Positions 1 through 64,000 of a DNA stretch of 64,000 nt are shown piece after piece. Under the pieces are notes generated by a model. It was not told the origin of the DNA. It saw nothing but the letters and a program-made list of their open reading frames with translations, and did not search any database. How positions within the stretch are numbered: position 1 is the stretch's first letter; each line of letters opens with the position of its first letter. The position numbers were made by a program, and so were the translations under genes. Source of the stretch: an uncultured virus (IMG/VR IMGVR_UViG_3300037488_003510) (Duplodnaviria; Heunggongvirae; Uroviricota; Caudoviricetes). Location of the stretch: the IMG/VR virus record IMGVR_UViG_3300037488_003510; one strand, given 5' to 3'.

Positions 1-310
1 TTGCCCGTGAGGTTGGGTGAGATGGCGCCCTTGAGGTCGGGCGAGATGGTGCCCTTGAGGTTGGGCGAGATGGTGCCCTTGAGGTTGGGCGAGATGGTGC
101 CCTTGAGGTCGTGTGAGATGGTGCCCGTGAGGTTGGGCGAGATGGCGCCCGTGAGGTTGGGCGAGATGGTGCCCTTGAGGTCGGGCGAGATGGTGCCCGT
201 GAGGTTGGGCGAGATGGTGCCCGTGAGGTTGGGCGAGATGGTGCCCTTGAGGTCGGGTGAGATGGTGCCCGTGAGGTTGGGCGAGATGGCGCCCGTGAGG
301 TTGGGCGATG
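1..310. repeat. 24-bp tandem repeat, about 13 copies
   Basis: Unit ATGGTGCCC[TG]TGAGGT[TC]GGGCGAG. Confidence 0.95.
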
Positions 311-386
311 GTGTGCCTTTTAGACCTGAGTGCCAACCGATTAAGGACATACGAGTAATTCTTCGAAGTGGTTTTTTTGTGGGCAT
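1..386 (-). CDS. Repeat protein with 8-aa [ND]L[TK]G[TA]ISP units, truncated at window edge
   Basis: Minus frame reads MPTKKPLRRITRMSLIGWHSGLKGTPSPNLTGAISPNLTGTISPDLKG...; same strand as neighbours; TCG/TCA variation is synonymous in this frame. Confidence 0.7.
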   Translation of the reverse strand, partial: MPTKKPLRRITRMSLIGWHSGLKGTPSPNLTGAISPNLTGTISPDLKGTISPNLTGTISPNLTGTISPDLKGTISPNLTGAISPNLTGTISHDLKGTISPNLKGTISPNLKGTISPDLKGAISPNLTG

Positions 387-410
387 GCTTGAGACTTTCT
401 CCAGAGCGGT

Positions 411-1007
411 TTAGGACCTATGAATTCTCTTGGCGCCTTGCTTCATTTTCCCCCACAGACCGTGCCAGTGGATGACATCGAGGTCCAGTTCTATGCTGGC
501 CATGGTGTCAACCCTGTAGCCACGAGAGGGGGAGCCTGAGCTGGATACTTTGGAGTAGAATTTGGCTCTTCGCATGGCGTCGCATATCATTCGAGCCCCA
601 TATTTGGATTTGGCAATGATTTTGGTGTTGAATGGATTAGTAGCCATGATGACTTTCCTTCTTAGGGAGGGTTGTCGGAGAATGGAAAGAAGATGATGCG
701 AGGATCTCGGCTCCCCCGTTAGTGGTAGCACGCAAGCATCGAACTCGCGGAAAGGCTCGATGAAGGACTTGCCGGTGTTGTATGAAAAGGAACCTTCGAA
801 CCTGAGAACAGCGTCCTTTTCGTAGCAGCGGCCATCAAGCGCTCGCACGAAGATTCCCCCCGGAACAGATTCCCAGTAAACGCTACCGTTTTTAGTTCGA
901 AGACTTCGCAGCACACTCTCGGCAAAATTGGCTTCCGTGAGGAGGAGTTTGATTCGAGGGGGGTCTTTTTCGGTGGACATGTAGAAGGTTTTACTCCTCT
1001 TGCGCAC
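411..1007 (-). CDS. Hypothetical protein
   Basis: 198-aa ORF in a minus-strand gene run. Confidence 0.55.
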   Translation of the reverse strand: MRKRSKTFYMSTEKDPPRIKLLLTEANFAESVLRSLRTKNGSVYWESVPGGIFVRALDGRCYEKDAVLRFEGSFSYNTGKSFIEPFREFDACVLPLTGEPRSSHHLLSILRQPSLRRKVIMATNPFNTKIIAKSKYGARMICDAMRRAKFYSKVSSSGSPSRGYRVDTMASIELDLDVIHWHGLWGKMKQGAKRIHRS

Positions 1008-1083
1008 CGTTCGTCAACATCCAAAAAGTACTTTTTTCAAAACTACCAGAAAACCTTAACGATTTCTGCTACTTACGGTGTTT

Positions 1084-1452
1084 TTAGGCGTTTGAAAACG
1101 GTTTTATCGTGACGGTCAAGCCTGCGGCCCGCAGGATGGCAGCCATTCGCCGCGAAGCGTGGAAATTCGCCGAATGTACGATGATGCTGTCTGGGTACTG
1201 CTTTTTGTCGAGCCATTGGGCGATGAACTCGGCAACCATCGTACCGTCACCAGGATCGTCGGACCGGCTCTTGTTCTTGAAGTCCCCAAGGTCATGGTCG
1301 AGACACAGCAGATTGAAGCGAGGTTTCTCCTGGAGAGCAGTGATCGCCTCGTCGGCCGTGTAGACGTGGGTCAAGCTGGCATCGGGCAGAATGTGGCGGA
1401 ACACATCGTGGCGGTTTTCGTTGTCGTCCAGCACGAGAACTCGGATTTTCAC
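1084..1452 (-). CDS. Stand-alone receiver-like protein (cyclic-phosphate-processing REC type)
   Basis: VLDD, LDHDLG, DG-x-x-VAEFI and HSAN motifs. Confidence 0.75.
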   Translation of the reverse strand: MKIRVLVLDDNENRHDVFRHILPDASLTHVYTADEAITALQEKPRFNLLCLDHDLGDFKNKSRSDDPGDGTMVAEFIAQWLDKKQYPDSIIVHSANFHASRRMAAILRAAGLTVTIKPFSNA

Positions 1453-1697
1453 ATATCACCTTCGCGTTTAGGTGGAGGGAGCATTGGTTTATGCAGATAG
1501 TAGGCTATTCGAAGGATGTCGAGATCCCAACCGCGCCGGCAAACAGGACACAGAAGAAATGCTCCTCGTGTCACCCGACGCTTCGCACACTTGCGACAAA
1601 GCATGGGAGTGTCGAGTCGCAGGTTAAGCGGTTCACTTTCGCCCAGATCGCAAGCGAGATTTCCTACTTCCCGAACTACTAGCTCTTTGCTTTCCAT
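1449..1697 (-). CDS. Small Zn-ribbon protein
   Basis: CRKC...CPVC; ATGA-type overlap with downstream gene. Confidence 0.55.
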   Translation of the reverse strand: MESKELVVREVGNLACDLGESEPLNLRLDTPMLCRKCAKRRVTRGAFLLCPVCRRGWDLDILRIAYYLHKPMLPPPKREGDM

Positions 1698-2310
1698 GTG
1701 AGATCTCTTTTTCGCCGGGATTTAAGATGGCCAACCAATCGATTCTAAGACAAGGACTTCGAGCCCAAGCCTTGTATCCGTTCTTCGCTTGGCTATCAGC
1801 TAGAGGCTTCAGTATCGCGCTTAGTTCTGTATCCGTTGGCACACGAGCTGTAAACAAGAGCCTCAAACAACGGTGTAGCAACCGTGATTGAAACTCTCGC
1901 AGTTTTTTGGAGTACAACACCTTTTCGCCAGTTCGAGCGATGACGTCTAGCACCTCTTCTGAGCCCACTCTTTTCGCTTTGACAATCCAACCGTCGTTAT
2001 CGTGCTTACACGACAGATGGTAAGGTTGTATGTTGGTTGGAACTATGAAGGATAAGCCATCCTCACTGCGATCTTGCGAACACAGTAGTTGCACCAACCG
2101 CTTGAGGTGGATGTTCATGGCCGACTTTTGACCGAGTCGACAGTGGGTACAATCGTCGGACCATACCACCGGAATGGAAAATTTCTTGGGATGGTAAACC
2201 ACTCCCTTGAGAACTCCACCCTGCTCTATTGACAGAATCTCATACCCCGAGGTCGCGTCGGAGTAGACGAGTGCCTTTAGGTGGGCACTTCTTCCATTGC
2301 TAAGATCCAT
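1633..2310 (-). CDS. Hypothetical protein (start uncertain)
   Basis: Long ORF, probable start MDLSNG. Confidence 0.5.
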   Translation of the reverse strand: MDLSNGRSAHLKALVYSDATSGYEILSIEQGGVLKGVVYHPKKFSIPVVWSDDCTHCRLGQKSAMNIHLKRLVQLLCSQDRSEDGLSFIVPTNIQPYHLSCKHDNDGWIVKAKRVGSEEVLDVIARTGEKVLYSKKLREFQSRLLHRCLRLLFTARVPTDTELSAILKPLADSQAKNGYKAWARSPCLRIDWLAILNPGEKEISHGKQRASSSGSRKSRLRSGRK

Positions 2311-2535
2311 AACACCGCCGCTTCTGGGTTGACAGCCAACGTAGCCTGTAGAAGTCGATCTTGATCTGGGGACAGGTGATGTACGATCTCCTCGAAGGCT
2401 TCGTATGGCACTCCAAAGTGGCATTCGAAGGCTTCCTCACTGGTAGTCCAGTCATCATTGTTCTGACCAGAATTGCTAGTGAAGACACCTAGGGCCTTAC
2501 GGATGGAGGACAAAGCCCCGAGGAGATCCATGAGG

Positions 2536-3171
2536 CTAGCTCGTAGGTGCGCTCAGGTTGGACAAGGCGGCCAACGTCTCGGGCGACATGCCACCACCTG
2601 GAGGCAGAACGATGTTGTCCACGCCTGGAGGGGCCTCTGGAACGATAGGTCGTCCGGTTGTGGCAGCCAAGTCAACGGCTTCGCCCTGGGGCAAAGTCGT
2701 GGCAACTCCAGAGGGCGCGATTACGCGGGTGCCTTGGGCGGTGATGACCACATTGGCTACACCTGGCTGGATGGTGACTTCGGGCATACCTGAGAGTTGG
2801 GAGGGCGCCAACGTCGGCTGAGAGATGGCGGTGGGTGGCGGCAATACGGGAAGACTGCCAGGTGTAGCTGGTCTCGTTGGAGTGTGATGCACGGGAGCAA
2901 AATGTTGTTCCGTAGGAGCAGTAGGAACAGGGGGCTGCACAACTGGAGCAGGCGCGACAGGTGCTACTGGAGCAGCAGCTGGACCTTCTGGACTTTGGGC
3001 CTCATAAGCTGAGTAGATCGCATGCTGCAACAGGTAGTTGAGAACATTGAAGAGCCGTTGAGTTGCGGCTTGAAGGGAGTATTGGGTTGAGGCGTTTTGA
3101 AGATCGTTCTTCAGTAGCGGCATCTCCTTTTGGGCAAAGTCAATCAGTTCTCGTAGATACTTCTGGGACAT
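2536..3171 (-). CDS. Pro/Ala-rich protein
   Basis: 211-aa ORF, AGGAG SD. Confidence 0.7.
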   Translation of the reverse strand: MSQKYLRELIDFAQKEMPLLKNDLQNASTQYSLQAATQRLFNVLNYLLQHAIYSAYEAQSPEGPAAAPVAPVAPAPVVQPPVPTAPTEQHFAPVHHTPTRPATPGSLPVLPPPTAISQPTLAPSQLSGMPEVTIQPGVANVVITAQGTRVIAPSGVATTLPQGEAVDLAATTGRPIVPEAPPGVDNIVLPPGGGMSPETLAALSNLSAPTS

Positions 3172-3174
3172 GGG

Positions 3175-4296
3175 TCACTCTCCTTTGGTGGGTTTTTGAC
3201 TGCCTAACATATCAGCAAATCGACTTGTGAAATGCTGGACGTCATCTTCTATCTTTCTTATTTTAGGGTCACTACTTACGTTGCTAGTTGAATCAGACGC
3301 CATTCGCTCCGCGATGCTCTGAAACATTGGAATCGGTCTTGGTCCTTTTTCCTCATTAGAAGCGTTTAGCTGGCGTTTTCCAGGCTCAACGGGAGGAGGC
3401 AACTCGTTCTTGTGAGACAGTTCGACTTCTTTCTTTCGGTTACCGTCTAAGAATGAGTCCTTTTTCTTTTCATATTCAGTCAAGATTTCACTGAGCACGG
3501 CGGCTTGAGGAGCCGTCAAGGTGTTTCGCAGCATAGCTTGCTGCTCGTCAGACAAGTTCTCAAGCAATGCCGCCATTAACATGAACGAGCGGTCATTTTC
3601 GGGTAAGATCTGTTTGCCAGCCAGGCGATTGGCGATGATGGGGACCACGGACTTGAGCTGAGCGAATATACCGTCTTTGAAGGCAAGATCGGCTTCCGCT
3701 TTTTTCTCTGCCAGTCGGCGCTGATTGGAATGGTCAGCGGTGTCTTGCAGCAGCACCATGAAATCGACTTGCTGCTGCGAGAACTTCTCTACCATTTGAG
3801 CGAGTCTCTCGTTTTCTTTGCGAAGGGAATCCGTCATGTGGCTTTGACTGACAACCGTAGTTCGCATGATGCTTTCTAAGTGACGCATCAATTGCGAGGT
3901 AAGACCCTTTTCGGTCGGGGGCTCTGATGGAAGGATATCCCTTTCAATGTCTTCATCGACCGAGGTTACCCGGACGATTTTTCGGGGTGAGTAGCTCTGA
4001 TCGTTCGGAAAAAATGCCTGGATGCAGTACGATTGAATGCCGGCATTGAGGTCATTGGCATCGCGCTGCATGGCCTCGACGATGTTGTTGACCAGAGGGG
4101 GCAACTCTTCGGTGGCGCCCTCCTCGAATTTCACACTGAAGCTAGCAACGTCTCCCTGGAATTTTCGCTCGACGTTGAGGTGTCGTATCAGTATTTTGTT
4201 GCACCGACCGTGGGTTTTTGTGTCCGCAAACACAACGTGCTTATTCAGCCAGTCGGTGATCAATACCTCGGTAATTCCCTTGTTGCCAGTCTGCAT
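3175..4296 (-). CDS. Coiled-coil hypothetical protein
   Basis: 373-aa ORF, helical and charged. Confidence 0.75.
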   Translation of the reverse strand: MQTGNKGITEVLITDWLNKHVVFADTKTHGRCNKILIRHLNVERKFQGDVASFSVKFEEGATEELPPLVNNIVEAMQRDANDLNAGIQSYCIQAFFPNDQSYSPRKIVRVTSVDEDIERDILPSEPPTEKGLTSQLMRHLESIMRTTVVSQSHMTDSLRKENERLAQMVEKFSQQQVDFMVLLQDTADHSNQRRLAEKKAEADLAFKDGIFAQLKSVVPIIANRLAGKQILPENDRSFMLMAALLENLSDEQQAMLRNTLTAPQAAVLSEILTEYEKKKDSFLDGNRKKEVELSHKNELPPPVEPGKRQLNASNEEKGPRPIPMFQSIAERMASDSTSNVSSDPKIRKIEDDVQHFTSRFADMLGSQKPTKGE

Positions 4297-4373
4297 TGGT
4301 GGCGAAGGTTACTGCATGGGTTGTGGTCTCGTCAAGGGATTATCGTAAATGCGGAAGAGCGATCTGTGCGAAT

Positions 4374-4607
4374 TTACCGGAGGCCAGTGAGGCGCCCGAG
4401 TTCTTTTCCGATCTTTTTGTAGGCGCGCTTGACGACAGCGTATTCCTTTTTGACAGTGCTGCTGGCAGGCTTTCCGAAGGCGGCCTTGCCGACTTTGTGG
4501 TAGGTGCGCTTGACGGCGTTGTATTCGCGTCGGGTGGTGGCAATCTGATTAGGGCTGCCGCGACGAGCGGACTTCTTTGCGGTCGATTTCTTGGTCTTGC
4601 GTGGCAT
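4374..4607 (-). CDS. Small, very basic protein, putative nucleic-acid-binding core protein
   Basis: MPRKTKKSTAKKSARR..., AAGGAG SD, internal repeat EY.xVKR.Y.K.GK. Confidence 0.7.
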   Translation of the reverse strand: MPRKTKKSTAKKSARRGSPNQIATTRREYNAVKRTYHKVGKAAFGKPASSTVKKEYAVVKRAYKKIGKELGRLTGLR

Positions 4608-4653
4608 GGTGTTCTCCTTTGGGATGTGGAGCCCTCTATGAGGGCAGTTCGAC

Positions 4654-5115
4654 TTAGCGTATATGGACATTGGCGGGAAGTCCACCTACTTGATGCGCTC
4701 CTGCGTTGACATCGGTGGCAGGGGGAAGCATAGGGGCTATGGTTGGGGGTAGGCTGTGGGCATGGTTGACGTTGCCGGCGAAGACTTCGGCGGCGAGGCC
4801 ATGGCCGGTGGTAGAAGCCACTTCGGAGCCACGCAGGTCGAGGCGTTGGGCTTCGTCTCCCGAGAGATTGACAGTAGGCACCGAGGCAGCGCTGACGAGC
4901 ACGGTGCCGCTAGCCACATTGCCTAGGTGCTGGTTTCCGTGCTGTTGTTCGCCGTTGGAGTTCACGGACGATGCCGAGGAGATGTGGCCCGCGTTGGTGG
5001 GGGCTGGGGGATAAGCCTGGTCGGCCGGATTGATGGTCCCAGGGTTGTTGGAGGTGCTGATAGGGGCCACGGGAGAGTCAAGATTTGGAAGACATGGCAG
5101 ATTGTGTGGGTTCAT
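4654..5115 (-). CDS. Low-complexity hypothetical protein
   Basis: 153-aa ORF with AAGGA SD. Confidence 0.55.
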   Translation of the reverse strand: MNPHNLPCLPNLDSPVAPISTSNNPGTINPADQAYPPAPTNAGHISSASSVNSNGEQQHGNQHLGNVASGTVLVSAASVPTVNLSGDEAQRLDLRGSEVASTTGHGLAAEVFAGNVNHAHSLPPTIAPMLPPATDVNAGAHQVGGLPANVHIR

Positions 5116-5130
5116 GATTTTTCCTTTGAT

Positions 5131-5373
5131 TCAGTGTGGATAGTCTTCGACTTCACCTTTTGAGACGAGCAGATTTCTTCGTTCGCATTCTTTTTGAGCA
5201 TCTCGTTTGTAGCCATATCCCTTTCGAGTGTCCGCTGAAAGAGATGTGGTGTTGAAGCAGTACCATCCCGAAGGCCCCCAGTTTCTACTGACTTTTCGAT
5301 CTGGCCGTAGTTCGATTGGTACCCAGTGAATTACAGAATACTTTTCAACAATAGATTTGGTCTTGCGATTCAT
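5131..5373 (-). CDS. Hypothetical; homologous to N-terminal half of 17500..17991
   Basis: Shared WVP..L..DRKV...SGWYCF...AQKEC..RN. Confidence 0.7.
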   Translation of the reverse strand: MNRKTKSIVEKYSVIHWVPIELRPDRKVSRNWGPSGWYCFNTTSLSADTRKGYGYKRDAQKECERRNLLVSKGEVEDYPH

Positions 5374-5709
5374 GGTGGTTACTTCCCTGCCTATCCGGTT
5401 GACACCCCTGAATCAGCGCCCCTTGGCCGCTTGTATTGCACGGACTCGAATCTTTTCTTTGTCACCATCGAGAAGAAAAACATCAGTAACACAGCCGTTT
5501 TTGGCCTTTTTCTTGGCCAGCCGAGCAGCCTCGGTATGATCGTAAGCCAAGACTGGAAAAGCTAATCTTCCTCCGTCCTCTCTAAAGCCTCGTATTTGCC
5601 ATTTTCTTTGGGTCCTAGCTGTGGAAGTGTTCATGATGTCTCACCTTTCTGCTGTCCTATCGGTATTGTGGAGTGTGTGAACTGGATAAGCATGGTTACT
5701 TCTTCTGTT

Positions 5710-6036
5710 TCAGAATGGCAAGTCCTCATCGCCGAGAACAGGCTCCGGAACATGAATTGGTGTTCCAGATGAAGAATTTGGTATCCATCGTTCCCATGAT
5801 AGAGTGGTGTTTCGTTGGACCGGAGCCGGCTTTCCGTTCTCTCGCATGTACTTTACGATCTTAGTGAAGCCTTCATCCGAGAGAAAGTCAGATAGTGATG
5901 ATTCGGTTTTGTGCGTCTCGCAATAAGCAAGCTGGCTAAATCTAAGTATTACGGGAGTTGAGTTCTTCCGGACTCTCAGTTCCAGTACGGGCTGCCATGC
6001 TTCTGGCTTTTGGCAAGAATCCTTTGAGCAGGACAT
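5710..6036 (-). CDS. Hypothetical with Cys motifs and acidic DEDLPF tail
   Basis: CSKDSC...YCETH; SSB-like C-terminal tail. Confidence 0.6.
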   Translation of the reverse strand: MSCSKDSCQKPEAWQPVLELRVRKNSTPVILRFSQLAYCETHKTESSLSDFLSDEGFTKIVKYMRENGKPAPVQRNTTLSWERWIPNSSSGTPIHVPEPVLGDEDLPF

Positions 6037-6037
6037 G

Positions 6038-6691
6038 TTATCGTTGGGTGCTATTCGACAGGCGCCAGACCATTTGTTTGTACACCTCGGTCATGTCTCT
6101 TACACCTTTTTTCAGTTTGTTCGAGTCAGGTGCTACTGAAAGCGATTTCCATTCAGGTGGTATTGTCTCGTCAGACCGAGCGGAGATCCAACGGTTTTCT
6201 AGTAACCAAAGGGTATTTCTATCGTTCCAGTTTCCTGGGGGAGCGGGTTGTGGCTCAGAGGTTGACACGTCTCCCATGGTGAAGGTGCGAACAAGCTGTC
6301 CTGAAAAATGTGGGTATTTGAACAGAGACTCCGAGACGGTAATCTTTGGCCGCGCCATAGTCGCTATTTCCTTAGCTGTGCTATCGGCGAGCTGACGGAT
6401 GGCTTCTAGGCGAGCCTCATTGATCTCCATTGCAACCTGTTGTCTGTGGTTTTTGAGTAATTCTTTTGCTTCATTCGTTTTGTCTGGTTCGAAGCCGAAG
6501 GTTTGTTTGGCACATCCAGATCCGACGCTGTAGACTTTCCCAGTGTCGAGGTCTTTTACCTCCCACACGACAGCGTGTTCGGCTCCGCAGCGGTCGCAGA
6601 TGTGGCATTCGCCTTCTGTCAGAGGCATGCGTTTGCCGGACAGCCAATCGACCGGACGGAGGTCGTAATATCCAATTACCTTGACGTTCAA
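6038..6691 (-). CDS. Zn-finger hypothetical phage protein
   Basis: CDRCG...VGSGC. Confidence 0.65.
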   Translation of the reverse strand: MNVKVIGYYDLRPVDWLSGKRMPLTEGECHICDRCGAEHAVVWEVKDLDTGKVYSVGSGCAKQTFGFEPDKTNEAKELLKNHRQQVAMEINEARLEAIRQLADSTAKEIATMARPKITVSESLFKYPHFSGQLVRTFTMGDVSTSEPQPAPPGNWNDRNTLWLLENRWISARSDETIPPEWKSLSVAPDSNKLKKGVRDMTEVYKQMVWRLSNSTQR

Positions 6692-7185
6692 GGGTGTTTC
6701 TCTTCCTCGGGAATTTTCAGAACTGTTCCAGCATCATCAATGCACTTTCCAACTAGCCCCAGGGTTACGCGAATTGACTTTTCACTGGTATTTTCGAACA
6801 TGCCACAGTTGACAGTTTCACCTTTTCGATAGAATCGTTTCGGGTAGAGAACTGACTGCATTCGCCTGCCGTATGAGCAGAGAACAAGGGTGGCTGAGAT
6901 CTTCCGGCCGGTTCCTGGACCATTCATTTCATCGATGAATTGTTCGTGATGAAGAAACAGCACAGGTTTATCAGTCGAATCGATTGTGGACACGGCGATA
7001 AAGTCCAGTTCGAAGTCGCTTGCCATTGGGCTCGAAATGATTTCCGACTTTTCTCTAGGAGACATGTCGCGAGCGACGCCGATGCAACACATCATTGGTT
7101 TACCTTTCAGATGACTCCGGAAGGCATCATAATTGCCGATAATATCGAGATCGAGCAACTTGTCAAGGTCGTCTGAGATCTTCAC
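6688..7185 (-). CDS. Hypothetical protein
   Basis: Overlapping start/stop with both neighbours. Confidence 0.6.
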   Translation of the reverse strand: MKISDDLDKLLDLDIIGNYDAFRSHLKGKPMMCCIGVARDMSPREKSEIISSPMASDFELDFIAVSTIDSTDKPVLFLHHEQFIDEMNGPGTGRKISATLVLCSYGRRMQSVLYPKRFYRKGETVNCGMFENTSEKSIRVTLGLVGKCIDDAGTVLKIPEEEKHP

Positions 7186-7922
7186 TCGAAAGCCCCGTCA
7201 TCAATTGCCTCATTGAGAACTGACTGTAGGTTGTTTTCGCCATCTTTGAATTCCAGCAAACTTGTCGGAACGCCAACTTGTTTGAGGTTTTCTAGTTTCC
7301 CGTTGTCAGCGGCGTCTAGTCTCCAAAGGCAGACGTCGGAAGGAGTCATCATGGCGCCGTAGACATGGAACAAGTCAGTAAATGTGCTAGGTAAGATCTT
7401 AGTCGAACGATCTTTGGGCAGGTTGATGCCTTCGCGAAGAAGGGCATTTGTTACTTTGACTGGCACTAGATTTAGCGAAAGTCTAATCAAGTCTCCATCG
7501 TCAAGCTGGTCAGAGAAGAGGCGTCGCCATAGAAGCTCAACTCCTTTTTGGTGAGAACTTCCGTAGAAGAGATTTTGAGCAATGATACTTCGGGCGTATT
7601 CAACTCCCTCTTTGGTGAGAGTGCAGTTGAGGGGGCAGCCTATCTTTCGACCACTTGGGATTTGAATGGCGTTTACACATCCGTCTCCGCTGCCACAGTG
7701 AGCAGGGTTGTCCACGTATTCATCTCCGAAGGGTCCTTGTGGATAGTCATCAGTATCACCTGTGTTTCTAACGCCTTTTTCGTCGAGAGACTCGGCAATT
7801 TTGGCGCCACAGTCTTCGCAGTACAAATCTGCTTGATAGGCGTAGTATTTTGCACTCACAGGAACAAGGTCTAGCCAGGATGTGGATGTCATCAGAGTCT
7901 CCTTTAGAAACCTTCCCACCAA
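7182..7922 (-). CDS. Hypothetical phage protein
   Basis: YQADLYCEDC...DYPQGP...P.HC motif. Confidence 0.65.
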   Translation of the reverse strand: MVGRFLKETLMTSTSWLDLVPVSAKYYAYQADLYCEDCGAKIAESLDEKGVRNTGDTDDYPQGPFGDEYVDNPAHCGSGDGCVNAIQIPSGRKIGCPLNCTLTKEGVEYARSIIAQNLFYGSSHQKGVELLWRRLFSDQLDDGDLIRLSLNLVPVKVTNALLREGINLPKDRSTKILPSTFTDLFHVYGAMMTPSDVCLWRLDAADNGKLENLKQVGVPTSLLEFKDGENNLQSVLNEAIDDGAFE

Positions 7923-8461
7923 AGTTCTATCACGTCTATAGTTTCTCCATAGGGACGAGGGTCGCCTATTCTTACACCTTCAATTGGCCCTCCTCCATTT
8001 ACGGGTCCTAGATCGGGATCGTCGTATGGGCTATACATGTATACTAGAGCTTCTACGGGGAATTTTCGTAGTTCCGCAATCAATTCACCTACTGTTAAAG
8101 AGTTTTTCATGATTGTTGATTTCCGGTTAGGTTTAGGCGATGCGGCCGAGATCTTCCGCTCGAACGACGATCCGTTGTGACACGGAGGCATCCGGATCTT
8201 CGTCGTAGCTTTCCTCGATTCCCCAGGCTTTGGCATCGCCGCGATCCCAAGCAATCACGTCTATGTTCACAGGCTCTCCCGTAGATGGGAGTTGGTAGCC
8301 GGCCTTTTTCAAGGCGACGTGTCCAAGATAGCCTTCATTTACGAAGTCGGTGAATTCGCCATCGTCATTGGTGATTATCCATCCTCGTTTTGGGTTTCCG
8401 TTGCGATCTCTACCTGCATCGATGTAAATGGCGATCATATTGTTTCCTTTGGTGGTGAGGT

Positions 8462-9073
8462 TCATCCGTATTTCGTCGCTCGTTTTTCCGCCAAGGCAAG
8501 CTCTTTGGCGGCCTGCTGAGACTTCCTATACTGCCACAGGATGAGACCAGGATGGTACTCGTAATGCGCGAGGTCTACGAAATTTCCACCAGGTCCCTTG
8601 ATGACGTGGTCCCCGAGCCACACACCTCCGCGCTTGCGCACCTCATCGCCCACGAGGGCGTAGGCTGCCTTGTCGAGGTTCCCGCGACCATCCTTGATGA
8701 TTAGATGGAAAGCGCGGCCTACGGAGTGCCAGGAGAGGTTGCCAGGTGCGATGGCGCTGCGGCTGGCTGGAATCTTCAGTTCGTCCTCGCGGCTCCGGTA
8801 CGTCTCGCCGAGGATGGCTGGTATGCCGTTGGCGCGAGCCCAGGTCAAGATGGACTTGACGAACTCTTGGGTGGACGGTTCTAGAACTAACAGACGCTTG
8901 CGCTCGATGGCTTTCTGGTCAGCCGTCATTGTGAATACGGGTGTTACGGGTGGCACCTTCGGATCAAGCAGAGGAGCATTCAAGTCCTTGCCACGTATCT
9001 TATTGACGAGAGCGACCAAGATATCCATGTTGACAGTCCATTCTTTACCAATTCGAGTTAAAGGTATCGCCAA
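8462..9073 (-). CDS. M15-like (L-Ala-D-Glu) peptidase or endolysin-like protein
   Basis: ETYRS...SWHSVGRAFH...W.G...DLAHYE matches M15 pattern SxHxxGxAxD...DxxH, with D replaced by H. Confidence 0.7.
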   Translation of the reverse strand: MAIPLTRIGKEWTVNMDILVALVNKIRGKDLNAPLLDPKVPPVTPVFTMTADQKAIERKRLLVLEPSTQEFVKSILTWARANGIPAILGETYRSREDELKIPASRSAIAPGNLSWHSVGRAFHLIIKDGRGNLDKAAYALVGDEVRKRGGVWLGDHVIKGPGGNFVDLAHYEYHPGLILWQYRKSQQAAKELALAEKRATKYG

Positions 9074-9995
9074 CTAGCTCAGGATGATTCCTTACGAAGG
9101 AGTCCCAATCACAGATAGAAACAGTATCATTTCTGCGACAATAGACTAACGTGTTATCACCGTAAGGTTCATTAGGGGAAAGGAGCAGATGGGAGGGAGG
9201 TCGAGAGGTGTCGTTTACTGGGGAGAATTCCTCAACTTCGTTTTTACTTCCGATAATTTCGCCAATAGCGTTCATTGCCATAGTAACTCTCCACATTCGC
9301 GAGACAGGAGGTGAGTGGCGCCCGCCACGCCATACATCATCGCGACTGCCGGTCTTATAGTCTGAGATGGCATAGGAGTGGGCGGTACGGGGAGAGTGTT
9401 TGAGGATAGCATTAGCCAGTTCGTAGGTATCGTCAACGGACTGTCCTATTTTCACGATTATCTTGGCTTTTGTACGATCAAGCCCCAGCTCTTCACTCAG
9501 ACGTTTCAAACTTGGCATTTTCATGACGACCCCTTGTTCGAAGGATTTTTCCAGTCGCTAGAGAGCAGCAGCTTGATGCTCTAGCCATTCTCGTTCAACT
9601 CGTATTAGCTTGAGCCGAAGCTCGGCTCGATTACCTTTAGTCCATCCAACCATTCGGCGACCTTGAATCGCGAAGACGTTCCAGGCGTTCTTGGTTGTTG
9701 AATCGGTGACAGCAGCGAACGGTGAGTTTCCGATTCGAAGCACTCGTGTCCCATCGACGAGTACAGAGGACAGTGGACCCGTATGAGGGGAGGCAATTGG
9801 AGATTCAGTCATGTTTTTCCTTTTGCTTTTTCTACTCGTCGCAGGGTGTTTCCTGGGCCATTCGTCTTGCATCGTGCAAGTTGTTGAGTGCCTGTTGTAC
9901 GAGGCCGCACTCGGAGGCGTCTTTCGACTTGCTGACGTACCGTTGGATCTCCGAGATCATCTCTGCCAGCCAACGTGCTCTCTGTTTGCCGTTCA

Positions 9996-10547
9996 TCATT
10001 TGTACTTGTCCACGAGACGTTGAAGTTCCGCTAATTTGGAGTCCTTTTTCACCTTCTCCCTCGCCCTGGAGATCCCAATCGCAATGGCTTGCTTACGAGG
10101 ATACTTATGCGTCTCCATTTCCTCCTCAATGTACCTAGACGCCAGCTCGCGCGTCTTACCTTTGAGTTTCGGTTGTTTCTTCGACATGCCTTGTCCTTTC
10201 ATCTGTGCGTGTCTGAGGCGATCTTCGAGCCTCTTGGCTTCATCATGGGCGCGACTGTACGTCATCCCTCGGCGCATCCTTTCGACCTCCTGGCATTCAT
10301 GGAATGCTATGAAGCTCCATTCTGACTCATCAATCTGCTCGTCGATCCAGATTTCCTTGCGCGAGATGAATCGATAGCGGAACCCGTTGCCGCCTTGGCT
10401 GAAATCCGAATCGAAGTGGTTTCGCACGTAGGAGCCGTTTACGAGAGCTATCTGTAGTCCATGGGGACAGGTCTCTCCGAGGTATGATTTCCAGGGGAGG
10501 TCGGAAGGCATTTTCCAGACACGTATGGAGCGCCAGCCGGTTTTCAT
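9996..10547 (-). CDS. Hypothetical with HExxE motif and basic C-terminal module
   Basis: FHECQE...AHDEA; KQAIAIGISRAR. Confidence 0.6.
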   Translation of the reverse strand: MKTGWRSIRVWKMPSDLPWKSYLGETCPHGLQIALVNGSYVRNHFDSDFSQGGNGFRYRFISRKEIWIDEQIDESEWSFIAFHECQEVERMRRGMTYSRAHDEAKRLEDRLRHAQMKGQGMSKKQPKLKGKTRELASRYIEEEMETHKYPRKQAIAIGISRAREKVKKDSKLAELQRLVDKYK

Positions 10548-11131
10548 TGTCGTTTCCGCGAGGGGAGTTCTTCGAGGTACCTCATGAAGCGAGGAAATCT
10601 AAACGCATCCTCATTCAAACCCATCTGATTGAGGCGCGTTACTATCTCGCTGATGTCATAGGCGCCTTTTCGATGAAGTTCATAGATGTCTAGCGAGTCT
10701 TTGGTTTCATCTCGTTCGGCTAGAAACTTCGAGATGATGAGAAGGTCAATGGGGAAGAATGGAGCCTTAACACCATTGTACAATTTTGTCTCAGCCAGTT
10801 CAATGGCACTTTCTTCCGGATCGTCAGTGGAAAACAATAGGTCTATCCGTTCGTCCGGGGAGACATCGCGGCGAGTAACTATCCAATGCGAAGGATGTAG
10901 TTCCTCCAGAAGATATTCATCTCCGAGTTTCTTGTTAAGCGAGCGAAGAACCGCCTTCTGATCGTCGAAGTGGAAGAAGGCATCGACGTCGCTGGTGTAT
11001 CGTCGATATCCATAGACATTGACAGCCAAGCCACCTCCAATGGCCATTTTCACATTAGAGCGAGAGGCAACAGCAACAATCAGTGATAAGAGACCCTCCT
11101 TGGATTCTCCGATGTTTTTGCGTACTTTCAT
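10544..11131 (-). CDS. Nucleotidyltransferase (Pol-beta superfamily, AbiEii-like)
   Basis: GGLAVNVYG..RYTSDVD, RIDLL, LIISK...KDSLD. Confidence 0.75.
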   Translation of the reverse strand: MKVRKNIGESKEGLLSLIVAVASRSNVKMAIGGGLAVNVYGYRRYTSDVDAFFHFDDQKAVLRSLNKKLGDEYLLEELHPSHWIVTRRDVSPDERIDLLFSTDDPEESAIELAETKLYNGVKAPFFPIDLLIISKFLAERDETKDSLDIYELHRKGAYDISEIVTRLNQMGLNEDAFRFPRFMRYLEELPSRKRQ

Positions 11132-11436
11132 GACTTGTCCTTTTCAAGGTAGTCTCGCAACAAGTCTTCGTCTGTAATTGACGGTGTTTCCTGGGTCGCC
11201 TTCAAGTCTCCGGAGTATTCGGTTCTGTAGAATCTCCTCTCCTCTTCCAACTCCAGCTGATGATTGTGACGAATGAGTCCTATGATAAGACCTCCGGACA
11301 GTAGCAATCCGCCGCCAATGAACCAGAGACTGTTTATCGATTGAAACATTGGTCGTTGTTGTGGGAGTTGACTGGTTAGAGACTGACCGCGAGAGTAGTT
11401 TCGAGTGGTATGTCCCAGGAGGAGGTCATAGGCCAT
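11128..11436 (-). CDS. Membrane protein with MAYDLLLG N-terminal tag
   Basis: One hydrophobic helix; shared N-terminal motif. Confidence 0.7.
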   Translation of the reverse strand: MAYDLLLGHTTRNYSRGQSLTSQLPQQRPMFQSINSLWFIGGGLLLSGGLIIGLIRHNHQLELEEERRFYRTEYSGDLKATQETPSITDEDLLRDYLEKDKS

Positions 11437-11713
11437 TAGAAGCGATCTCCGGGAAAGCAGATCTGACGTGGGTCGGCGGGAGGACCGAGTCGGACCCCGT
11501 CAACCCACCACACGTTACCATCGCGTTGTTGGGCGGCATTGCGAGTGTTAGACTCGATGATGCGTATTATAGTGAAACGAAGTTCCGGCGAGTCCGAGTA
11601 CAGTTCAACTCGTTTTTCGGCGCTTTCGAACTTTCGAAACGCTCCACTCATGACAATATCAAAATCTCCAGGTGCTCCGGCGCGGGTTATATAGAATGAC
11701 ATGATTTGCTCTG

Positions 11714-12322
11714 TCACATGCTTTTGAGTTGATTTAGCAGCGTAATGGCAGTGTTTACATCGAGGCGCAAGTGCAAGTCTACTTCGTTCTCATTGACGAC
11801 CTGAGCTTCCGACATGACACTGGCGAGCATCTTGAATGGTGAATGGTAGAAGGACACTGTGGTTTCCCTGGGCTTCAAGGCCACTTTTACCAACCGGGCG
11901 ATCTGCTGAGCGACCGCAGTTGTCTTATCCGCAAACTCATTCCAAGAGCGGTTTGAGGCTAACTCTTTTTCGAGGATGGGTAAGTATTCAGGTAGGAGGC
12001 GACGTTCGATATCGCGGGCAATCTGAGTTCCTGTCTTGTTGCCCGACACGGAGATCTTAGGCCGGCTCGCCGAGGACATTTTCCCCTCATGGTCCTTGGG
12101 GTAGTCGGTTGAGACAGTCAGCAAGTTCTTGTGGCGATCTGAATACACCTGGCTTTCGCCGATAGCGAGAATGGCCTGTGAGTGCTGTTCGCGGAGGTAG
12201 GCGCCGTCGCGGCCCCAGTCGTCTGGGAAGGGCTCCATTTCCCAGTCACCTGACAGGTGCTCGGCGATCTCCTCGATGGTGGCTTTGATAGCCAAGCGTT
12301 TTGCAACGTCCATATGGTTCAC
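11714..12322 (-). CDS. Hypothetical phage protein
   Basis: 202 aa; IARDIERRLLPEY. Confidence 0.65.
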   Translation of the reverse strand: MNHMDVAKRLAIKATIEEIAEHLSGDWEMEPFPDDWGRDGAYLREQHSQAILAIGESQVYSDRHKNLLTVSTDYPKDHEGKMSSASRPKISVSGNKTGTQIARDIERRLLPEYLPILEKELASNRSWNEFADKTTAVAQQIARLVKVALKPRETTVSFYHSPFKMLASVMSEAQVVNENEVDLHLRLDVNTAITLLNQLKSM

Positions 12323-13138
12323 CTTTTCCCAATCAAAAACTCAGCGAAGTCGAGTCCAGTTTTGGTTAGATCCTTCTCGATGAAGTAGGCGCCTGTCGGA
12401 CCTTTCAGTATTCGCCCTGGTGCTTCCTTCTTGCCGGAGAAGAGGGTGGCACCATCGTTCCAGGCAACAGTGTGACCACTGACGACAAGATCGTGGATGA
12501 GGGAGCCTCGCTCACCAACCACACGCGAGATTGAGACTGTCTTGTTTAGAGCAGCTAGCGCCTTGGCCTTTGCCGTAGGCAGACGCAAGGTACCGATGAA
12601 TCCATACCAGCTGTCATGTTCAGCGATCTGTCGAGCAAGTTCGGATCGCTTGGCGTCATATTCGAGTTCTGATTTGTAGTTCTTCTCGTCTCGTTGGATC
12701 TCTTGTTCGATCTCGCTCACTGGAATTACCTGAACGATGCTGGAATTGTTGGTCGATACTCCACATGAGAGTATTCCAGTCTCCGGGCGAGGAGCAATGA
12801 TTTTGATCGTTCGTGGACACCGCGTGGAGTTCCAGGAAAATCCAACATCAAACATGATGCTTATCCTCTCCAGTAGGCACCCCATTGAGCAGGTAGTGAG
12901 TCAACACCCCAGACACGATGCCCAGCACCACGGCTTTGGCCTCCATCTTCATAGGCGGCGCAGGCACCATCCTTCGCATGTGTTCACGCAGCTCCCCGAG
13001 GGTGCCATTGAGATTGGCGCCATTGGCGAGGTCGTGAGCGGCGGCGAGCTGGCAGAGGGTAGCCTTGCCTTCGCGGGCGTGGTCTAAGGTGGTTTTGACG
13101 AGGGCCACTTGCTCGGGGGTGAGAGATTTCATGGCGAT

Positions 13139-13798
13139 CTACCTTGATGGCCGGTGTTTTGTTCCAGCCTTGTGCTTTTCCCGAAGGTGGGAGCGCCATG
13201 CTTTTTGAGCAACCGCAGCGAGATCGGAATATCGCCCAGTATCCGGTTCGGCATGAGGGAGGTTCTCGCTGTAGACTCTTTCCATCGATTTCATCCCGTA
13301 GACTCTCAAGTATGAATCCAAGATGCTAATGAGGTTGAGACCTCCTCCGATATCATTAGCGTTCAAGGAGGGGTCCCAGGCCACGAGACCGACTCCGTCA
13401 GTTGCTCGTTGCCAGGCGCGCTCAACGGCATTTCGATTGACCGAGATGTTGAGGGCAGCTTTCTTCTCGTTGATTTCAATGTCGAATGGAACATTGGCAA
13501 ACTCCAAGGCGTAAGAGGTTGCCCGTTCGATTGCACCTAGATTCATTTGTAGCAGATGACGTTCTGCCGACTCTCTGATTTTGTCGTGGACAGGTTCCCA
13601 AACGGAACCTTCGATCTCAGATTCTTTCACTTCGTCTAGGTCAAAGGTGTTTGGTATCCACTGAGCCAGAAAGTTTTGAGCAGAATCGCTGATGTATCCG
13701 AAGAGTTCTGGGTACTCACCGTCCGAGGTCAGATCTTTCACCCAGTCGATCTCAAACACCGGCACATTGCGAAAGGTCTTCATATTAGATCGTGACAT
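13139..13798 (-). CDS. Hypothetical protein
   Basis: 219 aa, AAGGAG SD. Confidence 0.65.
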   Translation of the reverse strand: MSRSNMKTFRNVPVFEIDWVKDLTSDGEYPELFGYISDSAQNFLAQWIPNTFDLDEVKESEIEGSVWEPVHDKIRESAERHLLQMNLGAIERATSYALEFANVPFDIEINEKKAALNISVNRNAVERAWQRATDGVGLVAWDPSLNANDIGGGLNLISILDSYLRVYGMKSMERVYSENLPHAEPDTGRYSDLAAVAQKAWRSHLREKHKAGTKHRPSR

Positions 13799-14071
13799 TG
13801 GTTACTCCTTATTGAGCGCGATTGTCTAGGTACAGTAAGAATGACTGAAGGCCGGAAGAGTTCGGTTCAATCATGGAAAGGTAGTTGCAGATGTACGCCA
13901 CGAGAGCAGCGCTCTGCCTTATCGATAGGGAGTATACCAAGGCAGCCACATCCGAGATGTTGCCATCGAGGACTGAATCGGCGGCTTGCTGGGCAACGAG
14001 TACGATGTTGTCGAGTTTCTTCTTTGGCACCGTCATCTTTCGTGGCATTTCAGATCTCCTCGGCTCGGTGG

Positions 14072-14563
14072 TTATTCTTCGTAATCATCAACGTCCGCAT
14101 CAGCGTACATGCTGTGTAAATCTCGAATCGCCTCGCTCAAGGTAGCATGCCAGGAGGGTTCCGTAGCATCCATGTAGCCAGGCATGGACAGGCGGGCCAT
14201 CCAGCCACCGGAGCTGAGGTCTATGCTATACAGTTCGGCTTTTGAACCGAATTCGAGATATGGATCTAAGATGCTGTAGATCTTGTCCTGGAGTTTCTTC
14301 CTCGTCTTTGACTTAGGAGTCGAGGCGAAGTGCTTCTTGCTCAGCTGTCCGAGTTCCTTCAAACCACTTTCCGAAAGTAGAGCACCATCGATGGTTTGGC
14401 CTCCGTAGCTGGTGTCGATTTTAACGGAAGTTGCCACTGGCCAGATCTCAGGTGGCATGGACTTATTTGAAGCGGCGATCTCTTCGAACATCCTCTCAAG
14501 TTCGTCGACCTCAGCCGGCCCAAGTCCTTCTTTTCTAGCGATGGCGCTTGTGATGTTACCCAT
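14072..14563 (-). CDS. Hypothetical phage protein
   Basis: GWMARLSMPGYMDAT motif; SD. Confidence 0.65.
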   Translation of the reverse strand: MGNITSAIARKEGLGPAEVDELERMFEEIAASNKSMPPEIWPVATSVKIDTSYGGQTIDGALLSESGLKELGQLSKKHFASTPKSKTRKKLQDKIYSILDPYLEFGSKAELYSIDLSSGGWMARLSMPGYMDATEPSWHATLSEAIRDLHSMYADADVDDYEE

Positions 14564-15009
14564 GATGTGAACTCCTTTTTTGTAATTGGCAGACGACTAG
14601 CGATCTTCTGTGTCGTAGGCGTGCAGTACATCTTCGATGTGGCTATCGAGCGTCGCCTTCTGCTTCGCAGTGAGCTTTTTCCAGGCATCGACTGCCATCC
14701 GTCGCGGGCAGTGCCACTCGAACACCGCGATGAGCTGGCTAAGGATAGCAGGCCGGTTCATGCGAGGGGTGAGATTTCTGGCCATCATCATCTCACCGGA
14801 GCCGTAGTTGCCCGCGAGGAGCCAGTCGATGCGCTCGGCAACGACTTCCGGCCGCTTTTTCATGACCTCCAGGAAGTCGGCTTGTCCTGCCTTCCGTTCG
14901 GCCAGAGGAGACGTGTCCACCTCTTGTTCGTGGCGACGAGCACTGGCAAGTTCTTTGTAATCGTAAGGGGACTGTGGGGTGCGGCTAAGCATGGTGGTTC
15001 TCCAGGTGG

Positions 15010-15834
15010 TTAGTTGTGGCGGAAGTACACGAAGCCTGAGGGCGAGGTCTCGTAGTTGCCATCGTAGGTTGACATGAAGTGGGCAGCGCCGTCGGTGGAA
15101 ACAGCTTCGTCGGCGGCCGACTTGTAGTCGATGCCACCGAACTCGATGGCTTTTGCTGTGGCATCGGAGCCGAAGATGTCTTCGAGGTAGCCTAGTGGAT
15201 CTCGGAGTCTGTCGTTTGTCATTTGCTCGGCAATAGACTCGACGTCCGATGACGGGACGGTTGGTTCCTCGCCGAGGATGTCCCACTGTTCTTCAGGGAT
15301 TTCCTTGTGGAGATTTGAGAGGATGGTTGATGCTTGAATTTCCTCGTCTTCCATAGCATCAGCGTATTCCTTGAGCAGTTTTTCTGGGGGAGAAGGACAA
15401 TCGAGACCGTGCTCCTTGATGAACGCCAGTGGTTTCTGCTCAGCTTCATCATTGAGACTGTCATAGTTGCTGTCATAGATGCCGTCGTACAGTTCGTGCT
15501 TCAAACGCTCCATGTTGATGTGACCAGAGAGAAAGTCCTTGTTGAACATCTCAGGTTCGTTCTGTAGGTCATTTTCGACGCCAAGTCTGGCGGCAGTTTC
15601 GAACTCGTCTTCGTTCTCCATGACGATCCACTCTTGGCGACCACCTTGAGTAGAGATGGTGTAGGCGTCACCATAGCCGTTGGGGGCTGAGCCGTTCTTA
15701 ATGCTCAGATCATCCGGTTCGATGTCTAGTCGCTTGGCGATCTCCCGCAACACGGCATTCTCATCACTGAAGGAGACTTTGTGAGGTGCCTTGGGAGGAG
15801 CGATCTTCTTGCGAGGTGTTTTCTTAGTAGCCAT
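15010..15834 (-). CDS. Acidic hypothetical phage protein
   Basis: 274 aa; DGAAHFMSTYDG C-terminal motif. Confidence 0.7.
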   Translation of the reverse strand: MATKKTPRKKIAPPKAPHKVSFSDENAVLREIAKRLDIEPDDLSIKNGSAPNGYGDAYTISTQGGRQEWIVMENEDEFETAARLGVENDLQNEPEMFNKDFLSGHINMERLKHELYDGIYDSNYDSLNDEAEQKPLAFIKEHGLDCPSPPEKLLKEYADAMEDEEIQASTILSNLHKEIPEEQWDILGEEPTVPSSDVESIAEQMTNDRLRDPLGYLEDIFGSDATAKAIEFGGIDYKSAADEAVSTDGAAHFMSTYDGNYETSPSGFVYFRHN

Positions 15835-17010
15835 GACATTTCCTTTTTTCAGTGAGGTCCTACAGTTGGTCTAGCGAATCTTTGGTGGCGCCTCGGGCCT
15901 CCGCGAACATGCAGAGGAGTTTCCAGTCTCTTTCTGGTACCCAGCCTACCTTATCGCAGCGGACATTGGTTAAGTCACAGGCGAGACTGTTGTTGCCTAG
16001 ATAGGCAAGTCCAGCTTGTTCGTCTATGGTTAAGGTTTTCAGGAAGTCAGAATCGACTAAAATACCACCTGCCAAGTCGGAATCTACAAGCACGTCCAGT
16101 GCAACCTGCATGTTGGAAGCCCAGACCGCGCCCAGGGGGCTAGCCTCGCTTGAGATCACCCACAGGTGGGTGGTGGGGGCGTGGGCGTCACCTGGAAGCT
16201 GGACGTCGTTGCATAGGACGCGATCTAGGTCGACTTTCACGTCTCCATATTCGACTGGCAAGGCGATCTTCTTCATGGGCGACTCTCATTGTCGACATGT
16301 TCAATGCGGCCGTCAGCAAAGACTTTTTTCAAGGGGGAGATTTTACATAGTCCGCGACTGGCTGTATATACCCCATTAGAATTCAAGTGACCCGGCCAAA
16401 TCACAGCCATGAACGGTATCTCATAATCAGATGGGGGGCTAATCGGATTCATCACTGTTATGGTTTCTCGGAGCACATTGTTCAAATGGCCCCAATGGTG
16501 ATGTGGATTGAAAAGGTAGGAAAAGTTGGCCTCCACACCGTTTTCATCGTGGTAGCTTACTGTGAACCACTGTTTCTTTGGTTTGTTAGAGTGAGATTTT
16601 CGTTTCATCGCATACCTTGACCACTTCCTCCGCAGAGGGGACATCGCAGTTTCATACGGTCCACATAGACCGAACCGCTTCCAAAGCAACGGTGACACTT
16701 GCTCCAATCGCGTGCTTGAGGAGTGTTTTGAGACTCTTCTAAGATCTGCATGGCTCGGTCTAAGGGAACTTGTTTTCGGGAAGATCTCTCTTCCCTTTGA
16801 ATCAGTCGAACGCCTCGCGAGCATTCTGTTTTGGTCCCAGTGGCAATGACCACATGTTGCTTTAGAGGGGGATACGTCTCATCTACTTGTCTTGCGTACA
16901 GAGGGTTGAAGGCGTAAATTGGAGCTGCAACGTAGTCGTCACCAGGCCCCTGGGCTATGGCCCAAGGGAAACGAGGATTATCAGTGTACAGCCATGTCGC
17001 GGACATCAAC

Positions 17011-17496
17011 TTAGCTCCAGCGCTCTCCGAGTTCCGGCTCATTGATTTTGAGTGGGTACGAATCGAAGTTTTCGAGTCCGTGGTAGCCAGCAACATCAAT
17101 GTAAGCAGAGGCCCTGACGGCAGGATCTTCCGAGGTGAAGAGTTCCGCCAGTTCCAAGGCCGAGGTGCCACAAAAGCTTGCCACATCCTCCAAATCGCGA
17201 GCAAACCATTCCTCGTACTGAGATGGAGCATGAGTCCACGAGGGCTGATATCCTTCAGGCACAAGATATGTCTTGTGGCGATCTTCCGGGTCGGTCACGA
17301 ACTTGAATTTCTCAATGTCAAAGCGAAAGAGAAGGAATGTGTGTAGTTCGTAACCCTCCTTATCATCGTAGGTTCCCACCTCCCTAGCTACTTCAAGCGT
17401 TGGTTCGGTTCCATCTTTCTTGATTCGCAACCATTCCGTATCGGTTTGATAGATGGTCTTCCATTCGTCTTTCCAGCTTGGTTTCTTTGGCGACAT
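17011..17496 (-). CDS. Hypothetical protein
   Basis: 161-aa ORF in operon. Confidence 0.6.
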   Translation of the reverse strand: MSPKKPSWKDEWKTIYQTDTEWLRIKKDGTEPTLEVAREVGTYDDKEGYELHTFLLFRFDIEKFKFVTDPEDRHKTYLVPEGYQPSWTHAPSQYEEWFARDLEDVASFCGTSALELAELFTSEDPAVRASAYIDVAGYHGLENFDSYPLKINEPELGERWS

Positions 17497-17499
17497 GAT

Positions 17500-17991
17500 T
17501 CAATTCTCCATTTCAATTTGCCCATTGACTGATAGTCGAACAATCGGAAGGGGACCCGGATCTCGAAGAGCACCTGATTGAGTTAATCGTCCTCTCCATA
17601 CAACAGCAGAACGAGCGTCACGGATGTATTCGCCGGCTATGCCGCCCCTCAAGACACTTCGGATCTCGGAGTATAGATCATTCAACCAGCCGTGGTAGTG
17701 AATCACGAGGTCTCGGAATGGTTCACAAACCGGCTCGCCCTCTTGGTCCAAATAGCAGACCGTGTACCACTGCTTGGGATTTCTGGTTTTGCCATCATTC
17801 TCAGATTCCGCGATAAGACGATTTCGCTGATCGCACTCTTTCTGAGCGGCTTGCTTTCCTGCATGGCGAGTTCTCGGATCGGCAGCTCTTGAAACGGTGT
17901 CAAAACAGTACCAACCGGACATGGGCTTCCAGCCACGGACCTTTCGGTCCTGCTTGAGCTTGACGGGTACCCATTTTGGTTGCTTTTTCAC
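17500..17991 (-). CDS. Two-module fusion protein
   Basis: N-half like 5131..5373; C-half like the KQWFTVSY protein within 16273..16824. Confidence 0.65.
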   Translation of the reverse strand: MKKQPKWVPVKLKQDRKVRGWKPMSGWYCFDTVSRAADPRTRHAGKQAAQKECDQRNRLIAESENDGKTRNPKQWYTVCYLDQEGEPVCEPFRDLVIHYHGWLNDLYSEIRSVLRGGIAGEYIRDARSAVVWRGRLTQSGALRDPGPLPIVRLSVNGQIEMEN

Positions 17992-18030
17992 GGCGGATTT
18001 TTTCTCTTCTATCCTACCCAGAACAAGGTG

Positions 18031-18603
18031 TCAAGTTCTCTTCCGAAGCATGGCGGTTGCGCCCATCTTCGGCAGCATTTTCAACCCGACAAGTCCGAGG
18101 CTGAGACCCATCAGAAAGCCCCAGGGGAACGCAGGGGGCTTCACCTTGGCTGGTGCAGGCACGGTCATCGCGGTGGAGGAGGGAAGCGGCGCCACGGGGG
18201 TCTTGAGGGGTATGGCCGCGAGCTGGGCGAAGACGGCGAGGCGTTCGGTGAAGCGTTTGTTGGCCTCGCGGAAGTTCAAGATGGCCACGTAGTCTGAGCC
18301 GACGAACTTGCCTTTCTTCGATTCGTTGAAGGCGAGCCATTTTTTGAAGAAGGCGCCGAAGGCTTTGCGGTCGACCTCAGGAAGCCGTTTGTCATTAGTG
18401 AGCCTGATGGCCTCTCGTGTGTTCTTGTCGATCTCATCCCGAGCGGCCTTGCCAAGAGCAACGCTGTCCTTGGTCAGATATTCGCGAGCGTTTTGATCGA
18501 AGGACGAGGTGCCAGGATCTAAGGCATAGCTACTACCACACATACTGGAGTTGCCAATGCTCCAGTCGCGAGAGGTTTGTCCGAGAATGAGATCGTATGC
18601 CAT
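18031..18603 (-). CDS. C-terminally anchored protein with MAYDLILG tag
   Basis: Shared N-terminal motif; C-terminal hydrophobic helix. Confidence 0.7.
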   Translation of the reverse strand: MAYDLILGQTSRDWSIGNSSMCGSSYALDPGTSSFDQNAREYLTKDSVALGKAARDEIDKNTREAIRLTNDKRLPEVDRKAFGAFFKKWLAFNESKKGKFVGSDYVAILNFREANKRFTERLAVFAQLAAIPLKTPVAPLPSSTAMTVPAPAKVKPPAFPWGFLMGLSLGLVGLKMLPKMGATAMLRKRT

Positions 18604-19337
18604 TTGTTATCCTTTGACGTGAAAGTCGCATGGTGCTTCACCGGGAAGAGGGTTCAAGGGGACATCCACGGTGAGGCTGCAACCAATGTCGTACTTCTTG
18701 AGATCTAGTCCGAGACCAGTGATCTTCATTGTTCGACCAAGCCATTCCGGAGGTCCGATATGTTCAGCTAGAATTGGTTTGAGAACATGACGGATGTATG
18801 ATCTGTCATTTGACTTCCAGACAACCTTTCGAACTTCGGTCCATTCAACGAGTTCTTTCTTGCCGTTTTTCATGGTCATAGTGAGAGTTGCCATTGCCAG
18901 CGGGTGACCTGATACCAGAGATTGAACAGGTTCAGGCTTTTTTACAGTGAGCATGTCGGCATCTCGTGCAATCTACTTGTCGTAGGACTTCAGGCCGAGA
19001 GAGCCGATTTTGAGCTTCGGGGAAATCTCGCGACACTCAATGTAGACATCATAGTCGGCTAGCCAGTTGCCCTCTTCATCAGCATCTCCATTACCATCTT
19101 CAACGCGATTGACAGAGAATCTGCCATCATCATCTGGCCAATAGAAGAAGTCATGCACTTTCATATCTAGACCAAAATGATCGGTGACGAAATTGAACAG
19201 ATCTGAGCGAGTCGGCTTGGCGTTTGAGATGACAGTCTTTTGCCACTCATCAACAAATCTGGGGCTTCCGGTGGCCCCATTTTCACTGTCCCAACTATCG
19301 ACAGTTTTTTCACACCTGAAAGAAATTTCGTACTTTT

Positions 19338-20351
19338 TCATCTCATGTCTCCTTGGTAAGCATCCGGCACAGCAACCGTGATTGTTTTTGGACGATTGAA
19401 AACCCATTTTACACCGAGGTATCCAGCGCCAGCACAAACCAGCAACCAGATCAAATTGCTACCCTTCGACACAGTCTTGCCAGGCTCATCGTAAGCCTCA
19501 GCGCGAGCTGTCTTCTTGGTCTCGACTACGCCATAGAGCCCAGCAGCTTCAATCCAAATCCGAGTAAGTCTGCGCAGGAATTCGTCGTAAACAGGATCGC
19601 CTGGACCGTAAGAGGCATCGGAATCGAGCGAGCGTGAATAGATAGAAGCCATACTTCGAGCTTCCGAAATAGCAGTTTTGAGAGCTTTGATGCTATTTTC
19701 TTCTGCTTCTTTCGCATCAGAGGGGAAAAGTGCTGAGGTAGCTATGGAAATAGGCGAGGTGGCAACCAATACTCGCCAGCCCCACCAAGGCATGTTTTCA
19801 TCCAGTAGTTTTTCACCACAGACAAGCCCAGCCTCAAGCTTGGCATGCATCTGCTTGACGCTCATCTTTTTGGGCATGGAGCGAAGTAGCGCAACCAACT
19901 CACCCATGTACGGAACTGGAATAATAGTCATGCCTTTTCCGACAAAGCGATCATGTAGCCGTCTAGACTCATTGAGAAACGAAGCAAACGTCTGCTTGTT
20001 CTCCGAACTCATCTGCCGGAAGACTCCCAATGCGCCATTGAGCTTGTCGGCAAAGGGAAGCCACGAAGTCATGAAGTTCGTCCAGGCGGTTTCGTCTTCC
20101 TTTGATAAGACTTTGTCGCCGTGGATTTTCCGAGCGTACTTGACACTGTCGTCGATGGTCTTCATCCATCGATTAGCAGCATCAATTTCAGTGAACTTGA
20201 TTTCGAGCACATCGAAGCCGCTGCTCGATCTCGGGGGATTTTTTTCCCACATGTCGCCCACGGCGATCCACTCGATGGAGCCCCTGGGAGGAGGCGCACC
20301 TCGGCCGTAGTTTCTGCCCTTCTGACTCCAGCTACGCAGATCGAAAGCCAT
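19338..20351 (-). CDS. C-terminally anchored helical protein with variant tag MAFDL...RNYGRG
   Basis: 337 aa; TM LIWLLVCAGAGYLGV. Confidence 0.7.
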   Translation of the reverse strand: MAFDLRSWSQKGRNYGRGAPPPRGSIEWIAVGDMWEKNPPRSSSGFDVLEIKFTEIDAANRWMKTIDDSVKYARKIHGDKVLSKEDETAWTNFMTSWLPFADKLNGALGVFRQMSSENKQTFASFLNESRRLHDRFVGKGMTIIPVPYMGELVALLRSMPKKMSVKQMHAKLEAGLVCGEKLLDENMPWWGWRVLVATSPISIATSALFPSDAKEAEENSIKALKTAISEARSMASIYSRSLDSDASYGPGDPVYDEFLRRLTRIWIEAAGLYGVVETKKTARAEAYDEPGKTVSKGSNLIWLLVCAGAGYLGVKWVFNRPKTITVAVPDAYQGDMR

Positions 20352-20611
20352 TACTCAGCCTCAGTGTCGATGCCGCGCCTACGAATATACGATCCTGCTT
20401 CGCTGACTTCTTGCACATGGATGTAAAGAGGGTTTTTGCCGACTGTCCAGGTTAGGCGTTTGAGCGGAACAGGAAGATCATCGTAATTGCCTTTGTCGGT
20501 ATACACAGCGACTACTTTTTCATCTTCATCTATTTGCACCATGAATTCAGCGAAGTCTTTGTATTTACCGTGACCGATGAGAAGTTGGATAGTGTGTTCA
20601 TCGTAAGCCAT
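20351..20611 (-). CDS. Triplicated small protein, copy 1
   Basis: MAYDEHTIQLLIG...AEFMV...NYDDLP.PLKRL.W. Confidence 0.8.
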   Translation of the reverse strand: MAYDEHTIQLLIGHGKYKDFAEFMVQIDEDEKVVAVYTDKGNYDDLPVPLKRLTWTVGKNPLYIHVQEVSEAGSYIRRRGIDTEAE

Positions 20612-20705
20612 AGATCACCTTCCTTTTGAGGTTCGATAGATGCTGACAAGGCCCAGAAACGCGAGTTTCGGCCCTTCTGACTCCAACTACGCAAATCGAA
20701 AGCCA

Positions 20706-20966
20706 TTACTCAGCCTCGGTGTCGATGCCGTGTATTCGGAGGTACGATCCTGCTTCTTTAGCTTCTCGAACGTGGATGAAAATAGGATGTTGTCCTAATG
20801 ACCAGTGTAGTCGTTTGAGAGGAGGGGGAAAATCGTCATAATGGTCTCTGTCAGTATACACATGGATCACTTCTCCATCCTCTTCTGTTTGCACCATGAA
20901 TTCAGCGTGGTATTTGTGTTTACCACGACCAACGAGAAGTTGGATAGTATGTTCATCGTAAACCAT
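20706..20966 (-). CDS. Triplicated small protein, copy 2
   Basis: Same motifs. Confidence 0.8.
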   Translation of the reverse strand: MVYDEHTIQLLVGRGKHKYHAEFMVQTEEDGEVIHVYTDRDHYDDFPPPLKRLHWSLGQHPIFIHVREAKEAGSYLRIHGIDTEAE

Positions 20967-21056
20967 AGTTCACCTTCCCTTTGAGGTTCGATAGATGCTA
21001 GCGAGTCCTAGAAACGCGAGAGCCGCCGACAGTGATAGAGTGCAGATCGAAAGCCA

Positions 21057-21323
21057 TTACTCAGTCCCAGTGTTAAAGGCATGCTTCCGAAGGTATTTCC
21101 ATGCTTTGTCAGGCTCGAATGTATGGATGAATTGGGTATGTGAAGTAGAGGAAGCACTCCAATCTAATCTCTTCAATGGAGGAGGAAGATCGTCGTAATT
21201 ATCTCGATAGGTGTGCACATCCTCTGCGACACCATCTTCATTTATCGACACCATAAATTCAGCAACTGTTCGAAACTTTCCCTTTCCAACCAAAAGCTGA
21301 ATGGCATGCTCATCGTAAGCCAT
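21057..21323 (-). CDS. Triplicated small protein, copy 3
   Basis: Same motifs. Confidence 0.8.
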   Translation of the reverse strand: MAYDEHAIQLLVGKGKFRTVAEFMVSINEDGVAEDVHTYRDNYDDLPPPLKRLDWSASSTSHTQFIHTFEPDKAWKYLRKHAFNTGTE

Positions 21324-21326
21324 AGT

Positions 21327-21566
21327 TCACCTTCCCTTTGAGGTTCGATAGATGCTAGCGAGTCCTAGAAACGCGAGAGCCGCCGACAGCGATAGAGTGC
21401 TAATTTTCACGATGTTGCCAATCTTGCGGACATCGTACCGGACATCATCCACCTTGGCACGCAGGCGTTTCTCTTGGCTGTCGGGCAAGAACAGCGAACC
21501 TACAGCATCGCTGTTCGCTCTCCCCCAGTTTCGCCTTGTGTTGCCTAAGATGAGATCTAACGCCAC
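21327..21566 (-). CDS. Small membrane protein with MALDLILG tag
   Basis: Tag plus C-terminal TM. Confidence 0.7.
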   Translation of the reverse strand: MALDLILGNTRRNWGRANSDAVGSLFLPDSQEKRLRAKVDDVRYDVRKIGNIVKISTLSLSAALAFLGLASIYRTSKGR

Positions 21567-22060
21567 GGGGAACCTCGCCGTTCAGAGCTGATCAAATTGT
21601 TGTTATCAATATACAGACATTCTGGCCCGTAGGACTCAGCATTATGTTGAAGCCATTCTCTTGTTTTGTAGTCGACTTGTGTTTGACAGGAGAATTCTTG
21701 GCCGGCTCCAGTGTAGCTATTTCGACTTGCCCAAAACATTCCGCCTGCCTCGTAAGCGTCCCAGTGCTTCGGTAAGATCTGTCGATTGCTGGAGTAGAAT
21801 TGTCGGCATTCTCTTGCCATCTTAGATTTTGTCGCCGGGGAAATGTCAAACAGTCCGAAGTATCTAAGCAGTGATTCGCGCACTCCTACAAAGCTGTCTT
21901 CCAGCAAACCATCGCTAACGATACTTGCGTGTCTCAAAGCGGCTTCCATGTAACCCCTGAGCATTTCCTTTATGTACGAGGGACCACCCCGTAGAACGGG
22001 TTTATTTGGTCCGAGGTTTCGTTGCTCTGAAGCTGGCAAGATCTTTCGCACTACGATCAT
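21557..22060 (-). CDS. Hypothetical; diverged paralog of C-half of 22064..22732
   Basis: EML..YME.AL...C..FY..N..IL...W....AG..FW..RN. Confidence 0.65.
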   Translation of the reverse strand: MIVVRKILPASEQRNLGPNKPVLRGGPSYIKEMLRGYMEAALRHASIVSDGLLEDSFVGVRESLLRYFGLFDISPATKSKMARECRQFYSSNRQILPKHWDAYEAGGMFWASRNSYTGAGQEFSCQTQVDYKTREWLQHNAESYGPECLYIDNNNLISSERRGSPWR

Positions 22061-22063
22061 CTC

Positions 22064-22732
22064 TTAGTTGGAGTAAATCAAACCATCGTCGCCCGGATAC
22101 AGGTAGACCGCGCCATAGACCCTGGCCGCATCAGCAAGCTTCCTCCTGGACTTGTCATCGCCGTGCTTCGAATCCCAGAATCCAGCACCATGACCATTTC
22201 GATTAAGCCAGAACTCATGACCAGCAGCATCAGGTGGCCACTGTTCATCCAGAATCTTGTGGTTCGCATCGTAGAAATCTGAGCAGTCTTTGAGCATTCC
22301 TTCTTTGGTCTTCTCGGCAATGTCTGAAGTGCCATAGTTGCGATCTAGAGGCTCTTCAGTATCCATGTCTGTGGAAGACCACAAAGCGGTTTCCATGTAC
22401 TGTTGAAGCATCTCCTCGGCGTAGATGGAATTTCTCGAAGACTGTCCCTTGGTTGCGTACTTCCAGTGGGACGGAAGTTTTAGCTTTGCTATCCCCTTAT
22501 CCTTAGCTCGGATGTAAAGGGCATGACCGTGATCATCCCAGGCACAGAAAAGCGGGACATCGTTTCCTCCCCAGTAAGCACCACCGGAGTCGTAATCACC
22601 GTCGACCATCGGTACTTTTTGCAGGTAGACCTTCCCCTCGAAGTCTGACGGCTTGTCTTGGCGCCTACCCATCGGAGCACCATAGCGACTAGAAACGTGG
22701 ACTTCGAAGGGCTTTTCTGCTAGTTTTGGCAT
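22064..22732 (-). CDS. Two-module phage hypothetical protein
   Basis: YGAPMGR...GDYDSGGAYWG and AGHEFWLNRNGHGAGFWD. Confidence 0.75.
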   Translation of the reverse strand: MPKLAEKPFEVHVSSRYGAPMGRRQDKPSDFEGKVYLQKVPMVDGDYDSGGAYWGGNDVPLFCAWDDHGHALYIRAKDKGIAKLKLPSHWKYATKGQSSRNSIYAEEMLQQYMETALWSSTDMDTEEPLDRNYGTSDIAEKTKEGMLKDCSDFYDANHKILDEQWPPDAAGHEFWLNRNGHGAGFWDSKHGDDKSRRKLADAARVYGAVYLYPGDDGLIYSN

Positions 22733-22770
22733 CTCAAACTCCTTGTGGAAACTGCGTTAAAATTTACTAC

Positions 22771-22799
22771 TTGACGCTTCGTTTTGGACGTGGTACCGT
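22771..22799 (+). promoter_or_regulatory. sigma70-like promoter
   Basis: TTGACG-N17-TACCGT upstream of the lone plus-strand lipoprotein. Confidence 0.5.
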
Positions 22800-22825
22800 T
22801 CATTCCCAGGAAAGGGGATCTTAAA

Positions 22826-23437
22826 ATGAAAACGCTGCCAAGTGTACTTTTTTTGCTGGCCATCGGCGGTTGTGTTACCGAGGGAGTCTCGGACGAGGGA
22901 AGTGCCCCCGGTCGAGGGGGAGCAGGCGAGACGAGCGAAGTTGGCCTCGGGGGGACGCCGGACGCGGGAGCTGCTACAGGCGATGCCCAGGGGCTCAAGT
23001 ACACGGATACGGGGGTTCTGCCTGGTACGGACGTCTTGCTGCCTGTCCAGGTGTCCTGCCCGGTTCCTTCACCTACGGGGGACCAGCAGATCCAACAGTC
23101 GTCGGCTACTTCGTACACGGCCCGAGAGAAGGCAAGGTTTTTGGTAACGTCTGCTAACGTGGAGTCGCGTTGCGAGTCGTTTCGAGCAGCAAGCTCGAAC
23201 CTTCCATCCGCCTTGGTGAATTGCCATGATGTTGCCCATGATTTCATGGGAACCTCGGGCCATTCGTGGTGCATTTTCATGCCAGCTTGTCCCCTAGATG
23301 GACTTGGCAAGGTCGACTGTATCGTTGAGGGTTTCGACACGATGAAGCCGTATAACGCTCAGACTGACAAACTGCGAAGGTCGTTTGGGGTATGCTCTCC
23401 ATCTGGAGTGTTTCTAGGATGGTCGTGTAGCTACTAG
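22826..23437 (+). CDS. Cys-rich lipoprotein
   Basis: MKTLPSVLFLLAIGG-C lipobox, Gly-rich linker, several Cys. Confidence 0.7.
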   Translation: MKTLPSVLFLLAIGGCVTEGVSDEGSAPGRGGAGETSEVGLGGTPDAGAATGDAQGLKYTDTGVLPGTDVLLPVQVSCPVPSPTGDQQIQQSSATSYTAREKARFLVTSANVESRCESFRAASSNLPSALVNCHDVAHDFMGTSGHSWCIFMPACPLDGLGKVDCIVEGFDTMKPYNAQTDKLRRSFGVCSPSGVFLGWSCSY

Positions 23438-23441
23438 TTGG

Positions 23442-24380
23442 CTACACACCAATTTCGCATACGATGGCGAGGAATTTGACCGTGGAGTTCCCCGATGAGA
23501 TGCCCACGATGTTTTCGTTCCCAACAACATCGATGCTCGGTGCTGTAGTACCACCCGGAATGACGATATAGTCAACCGGGCGAACGCCATTGTGTAGCAA
23601 GACGGTGAGCGCTACCGAAACGTCAAAGCGTAGTATTTTGATACGCTTGGTGAACGGTGGAAGGGTGTAGAACGCATAGTCGCTGAATCCACCGACGACA
23701 GAAGGACTCGACACTGTTACCTGGGTTGGAGCTGCGATTTCGTCGGAGCAATAGCAGTAGAGTGTTCGGTAAACCTTCGAATGCGGCTTGGTGAAGTAAG
23801 CTGCCATTGCCTTCACAAGAACCGGCTCAGGAGGCACAAGTATATCGCGCCCTCCGGCAGGATCGCTTACGTACACTGGACCTCCAGGTCCTATTGGAGC
23901 TACGTTGGAGAGCTGAGCCAAGGAAGCCGGAGGAGAGGTGCCAAGAACAGTTGCAAGAAGAAGGTTGTCGTAACGGGCATAGACTCTAAGCACGCCGGTC
24001 GGGACGGTGACAACCACACCACCGTCTTGAGGCTCGGTAGCTTCAGCGGCTTGGACAATGTTGCCGTAGAATGGTCCAACGGGAATGTCAAATTCGACCC
24101 GAGTGCTTCGGCCTCCATTTCCAAACTCTATGACACCTGTGATCGGGCCAGGAAAGCCGGGATTAGGATTCTGAGCACCTACCAACCGTGACGCTGTAAC
24201 CACGATGGAGGTAGTCTGCCCAGATGCCGAACCACCAGTTAGTTGTAGCAGACGTTCCGGATTGGTTTGAGGGATGCAAGTGGCCGCTCCAACTTGAGGA
24301 GTAATAACCGCCGAGTTTCCAATGTTCTGCTCTGCATTCTGCAACAGAGGAGTCTTGTCAGCTGTAATATCGCGTCCCAT
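23442..24380 (-). CDS. Beta-rich putative virion protein (vertex or spike?)
   Basis: 312 aa, G/T/V/P-rich, at end of structural module. Confidence 0.55.
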   Translation of the reverse strand: MGRDITADKTPLLQNAEQNIGNSAVITPQVGAATCIPQTNPERLLQLTGGSASGQTTSIVVTASRLVGAQNPNPGFPGPITGVIEFGNGGRSTRVEFDIPVGPFYGNIVQAAEATEPQDGGVVVTVPTGVLRVYARYDNLLLATVLGTSPPASLAQLSNVAPIGPGGPVYVSDPAGGRDILVPPEPVLVKAMAAYFTKPHSKVYRTLYCYCSDEIAAPTQVTVSSPSVVGGFSDYAFYTLPPFTKRIKILRFDVSVALTVLLHNGVRPVDYIVIPGGTTAPSIDVVGNENIVGISSGNSTVKFLAIVCEIGV

Positions 24381-24384
24381 GGTA

Positions 24385-24756
24385 TCAGTCCTCCTGGCCT
24401 TCCGCCGACACCAGGCTAGCGCCGACGGTTACCGAATTGGTGTCATTGTTGGAAAAGACGATCTTAATTGGCTTTTCTGGCGTGACATCCACTTCCATCG
24501 TCAGCCCAAAGCGAAAAAAGTCTAGTTGTACTGGTTGTTGACCTGGAACAAGGTTGATGTTGTCCCAATAGAGACCTTCAATCTGAACATTCGTGTTTCT
24601 GGGACTCATGTAGAGACGAGCGGTCTTCATAGGGACATCGGGAACGAGCACGAGCTGAGCGCATTCCCCTGGGGCGACCTCTATCGACTCAAGGACGATC
24701 TTGATACTCTCGTTGGTATACTTCCCTTCGGAGTCTATGTCATTGGGAATGGTCAT
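24385..24756 (-). CDS. Small beta-sandwich protein, possible distant capsid-family paralog
   Basis: EVAPGE...P.VP...RL...IKIVFSN...VGASLV strand pattern. Confidence 0.5.
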   Translation of the reverse strand: MTIPNDIDSEGKYTNESIKIVLESIEVAPGECAQLVLVPDVPMKTARLYMSPRNTNVQIEGLYWDNINLVPGQQPVQLDFFRFGLTMEVDVTPEKPIKIVFSNNDTNSVTVGASLVSAEGQED

Positions 24757-25154
24757 CGACCTCGCCGCGCCATCTCAACCTTGATTTCCTGGACTGAGTC
24801 TACAACCTTTTGAAATGCATTGCTTTGCACTTCCAAGGTGCGGTCTTGCCTGTCTAGTGTCTTGGAAAACCTGTCAAGTATCTGCAATATGGCAGTCTTG
24901 TCTTTGGCGTCTTGCACATTCTGCACGTTGTACTCTTCGCGAGTTACATAGAACGCCTTACCGAGACCTCCCATCAAACCGCTTATGGCCACTGCTATTC
25001 CTAGGAGAATAGACACAGTGAGGACGAACGGAGTCGACGGCTTGTACTTTGGGAGATTGCGACTGGAGTGTGAAGTAGCAATCGGCTCGCTTCCTTCTGA
25101 AGAGTCATCCATTTGGGTTTCAATTACAGGATGTGAAGGATGTCTTGGACTCAT
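24753..25154 (-). CDS. TM plus coiled-coil protein (holin-like?)
   Basis: One TM followed by coiled coil. Confidence 0.5.
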   Translation of the reverse strand: MSPRHPSHPVIETQMDDSSEGSEPIATSHSSRNLPKYKPSTPFVLTVSILLGIAVAISGLMGGLGKAFYVTREEYNVQNVQDAKDKTAILQILDRFSKTLDRQDRTLEVQSNAFQKVVDSVQEIKVEMARRGR

Positions 25155-25420
25155 TGTGGTTTTCCTTTTGACCGTTGGATGTTCTTTAGTCTATTGGCTA
25201 TTGCCTCGAACTTCCTCCCCAACTTCTTCTCTTCAAACTCCCTTGACAACACAACCCCGTCTTCGGCTTGATCTAATGTAATGGTTTCCGGAGTCATATT
25301 TGCTAGTTTAGCCAGTTTGCGCTTTCTCCAGGCTGGTTTTATAGTGGGCTCGACGGTCTGATCAAATGCGACTTTGACTAGACCGCCGACGATGCCAAGT
25401 GCAAACAGCAATCCCCACAT
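25151..25420 (-). CDS. Small membrane protein
   Basis: N-terminal TM. Confidence 0.6.
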   Translation of the reverse strand: MWGLLFALGIVGGLVKVAFDQTVEPTIKPAWRKRKLAKLANMTPETITLDQAEDGVVLSREFEEKKLGRKFEAIANRLKNIQRSKGKPQ

Positions 25421-25426
25421 GGAAGG

Positions 25427-28400
25427 TTACGTTTCGACCTTCACGCCCTTCGACGTTAGGTAAGTCAAGATTTTGTCACCCGAGGCCGTCTTCGCCGTGG
25501 CGCTGGCGTTTAGGCCGACATTGGCTAAGACAGCTTTGTTGAAGTCCTTCTTGCTCAGTTTCTTTGATTGCAGCGCATCCACGATGATCTCCTTGAAGCC
25601 GCGTTCAGCCCCTAGTTGATCGTCCTTTGTTTTTGATGTCTCAGCTGCTGGAGCCACCACGGGGACGGTTGGCGGTGTAGGCACAGGTGCAGGTATGGGA
25701 GCTGGAGCTGGCGCCGGCTTCTTTTTCTTCGTCTTGCTGTCTATTGCCATTGCCAAAGCTGCTGTACTAGAAAGGGCAGCCGTGGCGGGTAGGAGGATAG
25801 GAGCAACATTGGCTAGTTTTCGGAAGATGCTGAACGGGGACCATCCCATAGTGGTGCTAGTAGCAACTGACCTGGAGCGTCCCGTGATACCACCACGATA
25901 GTTGGCGAGAGGATCGCGAGTTGCGAAGGCAAGCGCCTTGAGGCTTTCCGTGATGAGAGAACCGAGGCCCGTGATGGGAGCTAACGGCAGGTCAGGAAGT
26001 GACGACAAGGGCTCAGGTCCTTCATAAGGAGGTGCTTTGGCCGCGATGATGGCAGCCTTGGAGTGCTGATTGAGCCGCTCAGCCAACCGTACTCCCTTGA
26101 CACCTTCCTCGGGCGTGATGGTGCCTTGGTTGGCCTTGGTGATAAGGGTAGTTAGCTCGGCTTGCGCAGCAGTCTGTTCGGCCGGAGGCAACGGCGGATT
26201 GACCTTGGCTAGGTACTCAGCCTTGGCATTGGGCTTGGCGGCGAGTGCCTTGGCGACGGTAGCAGCGGCGGTGAGAGAAACAGCTGCAAGAGTGGCTTCG
26301 GGAATCGGATTTTCTTGAGTCGCAGCTTTGGTGATTTCCTTGGCCTCGGCGATGGCACTTGGATCTCTCGCGGCGATGCGCTCGTTGAGATTGGCCGCAT
26401 CTTGCATCGTCTGCGAAATTGGCTTTCCCTTGTTGATGTCATCGATGAGTTGAACAGCCACGACATTTGCTGTCTTCTTGATGGCATTTGGGTCGCCAGT
26501 CTTCGCTGCTTCGAAGTTTTTGACGATGGCTTCCTTGGCTTGTTCGTTTCCAGCTTCCTTTGCAGCAACAACAGGGGCAGTGCGCTTCAAGTCTTCCGTC
26601 GCGGACGGCGCCTTAGTTGCACTGACTGCCAAGTTACCAGCCTCTTGCTTATTGCCGAGGGCTTGAGCGGAACGAGCACCGGCCGCCAACTCTTCGCGAG
26701 TAGCAGTTCCAGCAGCCTGCTTGGCCTTGGCCACAGCAACATTTTGCTTGTGGTTGACAGGGGCTTTCTTCGCGACCTTCTTGCCGAGCACCTTCGGTAG
26801 CACCGCAACGCCCGTGGCAATGGTTGAAGCAACAGCTACACCAATTGCTACTCGTCCCATGAAGCGCTTGGCATTGGGGTTTCCAGCTGACGCAGCAGCC
26901 TTGTTTACTTCATAGACACGCACAGCCTTCGGATTGCCTTTGCGCACCTTTTCCGCGAACTTCTGAGCCGCCACGAGGTTCTTGCGCTCGCGAGGTGTTT
27001 TGGCTGCCAGACGAACGGTCTTGGCAAGCTTCATCGCCTTAACACTACCAGCAGCCCTCTTGTCGCCTTTCTGAGCGAGGACAACTTGCTTCTTCACGAA
27101 AGCGCGAGCGGACTTGTTGCCAGTAGCTGCTTTGCGCTCAACCTTTGCCAAGGTGTTCAATTGGCGCTTTCGAGTCATGCGGACAAGCTTATTGGCCACT
27201 CCTGCTTCAAGCTTTCGCTGCACAGCAATGACTTTCTTTACCTTCGCGGTCTTGGCCTTGGCCACGGCATCTGTCTTCAATGCCTTTTGCTTGGCAAGAA
27301 CGGCCAGACGTCCAGCCTTGATCACATTGACATCGTGGAGGGCTTGCTTGTCGCCTTTCTTGGCTTTTGCGACCATGGTGGCCACAGCGGCATAGGCTTT
27401 CTTGTCACCTCGCTTGGCGCGCCTGTAGATTTCGGCGCCAGCTCGGATCTGAGTGCCCGTGGGGGATTGTTCCGCAGCCTTGGCGACGATCTTAGCTGAC
27501 TTCGAATCAGGCTTGAGTTGCTTAGTCCAGGCTCCCACGAAAGCACCCGAGGTGTCTTCGCTAGCCAAGTCAGGATTAGCTTCGACTTCCTTGGTCTTCA
27601 TAGCGGCTTCCTTGGCTAGAGCCTCAGCGTCGGCGGCATCGGCCTCGGCGTCGGCGGCAGCTGCAATAGCATTTTGAGCCCTCAGTTCGGCTTGCGTTTT
27701 CGCATCAGCTGCGGCGGCGCGAGCCCGAGCGGCGGTAGCTCGTTTGCGAGCTGCCGTCAGTTGGGAAAGGCGAACTTGTTCTGGTGACGAACCCCCCTTG
27801 CTGACAATGCCCAGCTTCTGCCCGGTCCACTTGGCGGCAGAGGCAATGTGCTTGGCAGGCAACCAAATGGGAGCAGTTGCGTACTTGAAAGCGCTGGACA
27901 AGGAGAAGCCGATGAAATCTCCTCCCATGATGTCGCCTGACTTCTTCAGTTCGGCCAGTGCTTTCACAGCGCGAGGATTGCCAGAGGCAGCCAGTTTGAC
28001 GATGGTCGAAACCATCTTCTTGTCGGCATCGCTCATGACCTTGGTGGCGCCAACGAAAGCACCTCTGCACAGCGTTTTTGCCTTGGAGTGACCGACAAAA
28101 GCAGAGCCAGAGACATGTGACTTGGTGAAGTCGTGCAGTTTCTTCTGTCCCTTGAGGAGATTGCGAACCAACTTCACTTCATCACTTGCCAGTTCTTTGC
28201 CCTCGGCGATCTTCTTTCCGAGAGCCTCGGCGATCTTCTTGTGCTTCCGATTGGCGTTAGCAGCGTTTTCGATGTTACCCATGATGCAAGCACCGACGAA
28301 GGCTCCGTGCATGACCAATGCTGGGTCATTGGAGGCTTCGATGAGGTCGCCGTGGACCACTCGAATGGAATGCAGCAAGCGAGCGATCTTTCGCGCGTTC

Positions 28401-30193
28401 TTGAGTTCAATTTCAGTGAGTGGTTCGCCCTTGGCGATCTTAGCGTAGAGGGCCATAGCCTCGTTCTTCTTGCCAGTCTTCTCAAGAGCTTTCATGACGA
28501 CTGTGGTGACAGGCGTGGGCTTGTCGTGACCAACAAATTCTTCACCGACAAAGGCTTCACCTACGAACTCGCCCTTGATGGAATCGGAAATGGCCTTGAG
28601 TTGCTCTTCGGTTGCGGCGGCCTGAGACTTCGCGGCCTCCACGGCATCGGAAGCCGCTTTAGCCTTTTCGGCTTGATCGAGAAGCGCCTTCTTTTTTCCG
28701 AGTTTCTTTTGCAGAGCGGCGTTTTCGATCCACTTGTTCTTCTCAATATCGGTGAACTTGCGTTCTTCCTTCGACTTGAACCAGTATGCCGGATTGAGCT
28801 TGTAGAGGAAGGCACCGCTGTCATCAGCTTCGCCCGAGACGACTGCTCCCTGCTTGAGCAGCACATCCATGACTCGCTTGGACCGTGGGTGTCCTTGACG
28901 AGCCAAAGTAGCGAGCACGCCGACCTCGCCAGGTGAGAGGGGTTTGCCATTGCGAAGTTTGTTTACTCCGAGAGCGACAAGTTGATCTGCCTTGGATTGT
29001 TGTTTCTTCACATCGACGCCACTCAGGATTTCCGTGGCGAAGGCACCGAGAGTATCGTCACCGCTAATGCCGGTTTCCACGTCTCCCTGAGAGGCATATG
29101 GATCGTAAGCGTCTTGGGCGTAGGCATTGGGGTCATACGCGGCTTGCTGAGCGTATGGATCGGCTTGCTGGGCATACGGATCGGCTTGTGCCGCGTATGG
29201 GTCTGAGCCTTCTGGATACTGATTGAGCGGCATGCCGTTCGGTCCAATGGGCTGACCGTCCGGGCCGATCTGCATAGGCTGCCCGTTTGGACCGACATCC
29301 GAGCGTTGACCAGCGGTATTGTTCACAACGACCGTGGCTTGAGACTGAAACCAGGAAAGGGGATTCCACCACGATCCCATGATCTCACCGCCCATGATTT
29401 CCGCTCCCAAGATTTCGTCTTTGCCAACAATGGCAGTGACTGGCAATCCGCCTCGTTTCATCTGCCCTTTAGCCCAATTTTTGGCAACCGACTCATAGTA
29501 GGCCCGAGGGCGCAGTGGTCGACCAGAGCGTTGGTCTTGAAGTCCGAGGTAGTTGGCGCGAGTTGGCCAGAGCTTGGCATAGGTAGAGCGAACGACCTGT
29601 GCCTTTCCAGCATCGCGACCTGGAACAAATCGCATGGCAGTGCTGCCAATTGCCTTAGCACCCCTCCAAGCCATACTGGCTGGCATGGTGACGCCTTTCT
29701 TGGCGAGACTGAAAGCGCTTGAAGCCGCCTTTTTCAGGCTAGAAAGGCCAGGGATTCCCCAACCGAGGTCGCTGTCTAGGCCAAGTCGTTCCATTTGCTC
29801 TTCGTTGCGGTTCATGTGTGTGTCTCCATAGATTGAGTCGTCCAAAACTGGGTCAAGACCTTGGTATCCACGGCGCGAGTTTTCAATCATCCAGTCCTCG
29901 TGCTCAGGATCGTCTACTTTGGTTAATCCCTTGAGGCCGGGAGTCGATTCGAGGATATCTAGTTCATCTTCATTGAGTGGTCGCATGGTATCCACGACCT
30001 CTTGTGCTTCACCAGGGCTCAATTCGTCGAGCAGAGCTGTAAAGGCAGCGTCCTCTTCAGTGTCGTCGGCGACAGTCGAGCCTTTGGGAATCAACAGACC
30101 CGTGAGGCCCTTACCATCGAACTCGGGAGCATCGTCGACAGGTTGGAGAGAGGTGCTCTCTAGACCGAACAGATCGCGTGTTTGCTTCTTCAT
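25427..30193 (-). CDS. 1588-aa Ala/Lys-rich putative internal virion (poly)protein
   Basis: Repeated xFVG/IMG/ILG motifs, G[DN]xxA helical repeats, amphipathic segments. Confidence 0.8.
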   Translation of the reverse strand: MKKQTRDLFGLESTSLQPVDDAPEFDGKGLTGLLIPKGSTVADDTEEDAAFTALLDELSPGEAQEVVDTMRPLNEDELDILESTPGLKGLTKVDDPEHEDWMIENSRRGYQGLDPVLDDSIYGDTHMNRNEEQMERLGLDSDLGWGIPGLSSLKKAASSAFSLAKKGVTMPASMAWRGAKAIGSTAMRFVPGRDAGKAQVVRSTYAKLWPTRANYLGLQDQRSGRPLRPRAYYESVAKNWAKGQMKRGGLPVTAIVGKDEILGAEIMGGEIMGSWWNPLSWFQSQATVVVNNTAGQRSDVGPNGQPMQIGPDGQPIGPNGMPLNQYPEGSDPYAAQADPYAQQADPYAQQAAYDPNAYAQDAYDPYASQGDVETGISGDDTLGAFATEILSGVDVKKQQSKADQLVALGVNKLRNGKPLSPGEVGVLATLARQGHPRSKRVMDVLLKQGAVVSGEADDSGAFLYKLNPAYWFKSKEERKFTDIEKNKWIENAALQKKLGKKKALLDQAEKAKAASDAVEAAKSQAAATEEQLKAISDSIKGEFVGEAFVGEEFVGHDKPTPVTTVVMKALEKTGKKNEAMALYAKIAKGEPLTEIELKNARKIARLLHSIRVVHGDLIEASNDPALVMHGAFVGACIMGNIENAANANRKHKKIAEALGKKIAEGKELASDEVKLVRNLLKGQKKLHDFTKSHVSGSAFVGHSKAKTLCRGAFVGATKVMSDADKKMVSTIVKLAASGNPRAVKALAELKKSGDIMGGDFIGFSLSSAFKYATAPIWLPAKHIASAAKWTGQKLGIVSKGGSSPEQVRLSQLTAARKRATAARARAAAADAKTQAELRAQNAIAAAADAEADAADAEALAKEAAMKTKEVEANPDLASEDTSGAFVGAWTKQLKPDSKSAKIVAKAAEQSPTGTQIRAGAEIYRRAKRGDKKAYAAVATMVAKAKKGDKQALHDVNVIKAGRLAVLAKQKALKTDAVAKAKTAKVKKVIAVQRKLEAGVANKLVRMTRKRQLNTLAKVERKAATGNKSARAFVKKQVVLAQKGDKRAAGSVKAMKLAKTVRLAAKTPRERKNLVAAQKFAEKVRKGNPKAVRVYEVNKAAASAGNPNAKRFMGRVAIGVAVASTIATGVAVLPKVLGKKVAKKAPVNHKQNVAVAKAKQAAGTATREELAAGARSAQALGNKQEAGNLAVSATKAPSATEDLKRTAPVVAAKEAGNEQAKEAIVKNFEAAKTGDPNAIKKTANVVAVQLIDDINKGKPISQTMQDAANLNERIAARDPSAIAEAKEITKAATQENPIPEATLAAVSLTAAATVAKALAAKPNAKAEYLAKVNPPLPPAEQTAAQAELTTLITKANQGTITPEEGVKGVRLAERLNQHSKAAIIAAKAPPYEGPEPLSSLPDLPLAPITGLGSLITESLKALAFATRDPLANYRGGITGRSRSVATSTTMGWSPFSIFRKLANVAPILLPATAALSSTAALAMAIDSKTKKKKPAPAPAPIPAPVPTPPTVPVVAPAAETSKTKDDQLGAERGFKEIIVDALQSKKLSKKDFNKAVLANVGLNASATAKTASGDKILTYLTSKGVKVET

Positions 30194-30506
30194 GATTGGA
30201 ACTCTACAGGTGAGATTGAATTAGGTGTGCCACACCACTTGCGCTCAGATCGCTATTGTCTCCCATGTATTCTACCATTCCCAACACAGCCGAAATCATT
30301 TCTTTCATTGAAAATTTGCTAGCCGAACATAGTTCATCAATTCCCTCTTCTGGGCTATTGAACCAAAAAATTTCAGCGGCATTTTCGCCAAATGAACGAG
30401 CCCTCTTAATCGAATCTTCCCGATATGATTTGCGGGCGTTGGTTGAGTTCCTTGGTGAATAAGACTGAGATGATTTTCGATTTGGCATGTATTTCCTCGT
30501 GAGTGG

Positions 30507-31583
30507 TTAGACCGTTCGCCGTCCTGGTTGAGCACCTGGCAGGTACAGGGAGATTCCCGCCTTGCCGATGACCTTATCAACTGCCTCCTTGGCACGGAAG
30601 AAGTCTTTTGTGGTTGGTTTCTTTCCGCCAGCCGCTTTGATTGCCTGCTTGACAACGGTTGCCCTGTAGGTGTCGTGGGGGATGGAAGCGCCAATGAAGT
30701 CGCCCTTGATGAAGTTCCAGTGGCGATTGTAGCCCATGGAGCCGGTACGGCGCCGGAGAGCAGCACGTTCGCATTGACCACCTTCGGCCGCCAAGGCTCG
30801 CTCTTCCTCGCCGACGAAGACGTCGATGGTGGGCTGCGGGAGGGGGCCAGTGGGGCTCGGGGTGGGGGTGTTGGTGTAGTAGTATTCGTACTCAGGATCG
30901 TAGGGCAGCGGAGGATACTGAGAAGTTGAAGGTGAAAACGCTGCGGGCGATCCGTATGGGTTGCTGGAGGAAAGTGCTGGGGGTGCTCCATAGGGAGTAG
31001 TGGAAGGAATCACGGGAGGAGCCGTCGAGGGAGCAACCTGAGTGCCAAGTTTTCGCTGTAGACGTTGCAGCTTAGCAGCAGCTTGTTGATCACCAGCATT
31101 GGCCTGAGTTTGCAAGGTGCTCATTCGCTGTTGAACCTTTTGCAATCTTGCCGTAGCCCGAGTATCGCCGGCAGCGGCACGCGACTGCAAGCGTTGAAGT
31201 CCTGGTTGGTGGGGACGACGACGGCGGCCACCGAAGGCACCGAGGGAGGAGCCAGCAATCGAAGGAGGAGTTGGCAAGGAAGCTTTGTACTTCAAGGCCG
31301 AGGCGAGCACTCGCTTGGCGTTGTCGTTTCCTTTCAATGACAGACGAGCAACATGACCAGCGTATGCCTTGTTGAAGGTGATCATGCGAGCGACATCATT
31401 GATTTGATCTTGCGTCTTGAGCCCAGCGATTTCCTTTTCGAAATCCTCGCGCTCCGCTTCCCGAGATCCAGGCGTAGATTCGAAAAGCCGGCTGACGCCG
31501 GACGAACTAGATTCGTTGCCAGCACAAGCGGGAGTGCGAGACCAATTTCGAGTAGTTTCTCCAAGAATCAGATCGAATGACAT
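30507..31583 (-). CDS. Putative virion protein with MSFDLILG tag
   Basis: AGGAG SD before internal Met; shares FVG..ERA.A..GG.CERAALRRR with upstream gene. Confidence 0.75.
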   Translation of the reverse strand: MSFDLILGETTRNWSRTPACAGNESSSSGVSRLFESTPGSREAEREDFEKEIAGLKTQDQINDVARMITFNKAYAGHVARLSLKGNDNAKRVLASALKYKASLPTPPSIAGSSLGAFGGRRRRPHQPGLQRLQSRAAAGDTRATARLQKVQQRMSTLQTQANAGDQQAAAKLQRLQRKLGTQVAPSTAPPVIPSTTPYGAPPALSSSNPYGSPAAFSPSTSQYPPLPYDPEYEYYYTNTPTPSPTGPLPQPTIDVFVGEEERALAAEGGQCERAALRRRTGSMGYNRHWNFIKGDFIGASIPHDTYRATVVKQAIKAAGGKKPTTKDFFRAKEAVDKVIGKAGISLYLPGAQPGRRTV

Positions 31584-31593
31584 TGCATTTCTC

Positions 31594-32379
31594 CTAGTTT
31601 CGAAGCCCAGAACGACGACGAAGGGCAGCACGTTCGCAGGCGCCGCCATCTTCGGCCACAGCACGCTCATCGTCGCCGACGAAGGCTCCGCTGGTGATGA
31701 TTTCAGTCAGTCCATCGTCACCACTGGTGATGATTTCAGTCAACTTGTTGTCGCCGCTGCTGATGATCTCAGTCAGCCGGTCGTTGCCGACAAAGGAGCC
31801 GCTTGAAGCAGAAGGTGGTTCAGTGCCAACGACCTTCCGGTAGATCTTAACACCCGGCGATGGCGATTCCGTCACAAAGAACACACGGCGCCCCTTGTTA
31901 GCCATTTTTACTTTTCCATTAGCAAGCCCCCAATCAAGAAACTCTTTTTCGGGCTTTTTCAAAGACGGCAACAGCGTCTTTAGGGACTTTTCGTCGAGTA
32001 TGATTGGTAAAGGAGCTTTCCAGTAGATACTTCGAAGTGTTTCAAGGTGAACTTCTGTTGAAGAAAACTCTCCCTTCAACAATGTGGGAGTTCCCCTTTT
32101 TCCCTTGCCAAGCATCTGATAAGCCATGGCAATGGCCTTCTTGTTGCCTTTCGCCGCCTCGGCGAGAACCTTGGTTTCCATCTTCTTCCACTTCACCTGA
32201 GCTGTCTTGTCCCCAGCATCAGCCTTTGCCTTGATTCGCATCAGCTTTTTCACCTTGGCCTTTTCAATCGCAGTGAAGAGTGGCGCAGCAGCGGCCTTGA
32301 AAGCCTGGACCACAGCAGAGCGCTCAGCTCCACGCGACCAATCTAGGGATGTTTTTCCGAGCAACAAATCGTATGACAT
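31594..32379 (-). CDS. Putative virion protein with MSYDLLLG tag
   Basis: AGGAG SD; 3 copies of LTEII[ST]SG. Confidence 0.75.
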   Translation of the reverse strand: MSYDLLLGKTSLDWSRGAERSAVVQAFKAAAAPLFTAIEKAKVKKLMRIKAKADAGDKTAQVKWKKMETKVLAEAAKGNKKAIAMAYQMLGKGKRGTPTLLKGEFSSTEVHLETLRSIYWKAPLPIILDEKSLKTLLPSLKKPEKEFLDWGLANGKVKMANKGRRVFFVTESPSPGVKIYRKVVGTEPPSASSGSFVGNDRLTEIISSGDNKLTEIITSGDDGLTEIITSGAFVGDDERAVAEDGGACERAALRRRSGLRN

Positions 32380-32404
32380 TGGTATCTCCTGGCGGTTACG
32401 GCTT

Positions 32405-33028
32405 CTAGAAAATTCCATTGGTACGAGCAAAGCTCGTAGTGGTTGACTTGAACTTCTTTCGAATGTCCGGACTCTTCACCCAACTCTCAACACCAGCTTC
32501 ACCGGCCATGTGGCCGACACCGAGTAGACCAGAGAGTGAAGCCTTGACGCCATCAATGTCCGATCCGACGAACGAACCGACCTTAGATGCCATCCTCTTC
32601 ATCGAGCGTTTGAACGCCTCGTATTGAGCCGGAGTGCTTTCGAGAAACTTCTCGGTGGTCAGTGGGGCCTTCCATTCGCCAACCCACACGCCAGTTTCGC
32701 CGCCAATGGTGGCTTTTCGTGGGGCTTCCATGAACCCGATGTCGGCAAGGCGGCGAGCATCGAGTCCGAAGGTGCCGAGGCGACAACGAGGCGTCTGTAG
32801 GTTCTTGGGGGCAACAGCCATGATGGTGACAAAGCGCTCCCAGGCGAGAGATGGGACACCGAGGGGGGTCATCTTGCTGGGGGGGAGCATGGAGAGCCCC
32901 TTGCGAGAGCGGCCCAGAACGGCGCCGCCGAGGAACGAGAAGATCCCAACGGGAAGAAGAACCAAGGGGCTGATTGGCTTCACGACAATTCTCCTACACG
33001 AACACGTTTCTCGGTAGACCGAGACCAA
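32405..33028 (-). CDS. Membrane-anchored lysozyme-like protein
   Basis: N-terminal TM; LGTFGL..RRLADIG...FL.S..AQ...SGLLGVGHMAG. Confidence 0.5.
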   Translation of the reverse strand: MVSVYRETCSCRRIVVKPISPLVLLPVGIFSFLGGAVLGRSRKGLSMLPPSKMTPLGVPSLAWERFVTIMAVAPKNLQTPRCRLGTFGLDARRLADIGFMEAPRKATIGGETGVWVGEWKAPLTTEKFLESTPAQYEAFKRSMKRMASKVGSFVGSDIDGVKASLSGLLGVGHMAGEAGVESWVKSPDIRKKFKSTTTSFARTNGIF

Positions 33029-33233
33029 ATGTCTCAGTTACGACATTTGTCGTACCAGGATTGGTGCTAGTTACATTGTTTCTAGCTCCATATGGATTTT
33101 CAGCAACGACTGAAGCCCCGAGCCCCGCATTGCTCGAAGGGGACACGGTGACAGGTTGGTCCACGGTCAGAAGTCCGTCTCCCTGAAGAACCACATTCAC
33201 TAGACCTGGATTGGTAACGTCGATGGTTGGCAT
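32994..33233 (-). CDS. DVTNPGLVNV...PxxVFV family protein
   Basis: Shared termini. Confidence 0.7.
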   Translation of the reverse strand: MPTIDVTNPGLVNVVLQGDGLLTVDQPVTVSPSSNAGLGASVVAENPYGARNNVTSTNPGTTNVVTETFGLGLPRNVFV

Positions 33234-33248
33234 TGATTACATCCTTGT

Positions 33249-33695
33249 TTAGCGGGCTGTCCCGGCCTGCCTGATTGCCTTGCCCTGTCTAACCAGCCTT
33301 GAAACGCAAGGTAAAATTTGATCGGAGAGAGGAGGGGAATTTTGAGCTGTTTTGGAGTACCAACCCCCTCTATGTCCTTCACCACGATTTCCTTTGATGT
33401 ACGACTTAATCTCAGCATCAAGTGCTTTGCCGTATTTTCTGACTGTGATTACAATTTCCATGCCCTCTGGACTTGTCCATGTTAAGGCTGCGTTATGGGG
33501 CGTTCCACCTACTCGCATAAATGGACCGTAGGGACTAGCATCTAGCTTTTCAAGAATGCGATTGTACTCTTTGAGAATTTCTTGGCTCTCCTGGATACCA
33601 GGAGGGGCGCTAATGTTAATAACTGAAGGGGACGGATGTTTCCCTAAGAGCTTGCAAGCAATGATTAGCCCCGCGAAAATTGGAAGTATCCACAT
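33249..33695 (-). CDS. N-terminally anchored hypothetical protein
   Basis: N-terminal hydrophobic helix. Confidence 0.55.
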   Translation of the reverse strand: MWILPIFAGLIIACKLLGKHPSPSVINISAPPGIQESQEILKEYNRILEKLDASPYGPFMRVGGTPHNAALTWTSPEGMEIVITVRKYGKALDAEIKSYIKGNRGEGHRGGWYSKTAQNSPPLSDQILPCVSRLVRQGKAIRQAGTAR

Positions 33696-33707
33696 GAGCT
33701 TTTTCTC

Positions 33708-34106
33708 CTACACGAAAACCCTGGCCGGTGCCCCCGTGCCATAGACTTGGTTTACAACCGTGTTTTCCATGGTGTTGATGGTATTCGGACTGGTAGGCGA
33801 AGCCGTGCCGCCTTGGATAGTGAGCTGTGCCGTCATGGCATCGCTGACTTGTCCAGCCGATAGCGGTGCAACCCCAAGCCCAGGGGCAAGCGCCGCGCCT
33901 TGCACGAGAGGCCCAGGGTTCGTGGAGGGACTCACGGTAACCGGCTGGTCAGGCGAATCGGTCCCGAGCCCTGGGGCCGCTGTTAGACCGGCTGCCGTGG
34001 GGCCAGGATTGGTCGAGGGACCGACGGTGATAGTTTGGTTGACGAGGGTGAGGCCGTCACCTTGAGTGACGACGTTGACTAGGCCCGGATTGGTGACATC
34101 TGACAT
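33708..34106 (-). CDS. DVTNPGLVNV...PxxVFV family protein
   Basis: Shared termini; internal repeat TV.PSTNPGP...APGLG. Confidence 0.75.
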   Translation of the reverse strand: MSDVTNPGLVNVVTQGDGLTLVNQTITVGPSTNPGPTAAGLTAAPGLGTDSPDQPVTVSPSTNPGPLVQGAALAPGLGVAPLSAGQVSDAMTAQLTIQGGTASPTSPNTINTMENTVVNQVYGTGAPARVFV

Positions 34107-34940
34107 AGGTTGGATCTCCTGTTGAACAAGGTTGCAAGTCGCCGAGTGGTCGAGCTGACTTGGGGTTTGTCCTACGTGAGAACCTTCCGAGTGTCCCGCG
34201 CGTGGTCGCCAGCGAGAGGTCAGTAGGCCGTAGAAAAAGGCAAAAGGCCGACGGTGATTAGAGTCTATTCGTGGTGTCGGAACAAGTCAAACTGAAATCG
34301 TAGGGAAGGTGTATTGTAAGCTAGGTTACAAATGATTAGTGAATGTTGATGTGATTGAACATGACATTTCGAAAGAAAGCGATCATCAAACTGGAAACCC
34401 GTCCTCGCGAAGTTGTTTATTGATCCAACTAGGAGTTGAGGCTCTGACATCTAGGAGCTGGATACGAGTCGTTCTGTTAGACATGTGATTACCCTTGAAC
34501 GAATCAGGAATGAGAATTGATTCGTTTTGTAGCCAAAAACGATGAGATCATCGTTAAAGACCTCTTGTTTACCAACTTATCAGGCAACTTGTCGTTGCGA
34601 TAGGTGTATCTAGGGGAACCGGGAGTCGGATCTTTCGGCGCCAAGTACCCATCCAGAAACTTTACCCTGCCGGGGTTATCTGTTGCAGTTTTCATTAGAT
34701 TTCCACTTCGTTGATTCGTTTTTGCAAATAGCGTACTCAACCGCGATTTCACATCAGAGATTGTCCTGTGTGACATCATCTTCAAACTCATTTCCCTGAA
34801 GCAGGGTCAATGCTGCCTCTGCGGCAACCTCTATGTCTAGCTCGCGATTTGGTCCAGGGAAGAAATCGACGTGGATGAGACCTCGTTTGGCCTGGGCTTC
34901 TTCGGACCATTTCTCCAGATCTTGACAGTGCGACATGATG

Positions 34941-35369
34941 CTACTCCGTCAGAAACCCTGACTTTTCTAGTAACATCAAATCTGGCTCCGAAAAAAGTTC
35001 TGAAATCGACTTCGCATCGAGGTCGGTGATCTTAGCCGGCTTGCCAGGCAGTTCGATTTCCTGAGCTAGAAGCTCTTCCAGAGCCTTGCCAAACTCCTCC
35101 ACCTTGCCATCGGCGAAGGTGTAGATGGATTGACCCGTAGCTTTGGTCGACGGGTGTTCGAGTAGCTTCCCTTCGAACTTCTTGATGAGTTCCATGTTCG
35201 CGGCATGGTATCGCTTGGCTTCCTCGTTGACCGCGTCGGGCTGCTTGCGGTTGGTCCAGCTGATAGTCACGGATTTGGGACACGCGAAGTAGCGAGCGAG
35301 GACGCCCGGATCTCTTTCGCTGCGTTTGGTGTTCAAGACATTTAGAAGCTGCTGGAGGGTAATCTTCAT
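34941..35369 (-). CDS. Hypothetical (fibre chaperone-like?)
   Basis: 142 aa helical, SD. Confidence 0.55.
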   Translation of the reverse strand: MKITLQQLLNVLNTKRSERDPGVLARYFACPKSVTISWTNRKQPDAVNEEAKRYHAANMELIKKFEGKLLEHPSTKATGQSIYTFADGKVEEFGKALEELLAQEIELPGKPAKITDLDAKSISELFSEPDLMLLEKSGFLTE

Positions 35370-35433
35370 CGGCGATCTCCTGTGGGTTGTATGGACCTGA
35401 AGAGCGATTTCATATCACCCCCCATCCACCGAG

Positions 35434-35832
35434 TCAAGCCAATGGCTCCTCAAGGATCTTCTCTTCCTTGACAGCTGCCTTCATGGCACACACTTTTGAG
35501 GCTCCGACAAGTTGAAGTTGGGCGCCTGAGTCTAGTCCTTTTAGCACAGACTCTTCACAGGGAATTACCACCTCGCTGTTTAGAAGAGCACTCATACCAA
35601 CATCGAAAGCCGCTCTGTTTTCAGGACTTAGGCTTTTCATGCTCGTTACACCTGTTGCCAGTCCACCTGACTTCTCGTGAGTTCCGTACAAGCCTGTCAG
35701 TGTTTGGATCTGCTGGCACATGTAATTCACATGACCATCCACGATACCAAGGGCCTCTCCTGACATGACTTTTCCTAAACGACCAGATTTCCGAACTTCC
35801 GCGAGTCGAATCAATGAAGTTGTGATTGCCAT
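35434..35832 (-). CDS. Hypothetical protein
   Basis: 132 aa, SD. Confidence 0.55.
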   Translation of the reverse strand: MAITTSLIRLAEVRKSGRLGKVMSGEALGIVDGHVNYMCQQIQTLTGLYGTHEKSGGLATGVTSMKSLSPENRAAFDVGMSALLNSEVVIPCEESVLKGLDSGAQLQLVGASKVCAMKAAVKEEKILEEPLA

Positions 35833-35844
35833 GGTTTCGTTCCT

Positions 35845-36336
35845 TCAAATTGTCATTCGGTTTCCGGGGTGGTACCCATACCAGGAAAAGCCGCTTCGCT
35901 CTAGGATACGACGAACGTCTGGATTCTTGCGGGAGATCTCCCCGAGGTCCGCACTTAGCCAGTGCCGCATGAATCCCATGAGATAATCACGTCCAGCATT
36001 GCCGTGATTGGCATTCGAATCAACCTTTTTCGCAAAGCGAGGATTGTTAGCATAAATCGTCTCAGCACGATCTGTCAGATACTCAACCGGCTTACGACTT
36101 TTGAGATACTTCGAGACTTCAACCCCAAGTTTTTTGGTTCGTTTGGAGTCCTTGAGATCTTGAAGCAAAAATGAAGCCTCCTCCACGACCGCCTCGGCCA
36201 TGAGTTCGACAATCATCGACGGATTCCTCTCCTCGATTGTCTTTTGCCTCTTGGTCTTTCTTGTCCTCTCAGGAAGATTTGGTCTCTCCGGATGACCCGA
36301 CCATTTAGCCACGATTTCCTTAACGGTTTTGTTCAT
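35845..36336 (-). CDS. Hypothetical protein
   Basis: 163 aa. Confidence 0.55.
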   Translation of the reverse strand: MNKTVKEIVAKWSGHPERPNLPERTRKTKRQKTIEERNPSMIVELMAEAVVEEASFLLQDLKDSKRTKKLGVEVSKYLKSRKPVEYLTDRAETIYANNPRFAKKVDSNANHGNAGRDYLMGFMRHWLSADLGEISRKNPDVRRILERSGFSWYGYHPGNRMTI

Positions 36337-36433
36337 TGGGTGTTTTCCTTTGCAATACCAAGCATTGTAGCCGACGGTGGTTCAAGTAGCAAGTCGCATC
36401 CACACTGGAAACGAGATCAAATTGACAAAGTTT

Positions 36434-37126
36434 TCATGGCGCGCGATAGCGTAAGACGTTCAAGTTCAAATTGCGAATTATAATGTCGGTTGTGTCGGTC
36501 TGGTTGTTGATCGCCAATGATATCTTGTCGCCCGCCGCAACGGTAAGAAAGCAACCGCCTGCCAGGCAAGCTGCGCCGGCTGTGGCTATGATTTGTTCGC
36601 TCGCCGCTTTGTCTAGGTTGGAGGCATTTTGCAAAGGTTCGATCTTCCAGTCCTTATTTCCGTTAGCAGGTGCAATGGTAGCATCCCACATCAAGCGATA
36701 GTTTCCAGCTGCCGATGGACCCGCAACAATACACGTCCCTCGCGTATAGTTACCCGTGGCTGTACTGGTGAACGAGGCGATTACATTGAATGAAGTGGCC
36801 GTGACGCTTTGAATGACGAAAATGGTTGGGTTTGGAGGACGATAGCCAGCGACGGAAGAAAGCGTAATCGCCACAACTTGACCGGCGACCATGCCGTGAG
36901 CCCCCGACGTATTGAACGTGATTTGGCCTCCCCCCGCATTGGCTACGCTGGTAAAGGCACCACCTGTTCCAGCTACAAATGTCCAACCATCAAGAAAACC
37001 GGCCACAACACCTGCTGTGAATATCGGGTTGTAGGTGTTGGTTTGAGTGATATTGAGCGATATGGCATTCTCGTATTCACTCATCTCACCGACACCGTTT
37101 ACAGCTGGATTTGGTGTGTATGACAT
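36434..37126 (-). CDS. Fibre- or spike-like beta protein
   Basis: TSGAHGMVAGQVV motif; C1q-like ending AAGDKISL. Confidence 0.6.
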   Translation of the reverse strand: MSYTPNPAVNGVGEMSEYENAISLNITQTNTYNPIFTAGVVAGFLDGWTFVAGTGGAFTSVANAGGGQITFNTSGAHGMVAGQVVAITLSSVAGYRPPNPTIFVIQSVTATSFNVIASFTSTATGNYTRGTCIVAGPSAAGNYRLMWDATIAPANGNKDWKIEPLQNASNLDKAASEQIIATAGAACLAGGCFLTVAAGDKISLAINNQTDTTDIIIRNLNLNVLRYRAP

Positions 37127-37996
37127 TTAGTTAAGACCGTTCCATGTATTCCAGTCGCCGACTGGCAGTCCATTGATGGTTTTGATGGAACTGTCTGCCA
37201 ATCCATTCAAGGATTTGCCCTTAGTTGGACCCCCAGTAACACAAACGAAGTTGGTGCTCGAATTGAATGTATGAATCGTGTAGATGCCATCGACTGTCTT
37301 CGTTCCCCCTGTGCAGACACCGAAGTCATCAGTGACATATTTGATGATGACTTTTCCCGAACCTCCCTGACCGCCGAGCCCTGCGGCGCCCCAGCCTCCA
37401 CCTCCACCACCTCCCGTATTTGCAGCTGCATCAAATCCTCCGGTGTGAGCTGACGTACCTCCGTTTCCTCCTCCATTGTTCCCCGTACCTCCACTGCCAG
37501 CCCCGGTGAGCGATCCACCTCCACCACCTCCATAGAAGTTGGCATCAAAAAAAGCATAGCCAAGCCCAAATCCGCCATCTCCTCCGTTGGGAGTTGTGGG
37601 GGTTTGTCCAGCGCTGCCCATACCACCACCTCCACCAGCAGGACGTGCGGCGTTGACGAAGTTCTGTCCTCCATCCTTACCAGGATTTCCAACACCAGCG
37701 ACGCGCAATGTAGCTGTCGAACCGGCCGCGCCACCCCCACAAGCTCCATTGTATCCATTGCCAGGTGACGAACCTCCCGCTCCACCTCCGATAGCCGCGA
37801 CACCATTGAAGCTTGAACTACCGCCATTCACATCCCGAGCAGCCGCCGTAGCAACAACAACCGGATAAGTACCTGCTACTATATTTACATCGAAAGCGGC
37901 AGCAACTTCACCACCACCACCTCCACCACCACCGATAGCATTGGACGAACCTCCACCACCACCACCACCGACTATCAGATGACTCAAGGGTGGCAT
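37127..37996 (-). CDS. Glycine-rich virion protein
   Basis: LIVGGGGGG...ANTGGGGGGG...GGSGKVIIKY...HTFNSS. Confidence 0.8.
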   Translation of the reverse strand: MPPLSHLIVGGGGGGGSSNAIGGGGGGGGEVAAAFDVNIVAGTYPVVVATAAARDVNGGSSSFNGVAAIGGGAGGSSPGNGYNGACGGGAAGSTATLRVAGVGNPGKDGGQNFVNAARPAGGGGGMGSAGQTPTTPNGGDGGFGLGYAFFDANFYGGGGGGSLTGAGSGGTGNNGGGNGGTSAHTGGFDAAANTGGGGGGGWGAAGLGGQGGSGKVIIKYVTDDFGVCTGGTKTVDGIYTIHTFNSSTNFVCVTGGPTKGKSLNGLADSSIKTINGLPVGDWNTWNGLN

Positions 37997-38637
37997 TACA
38001 ACAACTTGTAGATGCTAGAGTATCGAGTGCTTGTAACAGGTGTCACTGGAGAGCCTTCGAGGACTTTGCCATCTGGAGATTCCGGAACAGATGACATGAA
38101 GTCGTCTAGTTCAGCGAGACTTGTCATGGCTGAGTTGATTGTCGCTCCGGTGATACCGGATTCCCAGTCAGCATGATGACTCAGGCTCAAGCGAGGACCC
38201 GTGTGCCGAAGTTGGCATAGACTTGGATAGTGGGAGCCACTTGTCAGATCGCCGTCCAGAGAGGCCATCGCTTCGATAGCGACTTTCAGCTCTGAACCAA
38301 GTACCCCGTTACCCAAATCATCACTATCACCTATCAAAGTGACCAGATCGAGAGTATCATAATAACCCTTCAGGCGGCGATGCTGAATGAGGATATCTAG
38401 AATTCCCACTCCACAGGTTTTGAGACACCCGAAGAATTCCCCGAGTTTTGGATGCGTTTTGACTAGGCTACCTAGATCGTTTCCGCTGTCCAGGAGAGAC
38501 TGGAGTCCGGTGGATTCGTAGTGCTGGCGAATGGAAGCTAGCGCCAACAGTTCAAGATCGAACTTCTTCAAAAGAGTTGAATAGTCGCTGTAGAAGGTCG
38601 ATACGATATTGTTTCTCATGAGATTTTCCTTACGCAA
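37996..38637 (-). CDS. Hypothetical protein
   Basis: 213 aa in operon. Confidence 0.6.
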   Translation of the reverse strand: MRKENLMRNNIVSTFYSDYSTLLKKFDLELLALASIRQHYESTGLQSLLDSGNDLGSLVKTHPKLGEFFGCLKTCGVGILDILIQHRRLKGYYDTLDLVTLIGDSDDLGNGVLGSELKVAIEAMASLDGDLTSGSHYPSLCQLRHTGPRLSLSHHADWESGITGATINSAMTSLAELDDFMSSVPESPDGKVLEGSPVTPVTSTRYSSIYKLL

Positions 38638-39166
38638 ATCGAGTCATGTAATCAGGACTCGGGTTGAAATCGAGTGTGTTGGTATTCAGTGCGGCTGTAC
38701 CAATGCAGCGGGGAGCATGATCTGCCGAAAGGGGCAACGAATTGGAGATAGCTCCAGCTGTTTCTGAAACGAAAATCTGTGCGTTGGGAAGAGTCAACAC
38801 CGCACTGTATGCAGCAGCGCGAACCATCCCTCGCAGAAGCATTCTAGTCGGCTGACCACTACCAGCTGCTGCTAGAATGCATATTCCAAGTCGTCCTCGA
38901 CAGTCACCAGCTGTCGCTGTAATGATACCAGCATCAGCTTTTTGCCAATAACCAAGCGAGCCGCCAGTGCCGGAAGGCGAGCACAGATCGCCAAAGACCA
39001 AGGTTTCACCCGCCGTTCCAGGTATACCTTCACCACAATACATACCGTCCGCGCTGAGAGCTGTGTTCAACAGAAAGAGAGTGTTCTCGCCCAACGTGTA
39101 GATCGCACCAGTCGGGAAAGTTCCGGTCAGCAAATCGGCAGGGAATTGTTTGGGGACGAAGGACAT
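38630..39166 (-). CDS. Capsid cement- or fibre-tip-like protein
   Basis: AGETLVFGDL...WQKADA...LGIC...LLRG.V...IFVSETAG. Confidence 0.6.
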   Translation of the reverse strand: MSFVPKQFPADLLTGTFPTGAIYTLGENTLFLLNTALSADGMYCGEGIPGTAGETLVFGDLCSPSGTGGSLGYWQKADAGIITATAGDCRGRLGICILAAAGSGQPTRMLLRGMVRAAAYSAVLTLPNAQIFVSETAGAISNSLPLSADHAPRCIGTAALNTNTLDFNPSPDYMTRFA

Positions 39167-42100
39167 CTAGCACAACTCCCAATCAGTTGTTGTGCTGTTG
39201 AAGCGGAGCCAAATGCACTCGCCAGAGATGTTCATGGTGTAGTTGCCCGCCACGTTGTTGATCTTGTCAGCGCCGTTGCGAACAAGTGTGATATTGTTCA
39301 CAGATGCGTTGTACCCGCTGTCCTTGACGGGGATAACGCGACCTTCGACACCAGCAGGCAAGTTGATGGAAATAGCCGCAGCGGTCGTGCGGCGAACTTT
39401 CAAATAGTAGTCGGTGGCAAGAACTGTATATGGGCCAGCCACATTGACATCGGTAGCCGACACTGTTTGATCTGCACCGAATTTTATGCCACCGTCGATT
39501 CGTGTAAGACCCGATTGAACCCAAAGCGCATAAGCATTGGTAATGGATACATCTGCGCCAGCGGTCGGAGCGCCAAGAATTGCAAGCGAAGCGGAGTGGG
39601 TAATCGCACAAGTGGCAGTATCGCCGTTGATTGAAGCGGCGGCGATTGAAACTGCATTGAAGCCAGTGGCCGTAACAATGGCGGTGTTTCCAGTGACGTT
39701 CATGCCGTCGGCTACAAAGTCGATGCCATTCCACACGGCGCCAGCGGCAGAAGTTGCAAAGTGGTTTGCAGAAGACACTCGTAAAGATGAGGCTGGAGCG
39801 GCATTAGGAGTGCCAATACCCACCGTTTGATTACTGTCGATGCGCATGCCCTCTACAGCGAATGATGTCGATGCGATTGTGAAGAATTGAAGTGTTCCTC
39901 CGTAGACGTTTGTGGCCACGTCTTTAGCACCAAGGATGTACGAGAACTTGGTAGGCGAGAGAGCAGCGCTGCCACCGATGTCGACTCGACCTCCGAACAA
40001 AAGACTTCCGCCACTGCCGACGCTTGGCCCTCCGGTATTGTTATCAATTAAGGCCAAAGTAAACGTGTTGTTGTTTCCGAACACCACCATATCGGAGCTA
40101 GTGGTGTGAAGCATGAACAGATCGATCTGAGTCCCGAACATCGAACGTCCGGTTTGAGTCCAAAGCGCTAAGGCATTTTCAATAGTAGCATTTGCTCCGC
40201 TCAAGGGGGAGCCGGTTATCGCAACCGAGGCAGCCGTTGTGATAGTGGAAGCTCCAGCGAAAGCATACGTTGGCGCTTGGAAAAGAATTTCTCGTTGAGT
40301 GGCTATTGCTCCGGTCGCCCAAGTTTTTGTCGCCGAAAAGTTGAAATTGGCAGTTATCGACTCACTTGTCGCTGCAATTGCGCTCGCCGTGGCACTGGTA
40401 AGTGATAATAGCGTTCCGGGGTTTGATCCTGCAAACTGAGTGACAGTCACGTTGGCATTGCGAGCAACAGCAAACCTACTTACACCCGAGCGCTGCAAAT
40501 CCATGAGATTGGCGACATTTCCGATGGAAACGTCGATCTCATTGACGAGTAGTCCAGTTACGTCCCCGTTGGCACCGCCTGTCTGATTGACAGTGTACGT
40601 GAGGTTGAGAGCCTGAAATGTGGCAGTGCCTGATGTAGGAGCAAAGGTTGCTGTTGCCCCTATGAGCTTTTGCGCTCCGCTGGTAGCGACATACGTGCCG
40701 CCGTCATGTTGCACTGAACCTGATTGTGTCCACAGGGCATAGGAATTCGTGAGAGTGGCATTTGCTCCAGCAATTGGAGCACCCGAAATCGCTAAGGTGG
40801 CAGCGGAAGTGATTGTGGAAGCGCCAACGAAGGTATAAGTCGGGGCCTGAATCAACACTTCGCGCTGAGTTGCCAAGGCACCTGTTGCCCATTGCTTGCT
40901 CGCACTGAAGTTGAAGTTCGCGCCAATGTCTTCCGCCGATGTTGTAATGGCGGTATGAGCACCTCCGACAACGGTGAAAGCGGTGGGCGCCAAAGCATTC
41001 AATGCTTGTTGCACAACATGCAAAGTCGAGGTGGGGAACGTACCAATACCAAGTCGCTTGTTGGTGTTGTCCCAGAAGAAGTTTGGATTGTCTTCGGCGA
41101 GCTGTCCAGTCGTTGAGCCGAAAGGCACGGAGCCTTGGGTGAAACCTCCTACTGCTGGACCTGTCAACAATGGAACATAGGCACCCGTGTTCATCGAAAC
41201 ATAGAATTGCTGAGAGGCGCCAGAGCGATACCCAAGGCGTCCAGTATTGGCCTGCGAGACTACCGTTGCCCCGGAGCCGAAAACGATGTTGTTTTCGTTA
41301 TGAGGGTCGACGCTAGCCCCAAGAACGAGTCCACTTTGAAATTGAACTGCTCCCACAACACCAAGGGACCAAGATCGCGTCAGAGTGGACGTTCCGCCAG
41401 GAGCAGCATCTAAAAGTAGATTGTAAGCATCGCTTACGGTAATTCCAGCTCCATTTATTGTGGGAGTACCAACACTCACCATGGCTAGTTTGTTTACAGT
41501 AGTCGGAGCGCCAGTCAGGGTGACAGTGCTTGCTAGAAAAGCAACCTCGTTCCAGTTTGCACCACCAGCAGCAGCTACGGAAAAGGCCGAGGAAACATCG
41601 AAACCTCCTTTGCGATAGAAATTGGTGCTGCCACCAACCACATCGATTTCGAAGGCCACGGCGCCTGTGAAGTTTACAGGATCGGTCGCATTGACGACTA
41701 TCCCGCCACCCTTGGCGTCCAGTAACACAAACGTCTGATCGCTTGCCGCAGCTCCATTGTTATAAGCTTGTGCTAAGGTGGTAGTGACCGCTGCATTGTC
41801 GAGTTGAATGCGTACATTTCCACCACTTGTCCAATACAGGTGTGTGCCATCTGATTCTATGGCTCCAAGTTCAGTTGCAGCTAGAAGTGTGCCAGCATCG
41901 ATCTTGAGTGAGGCGGTACCTGCAATGGTAGTCACTCCAGCGACGTGCAGACGAGCAGTCGGTGTAGAGGCAACGTCAATGCCAAGTCGTTTGTTGGTGT
42001 TGTCCCAAATGAAATTGGCGTTGTCTTGTATGGGCTGGCCAGTGGCGCCACCAAAGAGAATTGAACCCTGGGTAAAACCTGCGGCGGCAGGACCGACGAG

Positions 42101-43393
42101 AATTGGAACATAAGCTCCCGTGTTCAACGATGCATAGAATTGTTGTGAGACGCCTGCAATGTATCCGATTCGTCCGCTGTTAGCTTGTGAGACAACAGTT
42201 GCACCGGCACCGAATACGATGTCGTTTTCCCCTGGCGGATTGAGACTTGGCCCCATCACGAGTCCGCTCTTTGCCTGGATGGCGCCAGAAGCACCAAGGC
42301 TCCAAGAGCGGGTGATAGTGGCAGTGCCGGCCGGACTTAGGTCAATCAGCTGGTTGTAGGCATCGCCCACGGTGTTTCCAGCGCCGTCGATGACTCCCGA
42401 GCCGACGTGTGACATCGCCAGTGAGGTCACTGCGCCAGGTGCACCTGTCAATGTTACCGTTGAGGCTTGTAGATCAACTTCATTCCAGACTGCCCCTGCT
42501 ACGGAGGCAACTAACTTAGAAGAGGCAACTAAGAAACCACCTGTTCGAGGAAAGGCGAAAAGTCCTCCCGAGGGAGCGACGACTTGAAGGGAATAAGTAC
42601 CCGTGAAGACAGCATAGTGGCCATCGATGATGACACCGCCACCTTTAGCGTCTGCCAGCGGCAAGGTCTGGTCAGCCGCTACAGATCCATCCTCATAGGC
42701 TTGCTCAAGCGTTACCGTGGAGGTGCCACTTGGATCGGTTTCGCCTCCAACAGTAGCGAACAAGTTTCCTAAAACGAAACAGCCATCTAGGACATTTAGT
42801 CGCAGGTAGCGAACTTGTTGTGTATAAGCTAGCGGCCCGTTTTCTGGCACGGACGACTGCAACCCGTTGTTCAATGAAGACTTCGAAGAGTTCTTGAATG
42901 AGCCAACCGGACTGAACTTCACACCGTCGAGGCTTCCCTCAACGGATATTGTTCCGATGAAAGGACCGTTCAAGATGATGTTGGTTCCGGATAGAAGCCC
43001 GGATGGAGGAATCAGACCGAACAGATCGACAACTGGCTGAGGTCCGTAACTTCCAAGCGCGACGATTGGGAACGGAGCGAACGAATTGGCCGACGCGGCG
43101 AAGTTGCCTGAAACACTAGCTGTGACTCCAATCGCATTGGAGGCGAGAGAATGCATCCGAACCGACAAGTACGAGGACTCGAAGATCTGCCGGATGGACT
43201 GAGGCCTCGCTCCTGAGAAGGAGAAGATCGGGACGAAGTTGGCGTTGTCGTGGCTTCCGTACAGAATGTATTGGCCGTCAAAGGAACCATCCAAAAGAAT
43301 GGTTTTCTCTCCAGCCAATGTCGAAATGTCTAGAATCGGACCATCAGTTCCGTAGATACCTGGAATTACGATGGGTAGAATTGAAAGTGGCAT
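39167..43393 (-). CDS. 1408-aa fibre or adhesin with internal duplications
   Basis: Two TL.QAY..G blocks, two DN.NF.WDNTNKRLGI, three AL.I.GAP.AGA..TI.N.YALW blocks. Confidence 0.8.
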   Translation of the reverse strand: MPLSILPIVIPGIYGTDGPILDISTLAGEKTILLDGSFDGQYILYGSHDNANFVPIFSFSGARPQSIRQIFESSYLSVRMHSLASNAIGVTASVSGNFAASANSFAPFPIVALGSYGPQPVVDLFGLIPPSGLLSGTNIILNGPFIGTISVEGSLDGVKFSPVGSFKNSSKSSLNNGLQSSVPENGPLAYTQQVRYLRLNVLDGCFVLGNLFATVGGETDPSGTSTVTLEQAYEDGSVAADQTLPLADAKGGGVIIDGHYAVFTGTYSLQVVAPSGGLFAFPRTGGFLVASSKLVASVAGAVWNEVDLQASTVTLTGAPGAVTSLAMSHVGSGVIDGAGNTVGDAYNQLIDLSPAGTATITRSWSLGASGAIQAKSGLVMGPSLNPPGENDIVFGAGATVVSQANSGRIGYIAGVSQQFYASLNTGAYVPILVGPAAAGFTQGSILFGGATGQPIQDNANFIWDNTNKRLGIDVASTPTARLHVAGVTTIAGTASLKIDAGTLLAATELGAIESDGTHLYWTSGGNVRIQLDNAAVTTTLAQAYNNGAAASDQTFVLLDAKGGGIVVNATDPVNFTGAVAFEIDVVGGSTNFYRKGGFDVSSAFSVAAAGGANWNEVAFLASTVTLTGAPTTVNKLAMVSVGTPTINGAGITVSDAYNLLLDAAPGGTSTLTRSWSLGVVGAVQFQSGLVLGASVDPHNENNIVFGSGATVVSQANTGRLGYRSGASQQFYVSMNTGAYVPLLTGPAVGGFTQGSVPFGSTTGQLAEDNPNFFWDNTNKRLGIGTFPTSTLHVVQQALNALAPTAFTVVGGAHTAITTSAEDIGANFNFSASKQWATGALATQREVLIQAPTYTFVGASTITSAATLAISGAPIAGANATLTNSYALWTQSGSVQHDGGTYVATSGAQKLIGATATFAPTSGTATFQALNLTYTVNQTGGANGDVTGLLVNEIDVSIGNVANLMDLQRSGVSRFAVARNANVTVTQFAGSNPGTLLSLTSATASAIAATSESITANFNFSATKTWATGAIATQREILFQAPTYAFAGASTITTAASVAITGSPLSGANATIENALALWTQTGRSMFGTQIDLFMLHTTSSDMVVFGNNNTFTLALIDNNTGGPSVGSGGSLLFGGRVDIGGSAALSPTKFSYILGAKDVATNVYGGTLQFFTIASTSFAVEGMRIDSNQTVGIGTPNAAPASSLRVSSANHFATSAAGAVWNGIDFVADGMNVTGNTAIVTATGFNAVSIAAASINGDTATCAITHSASLAILGAPTAGADVSITNAYALWVQSGLTRIDGGIKFGADQTVSATDVNVAGPYTVLATDYYLKVRRTTAAAISINLPAGVEGRVIPVKDSGYNASVNNITLVRNGADKINNVAGNYTMNISGECIWLRFNSTTTDWELC

Positions 43394-43432
43394 ATATGAC
43401 CGCCCTCCGCTCTTTTGGCAACCGCACCTGTC

Positions 43433-44398
43433 TTACACAAACACGTTTACCGGGAGCCCCACGAATGGTGTCTGGTTGATTACTTCCACGTTAATCGACG
43501 ATGGAACCTGAGTTCCTGATGTGATGATAGGTTGTCCAGGTTGAGCACCAGTGCTAATGTTGTAGCCTCCATTGAAGCCTCCCTGGCTACTCAGATCTTG
43601 GCTTGCATTTGCAACGAAAGTTTGAGGACTCGGAAACACAATCACATCAACTGGAATCCCAGTCGGCAGATTGACTTGTTCGGAGCCTTGGCGCTGAACA
43701 TCCAGCAGAAACGTGTCGCCTGCCGAGGGAGCCGTCAATGAAGACACATTGCCATCATTGGTGTCATCCTTGTCGATGACGATGTAGTTTGTGTTGTACC
43801 CTGTGATGAAACGGACAGCTCCCTGGTCATCCGATGTGCTTGTATCGTCAGCAAAGACAATCTGCCGACCAAGCATTGAAACCGGATAGCTGGTCAAGGC
43901 GGGAGGATCGACCACGAGAAGATATCGTGTGGTAGTGGCACTCGGGGCGCTCCATAGCTTATCAGCATCGTACACAGCTGAGATGGTACATAAAACCGTT
44001 GTGGTCTCTGAATTGTTCGTTTGAATGGACTCTGCTGGCCCCACGACAATGAATTCAGCAGGAGGAACAAAACGCTTGAATCCATTCGGCTGATTCGGAT
44101 CGACAGGCACCCAGACACCTTGTCCGAGCACCTGATCATCTACGATGACTTGAGAGTACAGGGGAACGGTTGCATATTGCGTAACTGGAACCACGGGAGT
44201 TCCAGTTACAATAACATCACCCGGAGTAGGGAAGACACTCGACGAAACGCCATTGCCAGCGGGGGGATACCCTTGGGAACCAACATCGGTTAGAACATCG
44301 AGTTGCTCAGGTGTGAGCAACACCGATCCTCCGTTTGGGTCCGGATTCTCACTTACTTCATTTGCTACATTCACAAGTCCTGGGTTTGTGACATCCAT
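43433..44398 (-). CDS. DVTNPGLVNV...PxxVFV family structural protein
   Basis: Shared termini. Confidence 0.7.
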   Translation of the reverse strand: MDVTNPGLVNVANEVSENPDPNGGSVLLTPEQLDVLTDVGSQGYPPAGNGVSSSVFPTPGDVIVTGTPVVPVTQYATVPLYSQVIVDDQVLGQGVWVPVDPNQPNGFKRFVPPAEFIVVGPAESIQTNNSETTTVLCTISAVYDADKLWSAPSATTTRYLLVVDPPALTSYPVSMLGRQIVFADDTSTSDDQGAVRFITGYNTNYIVIDKDDTNDGNVSSLTAPSAGDTFLLDVQRQGSEQVNLPTGIPVDVIVFPSPQTFVANASQDLSSQGGFNGGYNISTGAQPGQPIITSGTQVPSSINVEVINQTPFVGLPVNVFV

Positions 44399-44407
44399 GG
44401 CTTTTTC

Positions 44408-45382
44408 CTACTTGTGTTTTGCGTATCCCAGCAGTCGTCGAGCCACTGCCTTCTCACTCTTGGGGATGAATCTCTTCTCCTCGCGCGACCAACCAATTAC
44501 CTTGTCCACGTCGAATTCACCATCGCCGAGCAAGATCGAATTGGTTATATAAGCACCCATCTCAGGGTCATCTGAATTTCCCATGACCTCACTCTTCTTG
44601 GCCATCAAGTCGAGAACTTGTTTGTCCAGCTTGACAGAGACGCCGCCGTTGTAGCCCGAGGGCTTCTCCGGATCTACCACCATGACGTCGGGCGCTTTGG
44701 CGAACTGAAGGATGACTGGGATTGTGCCATCTCGGAGCTTCTCCGCTGTGTTGTTAGCTGAGAATTTCTTCTCTTTGCCCATTCCGAGCACCAAGGATGG
44801 ATCTTCGAGTCGGCCGTCTGGTAGAAACACAAGGGCATGGTAGTGGTAGTTGCCCTGGGGGCCACGGCGCCACTTCGCGAAGGGCTTAGCCCGAATTCCA
44901 CCAGAAACTTTCTTCCAGCCGGCCCAGTCAGATTCGCCAGACACTGGCACAGGACCACCAGGAATTACTGGCTGAGGATAGCGAGGATCGGCACATTCAG
45001 TTTTTGACTTGTTCCAAGGAGCAGGTCGCTCATAGTGGTACGGAAGCTCTCGCAATTCAGCAACTCGATAGCACGCTAAATCTTCGCAATCGCCCCAATG
45101 ACCAGGATAAAGACCTTTACCCATGGTTCCCATGAGAAGTGAGGGAATGTCAGGCCAAATCTCAGTGCCTTTTTCCGTCTCATAGTGGAGACCGGAGCGG
45201 TAGACGCTGGGGTAGTTGTACTGAACGAGACCGCGCTTTTTGAACTCTTCGAATTGTCGAAGGTGAGTCTGATTGACTCGGCAGAGGCCCTCCATGAGCC
45301 ACAACATACGCATCTGCGACCAGACTTGATCCCAGTCACCTCTGAACATCTGGCAGCGGAAAACAATGTTTGGCATTCCCAT
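44408..45382 (-). CDS. Transglutaminase-like Cys protease, candidate maturation protease
   Basis: GDCEDL (Cys), YHALV (His), EDPS (Asp) in triad order. Confidence 0.7.
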   Translation of the reverse strand: MGMPNIVFRCQMFRGDWDQVWSQMRMLWLMEGLCRVNQTHLRQFEEFKKRGLVQYNYPSVYRSGLHYETEKGTEIWPDIPSLLMGTMGKGLYPGHWGDCEDLACYRVAELRELPYHYERPAPWNKSKTECADPRYPQPVIPGGPVPVSGESDWAGWKKVSGGIRAKPFAKWRRGPQGNYHYHALVFLPDGRLEDPSLVLGMGKEKKFSANNTAEKLRDGTIPVILQFAKAPDVMVVDPEKPSGYNGGVSVKLDKQVLDLMAKKSEVMGNSDDPEMGAYITNSILLGDGEFDVDKVIGWSREEKRFIPKSEKAVARRLLGYAKHK

Positions 45383-45548
45383 GGTCGAACGAACTCCTTA
45401 CTTGTTGCTTAGTCAGATCTAAGTGGGAAGCAATTAAGAAGTCCGAGGGAAACAGTCAAATTCCGCATCAGAGGACTCCTTTCTAGTGGTGAGGCCGGGA
45501 GAGCTATAGGCCCTGCAACCGGAAAAAGCATGATGGGTTTCTAAGAGG

Positions 45549-45590
45549 CGCCCGCAGCTGAAGGAACCCATCCACCCCCAGCTGCGGGCT
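45549..45590. terminator. Strong GC hairpin
   Basis: GCCCGCAGCTG...CAGCTGCGGGC; no clear U-tract. Confidence 0.45.
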
Positions 45591-45616
45591 ATTCAGTTGT
45601 AGTAGCAGTTCAGTTG

Positions 45617-45979
45617 TTACGCAGGAGCGCCAGCAGGCGGTGGGATCACCGTGCGCAAGATCCAGATCGAGAAGTCGCTGTCGATTGCCGTGGTGGCATT
45701 GCAGATCTGAACCAGCTTCGTGGCGTCAGCGTCGTCATTGACGGTCGCGGCGTGAATGACACCATTCAGAGCAACACCCGTGGCCATCTTCGGTTGGATG
45801 AAGATGAGATCACGGACACCGTTCTGGGTCATGTTGGTTTGCAGAGCAACGGAGTAAGTTCCGAGGCTCTGACGAGTGGTGGTAACGCCACTGTTGGTGC
45901 GAGTGGAAGAGCCGTCAGCTCCCACAACCTCGGCATACGCAACCGTGGCAAGTGCGGCGGAATCGAATAGAGCGTTCAT
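45617..45979 (-). CDS. Small beta-rich virion protein
   Basis: Directly downstream of capsid candidate; GGAG SD. Confidence 0.65.
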   Translation of the reverse strand: MNALFDSAALATVAYAEVVGADGSSTRTNSGVTTTRQSLGTYSVALQTNMTQNGVRDLIFIQPKMATGVALNGVIHAATVNDDADATKLVQICNATTAIDSDFSIWILRTVIPPPAGAPA

Positions 45980-46021
45980 CGTTGTTTCTCCAGTGAGAGT
46001 GATTGAAGTGGCGGTTTTGAA

Positions 46022-46064
46022 ACCTGAGTCCGGAGACTGACTTTCATCGGCTTCCGGACTCTGG
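46022..46064 (-). terminator. Hairpin after capsid candidate
   Basis: GAGTCCGGA...TCCGGACTC followed by GGTTTC. Confidence 0.45.
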
Positions 46065-46076
46065 CTTCAGTGATGA

Positions 46077-46676
46077 CTACTCGACAGCCGGGCCGACGAG
46101 ACCACCCTGGAAGTTGCGGGCGGCCGGGTTCTGGTTGGTGACCGAGATCGTCACGAACATCGAGATCTGAGCCGTGTCCATCTTCAAACGGACGCCGAAC
46201 GCATTCTCGGTGAACATAACGGCCGGCAGAGCGCCGGTCGACACCAACTGCGAGTTCTTGCCGACCTTGATGTCGGTGATCAAGAAGTCAACCGCGATGT
46301 TCGAGGGAACGACCAAACGCTCAGGACGGAAGATGACCTGGGGCTGGACGTTGATGTTTGCCGAGCTGTTGCCGGCAACGCTGGTGCTGCCAAGACCGAG
46401 AGCATACTCACGCGAGCTGCGAGGAGAGACCGAGCGCAACAGAGCACCCGATTCCACGCGGCGACGGAGCAGGTCGCGAGCCATAGCAGTCTTCTTGGCG
46501 TTCTTCTTCCGGCGCGCGAGAACCGCGCCCAGAATGTCGTCACCCGACTCATCGCTGTCACCAACGAAAGCGCCGGATTCATCGTCCCCGTCGAGCAGAT
46601 CGCCGAGAATTTCAGTGGTCTCGAAGCCGAGAGAGTCATCGCCATCGAGCAAATCGCCGTACATGTCCTTGACCAT
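46077..46676 (-). CDS. Candidate major capsid protein (acidic leader plus ~110-aa beta domain, single jelly-roll-like)
   Basis: Acidic N-terminus with SLG/ILG/FVG motifs; all-beta C-terminal domain; GC3-rich codons; AAAGGA SD; near head of structural operon. Confidence 0.55.
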   Translation of the reverse strand: MVKDMYGDLLDGDDSLGFETTEILGDLLDGDDESGAFVGDSDESGDDILGAVLARRKKNAKKTAMARDLLRRRVESGALLRSVSPRSSREYALGLGSTSVAGNSSANINVQPQVIFRPERLVVPSNIAVDFLITDIKVGKNSQLVSTGALPAVMFTENAFGVRLKMDTAQISMFVTISVTNQNPAARNFQGGLVGPAVE

Positions 46677-46744
46677 AGTGTGTTCCTTTGTTGAACTGGT
46701 TATTAGCCAGATTGGTTTCTGTGTGAGGTGTCTTCGTTCTTCTG

Positions 46745-47197
46745 TTACTCAGCTCGCACGAGCGAGGAGAGTTCCTTGTCGGCAATGGACGATCCGCCCG
46801 AAACGGGCTTCGAATCGCCGAGCATGCCGGACATGCCCTTGAGGAAGCTGCCGCCCGAGGCCCAACGCTCACCCACGCGGTAACCAGTGGTGGTGAAGAA
46901 GCTCGCGAGAGCGCCATCACCAATGGCATGCAGGTGGTGCGAATACGGCTTCGTGAAGCTGAAAGCTCCAAGGATGTGGAAGGCCGCGCCAGCCAGGAGA
47001 TCGACCGGCAGAATCAAGGTCAATCCGCCCGAAGCCTTGAAGCGCCCTTGCAGGACGCCGAAAGCAAAGGACGACACCGAGACTTCCGCCGCGCGAGTCA
47101 GTTTGAGTCCTTCATCGGCCTTGCGAAGCAGCCCACGGGCTCCTCCACCAATTCCACCGAAGCGGGACATCACGTTATGGGAGTTCAAGTGCAACAT
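46745..47197 (-). CDS. Gly-rich membrane-associated virion protein
   Basis: AAGGAG SD; hydrophobic Gly/Ala segments. Confidence 0.65.
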   Translation of the reverse strand: MLHLNSHNVMSRFGGIGGGARGLLRKADEGLKLTRAAEVSVSSFAFGVLQGRFKASGGLTLILPVDLLAGAAFHILGAFSFTKPYSHHLHAIGDGALASFFTTTGYRVGERWASGGSFLKGMSGMLGDSKPVSGGSSIADKELSSLVRAE

Positions 47198-47388
47198 CGC
47201 TGGTTCTCCTTTTTGGGCTTTTGGCCCTTCTCTGGTTTGTTCGAATCCACGGATTCGAAGTTCTTGTTCAAGCCCACTCGTGGGCCACAACAAAATTTTA
47301 GCGTGTTGAGCACACTTGAACGATTTTTTTCTAGTTGTGGAAAAGCACAGTGAAAAATCGCAAAAACACGGGGTTTTCACATAGCCAC

Positions 47389-47405
47389 ATTCACAGTTCG
47401 TGAAT
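47389..47405. promoter_or_regulatory. Operator-like palindrome 1
   Basis: ATTCAC-AGTTC-GTGAAT. Confidence 0.6.
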
Positions 47406-47471
47406 AGTGAACACACAGTGACGCATCAGTCGGCGAATATTGTATCTTTTAAGAGACACCTTTCTTCCAGC

Positions 47472-47500
47472 TTGCACGATTCATGAATTGTGAATATCCT
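47472..47500 (+). promoter_or_regulatory. sigma70-like promoter containing operator palindrome 2
   Basis: TTGCAC-N17-TATCCT with ATTCATGAATTGTGAAT (47479-47495) in the spacer; ATG 8 nt downstream. Confidence 0.6.
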
Positions 47501-47508
47501 CCGTCATC

Positions 47509-48036
47509 ATGCTGCGTGCCCAAGATGTACTGGTGATCTGCAAGCTGTTCTCGCTGAACGGCGGCGACTGGACATTCAACCGACTGTCCGACGACTTAGG
47601 CATCTCAGCCAGCGAGGTTCACAACTCCGTGGCTCGATGCAAGTCCTCCCAACACATCATCTGCCCAGGAGGCGCTCTCAAGGTGGCACCGAAGAATCTC
47701 TTCGAGCTTCTAGCCTATGCGGTCCCCCGCATCTTCTATGCCGTGAGAGGAGGTCTTGAGATGGGCATGCCCACGGGAGCCCATATGCCCACCATCAAGA
47801 TGAGCTTCAACAGCATAGACAAGACAGTGCCCTTGGTCTGGCCTTGTTCAGATGGGACCGTCCGTGGCGAGAGCCTCTTACCTATCTACTCTTCGGTGCC
47901 GCAGGCGGCGAGCAAGGACACTGTTCTCTATGAACTCCTGTCTCTTGTGGAAATCATCAGAGTTGGAGAATCTAAATCCAAGAAACAAGCAATCGCTTTA
48001 CTTGAAAAGAGGATTCTTGGTAAAACGGGAGAATAA
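47509..48036 (+). CDS. HTH regulator, AbiEi/type IV antitoxin-like
   Basis: LSDDLGISASEVHNSV HTH; GMPT, VWP, RGE.L.PIY.SVP.A, LYELL.LV..IRVG. Confidence 0.7.
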   Translation: MLRAQDVLVICKLFSLNGGDWTFNRLSDDLGISASEVHNSVARCKSSQHIICPGGALKVAPKNLFELLAYAVPRIFYAVRGGLEMGMPTGAHMPTIKMSFNSIDKTVPLVWPCSDGTVRGESLLPIYSSVPQAASKDTVLYELLSLVEIIRVGESKSKKQAIALLEKRILGKTGE

Positions 48037-48037
48037 G

Positions 48038-48496
48038 ATGAATCGGTATCTTCAAAACATATTACCGTTAATGACAGAGATTTCACCTGGAGAGATCAAA
48101 GAGGTCTCAGTTGAATCTACTTCGGTTTTCATCCCAGAGCGCCTAGTTGTTGGTGAGGTTTCTCGCACATTTTCAGAAAAAGCGCTCGGCTGGATTGGTG
48201 TTTTCGTGTGGAACTTTCTATCATTATTCAGTCCCAACGGACATTTCGTTTGGCGATTATCACCACATTTTCCTGTCAATCTCCTTAGATTCAGAGTCGG
48301 GAACACTGATCAGTTTTCACCTATGAACCCCATTCCCACCGAACTTTTCGGTCCTAGTACAATCGGGCTAAATGGCCGCTTTGACGTCTGTCGTCCGGGG
48401 CAAACGCTGACGCTTACAGTGCAAAGCAGCTCCAAGAGATCGCTTGTATTCCGAGCAGTCTTGATAGGACAAGCTGTACCAGATAAGCAACTTTAA
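48038..48496 (+). CDS. Capsid-family paralog 1
   Basis: FIPERLVV...FRVG..DQ...IP.ELF...LTV...FRAVLIG. Confidence 0.7.
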   Translation: MNRYLQNILPLMTEISPGEIKEVSVESTSVFIPERLVVGEVSRTFSEKALGWIGVFVWNFLSLFSPNGHFVWRLSPHFPVNLLRFRVGNTDQFSPMNPIPTELFGPSTIGLNGRFDVCRPGQTLTLTVQSSSKRSLVFRAVLIGQAVPDKQL

Positions 48497-48508
48497 TCAG
48501 AAAGGATC

Positions 48509-48853
48509 ATGTCGCCAATGGCCAATCACGTAAAAGGCTGCAACTGTTCGATGTGTGGACCTGTAAACACCCCGGATAGACTGACCGAGTTTCCCATAGT
48601 CGCTTTGTACATGGCGCTATTTCCACCTGAGCCAATTCCGACAGAACCATCGGATAAATTGCTTGTTCCTCATCGCTCGCCATCTACCGGGTATCTTTCG
48701 GGCGATCCGCAGCTGTTGGCCGAGCTATCAGGGCTGCGGGAGGAGATCGCTAAACTGGCAAAGACTGAAGAAGGGATTCGAGAGCTACTGACTCGCTTCT
48801 TAGACCGCGAGCGACAGTCATCTGTTGCCAAAAACAGAAACTCAGATGAATAA
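48509..48853 (+). CDS. Hypothetical with Cys motif and coiled coil
   Basis: HVKGCNCSMC; SD. Confidence 0.55.
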   Translation: MSPMANHVKGCNCSMCGPVNTPDRLTEFPIVALYMALFPPEPIPTEPSDKLLVPHRSPSTGYLSGDPQLLAELSGLREEIAKLAKTEEGIRELLTRFLDRERQSSVAKNRNSDE

Positions 48854-49262
48854 GATAACCGGGCGAGAATCTGTGATTGGCTTTGACACTGTAACTGTAA
48901 AGCCTGGCAACACAGAAGAAGTGTCAGTCAAAACGTCTCACCCTTTCATACTGGAGCATCTTGTGGCATCGCGGTCAAATGGGAGTGATAAACTGTTTGT
49001 GGCAGATCTAACCAGTAATGGCCATAGCTTAATAACGTCGGGATGCCAGACACCATTCTGCATGTTCGAAGTCGACCAATGGCCAATGATTTTTGGGAAT
49101 GTAGTCACGACGGCAGGCGAGAAGATCGCTCTTAAGGTGGAGAACGTATCAACTGAAACGGTTGATGTTCGAGCAGCAGTCTGTGGGATGATGTTCAATT
49201 CAGAACAAGACGCAAACGAATGGCTGAGACTTCGACAAGTAAATAGAAAGGGATTACGATGA
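48846..49262 (+). CDS. Capsid-family paralog 2
   Basis: IGFDTVTV.PG...PF..EHLV...DL...G.SLI...MF...LKVEN...RAAVCG. Confidence 0.65.
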   Translation: MNKITGRESVIGFDTVTVKPGNTEEVSVKTSHPFILEHLVASRSNGSDKLFVADLTSNGHSLITSGCQTPFCMFEVDQWPMIFGNVVTTAGEKIALKVENVSTETVDVRAAVCGMMFNSEQDANEWLRLRQVNRKGLR

Positions 49263-49840
49263 GCGAGAACACACTTCAAAAAATCTTGGTTGGCATTGCG
49301 CCCGACAAACTCCTCGAAGGGGCATTAGACGTCATCGGAACAGATCGTCTGTACGAGGAAATCCTCCGACGATTTTGCGAGAAGGACAAAATCGACTTGC
49401 CCGCGCTGCCCGATGGATCTTCGATGGTCGCCTTGGGACTAGGCAGCACCTGTGTTGCCGGCAACAGCTCGGCGAACATTAACGTGCAGTCGTTTCGTGA
49501 CTTCATTCCAGATCGCCTGGTGATTCCAACCTACTGCGCGGAACACTTCCTAGTCACGGATATCAAGAATGGGGGAAACACGATTTTTTTTGACAGCACC
49601 GGATGTGCTCCGGCGATGTTTTCCAATGAGCGAGTTTACAACTTCAAGTTCGCTCCCGAAGTGGCTCGCTATTTGGGTTACGTGAGAGTCAGTGTGACCA
49701 ATCAGTCGCTGACAGCTAGAAACTTCCAAGGGGTCATTGTTGGTCATACTCCACCCATGGGCGCAAATGCCTTAGCAGCCGCTAAGAACTGTTTGGAGAC
49801 AGTGGCTGCGCTCATGATCAGCGGGGATACTCATGGATGA
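49259..49840 (+). CDS. Capsid-family paralog 3
   Basis: ALGLGSTCVAGNSSANINVQ vs ALGLGSTSVAGNSSANINVQ; SVTNQ...ARNFQG. Confidence 0.85.
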   Translation: MSENTLQKILVGIAPDKLLEGALDVIGTDRLYEEILRRFCEKDKIDLPALPDGSSMVALGLGSTCVAGNSSANINVQSFRDFIPDRLVIPTYCAEHFLVTDIKNGGNTIFFDSTGCAPAMFSNERVYNFKFAPEVARYLGYVRVSVTNQSLTARNFQGVIVGHTPPMGANALAAAKNCLETVAALMISGDTHG

Positions 49841-49874
49841 AAGACAACATGTGACAACAAAGGGGGAGAGCGCG

Positions 49875-50447
49875 ATGAGCGAGAACGCTCTACATCAGAT
49901 CTTGGCTGGAGGCGATCTTGACAAGTTGCTCGAAGCAGCATTGAGCCACATCCCAGAAGATCGCCTGAACAATGCTGTCTTCCACCGATTTTGCGAAAAG
50001 GGGTACGGGGCCAAAGCCAACTTGCGCAAACTGTCGAATGGGGAGATGGAGTGTGTTTTAGGACTCGGCAGCACAATTGTTCCCGGAGAATCGAGGTGCA
50101 ATATCAATGTGCAGCCAGGCCAGACATTCATTCTAAATCGCTTGGTGATCCCCTCTTACTGCGCCGATGATTTTCTGGTTACGAATATCATGGTCGGGAA
50201 GAATTCGATATTCCCTGATAACGAGAGAGGTGTTCCAGCTGCCCTTTTCAGTGAGAGAGAATACAACTTCAAACTCATACAAGTGGAAGCTCCTTCCCTG
50301 CTTTTCATTAGCGTGATGATTGTTAATCAATCACCTTATGACAAGGCTTTTCATGGTGCTCTTATTGGACACACTCCACCAGCTGGCGACATTTCCTCGG
50401 AGCAGGCAACTCCAGTTCTCCTCCCCTGCGGCGACACTTACGGATGA
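49875..50447 (+). CDS. Capsid-family paralog 4
   Basis: LGLGST...NINVQP...RLVIPS...VGKNS...PAALFSE; N-terminal domain shared with paralog 3. Confidence 0.85.
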   Translation: MSENALHQILAGGDLDKLLEAALSHIPEDRLNNAVFHRFCEKGYGAKANLRKLSNGEMECVLGLGSTIVPGESRCNINVQPGQTFILNRLVIPSYCADDFLVTNIMVGKNSIFPDNERGVPAALFSEREYNFKLIQVEAPSLLFISVMIVNQSPYDKAFHGALIGHTPPAGDISSEQATPVLLPCGDTYG

Positions 50448-50459
50448 CAAGCCAGATCA

Positions 50460-51548
50460 CTAGAACTTCAAGCAGAAGGTAGTGGGCTCGTTCTTGTCGT
50501 GAGGCCATATCGCCGCATGACAGTGCGGGCTCACGCAGCCGCCGTCTCCTGTCCATCCCCCTAAGTTGACGATCTTCCAGGGGTGGTTGTCGAGCCCCGA
50601 GACGTCTTTGTAGCCCCCGTAGTGGTCGTGACCGATGAAGAGGTAGCTCGGCATGGAGGCGTCACCCAAGGGCGCCGGGGTGGTCGGATCGCTCATCAAG
50701 GTGTTCACGTACCATTCCAGGTGGCTTCCTAGTCCATTTTGCTGCTTCTCAGAGTGTGAAACCACGGCCGGGTGAAACACGTCGGCTGGATAGCTCCAAC
50801 ACTTGGCAAAATCACTTCCGCTTCGAATGAGTGACCATTGTGTTTGACGCTCATGACTGTTGTAATCGTACAAAGCTGCCATGAGAGGCTCACTCTTCTT
50901 GTGCAAATCAAGAATGGTGTTCGGATCATTCAGATTGATGTCTGGCCTACCAATACCCGTTAAAACCTTCAGCCCAAAATACTTGGCTGCACTGTCTTGG
51001 CCGAGAATCAAATCATCCAATAGGTGTCCATGATGGAAGGTGATGTAAGGCCAGTAGCGTCCAATGGTGTAATTAGGATACGCAGCTCGAATGCGCCCAA
51101 ACTTGAAACGAGCTGGCCCGATCAAGTCTCTCAAGAAGTGATCTGAACCAGGGAGCATTTCCCCATTGTACTGTAGAAGAACATCCCCCTTGACGTTGTT
51201 GGTGAAGGGATTCAGGCTGCAATGGGTGGCTATCTTCTTCCACATGGAGTAGTCATGGTTGCCCCAGAGGATGATTAAGCTTTCAATTTTGATCTTACCT
51301 GTCAACTTCTCGAAGAACGACCTAGACACCTCGGAAACGAATGGCGAGAAGCCTTCCGGATCGAAACTGCCCGCATCCTTGGGTACGCACCCCTCGAAAC
51401 AGTCACCTGTCAATATCAGGCGATCTGTGCTGCCGTTGCATAGGCTCTCCAGCTGGTTCACGACATGCTCTTGGGCCATGGGGTCGTTGAGGACGCACAA
51501 GTCGTATCCTAGGTGTAGGTCGGAAACCGCGATGAAGTGTGCTGGCAT
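50460..51548 (-). CDS. Calcineurin-like metallophosphoesterase
   Basis: SDLHLG, GD, GNHD, HGH, GHDH, NLGGW. Confidence 0.85.
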   Translation of the reverse strand: MPAHFIAVSDLHLGYDLCVLNDPMAQEHVVNQLESLCNGSTDRLILTGDCFEGCVPKDAGSFDPEGFSPFVSEVSRSFFEKLTGKIKIESLIILWGNHDYSMWKKIATHCSLNPFTNNVKGDVLLQYNGEMLPGSDHFLRDLIGPARFKFGRIRAAYPNYTIGRYWPYITFHHGHLLDDLILGQDSAAKYFGLKVLTGIGRPDINLNDPNTILDLHKKSEPLMAALYDYNSHERQTQWSLIRSGSDFAKCWSYPADVFHPAVVSHSEKQQNGLGSHLEWYVNTLMSDPTTPAPLGDASMPSYLFIGHDHYGGYKDVSGLDNHPWKIVNLGGWTGDGGCVSPHCHAAIWPHDKNEPTTFCLKF

Positions 51549-51636
51549 GGTGATCCCTTTCGTGATGACAAGTCATAGTATTTACTTGACCGAAACCACC
51601 AGTCAATCATAAACTTGTCACCTGGAGGACCCTTCC

Positions 51637-51936
51637 ATGTCAGTAGGTGCTTGCCTACAAAATGTTCGTCTAGTTGATGTTGAGAAGAGACACGCTGAGA
51701 GTTCAAGTGGTTTCTATTCACCAACCAGAAAGCAAAGAACCGGCTTAAGACTTGGCAATCAGGTTAAGTTGGCTTTCGAATCCGTAGGAGAGCGACTCTG
51801 GCTAAAGGTAGACTCGGTTTTGCCAGATGGACGGTACACTGGTTCCATAACCTCTCGGCCTATCACTACTACATTGAAGCAAGGTGATAGAGTGGTTTTT
51901 GGACCTGAAAACATAGAAGACATCATTGCGATTTGA
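51637..51936 (+). CDS. DUF2314-like small protein
   Basis: ERLWLKV...YTG.I...P....LK.GD.V.F..ENI.D. Confidence 0.55.
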   Translation: MSVGACLQNVRLVDVEKRHAESSSGFYSPTRKQRTGLRLGNQVKLAFESVGERLWLKVDSVLPDGRYTGSITSRPITTTLKQGDRVVFGPENIEDIIAI

Positions 51937-51957
51937 TAACACGATTCACATTGTAGG

Positions 51958-52028
51958 GAGAAAAAAGAAAGGCTCGCCACCTAGGAAGACCTTGAGTGAG
52001 CCTCTGGTCCTTTTCCTAGGCGACGAGT
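51958..52028 (-). terminator. Intrinsic terminator ending the tRNA/HNH operon
   Basis: CTCGTCGCCTAGGAA...TTCCTAGGTGGCGAG then CCTTTCTTTTTT. Confidence 0.7.
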
Positions 52029-52049
52029 CTGTTGTTCATGCGGCAGTAT

Positions 52050-52781
52050 CTATTCAGCTTCTAGAACGGTAGTCCAGTACGGTTTCCATTCCTCCGGAAC
52101 CCGTTGCATATCCATTTTCACGGTCATAGCTGGAAGATAGGATGGTTTGCGAGGTCTTTTGAGCAATTCCATACCGCCCCTGATAGAACCCACGCCCAGC
52201 TCGGATGCTTTGTCCATGACTTGATTCCGATCAGGGGAATTTTCATCGAACATGACGATAGCTTTTTCCTTGAGGACCGAGGCTGACGTGACCGACGGAT
52301 CTTCTCTAATGTCAGTGACGAACTGCTCAGCCAAAGCATTTGTCTCGAAGACGAAGTTTCGGCATTCCTTGACCTCAGCCGGTAGACGGTTGCTCTTTTG
52401 CTTGTTGCATGGAACGCAAGCCGTGACAATGTTCTCCCAGGTGGTTTTGCCTCCGCGAGAACGAGGAATAACGTGATCGAAGGTCAACTCTTCTGACTCA
52501 AATCGAGTTCCGCAGAACTGACACTTGGAGCCATCGCGAGTGTAGATGTTGAGTCGTGAGAACTTAACTCGAATGCGATCTCGCTTGAAGTTGTGCAGCA
52601 CACGAACAACCGAGGGCATAGGCCAGGCGCGACTCACTCCTTGGATGGTTCGGTCTTTGGAGTATTCGAGCACTTCGACCTTACCGAGGAAAAAGTCGCA
52701 AATGACCCGTTGCCAGTTTTCCACCCGGAGGGGGCGCATGCCTACGTCGAGGACAAGTACAGCGGCGTTCATGGAATTCAC
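52050..52781 (-). CDS. HNH endonuclease with internal insertion
   Basis: SRLNIYTRD..CQFCG...TFDHVIPRSRGG...WENIVTAC..CN..K. Confidence 0.9.
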   Translation of the reverse strand: MNSMNAAVLVLDVGMRPLRVENWQRVICDFFLGKVEVLEYSKDRTIQGVSRAWPMPSVVRVLHNFKRDRIRVKFSRLNIYTRDGSKCQFCGTRFESEELTFDHVIPRSRGGKTTWENIVTACVPCNKQKSNRLPAEVKECRNFVFETNALAEQFVTDIREDPSVTSASVLKEKAIVMFDENSPDRNQVMDKASELGVGSIRGGMELLKRPRKPSYLPAMTVKMDMQRVPEEWKPYWTTVLEAE

Positions 52782-52814
52782 CTTTTTCTACAGTTTTCGA
52801 GTGTTGGTTGATAG

Positions 52815-52897
52815 TGTCTCCCGAGGGAGTCGAACCCTCACGATCTTACGATCACCAGATTTTGAGTCTGACGTGACTGCCATTTCACCAGGGAGAC
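52815..52897 (-). tRNA. tRNA-Leu(CAA)
   Basis: Cloverleaf, loop CTCAAAA, long variable arm. Confidence 0.9.
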
Positions 52898-52923
52898 ATG
52901 AAGGATGTGTGGTGCGGAAAGGT

Positions 52924-53036
52924 AAGGTGAATCCGGCTCTCCACCGAATGAGGCCGGATAGTACCACGTCTCGCTCGCCGTTTTTCGAGGTACTGGATGG
53001 TTCCCCCGCGAGCTTCGGTGCCGACTGGTTCACCTT
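52924..53036 (-). ncRNA. Unknown structured RNA (possible double pseudoknot)
   Basis: 8-bp closing stem, two hairpins, two loop-pairing segments. Confidence 0.6.
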
Positions 53037-53037
53037 G

Positions 53038-53121
53038 TGCCGAAGACAGGAGTCGAACCTGCACGCTCTTTCAAGCAACCGATTTTAAGACGGCCGAGTC
53101 TACCATTCCATCCACTTCGGC
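53038..53121 (-). tRNA. tRNA-Leu(TAA)
   Basis: Loop CTTAAAA. Confidence 0.9.
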
Positions 53122-53127
53122 AAGTTG

Positions 53128-53210
53128 TGCGCCCAGGAGGAGTTGAACCTCCACGACCTTTCGGCCACTAGGTTCTGAGCCTAGCGTGACTGCCATTCCA
53201 CCATTGACGC
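53128..53210 (-). tRNA. tRNA-Leu(CAG)
   Basis: Loop CTCAGAA. Confidence 0.9.
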
Positions 53211-53224
53211 AAGTACAAACTGAG

Positions 53225-53307
53225 TGGTGGGCGTGGGAATCGAACCCACACGACCCGAGGGCCACAGGTTCCTAAGACCTGCGCGGCTGCCATTACGCCA
53301 GCCCACC
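53225..53307 (-). tRNA. tRNA-Leu(TAG)
   Basis: Loop CTTAGGA. Confidence 0.9.
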
Positions 53308-53326
53308 AAGAGACTGGTTATCATTG

Positions 53327-53409
53327 TGCGAATGGGGGGAGTCGAACCCCCACGAGGTTTCCCTCACCAGCACCTCAAGCTGGCGTGACTGCCATTCCAC
53401 CACACTCGC
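53327..53409 (-). tRNA. tRNA-Leu(GAG)
   Basis: Loop TTGAGGT. Confidence 0.9.
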
Positions 53410-53421
53410 ATGAAACTCTTG

Positions 53422-53493
53422 AGCCGACAGGGGAACTCGAATCCCCCTTTCCTGCTTACCAAGCAGGCGAGTCGCCATCTACTCATTGCCGGC
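53422..53493 (-). tRNA. tRNA-Thr(GGT)
   Basis: Loop TTGGTAA. Confidence 0.8.
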
Positions 53494-53507
53494 AAAATCT
53501 ATCAAAG

Positions 53508-53580
53508 AGCCCTCGGCGAGAATCGAACTCGCAGATCTTCGCTTAGGAGGCGAAGCCCGATTCCAGGTTCGGACAAGGGT
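53508..53580 (-). tRNA. tRNA-Arg(CCT)
   Basis: Loop CTCCTAA; A1-C72 mismatch. Confidence 0.8.
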
Positions 53581-53584
53581 AAAT

Positions 53585-53660
53585 TGGTGGACCCGCCCGG
53601 ATTTGAACCGGGAATGAACAGTTTATGAGACAGTTGCTTTAACCGTTAAGCCACAGGTCC
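53585..53660 (-). tRNA. tRNA-CAT, probably Ile2
   Basis: Loop CTCATAA, GGACCTG acceptor, encoded CCA. Confidence 0.75.
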
Positions 53661-53666
53661 ATTGAG

Positions 53667-53738
53667 CGCTCGCGAAGGGACTCGAACCCTCCTCAGTCGG
53701 TAGACAGCCGACCAGCCTCACCCGATGCTTACGCGAGC
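53667..53738 (-). tRNA. tRNA-Asp(GTC)
   Basis: Loop CTGTCTA, G73. Confidence 0.85.
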
Positions 53739-53766
53739 ATGAAAATCGAACGAGCCAAACAAATTG

Positions 53767-53837
53767 TCGGAGTGGAGGGAATTGAACCCCCATCAATGGT
53801 GTGTAGGACCATGGCCCTGCCGTTAGACGACACTCCG
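53767..53837 (-). tRNA. tRNA-Val(TAC), atypical
   Basis: Loop CCTACAC (C33), CGG acceptor, A73. Confidence 0.7.
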
Positions 53838-53838
53838 T

Positions 53839-53912
53839 TGGTACCAGCGGCGGGGAATGATCCCACTCCACTCGCTTATGAGGCGAACGTCCCATCCACT
53901 TAGGTCACTGGC
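53839..53912 (-). tRNA. tRNA-Met(CAT)
   Basis: Loop CTCATAA, encoded CCA, degenerate T-loop. Confidence 0.7.
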
Positions 53913-53920
53913 GTACTTTG

Positions 53921-53995
53921 CGTCCATGGAGGGACTCGAACCCCCACTATTCTCGCTTCGTAGGCGAGGACCTTATCCAATTAGGCAACATGGAC
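53921..53995 (-). tRNA. tRNA-Arg(ACG)
   Basis: Loop CTACGAA. Confidence 0.9.
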
Positions 53996-54002
53996 AAAAA
54001 AT

Positions 54003-54079
54003 TGGTACCCACGGAGGGACTCGAACTCCCAACATCTTGGTTCGAAGCCAAGTGCTCTGATCCATTGAGCTACGCGGGC
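54003..54079 (-). tRNA. tRNA-Arg(TCG)
   Basis: Loop CTTCGAA, encoded CCA. Confidence 0.9.
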
Positions 54080-54086
54080 ATTATTG

Positions 54087-54160
54087 TGCTCCCAGGGGGG
54101 CTCGAACCCCGCATTCCTGGCTTGAAGGGCCAGTGTCTTGACCAATTGGACGATGGGAGC
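54087..54160 (-). tRNA. tRNA-Glu(TTC)
   Basis: Loop CCTTCAA (C33). Confidence 0.85.
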
Positions 54161-54164
54161 GAAC

Positions 54165-54241
54165 TGGTGATCTCGGGGGGAGTTGAACCCCGCATTCCGG
54201 CAGTGAGAGTGCCGTGTCCTACCAGATTAGACGACGAGATC
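54165..54241 (-). tRNA. tRNA-Glu(CTC)
   Basis: Loop CTCTCAC, encoded CCA. Confidence 0.9.
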
Positions 54242-54460
54242 GTAGAACCAAGGTGATGTGAAGTGAGAGGTTGGAGTTGGCGGAGGTCGAACACTCGTTA
54301 CGGCCTCAGCAATGAAGTCTGGTCCCTTGTCTCGATGGTAGAACCGACTTTTCATGAACTCTATGAAGGTCCAGTAGCAAGCACCGCAGTAGACAACATC
54401 ATCGGAAAAGATGTGCCCACTTTGGGGATGGTATGGCCCCCCGCAAGCAAAGCATCGCAT
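54227..54460 (-). CDS. Small CxxC...CxxC protein inside the tRNA array
   Basis: MRCFACGGPYH...YCGAC; AGGGGG SD; fills the only large gap in the array. Confidence 0.65.
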   Translation of the reverse strand: MRCFACGGPYHPQSGHIFSDDVVYCGACYWTFIEFMKSRFYHRDKGPDFIAEAVTSVRPPPTPTSHFTSPWFYDLVV

Positions 54461-54477
54461 GAAAACCCCCTAGTTAG

Positions 54478-54551
54478 TGCTCCCGGCAGGAGTTGAACCT
54501 GCAATCTCGGGCTTAGAAGGCCCTTGCTCTGATCCATTGAGCCACGAGAGC
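54478..54551 (-). tRNA. tRNA-Arg(TCT)
   Basis: Loop CTTCTAA. Confidence 0.9.
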
Positions 54552-54559
54552 GTGATGAT

Positions 54560-54681
54560 TGGAGACCGTCGAAAGGTTGCCCTTTCCGAAAGGTATTCTA
54601 GCTAGTTTCCCGCGCGAGGTTCAAGCATGGCTTGTGAGCCGTCGATATCCTTCTAGTAGCCATTCTCTCGCCACAACGGTC
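54560..54681 (-). ncRNA. tRNA-like RNA with CCA end and expanded anticodon domain
   Basis: 7-bp acceptor GACCGTT/GACGGTC followed by T-CCA. Confidence 0.6.
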
Positions 54682-54686
54682 ATAAG

Positions 54687-54767
54687 CTCTCGGGGCAGGA
54701 CTCGAACCTGCAATGTTTTTCAACGCACGGTTAACAGCCGTGTGCCCTGCCATTAGGCGACCCGAGA
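54687..54767 (-). tRNA. tRNA-Asn(GTT) with enlarged variable loop
   Basis: Loop CTGTTAA, G73. Confidence 0.85.
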
Positions 54768-54771
54768 ATAG

Positions 54772-54843
54772 AGCTGGAGATCGGAGTCGGACCGACAACC
54801 TATGGTTTACAAAACCATTGCACTACCGTTGTGCTACTCCAGC
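54772..54843 (-). tRNA. tRNA-Thr(TGT)
   Basis: Loop TTTGTAA. Confidence 0.9.
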
Positions 54844-54844
54844 G

Positions 54845-54940
54845 TAGCGGGGGCCGGACTCGAACCGGCGAAACCGAGGTTATGAGCCTCGTGGGTTGCG
54901 ATCTGGCATTTCTGTCAGATCTCCTTTTCCCTACCCCGCA
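54845..54940 (-). tRNA. Initiator-like tRNA-fMet(CAT) with hairpin inserted in D-loop
   Basis: TGCGGGG/CCCCGCT with 1:72 mismatch; CGAGG-CTCATAA-CCTCG. Confidence 0.8.
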
Positions 54941-54941
54941 G

Positions 54942-55014
54942 AGCCCCTGTGGAGAATCGAACTCCATTCTTCGGCTTACGAGGCCGACGCATCACCAAAG
55001 CATGCTTCAGGGGC
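54942..55014 (-). tRNA. tRNA-Thr(CGT)
   Basis: Loop CTCGTAA. Confidence 0.85.
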
Positions 55015-55020
55015 AAGTTG

Positions 55021-55091
55021 AGCACCGTACTGGACTTGAACCAGCGTAGCCAGCTTGGAAGGCTGGAGCCCAACCCCTAGGCCAACGGTGC
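55021..55091 (-). tRNA. tRNA-Gly(TCC)
   Basis: Loop CTTCCAA, U73. Confidence 0.85.
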
Positions 55092-55101
55092 AAAAACGTA
55101 G

Positions 55102-55174
55102 AGCGAAGAACGGGACTCGAACCCGCATGGTCCACCTTGGCAAGGTGGTGCATAGCCAATTCTGCCATCTCCGC
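55102..55174 (-). tRNA. tRNA-Gly(GCC)
   Basis: Loop TTGCCAA, U73. Confidence 0.9.
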
Positions 55175-55320
55175 AAACCTGACAACAGAGCACGGGCTAA
55201 GACGGGTGATCGTCCCATGTTGCCCATGGTGAGCCAGGGAGAACCACAGCGACTTCTTCGAGGTGTTTTCTCTCCTGATCAGGTGAGAGGACTTTTCCCG
55301 AATACTGACTGTGATTTTTG

Positions 55321-55391
55321 AGGTTCCGACAGGACTTGAACCTGTGTAGCGGGTTTTGCAGACCCGAGCCTAGCCACTCGACCACGGAACC
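55321..55391 (-). tRNA. tRNA-Cys(GCA)
   Basis: Loop CTGCAAA, U73. Confidence 0.9.
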
Positions 55392-55397
55392 ATACTG

Positions 55398-55481
55398 AGG
55401 AGAGCAGCGTACTCGAAACGCAAGCTCGAAAGCTCCATCGGTTTAGCAAACCGCGACGACGCCCTAGTCGCTTTACTCTCC
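55398..55481 (-). tRNA. tRNA-Ser(GCT)
   Basis: Loop TTGCTAA, long variable arm. Confidence 0.85.
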
Positions 55482-55487
55482 AAAATG

Positions 55488-55571
55488 AGGAAGGCGAGAG
55501 AATCGAACTCCATGCCCGAGGGCACACACCGCTTTCGAAACGGGTGCAGCTCCATAGCTGCGTCACCTTCC
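55488..55571 (-). tRNA. tRNA-Ser(CGA)
   Basis: Loop TTCGAAA. Confidence 0.85.
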
Positions 55572-55576
55572 AACGG

Positions 55577-55660
55577 AGGAGAGCGAAGGGCACGATCCTT
55601 ATGCCCGAGGGCACGCACAGCTTTCCAGACTGGCCAGGCGCCATCGCCTGTTCACTCTCC
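55577..55660 (-). tRNA. tRNA-Ser(GGA)
   Basis: Loop CTGGAAA. Confidence 0.8.
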
Positions 55661-55665
55661 AATAG

Positions 55666-55749
55666 AGGAAGACGGAGGTGACGATCCCCAAGCCCAAGGG
55701 CTCCAGCCGCTTTCAAGGCGGTGCTCGGTCCACACCAAGTTCATCTTCC
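55666..55749 (-). tRNA. tRNA-Ser(TGA)
   Basis: Loop CTTGAAA. Confidence 0.8.
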
Positions 55750-55752
55750 GTC

Positions 55753-55826
55753 TGGCGGGTCGTGAGGGAATCGAACCCCCATAAGCAGATTTGGAGTTTG
55801 CTGTCCTACCGTTAGACGAACGACCC
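55753..55826 (-). tRNA. tRNA-Trp(CCA)
   Basis: Loop CTCCAAA, G73, encoded CCA. Confidence 0.9.
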
Positions 55827-55838
55827 AATAATTCGTTG

Positions 55839-55909
55839 TGGAGCCACTGAGAATTGAACTCAGATTAACAGACTGCCAGCCTGTTGTCCTCCCGTTGGAC
55901 GATGGCCCC
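55839..55909 (-). tRNA. tRNA-Ala(GGC)
   Basis: Loop CTGGCAG, G3:U70. Confidence 0.9.
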
Positions 55910-55914
55910 ATAGT

Positions 55915-56017
55915 GCCGGGTATCCTCCCGTTGGACGACTGACTTGCCACTAGCTGTATGCGAACGCATCTTGGTTATATGGCAAACCAGACCAGAATCG
56001 AACTGGCATCCCCCAGC
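55915..56017 (-). ncRNA. Circularly permuted tRNA-like RNA (YrlA/Y-RNA-like topology)
   Basis: T-arm and acceptor 3' strand precede acceptor 5' strand and D-arm. Confidence 0.7.
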
Positions 56018-56021
56018 GTCG

Positions 56022-56094
56022 TGGATCTGAAGGGACTCGAACCCTTTGCCTCCGGCTTGCAAAACCAGCGCTCTCCCAGTTGAGCTACAGACCC
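56022..56094 (-). tRNA. tRNA-Ala(TGC)
   Basis: Loop TTTGCAA, G3:U70. Confidence 0.9.
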
Positions 56095-56106
56095 GAATAC
56101 TTGTTG

Positions 56107-56179
56107 TCGGGGTGACAGGAATCGAACCTGCTGCCTCATGCTCCCAAAGCACGCGCTCTACCATGTGAGCTACACCCCG
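56107..56179 (-). tRNA. tRNA-Pro(TGG)
   Basis: Loop TTTGGGA. Confidence 0.9.
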
Positions 56180-56183
56180 GTAG

Positions 56184-56254
56184 GGTGACCAGTGGGGATC
56201 GAACCCACGATAGCTGGTTCACAGCCAGCCGCCTTACCACTTGGCTATGGCCAC
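56184..56254 (-). tRNA. tRNA-His(GTG)
   Basis: Loop CTGTGAA, C73; G-1 not encoded. Confidence 0.9.
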
Positions 56255-56256
56255 AG

Positions 56257-56328
56257 TCCTCTCGTTGGGAATTGAACCCACTTCGGTCGCCTATCATGCG
56301 ACTGCACTAACCAATGTGCTACGAGAGG
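56257..56328 (-). tRNA. tRNA-Ile(GAT)
   Basis: Loop ATGATAG. Confidence 0.8.
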
Positions 56329-56403
56329 TTGAGCAGTGTGCAGACGGTCTGTTGAACGTCCGGTTGACTTAAGAACCTGCACTGTTCATCAACAACTTTT
56401 TTG

Positions 56404-56476
56404 TCAGCGTGGCGGGAGTCGAACCCGCAGATTCTTGCTCCCGAAGCAAGCGGCTTACCATCAAGCCATCACGCTG
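56404..56476 (-). tRNA. tRNA-Pro(CGG)
   Basis: Loop TTCGGGA. Confidence 0.85.
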
Positions 56477-56480
56477 ATTG

Positions 56481-56551
56481 TTCCGGTGGAGCGAATCGAA
56501 CACTCGTAGATGGCTCCAAAGGCCACCGTCCTGCCATTGGACGACACCGGA
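56481..56551 (-). tRNA. tRNA-Gln(TTG)
   Basis: Loop CTTTGGA, U1-A72. Confidence 0.85.
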
Positions 56552-56555
56552 ATAG

Positions 56556-56629
56556 TTCCCGAGAGAGGAGTCGAACCTCTAACCAACGGAGTCAGAGTCC
56601 GCTACGCTTCCAGTTTGCGCCACTCGGGA
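56556..56629 (-). tRNA. tRNA-Gln(CTG)
   Basis: Loop CTCTGAC, U1-A72. Confidence 0.85.
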
Positions 56630-56639
56630 ATACTATCAG

Positions 56640-56712
56640 TGCCCCTCTCCAGAGTTGAACTGGACCCTCCGCGTTTTCAGCGCAGCGCTCGTCCCACGAG
56701 AGCTTAAGGGGC
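56640..56712 (-). tRNA. tRNA-Phe(GAA)
   Basis: Loop CTGAAAA. Confidence 0.85.
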
Positions 56713-56754
56713 ATAAAGACGGGACTGGTGATCCCGCCGCATGTAAACTATGAA

Positions 56755-56786
56755 GTTGTCAAAGAGTCCTCGGAAGCAAACCGAGG
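56755..56786 (-). promoter_or_regulatory. boxB/boxA-like antitermination signal
   Basis: Hairpin CCTCGG-N7-CCGAGG followed by CTCTTTGACAAC. Confidence 0.65.
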
Positions 56787-56792
56787 CTTGAG

Positions 56793-56864
56793 TGGGATGC
56801 CTGAGAATCGAACTCAGATTGACCGATTAAGAGCCGGCGGTTCTAACCGTTGAACTAGCAACCC
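56793..56864 (-). tRNA. tRNA-Lys(CTT)
   Basis: Loop CTCTTAA. Confidence 0.9.
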
Positions 56865-56868
56865 GTTG

Positions 56869-56941
56869 TGCTTGCGGAGGGACTCGAACCCTCAATGAGA
56901 GGCTTAAAAGGCCACTGCCCTAACCATTGGGCTACGCAAGC
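56869..56941 (-). tRNA. tRNA-Lys(TTT)
   Basis: Loop CTTTTAA. Confidence 0.9.
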
Positions 56942-56947
56942 GGAGTG

Positions 56948-57026
56948 TGGGTGAGGGGGGAATCGAACCCTCCTTGCCGAGGCCACTGGTTTACAGCCAG
57001 CTCCCACTCCATGTGAGATCTCACCC
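56948..57026 (-). tRNA. tRNA-Tyr(GTA)
   Basis: Loop CTGTAAA, variable arm. Confidence 0.85.
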
Positions 57027-57109
57027 GTAAAGTTTCGAGTGAGCTTTTATACGGTCCTGAATCCATGAACTCTGCGCTCCCTTCAGTTGTCTCGATGCCC
57101 CTGAAACTG

Positions 57110-57142
57110 AAAAAGCCGCCTCAGTTTCCTGGGCGGCTTTTT
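57110..57142 (-). terminator. Attenuator terminator upstream of tRNA array
   Basis: AAAAAGCCGCC...GGCGGCTTTTT. Confidence 0.8.
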
Positions 57143-57164
57143 CGAAGAAGTTGTGGTTCTCCTA

Positions 57165-57317
57165 CTAGCCGCCCCTGGTACCCTCCTGCTTGATCCCAAA
57201 AAGGCGCGTGGTCAGTCTCGGGTTCAAGTCTTTGGACGATGGAATGCTCCACGCATACACCAACCCCGAGGCCATCCGGTCTGCGAGGTGTGAGGTATGT
57301 TGCGAGCTGCGTTCCAT
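57165..57317 (-). CDS. Putative 50-aa leader peptide
   Basis: ATG 10 nt after the -10 box; last codons (RGG-stop) form the antiterminator strand. Confidence 0.55.
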   Translation of the reverse strand: MERSSQHTSHLADRMASGLVYAWSIPSSKDLNPRLTTRLFGIKQEGTRGG

Positions 57318-57327
57318 GATGCTTTCG

Positions 57328-57356
57328 AAGGTAGTCCAGCTTCCCCGTGGGGTCAA
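57328..57356 (-). promoter_or_regulatory. sigma70-like promoter of tRNA operon
   Basis: TTGACC-N17-TACCTT with upstream A-tracts (UP-element-like). Confidence 0.7.
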
Positions 57357-57432
57357 GCACTTTTTTTCAGTGGTGTTCTTTTTTCTTGTCTTTACCGTCG
57401 GTGAGCCGACTTCGATGTGTGCCGAATAGGCT

Positions 57433-57684
57433 TCAGTTTTGACCTTCCCGATGAGCTATGAAACCGGGAACGGCTGCATTGAAATCATGTTTAGTCATCT
57501 CCCAAGCCTTACGAACACCCTTCATGAACTCCTCTTCGTCCACATAGCAAGCAAGCGCGGTTCTTGCGGCGTAGTGGGCGAACTGTGCGGATACAAGCGT
57601 GAGGTCGGTCCCAGCCTCTAGGCCGTTAAGTAGCTCGTCCAATTTCTTTGCAATCTGAAGAGCCTCTTCTTGAATCTTCGTCAT
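57433..57684 (-). CDS. Small helical protein, paralog of 57725..57970
   Basis: T.L....Q......R.A..C.V.E.E.M...R.A..M.K. Confidence 0.6.
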   Translation of the reverse strand: MTKIQEEALQIAKKLDELLNGLEAGTDLTLVSAQFAHYAARTALACYVDEEEFMKGVRKAWEMTKHDFNAAVPGFIAHREGQN

Positions 57685-57724
57685 TTATCACCTTTTTCCG
57701 TGGCTAAGATCTGAATTGTCTTGG

Positions 57725-57970
57725 TTAGTTGCCAAATGACTTGGTTAGAGGGGGAAAGTCCAATTTAGCCATATGCAACGCCAACCGAATCATCCTCATG
57801 AGTTCATCTTCAGTGACTCCGCACAAATAAGCTGCCCGCGTGCCGCTACTGATCAGTTGAGTCGCTAAGGCTAGCAGAGGTGTTTGTGGGCCAAGGTCAA
57901 TAATGGCCTTCTTCAAAACCTCAGCAATTCTTTCCGGTTCTTCCAGATCGGCCGAACTCACTTTACCCAC
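57725..57970 (-). CDS. Small helical protein, paralog of 57433..57684
   Basis: Same motif. Confidence 0.6.
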   Translation of the reverse strand: MGKVSSADLEEPERIAEVLKKAIIDLGPQTPLLALATQLISSGTRAAYLCGVTEDELMRMIRLALHMAKLDFPPLTKSFGN

Positions 57971-58225
57971 ACTCCCTGGTAGTTACGATTTGGTATACTC
58001 GTTTCTGCCAGTTTGTTCGTGGGGGAACAGGAAGAGTGTCATTAAGGACATCTCGCAAGGACAACCAAACTGCCTGTTGATCTTCTGGCGCTCGGTAGCT
58101 GGAACTTACTTGCAAGGCTTTCAAACTACCGCGTAGTCCTGTCATGTGTTTTGGAATACACGACAAAACAGAGTCGATAACCTTGACTGGGTTTCTTCTA
58201 GGTGGCATTTCTCGCGTCGCTCCTT

Positions 58226-58873
58226 TCAGGTATACGTCCAGAACCTTGTGTGCAGAACCCCAGGCACCCAAATTTCTCTAGCGCCAGCGGCGATTCTCTT
58301 CTTTGCTACTGCTTTCGAGTCATTGGGGTACACCTTGGGGTTTTCCTTGTGCTTCGCATCTTGTGCTGCCGGAGCGTCCCATTGAATCGCTCCATGTGTG
58401 ATGTCTTTGATCTTGTCGCTCAGTATGTCCTTGGCCAGCAGCAGTGTCTTAGCCGTAGGAGGCTTCGAGGTGGCCACCTGCTTCCCTGGAGCTTCTTGCG
58501 AACCGAAGTAACCATGGGAAGGGTATTTCTTGCCCTTTCTAATACTGGACAAAGCCAGCTGCGCTATGGTGGTTTTTGCCTTTCGAACTGCGTTGCGCGT
58601 GGCGAGTCCAATAGCTAACCTAGCCTTATCAGAACTATCCTCGGACTGCATGATGGACGCCAAGGCGTAGACCTCAAGAGGCACCTGAGCCGCATTGGCC
58701 AATCCCTCTGGATCGGCTTCCACAAACTTCTGTTCGTTGAGCACATGTAGTCGATATTCGATTTTAGGTTCGAGCTTCTTTGACCTTGTCAGAATCGACA
58801 AGCCCAGGGCCAAAGTAGACCCGATACCAAGTAGCCACCACTTGCTGTTACTAGATTCATTTCGCATTGCCAT
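58226..58873 (-). CDS. Membrane-anchored SleB-like cell-wall hydrolase
   Basis: N-terminal TM; ALASIMQSE...LAIG...RN...DITHGAIQW. Confidence 0.6.
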   Translation of the reverse strand: MAMRNESSNSKWWLLGIGSTLALGLSILTRSKKLEPKIEYRLHVLNEQKFVEADPEGLANAAQVPLEVYALASIMQSEDSSDKARLAIGLATRNAVRKAKTTIAQLALSSIRKGKKYPSHGYFGSQEAPGKQVATSKPPTAKTLLLAKDILSDKIKDITHGAIQWDAPAAQDAKHKENPKVYPNDSKAVAKKRIAAGAREIWVPGVLHTRFWTYT

Positions 58874-59711
58874 TCACCCACAGGCCATCTTTGCAGCCTC
58901 GTATTTTCAGTGCCTTGACTGTTTCTTTTCCAGGTATGCCATCACACATTGTCATCCCAAGGAAGAACTGTCGTTCTTTCCAAATGGTTATATCACCCCT
59001 AGCTTCAAAGTCCATGGACTGGCATCCCCTGTCGGACAACGCCTTCATGATGGCATCGCCAGGATCGCCCTCGCCTCGCGAGCTGGTTAAGTCGCGGTGT
59101 CCAACGATACCTACTACGTCAAACAGAGGCCGGTTGGTCTTCTGAGAATCCACAAAGCGCTTGATGGGCTTCGCCTGATAAGGAAGCGGAATTTGAAGCT
59201 GAATAGGGGTAGGTAAGATCTTGCAGAGCGCGACGGTGAATTTCGCCGCCGTAGCTAGCTGCTTGGAATACAACTCGGCGTTCTTTCCTTGAACGATTTC
59301 GATGCCAACCGAACAGCCATTGGCTGCTTTGGCATGATAAGCGGCCTCCAGTATCAGATCGGTGCAGCAGTAGATCTCACAATCGAAGTCTATGATAAGG
59401 GCTGCGCCCCCAGGGCGATCAGTATCAAGAGACCAGGAGGAAACGATTCTTTCGCCAGCGTTCGAGGATAAACCAGTTCCAGGTATGATAACCTGGGGCC
59501 TCAGATCTTTGCCGCCCGGAATACCTCCAGTCGTGTGCATCACGATGAGGTGAATGCCCTCCTGTTCCCAGGGAGATCGGCGCCGGACGTCTCCCGAGGC
59601 GAGATGAAGGTGAGGATTGTCGAGGAAGTTGGTGATATTGAAGCCGGGCATCAACACACGTTTCCCGGCTAACACCAATCCGGTTTTTTTCATCTTTGCT
59701 TTCTTTACCAT
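58857..59711 (-). CDS. N-acetylmuramoyl-L-alanine amidase with C-terminal PG-binding motif
   Basis: VMHTTG, YHA..AN..SVGIEI, GHRD, DPG, DGIPGKET. Confidence 0.8.
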   Translation of the reverse strand: MVKKAKMKKTGLVLAGKRVLMPGFNITNFLDNPHLHLASGDVRRRSPWEQEGIHLIVMHTTGGIPGGKDLRPQVIIPGTGLSSNAGERIVSSWSLDTDRPGGAALIIDFDCEIYCCTDLILEAAYHAKAANGCSVGIEIVQGKNAELYSKQLATAAKFTVALCKILPTPIQLQIPLPYQAKPIKRFVDSQKTNRPLFDVVGIVGHRDLTSSRGEGDPGDAIMKALSDRGCQSMDFEARGDITIWKERQFFLGMTMCDGIPGKETVKALKIRGCKDGLWVNGNAK

Positions 59712-60310
59712 GAGGGGTATGGAGGTTGTTTTTTCAGGATGAAGATCTGCCCGTACTCGCCACATACTGACTCGCCAAGGATTTCAGCTCTACCTCGGTG
59801 TTCACTGAGGAAAGTATTCACCGCCTCGCGCACACCTGGGTCTTTGGGACTGCGATAATCATCTAGAACCATGATTGAATCAACCAACAAGAGATTCCAG
59901 ACAAGACTAGCATCTAGATAAGCATTGGCAAAGGTGTGAGAACCGTCGATGTATGCTCCGTGAAACTTCTGGGAACTCAAAGTTGGCAAGATGTCGGAAC
60001 TTCGTCCTTTGAGCTTCGTGAATCTAGGATCGCCTTTGACATTCTCATCGAAGGTCTTCTCGTAGTTCGGATCACCCCAAGTGGAAAAGTCGGAGTCTGA
60101 ACCGTCCCATGTATCAACACAGGTGATATGCTTCTTGTCCCCCTTGAGAACATTCTCGACTGTCCAGAAGGCCGATCTGCCCTCATAGGTGCCTACCTCA
60201 AGCCACTGGGCATCCTTGACGTCCTCGTAGCGAGGGACCACAATGTCGGTCCATCTAGGTTGATGGGGCTCGAACCAGTAACTGGTGAATGTTGGTTTAT
60301 TGGGATACAT
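59705..60310 (-). CDS. Class I SAM methyltransferase (Methyltransf_24-like)
   Basis: LEVGTYEGRS, CVDTW, YIDGSH, DDY. Confidence 0.85.
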   Translation of the reverse strand: MYPNKPTFTSYWFEPHQPRWTDIVVPRYEDVKDAQWLEVGTYEGRSAFWTVENVLKGDKKHITCVDTWDGSDSDFSTWGDPNYEKTFDENVKGDPRFTKLKGRSSDILPTLSSQKFHGAYIDGSHTFANAYLDASLVWNLLLVDSIMVLDDYRSPKDPGVREAVNTFLSEHRGRAEILGESVCGEYGQIFILKKQPPYPSW

Positions 60311-61466
60311 TGGCTCCGTCTTCGCCTAGTTTAGCTAGGGCAATAGAAAAATCTCTTGAATCACCATTGCTGATCTGCTTTAGCAAACCTTCTACCTGTA
60401 TCTGCTTCAACAAACCTTCTACCTGTTTCAGCTCGGTGGTTGTCACTCCGTTGAAGTAGAGACCCTCGCGACGCAGCCGATCTGTCGTGTTTTTAATGGT
60501 TTCTTTCCAGGAGCTAGCATCGGTTTTCCATTCGAGCAGCGCAAGTCGAAGTGTGGCTTTTGCCGAGCCGTGTGAGGCTAGTCGATAACAGGTGATAGCC
60601 TCATCGAACCTAAGTGACTTCTCGAAGCAGATCCCCTTAATGGTGTTTACGCGATCTGCAATGTGCTGGTAGCAGGTATTTGTATCGAAGTGTTTTTGTA
60701 GAACCGCAAGAGAGAAACTAGAGTCGACTTCTGTTCCTTCTTCAGCCAAGTCGAGCAGTTCCTGGGTTTTCATCTCGCAGTCGAGTTTCCGACACCGTTC
60801 ATATTCAGCCAACAACACCTTGAAGTTCCGAAATGCTACCCGAGTATTGGCTCCTGGTGAATCTCGCCAGTCTCGCACGGTGAGACCGTTCATGCACATG
60901 AGGGGCGGGCAATTGCCTGCAATCTGAAGAGCTTCGTGGACAACCCCATCGAACTTGTATTGACGGTTTCGCCATAGACGAAGGTACATCTGGTAGCGCT
61001 CTATGGCTTGACCGGACATAATCTCATAGGGTGACATCACCTCGTTGATGTCCGGACGAGCGTCGAGTTGCTCGATGACTCTGGCTACGTCGTCCGGGTT
61101 GAGCACCTCATCGTCCGCATCGAGCTTCATGACGTAGTCGCCAGTGCATAGCTTCAACGAGGCGTTGCGCGCCACGGACCAGTTGCGCAGGACGAGCGCC
61201 TCCGAGAACGGACCAGGCACCCAACGCTCCCAGGTCTCAGGAGCGTCCTTGAAGTGCGTGAGCCCTTCTATGGGGTACAGGCGAAATTGAGTGCAAGCAC
61301 ATTGCAGCTCATGACACAGAGACTCTATCACCTGACGAGTGTCGTCAGTCGAGGCATCGTCGGTGTAACACACCTCCTTCACGAGACCTCGCAGTGGGCG
61401 CAGCGCCCTGGGCAGCACGGTGGCGCCGTTGCGGACTAGCATGTGGACGGACAGACGTGGCTTCAT
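60297..61466 (-). CDS. GT2 glycosyltransferase with TPR-like tail
   Basis: LSVHMLVRN, DDASTDDT, ARNASL, LDADDE, VHE. Confidence 0.85.
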   Translation of the reverse strand: MKPRLSVHMLVRNGATVLPRALRPLRGLVKEVCYTDDASTDDTRQVIESLCHELQCACTQFRLYPIEGLTHFKDAPETWERWVPGPFSEALVLRNWSVARNASLKLCTGDYVMKLDADDEVLNPDDVARVIEQLDARPDINEVMSPYEIMSGQAIERYQMYLRLWRNRQYKFDGVVHEALQIAGNCPPLMCMNGLTVRDWRDSPGANTRVAFRNFKVLLAEYERCRKLDCEMKTQELLDLAEEGTEVDSSFSLAVLQKHFDTNTCYQHIADRVNTIKGICFEKSLRFDEAITCYRLASHGSAKATLRLALLEWKTDASSWKETIKNTTDRLRREGLYFNGVTTTELKQVEGLLKQIQVEGLLKQISNGDSRDFSIALAKLGEDGANVSQ

Positions 61467-61734
61467 GGCGCCTTCATAATACACTTCCTTTTTGCATTGG
61501 GAAGGGTAATATGCGACAGGACGCCTCGGGCTGTCACAAAGAAGGACCACATGGAAAAAGACGCAGAGACTACCGTGCTGAATAGCAGACTGTATAAAAT
61601 GCGCGAAGTGCTTGTTGATCGGCTCGTTCCAGAAGGTTGGGATAAGTTGGACAGTGCCACCAAGAAGGCATGGACAAATCGAGCACACGCGGCCTTGCGA
61701 AAATGGCACGGCATACCTGAGGAGCCGTGAAAAT

Positions 61735-62727
61735 ATGTTCTGCTCAAGACCATTCACCGAGTTTCAATTAGACGTCAAAGGGGACGTTCACCTATGTTGT
61801 CCGTGTTGGATAACCATGACAGCAGGGAACGTGTTTGAGACTTCTCCTCTAGAAATTTGGAATGGCGAAAAGGCTAAGGCAATACGAGAATCCATTCTAG
61901 ACGGTAGCTTTCGTTATTGTTCCCCTCGATGTCCGTTTATCACCAAGCCTCTAGGGTTTATCAGCCCGAGCCCTATTAACACTACGCAAGGAGCCTCTAT
62001 CGACACCTCTGTTATAGGCGATGTGATGTTGGCTTACGATCCGATGTGCAATTTAGCGTGTCCGAGCTGCCGGAAATTCCCCAAAGGACACGATGGTACC
62101 ACGAGGAACATACACACCATCGTTTTGAGTTCAGGTCTTCTAGGACGAACCAAGAGAATCACTCTTTCTGGCGCAGGCGATCCGTTTGCCTCTAAGTTGT
62201 TCTTGTCGCTAATGAAAAATCTTCCCAGTACGAACCACCTTCCGGAACTGAAGATCGGACTTCAAACTAACGGTCTTCTGATGACTCCTGAAATGTGGGA
62301 CAGCTTAGGCGATGCTGCCAAGATGATAGACCTCGCTTCCATTTCAGTCGATGCTGCTACCGAGTCAACATATCGACTAAATCGAGGTGGTGACTGGAGC
62401 AAGTTGCTTGCCAACCTGAAATGGATTGCCGAAAGCGAAATTCAATGCAACTTGAATTTCGTGATCCAAGAGAACAACATGGAAGAAATGGAAGCCTTTG
62501 TGGAACTAGCACGAAAATACAAGGTATCCATTGTCTACTTTTCCACTTTGGAGAACTGGGGATCGTACACGGAAGAAGAATTCGCTCGAAGAGCCGTGCA
62601 GCGACCATCACATCTAAAACACCAGAGGTGCTTGGAGATACTGAGGAGACCTCTGTTTCAAAGCTCCACAGAACCAAAAATCTTCATTGCTGGCGATTTA
62701 GGCAGAATGGCAAAGGCCACGTCATGA
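61735..62727 (+). CDS. Radical SAM protein with N-terminal SPASM-like domain
   Basis: CSRPF...G.V.LCC...IWN; CNLACPSC; GDPF; TNG. Confidence 0.85.
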   Translation: MFCSRPFTEFQLDVKGDVHLCCPCWITMTAGNVFETSPLEIWNGEKAKAIRESILDGSFRYCSPRCPFITKPLGFISPSPINTTQGASIDTSVIGDVMLAYDPMCNLACPSCRKFPKGHDGTTRNIHTIVLSSGLLGRTKRITLSGAGDPFASKLFLSLMKNLPSTNHLPELKIGLQTNGLLMTPEMWDSLGDAAKMIDLASISVDAATESTYRLNRGGDWSKLLANLKWIAESEIQCNLNFVIQENNMEEMEAFVELARKYKVSIVYFSTLENWGSYTEEEFARRAVQRPSHLKHQRCLEILRRPLFQSSTEPKIFIAGDLGRMAKATS

Positions 62728-63575
62728 TCATTGCGATACAATACTACGAAGGTGATCGTGAGCGCTCTTTCTCGTTGGCCCGGTTACTAGCCGACCTAGA
62801 AACGGACTATCGATCAGATGTCTTGCTAGCACTTGTGGCACAACATGGAACACCAGCTTCATACTCCACCGACATGACTCTTTGCTATTGCGCGAAGAAG
62901 TTTCCGGTGGCCCATTTCATATCAGATCGTTCTGGTAGTGGATATCCTTACGTGTGTGGCTTGATGTGGCTAGCAACTATGGAACACTTCTCATGTCTTC
63001 ATGACCATGGGCTTGTGCCCCACGATGCGATCTTCACCGTGGACGGAGGTGACGGAGTTCCTCTTCATTACGATTGGATTAACATGCTGAAAGCCGAACA
63101 TGAAGTCACGCTTGCTTCCGGAAAAAGCATCACAGGAACTCCCTACAGCCTAGGCGGTTGCCCATTGCACATTAACCCGAACATGGCGATGGAGCTGAAA
63201 ACATGGAAAGAAGTCCCCCTTCTGCATGAAATACCGAATCCCAGTATGAATTGTTTGAGTGGCACCAATCTCCTCTTGCACTATGACATCTATCACCGCC
63301 GCGAGACAGTCAAGAGGACAAACTTGTCCTCGGTGGTTCGAACTGATTGGCAGGGTGGAGGTAGATATGTCACACCAAAGCTCATGCGAGTATTGGCCGG
63401 GCATTCAATCTGGCTACACGGATACAAGGATGAAAGCCTGTACGAGGTTGCCAGAGAGCATCTCTTTTCAGGCGAGAAAATTCCATTGTCTTTGTTTCGG
63501 TTTGACTTGACCGAACTGCGACTGATGGAGTTTCACAGATCGCAAGCTCATTCAAGGAGGAACAATGAGGTGTGA
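62724..63575 (+). CDS. Glycosyltransferase-like hypothetical protein
   Basis: ATGA overlap; GYP.....MW, D.VPL..DW, HIN.N, HGYKD. Confidence 0.5.
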   Translation: MIIAIQYYEGDRERSFSLARLLADLETDYRSDVLLALVAQHGTPASYSTDMTLCYCAKKFPVAHFISDRSGSGYPYVCGLMWLATMEHFSCLHDHGLVPHDAIFTVDGGDGVPLHYDWINMLKAEHEVTLASGKSITGTPYSLGGCPLHINPNMAMELKTWKEVPLLHEIPNPSMNCLSGTNLLLHYDIYHRRETVKRTNLSSVVRTDWQGGGRYVTPKLMRVLAGHSIWLHGYKDESLYEVAREHLFSGEKIPLSLFRFDLTELRLMEFHRSQAHSRRNNEV

Positions 63576-64000
63576 TAAGTATTGCATAGGCAAGAACGGG
63601 GTAGCATCAACGTGGGAAAATCCTGAGAAGAGGGTTGAGTTCTCTTCGTCCTTTTCTGCTCCCCATTACTGCTCAAGGTTCGACTCTCCTAGACACCTGC
63701 TAGATTTCTACTTCCGATCTCAGCCTCCGGCTTATTGGAATTCTCCCAATAAGCATCACGGATTAGCCGTTCAGACAGCGCCGAGGCCCAGCGGATCGCT
63801 CTTGGACAACATGCTCACCAATTTGCACTCAGCTGGGATTGGCAACTGGCAGGGAATCAAGTTGCTGGTGAGCGACGGTTTCTCGCTATATGACTTCACG
63901 GATACGGGCGATCTGGAGCCCATGACAGCTTTCAATAACTGGTTTCATTTCCTTTCGCCCGAGCCTTCTGTTGGCTCCTCAGCCACCTTTATCCGATTGT
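63565..64000 (+). CDS. Hypothetical, truncated at window edge
   Basis: MRCDKYCIGK... appears open to the end of the window. Confidence 0.45.
   Translation, partial: MRCDKYCIGKNGVASTWENPEKRVEFSSSFSAPHYCSRFDSPRHLLDFYFRSQPPAYWNSPNKHHGLAVQTAPRPSGSLLDNMLTNLHSAGIGNWQGIKLLVSDGFSLYDFTDTGDLEPMTAFNNWFHFLSPEPSVGSSATFIRL

Follow-up and report, generated by a model that had tools for sequence, protein, structure and literature searches.

Why phages and other mobile elements carry full sets of tRNA genes, often silent, is a long-standing question. It is raised by the stretch of DNA analysed here (the window), 64,000 nucleotides of an uncultured virus (IMG/VR IMGVR_UViG_3300037488_003510; Duplodnaviria; Heunggongvirae; Uroviricota; Caudoviricetes). 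The original prediction, made from the letters alone, was that a ribosome-sensing attenuator controls a 40-tRNA operon in it and releases the tRNAs when translation falters. Such a built-in sensor, active only under faltering decoding, would be a concrete and testable answer to the puzzle of silent arrays, and would tie them to tRNA depletion by starvation, antibiotics or an anticodon-nuclease defence.

The predicted size of the operon was borne out: about 40 tRNA genes were tallied, 34 by ARAGORN at default settings, five at a relaxed score and one by eye. The relaxed-score calls are four tRNA-Ser genes and one tRNA-Met(CAT) (55397-55749 and 53839-53912), all on the minus strand, divergent enough to score below the default and having altered T-loops; a sixth such call, located inside a small ORF, was discarded as spurious. 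A tRNA-Met(CAT)-like gene missed by ARAGORN (54844-54940, minus strand) bears a hairpin insertion of ~25 nt in its D arm, which is probably the cause of a weak match to the Y RNA-like Rfam family YrlA (54792-54899, E 0.0025). The array also contains a 77-aa ORF (54227-54460, minus strand) with two CxxC pairs, zinc-finger-like, for which PHROGs gave no match. The HNH gene that follows the last tRNA (Table 1) is probably the end of the operon, and the array of a related viral record (G005) is likewise closed by a homologous HNH gene. With its co-oriented tRNA cluster, its location on a mobile element and the adjacent HNH gene, this array belongs to the long mobile tRNA arrays (L-arrays).

Table 1. 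Features of the tRNA operon and its leader (positions in the window).
Feature	Position	Strand	Details
HNH endonuclease gene	52050..52781	-	Pfam HNH_5/HNH, PHROGs HNH; directly after the last tRNA
tRNA array, ~40 co-oriented genes	52814..57026	-	order begins Tyr-Lys-Lys-Phe-Gln-Gln; encoded CCA mostly absent
Spacer element common to the window and G005 (~30 nt)	57036..57067	-	from alignment
Intrinsic terminator	57109..57143	-	5' arm AGCCGCCC 57138-57131; 3' arm GGCGGC 57120-57115; U5 57114-57110
Inner hairpin inside the antiterminator helix	57144..57162	-	from folding; equivalent hairpin of different sequence in G005
Leader ORF (uORF), near-leaderless, 50 codons	57165..57317	-	ATG 57317; stop 57167-57165
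Antiterminator strand GGGCGGCT	57167..57174	-	spans the last 2.3 uORF codons and the T of the stop
CAGGAG (Gln-Glu) element	57183..57188	-	7 codons 5' of the uORF stop; recurs as xPE/QE/EE
Sigma70-type promoter TTGACC-N17-TACCTT	57328..57356	-	-35 57356-57351; -10 57333-57328
A7 tract	57361..57367	-	directly 5' of the -35 hexamer; presumably UP-element-like

All elements of the predicted leader could be located in the window. The promoter has 8 of 12 consensus matches, which is under the 9/12 threshold of an automatic scan; that scan of the window called neither the leader promoter nor the minus-strand terminator. A/T-rich stretches at the place of the A7 tract are seen in many homologues (by listing, uncounted). 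The ATG of the uORF lies 10 nt past the -10 hexamer, without a Shine-Dalgarno sequence, and the ORF ends, as predicted, in Arg-Gly-Gly (AGG GGC GGC TAG). Its peptide matches no Pfam family. The prediction had stressed the use of 19 amino acids with Cys absent. This count is correct (with 39 distinct codons in 50), but in a single 50-codon ORF it has a P of 0.11-0.12 and is not significant alone, and the missing Cys is not a trait of the family. Trp, Tyr and Val are each represented by a single codon. The predicted complementarity is perfect over 8 bp: the antiterminator strand is the exact complement of the terminator 5' arm (P = 0.003 by mononucleotide shuffle for a complement of at least 8 nt within the last 50 nt). 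The computed energies are -26.0 kcal/mol for the terminator hairpin, which is followed by U5, and -24.2 kcal/mol for the antiterminator with its inner hairpin. Taken on its own, the window provides evidence for an attenuator that is suggestive only.

Two other potential pairings were observed in this region. At 57103-57131 (minus strand) the loop side of the terminator, GAAACUGA, can pair after read-through with UCAGUUUC past the U tract, which would bury the terminator 3' arm in a loop; similar arrangements are seen by eye in some homologues. The 3' end of the spacer element shared with G005 can, by eye, base-pair with the 5' strand of the tRNA-Tyr acceptor stem, and the spacer is possibly a processing element or a second regulatory element.

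For the comparative analysis, viral, genome and metagenome collections were scanned with patterns that describe a terminator and a first tRNA, with neither uORF nor antiterminator specified. The resulting set comprises 58 non-redundant arrays among the matches listed (22 viral, 24 genome, 11 metagenome and the window), from which three arrays without a hairpin, five with a tRNA upstream (internal sites) and 21 near-duplicates had been removed before counting; 54 non-array terminators were used as controls. A first pattern, in which the antiterminator was named, gave 46 loci, 40 of them without any tRNA, and none of these except L035 was counted. Among the matches listed, the carriers are viruses and records of Myxococcota, actinomycetes (including Micromonospora, Actinoplanes, Amycolatopsis and Dactylosporangium), Lachnospiraceae and Acidobacteriota; cultured actinomycetes with such leaders are Micromonospora tulbaghiae DSM 45142, Actinoplanes cyaneus NBRC 14990 and Dactylosporangium roseum NRRL B-16295. 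The arrays that start with Tyr-Lys (29 loci minus L113, whose promoter was not found, and five near-duplicates) form a subgroup of 23 leaders.

An ATG-initiated uORF of 24-70 codons, with its stop 19-47 nt 5' of the terminator core, is present in 54 of the 58 arrays among the matches listed, compared with 6.7 expected from dinucleotide shuffles (simulated maximum 18), 5 of 46 when the tested interval was moved by 100 nt, and 14 of the 54 control terminators outside arrays. The limits for stop position and length were set after most loci had been viewed, and for this reason the later cases, G005 and L449, matter. The terminator stands 5' of the regulated genes, with 98.7% of cells paired across 26 sequences (its core being fixed by the search pattern), and in most arrays the first tRNA begins only ~10-25 nt past it, leaving no room for a second promoter. 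In the subgroup the best-scoring -35 element is TTGAC in 21 of 23 leaders (the scoring favoured TTGACA), and in 14 of 23 the start codon is within 10 nt of the -10 hexamer.

The held-out leader of G005, a record reached only via a protein, shows the same organization: TTGACA-N17-CACAGT, an ATG 9 nt later, and 49 codons using 19 amino acids and ending GGC GGC TGA, with the antiterminator at the stop. Downstream come an inner hairpin, a terminator carrying a compensating change and then 38 tRNAs called by ARAGORN. The second held-out case, L449, has a promoter and a 48-codon ORF, again with 19 amino acids and with the antiterminator at the stop. The G005 array (L447) is interrupted by several HNH-like or mobile ORFs and contains tRNA-Ile genes with TAT and AAT anticodons. 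In actinomycete leaders such as L208, L274, L230 and L258, an A/T-rich tract lies directly 5' of a TTGCC-type -35 element, a promoter type which we take to resemble WhiB7/WblC-dependent promoters.

The alternative pairing recurs along with the uORF. The strongest duplex formed with the 5' arm of the terminator has a mean energy of -13.4 kcal/mol in the arrays, as compared to -8.7 in the shifted interval and -7.8 in the controls, and the mean is -15.4 kcal/mol for 17 Tyr-Lys-Lys arrays with the window and L035 left out. The duplex is individually significant in 17 of 58 arrays and, by group, in 9 of 17 in the subgroup; among Trp-first arrays (5 of 29) the signal is weaker. In all 23 subgroup leaders the antiterminator starts between -16 and +8 nt from the uORF stop, so as to comprise the last Gly-Gly codons or the segment just behind the stop. 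Covariation in homologous arrays, which the original prediction had proposed as a check, was found: in an alignment of 26 sequences, 11 cells are changed on both sides of the helix compared with 3.0 in shuffles that ignore phylogeny (0 of 500 shuffles). Controls slid by -1 to -3 give a similar 8-16 such cells, and the terminator core was fixed by the search patterns. The covariation score is 0.163, versus 0.030-0.098 for slid pairings, and one of the antiterminator pairs is G-C in 19 sequences, A-U in three and C-G in one.

The dependence of this pairing on ribosome position was evaluated in a footprint model, in which RNA 5' of the ribosome footprint is removed and the transcript ends before the terminator 3' arm. 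A ribosome at least 12 codons from the stop leaves the 5' arm sequestered in all 23 leaders, a ribosome at the stop in 4-5 of 23; for the window the model places the switch at codon 43-44. In the model without a ribosome, on a transcript that stops short of the 3' arm, upstream pairing sequesters the 5' arm in all 23 leaders. The full-length equilibrium calculation for the same leaders has all 23 terminating when the ribosome is at the stop, with 11 of 23 homologues switching and the antiterminator losing in 12 of 23. For the window, the terminator has a probability of 1.0 at every ribosome position. As it wins at equilibrium in every state, the switch in the window would need kinetic trapping (the first-formed helix persisting), and such persistence of the antiterminator helix is plausible. 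Together with the recurrence of the uORF and the position of the antiterminator, the footprint model supports the predicted logic, namely that a ribosome at the stop would mask the antiterminator and a stall would give read-through.

The composition of the leaders points to what may be sensed. At least 19 amino acids are used in 15 of the 23 subgroup leaders, whereas the base composition of these leaders predicts 1.1. In the other frames 2 of 46 reach this number, as do 3 of 38 equal-length pieces of nearby long ORFs. The number of distinct codons is likewise in excess (757 versus 690±9 under synonymous recoding, z 7.2); the other two frames show some excess (z 3.0 and 3.9) and the gene pieces give z -4.9. 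Seen across homologues, both features support a sensor of the tRNA pool. Since no excess of distinct codons is seen in the 35 leaders from the remaining arrays (901 versus 908), and their amino-acid mean is near expectation, this completeness is, on present sequences, a trait of the Tyr-Lys subgroup.

Synonymous codon choice in the subgroup is also biased. The NAU and NAC codons of Tyr, His, Asn and Asp are read by queuosine-bearing GUN tRNAs. For these codons the NAU:NAC ratio is 73:35 over a background of 29% U, with an NAU share of 36% and 42% in the other frames; leader by leader, U exceeds C in 15 and falls below it in three, the window being among the three. The held-out G005 and L449 leaders together have a ratio of 10:1. 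In four-codon boxes, by comparison with a background of 32%, U-ending codons make up 15%. In Vibrio cholerae, loss of queuosine is reported to have raised TAT decoding (PMC11703503), so any queuosine effect here may run in either direction.

The peptide itself appears to be of little consequence. In close pairs, substitutions are spread evenly across codon positions (101/112/114) and pN/pS is 0.62; judged from these alignments, the leader peptide sequence drifts almost freely and the frame, the start and the stop position are conserved. Indel lengths are multiples of three in 22 of 36 cases, a partly circular count to which little weight is attached. The CAGGAG element recurs as a SNGGAR hexamer in 13 of 23 subgroup leaders, in each case within the final 36 nt and aligned with the codons (13 of 13). 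On this comparative evidence it is probably the codons read, and not the peptide made, for which the leader is translated.

Overall, we consider it probable that the tRNA operon is controlled by a ribosome-dependent attenuator of the whiB7/wblC type acting on transcription; a single locus proves little, and it is the homologue counts that make this case decisive. Comparison among homologues establishes the architecture, the selection for in-frame translation, the amino-acid and codon completeness and the alternative pairing. We infer the start site, the coupling and its kinetics, the induction, the feedback and the natural stress. The switch would operate as follows. Transcription would begin only a few nucleotides 5' of the ATG, with a ribosome then translating the 50-codon leader. 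When decoding is fast, GGGCGGCU would be hidden under a ribosome on the last 6-7 codons during synthesis of the terminator, so that the terminator hairpin would form and transcription would end before the first tRNA. A ribosome lagging in codons 1-43, or one that fails to load, would leave GGGCGGCU free to pair with the 5' arm of the terminator ahead of synthesis of the 3' arm; with the antiterminator formed, the polymerase would continue into the ~40 tRNA genes and on into the HNH gene. As the leader contains almost every amino acid and a wide range of codons, read-through may be triggered when nearly any tRNA is scarce, uncharged, cleaved or poorly modified, or when the ribosome is inhibited. 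The newly made tRNAs would then relieve the stall, closing a negative feedback loop. Anticodon nucleases are one plausible trigger; starvation, a phage-driven drain on tRNAs and antibiotics would fit equally.

A more ambitious reading, possible in our opinion but advanced tentatively, is that the leader checks the entire tRNA pool codon by codon, modification state included, and is used across phyla against host tRNA cleavage or hypomodification. It is prompted by the tendency of the leaders to maximise distinct codons, to avoid U in four-codon boxes and to prefer NAU over NAC. Mobile elements of several phyla would thus sense tRNA damage and release a full replacement set in a self-limiting manner. 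If true, this would also account for long tRNA arrays looking silent in culture. The 220-nt leader is clonable and, as the proposed sensor, would serve as a reporter of tRNA-pool damage.

The same attenuator could instead be a generic sensor of ribosome stress, such as that caused by antibiotics, with an incidental leader composition and with tRNA supply unmeasured by the switch. In our model any stall indeed yields read-through, the actinomycete-type leaders lack a codon excess, and the trn array of Anabaena responds to translation inhibitors (PMC8421152, in the portion available to us). However, the strong selection seen in the window's subgroup, which is specific to the frame and favours a full set of amino acids and varied codons, would be purposeless in a pure drug sensor, and as a complete account we find this one unlikely; the generic-stress and tRNA-pool readings are in any case compatible, not exclusive. 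It is likewise improbable that the terminator merely ends a short constitutive transcript, the array being read by means of a phage antitermination protein or an altered polymerase and the peptide having a separate function. In favour of this explanation, the terminator prevails at equilibrium in the window and a weak C-terminal xPE/QE motif is kept in frame, but the peptide drifts nearly neutrally, its stop is tied to a covarying antiterminator arm, and the design is present on bacterial chromosome contigs too. Based on the drift and the position of the stop, a functional leader peptide was rejected.

An RNA switch that binds a protein or a tRNA and so sets the fold, the ORF being incidental, would suit regulated genes that are themselves tRNAs, and a terminator/antiterminator pair is usual in such switches. 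The T-box riboswitch binds tRNA directly, responds to one amino acid each and has no translated leader; it shares with the attenuator considered here the coupling of tRNA charging state to a terminator/antiterminator choice, the direct binding of tRNA being peculiar to the T-box. In our leaders, however, it is the reading frame that is conserved and the body sequence that is not. The search for Rfam leader families in the window at E<=1 returned none but a chance match to RcsR1 (E 0.74), and in 10 homologous loci Rfam matched tRNA families only. With no T-box match in the window or in these loci, a T-box riboswitch was rejected, and we regard the broader class as very improbable. As to mere coincidence, a third arm and a nearby ORF are common at GC-rich terminators, the non-array terminators pass the uORF test at the rate given above, and the 19 amino acids of a single ORF are unremarkable (P about 0.11). 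The 54 of 58 arrays against 6.7 expected, the two held-out confirmations and the frame-specific composition contradict chance, which was rejected and to which we assign a next to negligible probability. The ribosome-dependent attenuator therefore remains our preferred reading.

The window looks, by its sequence, like a large phage-like element. Pfam matches were obtained for 8 of the 28 window proteins tested, and one window protein is an endolysin-like amidase. A 199-aa protein (46077-46676, minus strand) has Atlas look-alikes that are 80-82% viral and lack Pfam matches; its sole close relative, a protein of G005 (a 194-kb viral record), is 66% identical to it. It belongs to a family of paralogous, beta-rich proteins, encoded here and at 48825-50447 (plus strand), which have in common a motif around NINVQ. 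A 24-nt tandem repeat occupies positions 1-362 in 10 overlapping registers, and three diverged units, spaced by ~355 nt, lie at 20309-21400 in an ORF-poor stretch. Among the named genomes in the matches listed, the arrays most like that of the window belong to MAGs of a Polyangiaceae member (L256) and a delta-proteobacterium (L241), a hint that the phage may have a host in the Myxococcota. The Tyr-first pattern, when applied to 401 genomes of the phylum of L256, returned the seed genome only, and in 301 genomes of its family it gave one further match; the array is thus sporadic there. The HNH protein used alone as a query found no viral relatives, and blastn of the window array against phage and plasmid collections returned single-tRNA matches only (coverage <=9%). 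RtcB is encoded in one of five related viral records (G005, distant from the array) and Tgt in none of the five, which is no real support for a repair module and speaks neither for nor against anticodon nucleases as the trigger.

Attenuators of the trpL, hisL, leuL and thrL type repeat one or two control codons in runs and possess a 1:2 protector helix. The present leader shares with them a leader peptide and a ribosome whose position chooses between competing antiterminator and terminator. In contrast to them, it would be a near-universal sensor, having no control-codon runs and, as far as the model goes, no protector helix, the ribosome-free antiterminator forming in 23 of 23 leaders. With 39 distinct codons in 50, no run and the 5' arm sequestered even without a ribosome, a classical attenuator of this type was rejected for the window.

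The closest parallel is provided by the whiB7/wblC leaders of Actinobacteria. According to the accessible part of that work (10.1101/2023.06.02.543512), a distal promoter is followed by a short uORF whose efficient translation leads to a Rho-independent terminator; poor translation leads to an antiterminator and read-through, and the amino acids of the uORF set the inducing starvations. The tRNA leaders described here have the same logic of promoter, uORF and terminator/antiterminator, with an in-frame short ORF, a terminator before the regulated genes and an antiterminator lying under a ribosome at the uORF end. No sequence homology was seen between the two. As far as that text goes, the whiB7/wblC leaders control a transcription factor, whereas those studied here control a tRNA operon with an HNH gene on mobile elements; the uORF of whiB7 is rich in Ala and may be devoid of some amino acids, whereas the tRNA-array leaders appear to be selected for completeness and codon diversity. 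With tRNAs and HNH as the regulated genes and 3 Ala in its 50 codons, the window leader is not a whiB7/wblC leader itself.

Among tRNA arrays, the L-array of the Anabaena PCC 7120 trn operon is repressed by the DNA-binding protein TrcR (PMC8421152; PMC10272220). Judging from the available portions of these reports, L-arrays such as trn resemble the window array in being horizontally spread, normally silent, adjacent to HNH and induced by translational stress; the difference is that Anabaena trn uses a DNA-binding repressor, whereas the window array is predicted to be under an attenuator. The strings 'attenuat', 'terminator' and 'uORF' are absent from the main texts of both. Phage tRNAs have been described as a counter to host anticodon nucleases, replacing the cleaved tRNAs (PMC10264068; PMC11464382), which, in the accessible parts of these papers, matches the purpose originally proposed for the window array; the available text of PMC10264068 contains none of 'attenuat', 'terminator' or 'leader' and no sensor switching the tRNAs on. 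Among the mostly open-access full texts searched, no title or abstract opening on tRNA-array attenuation was found, so that a prior report is possible. The class of mechanism is already known from whiB7/wblC; what appears to be new here is the gating of tRNA genes by it and the apparent audit of the tRNA pool.
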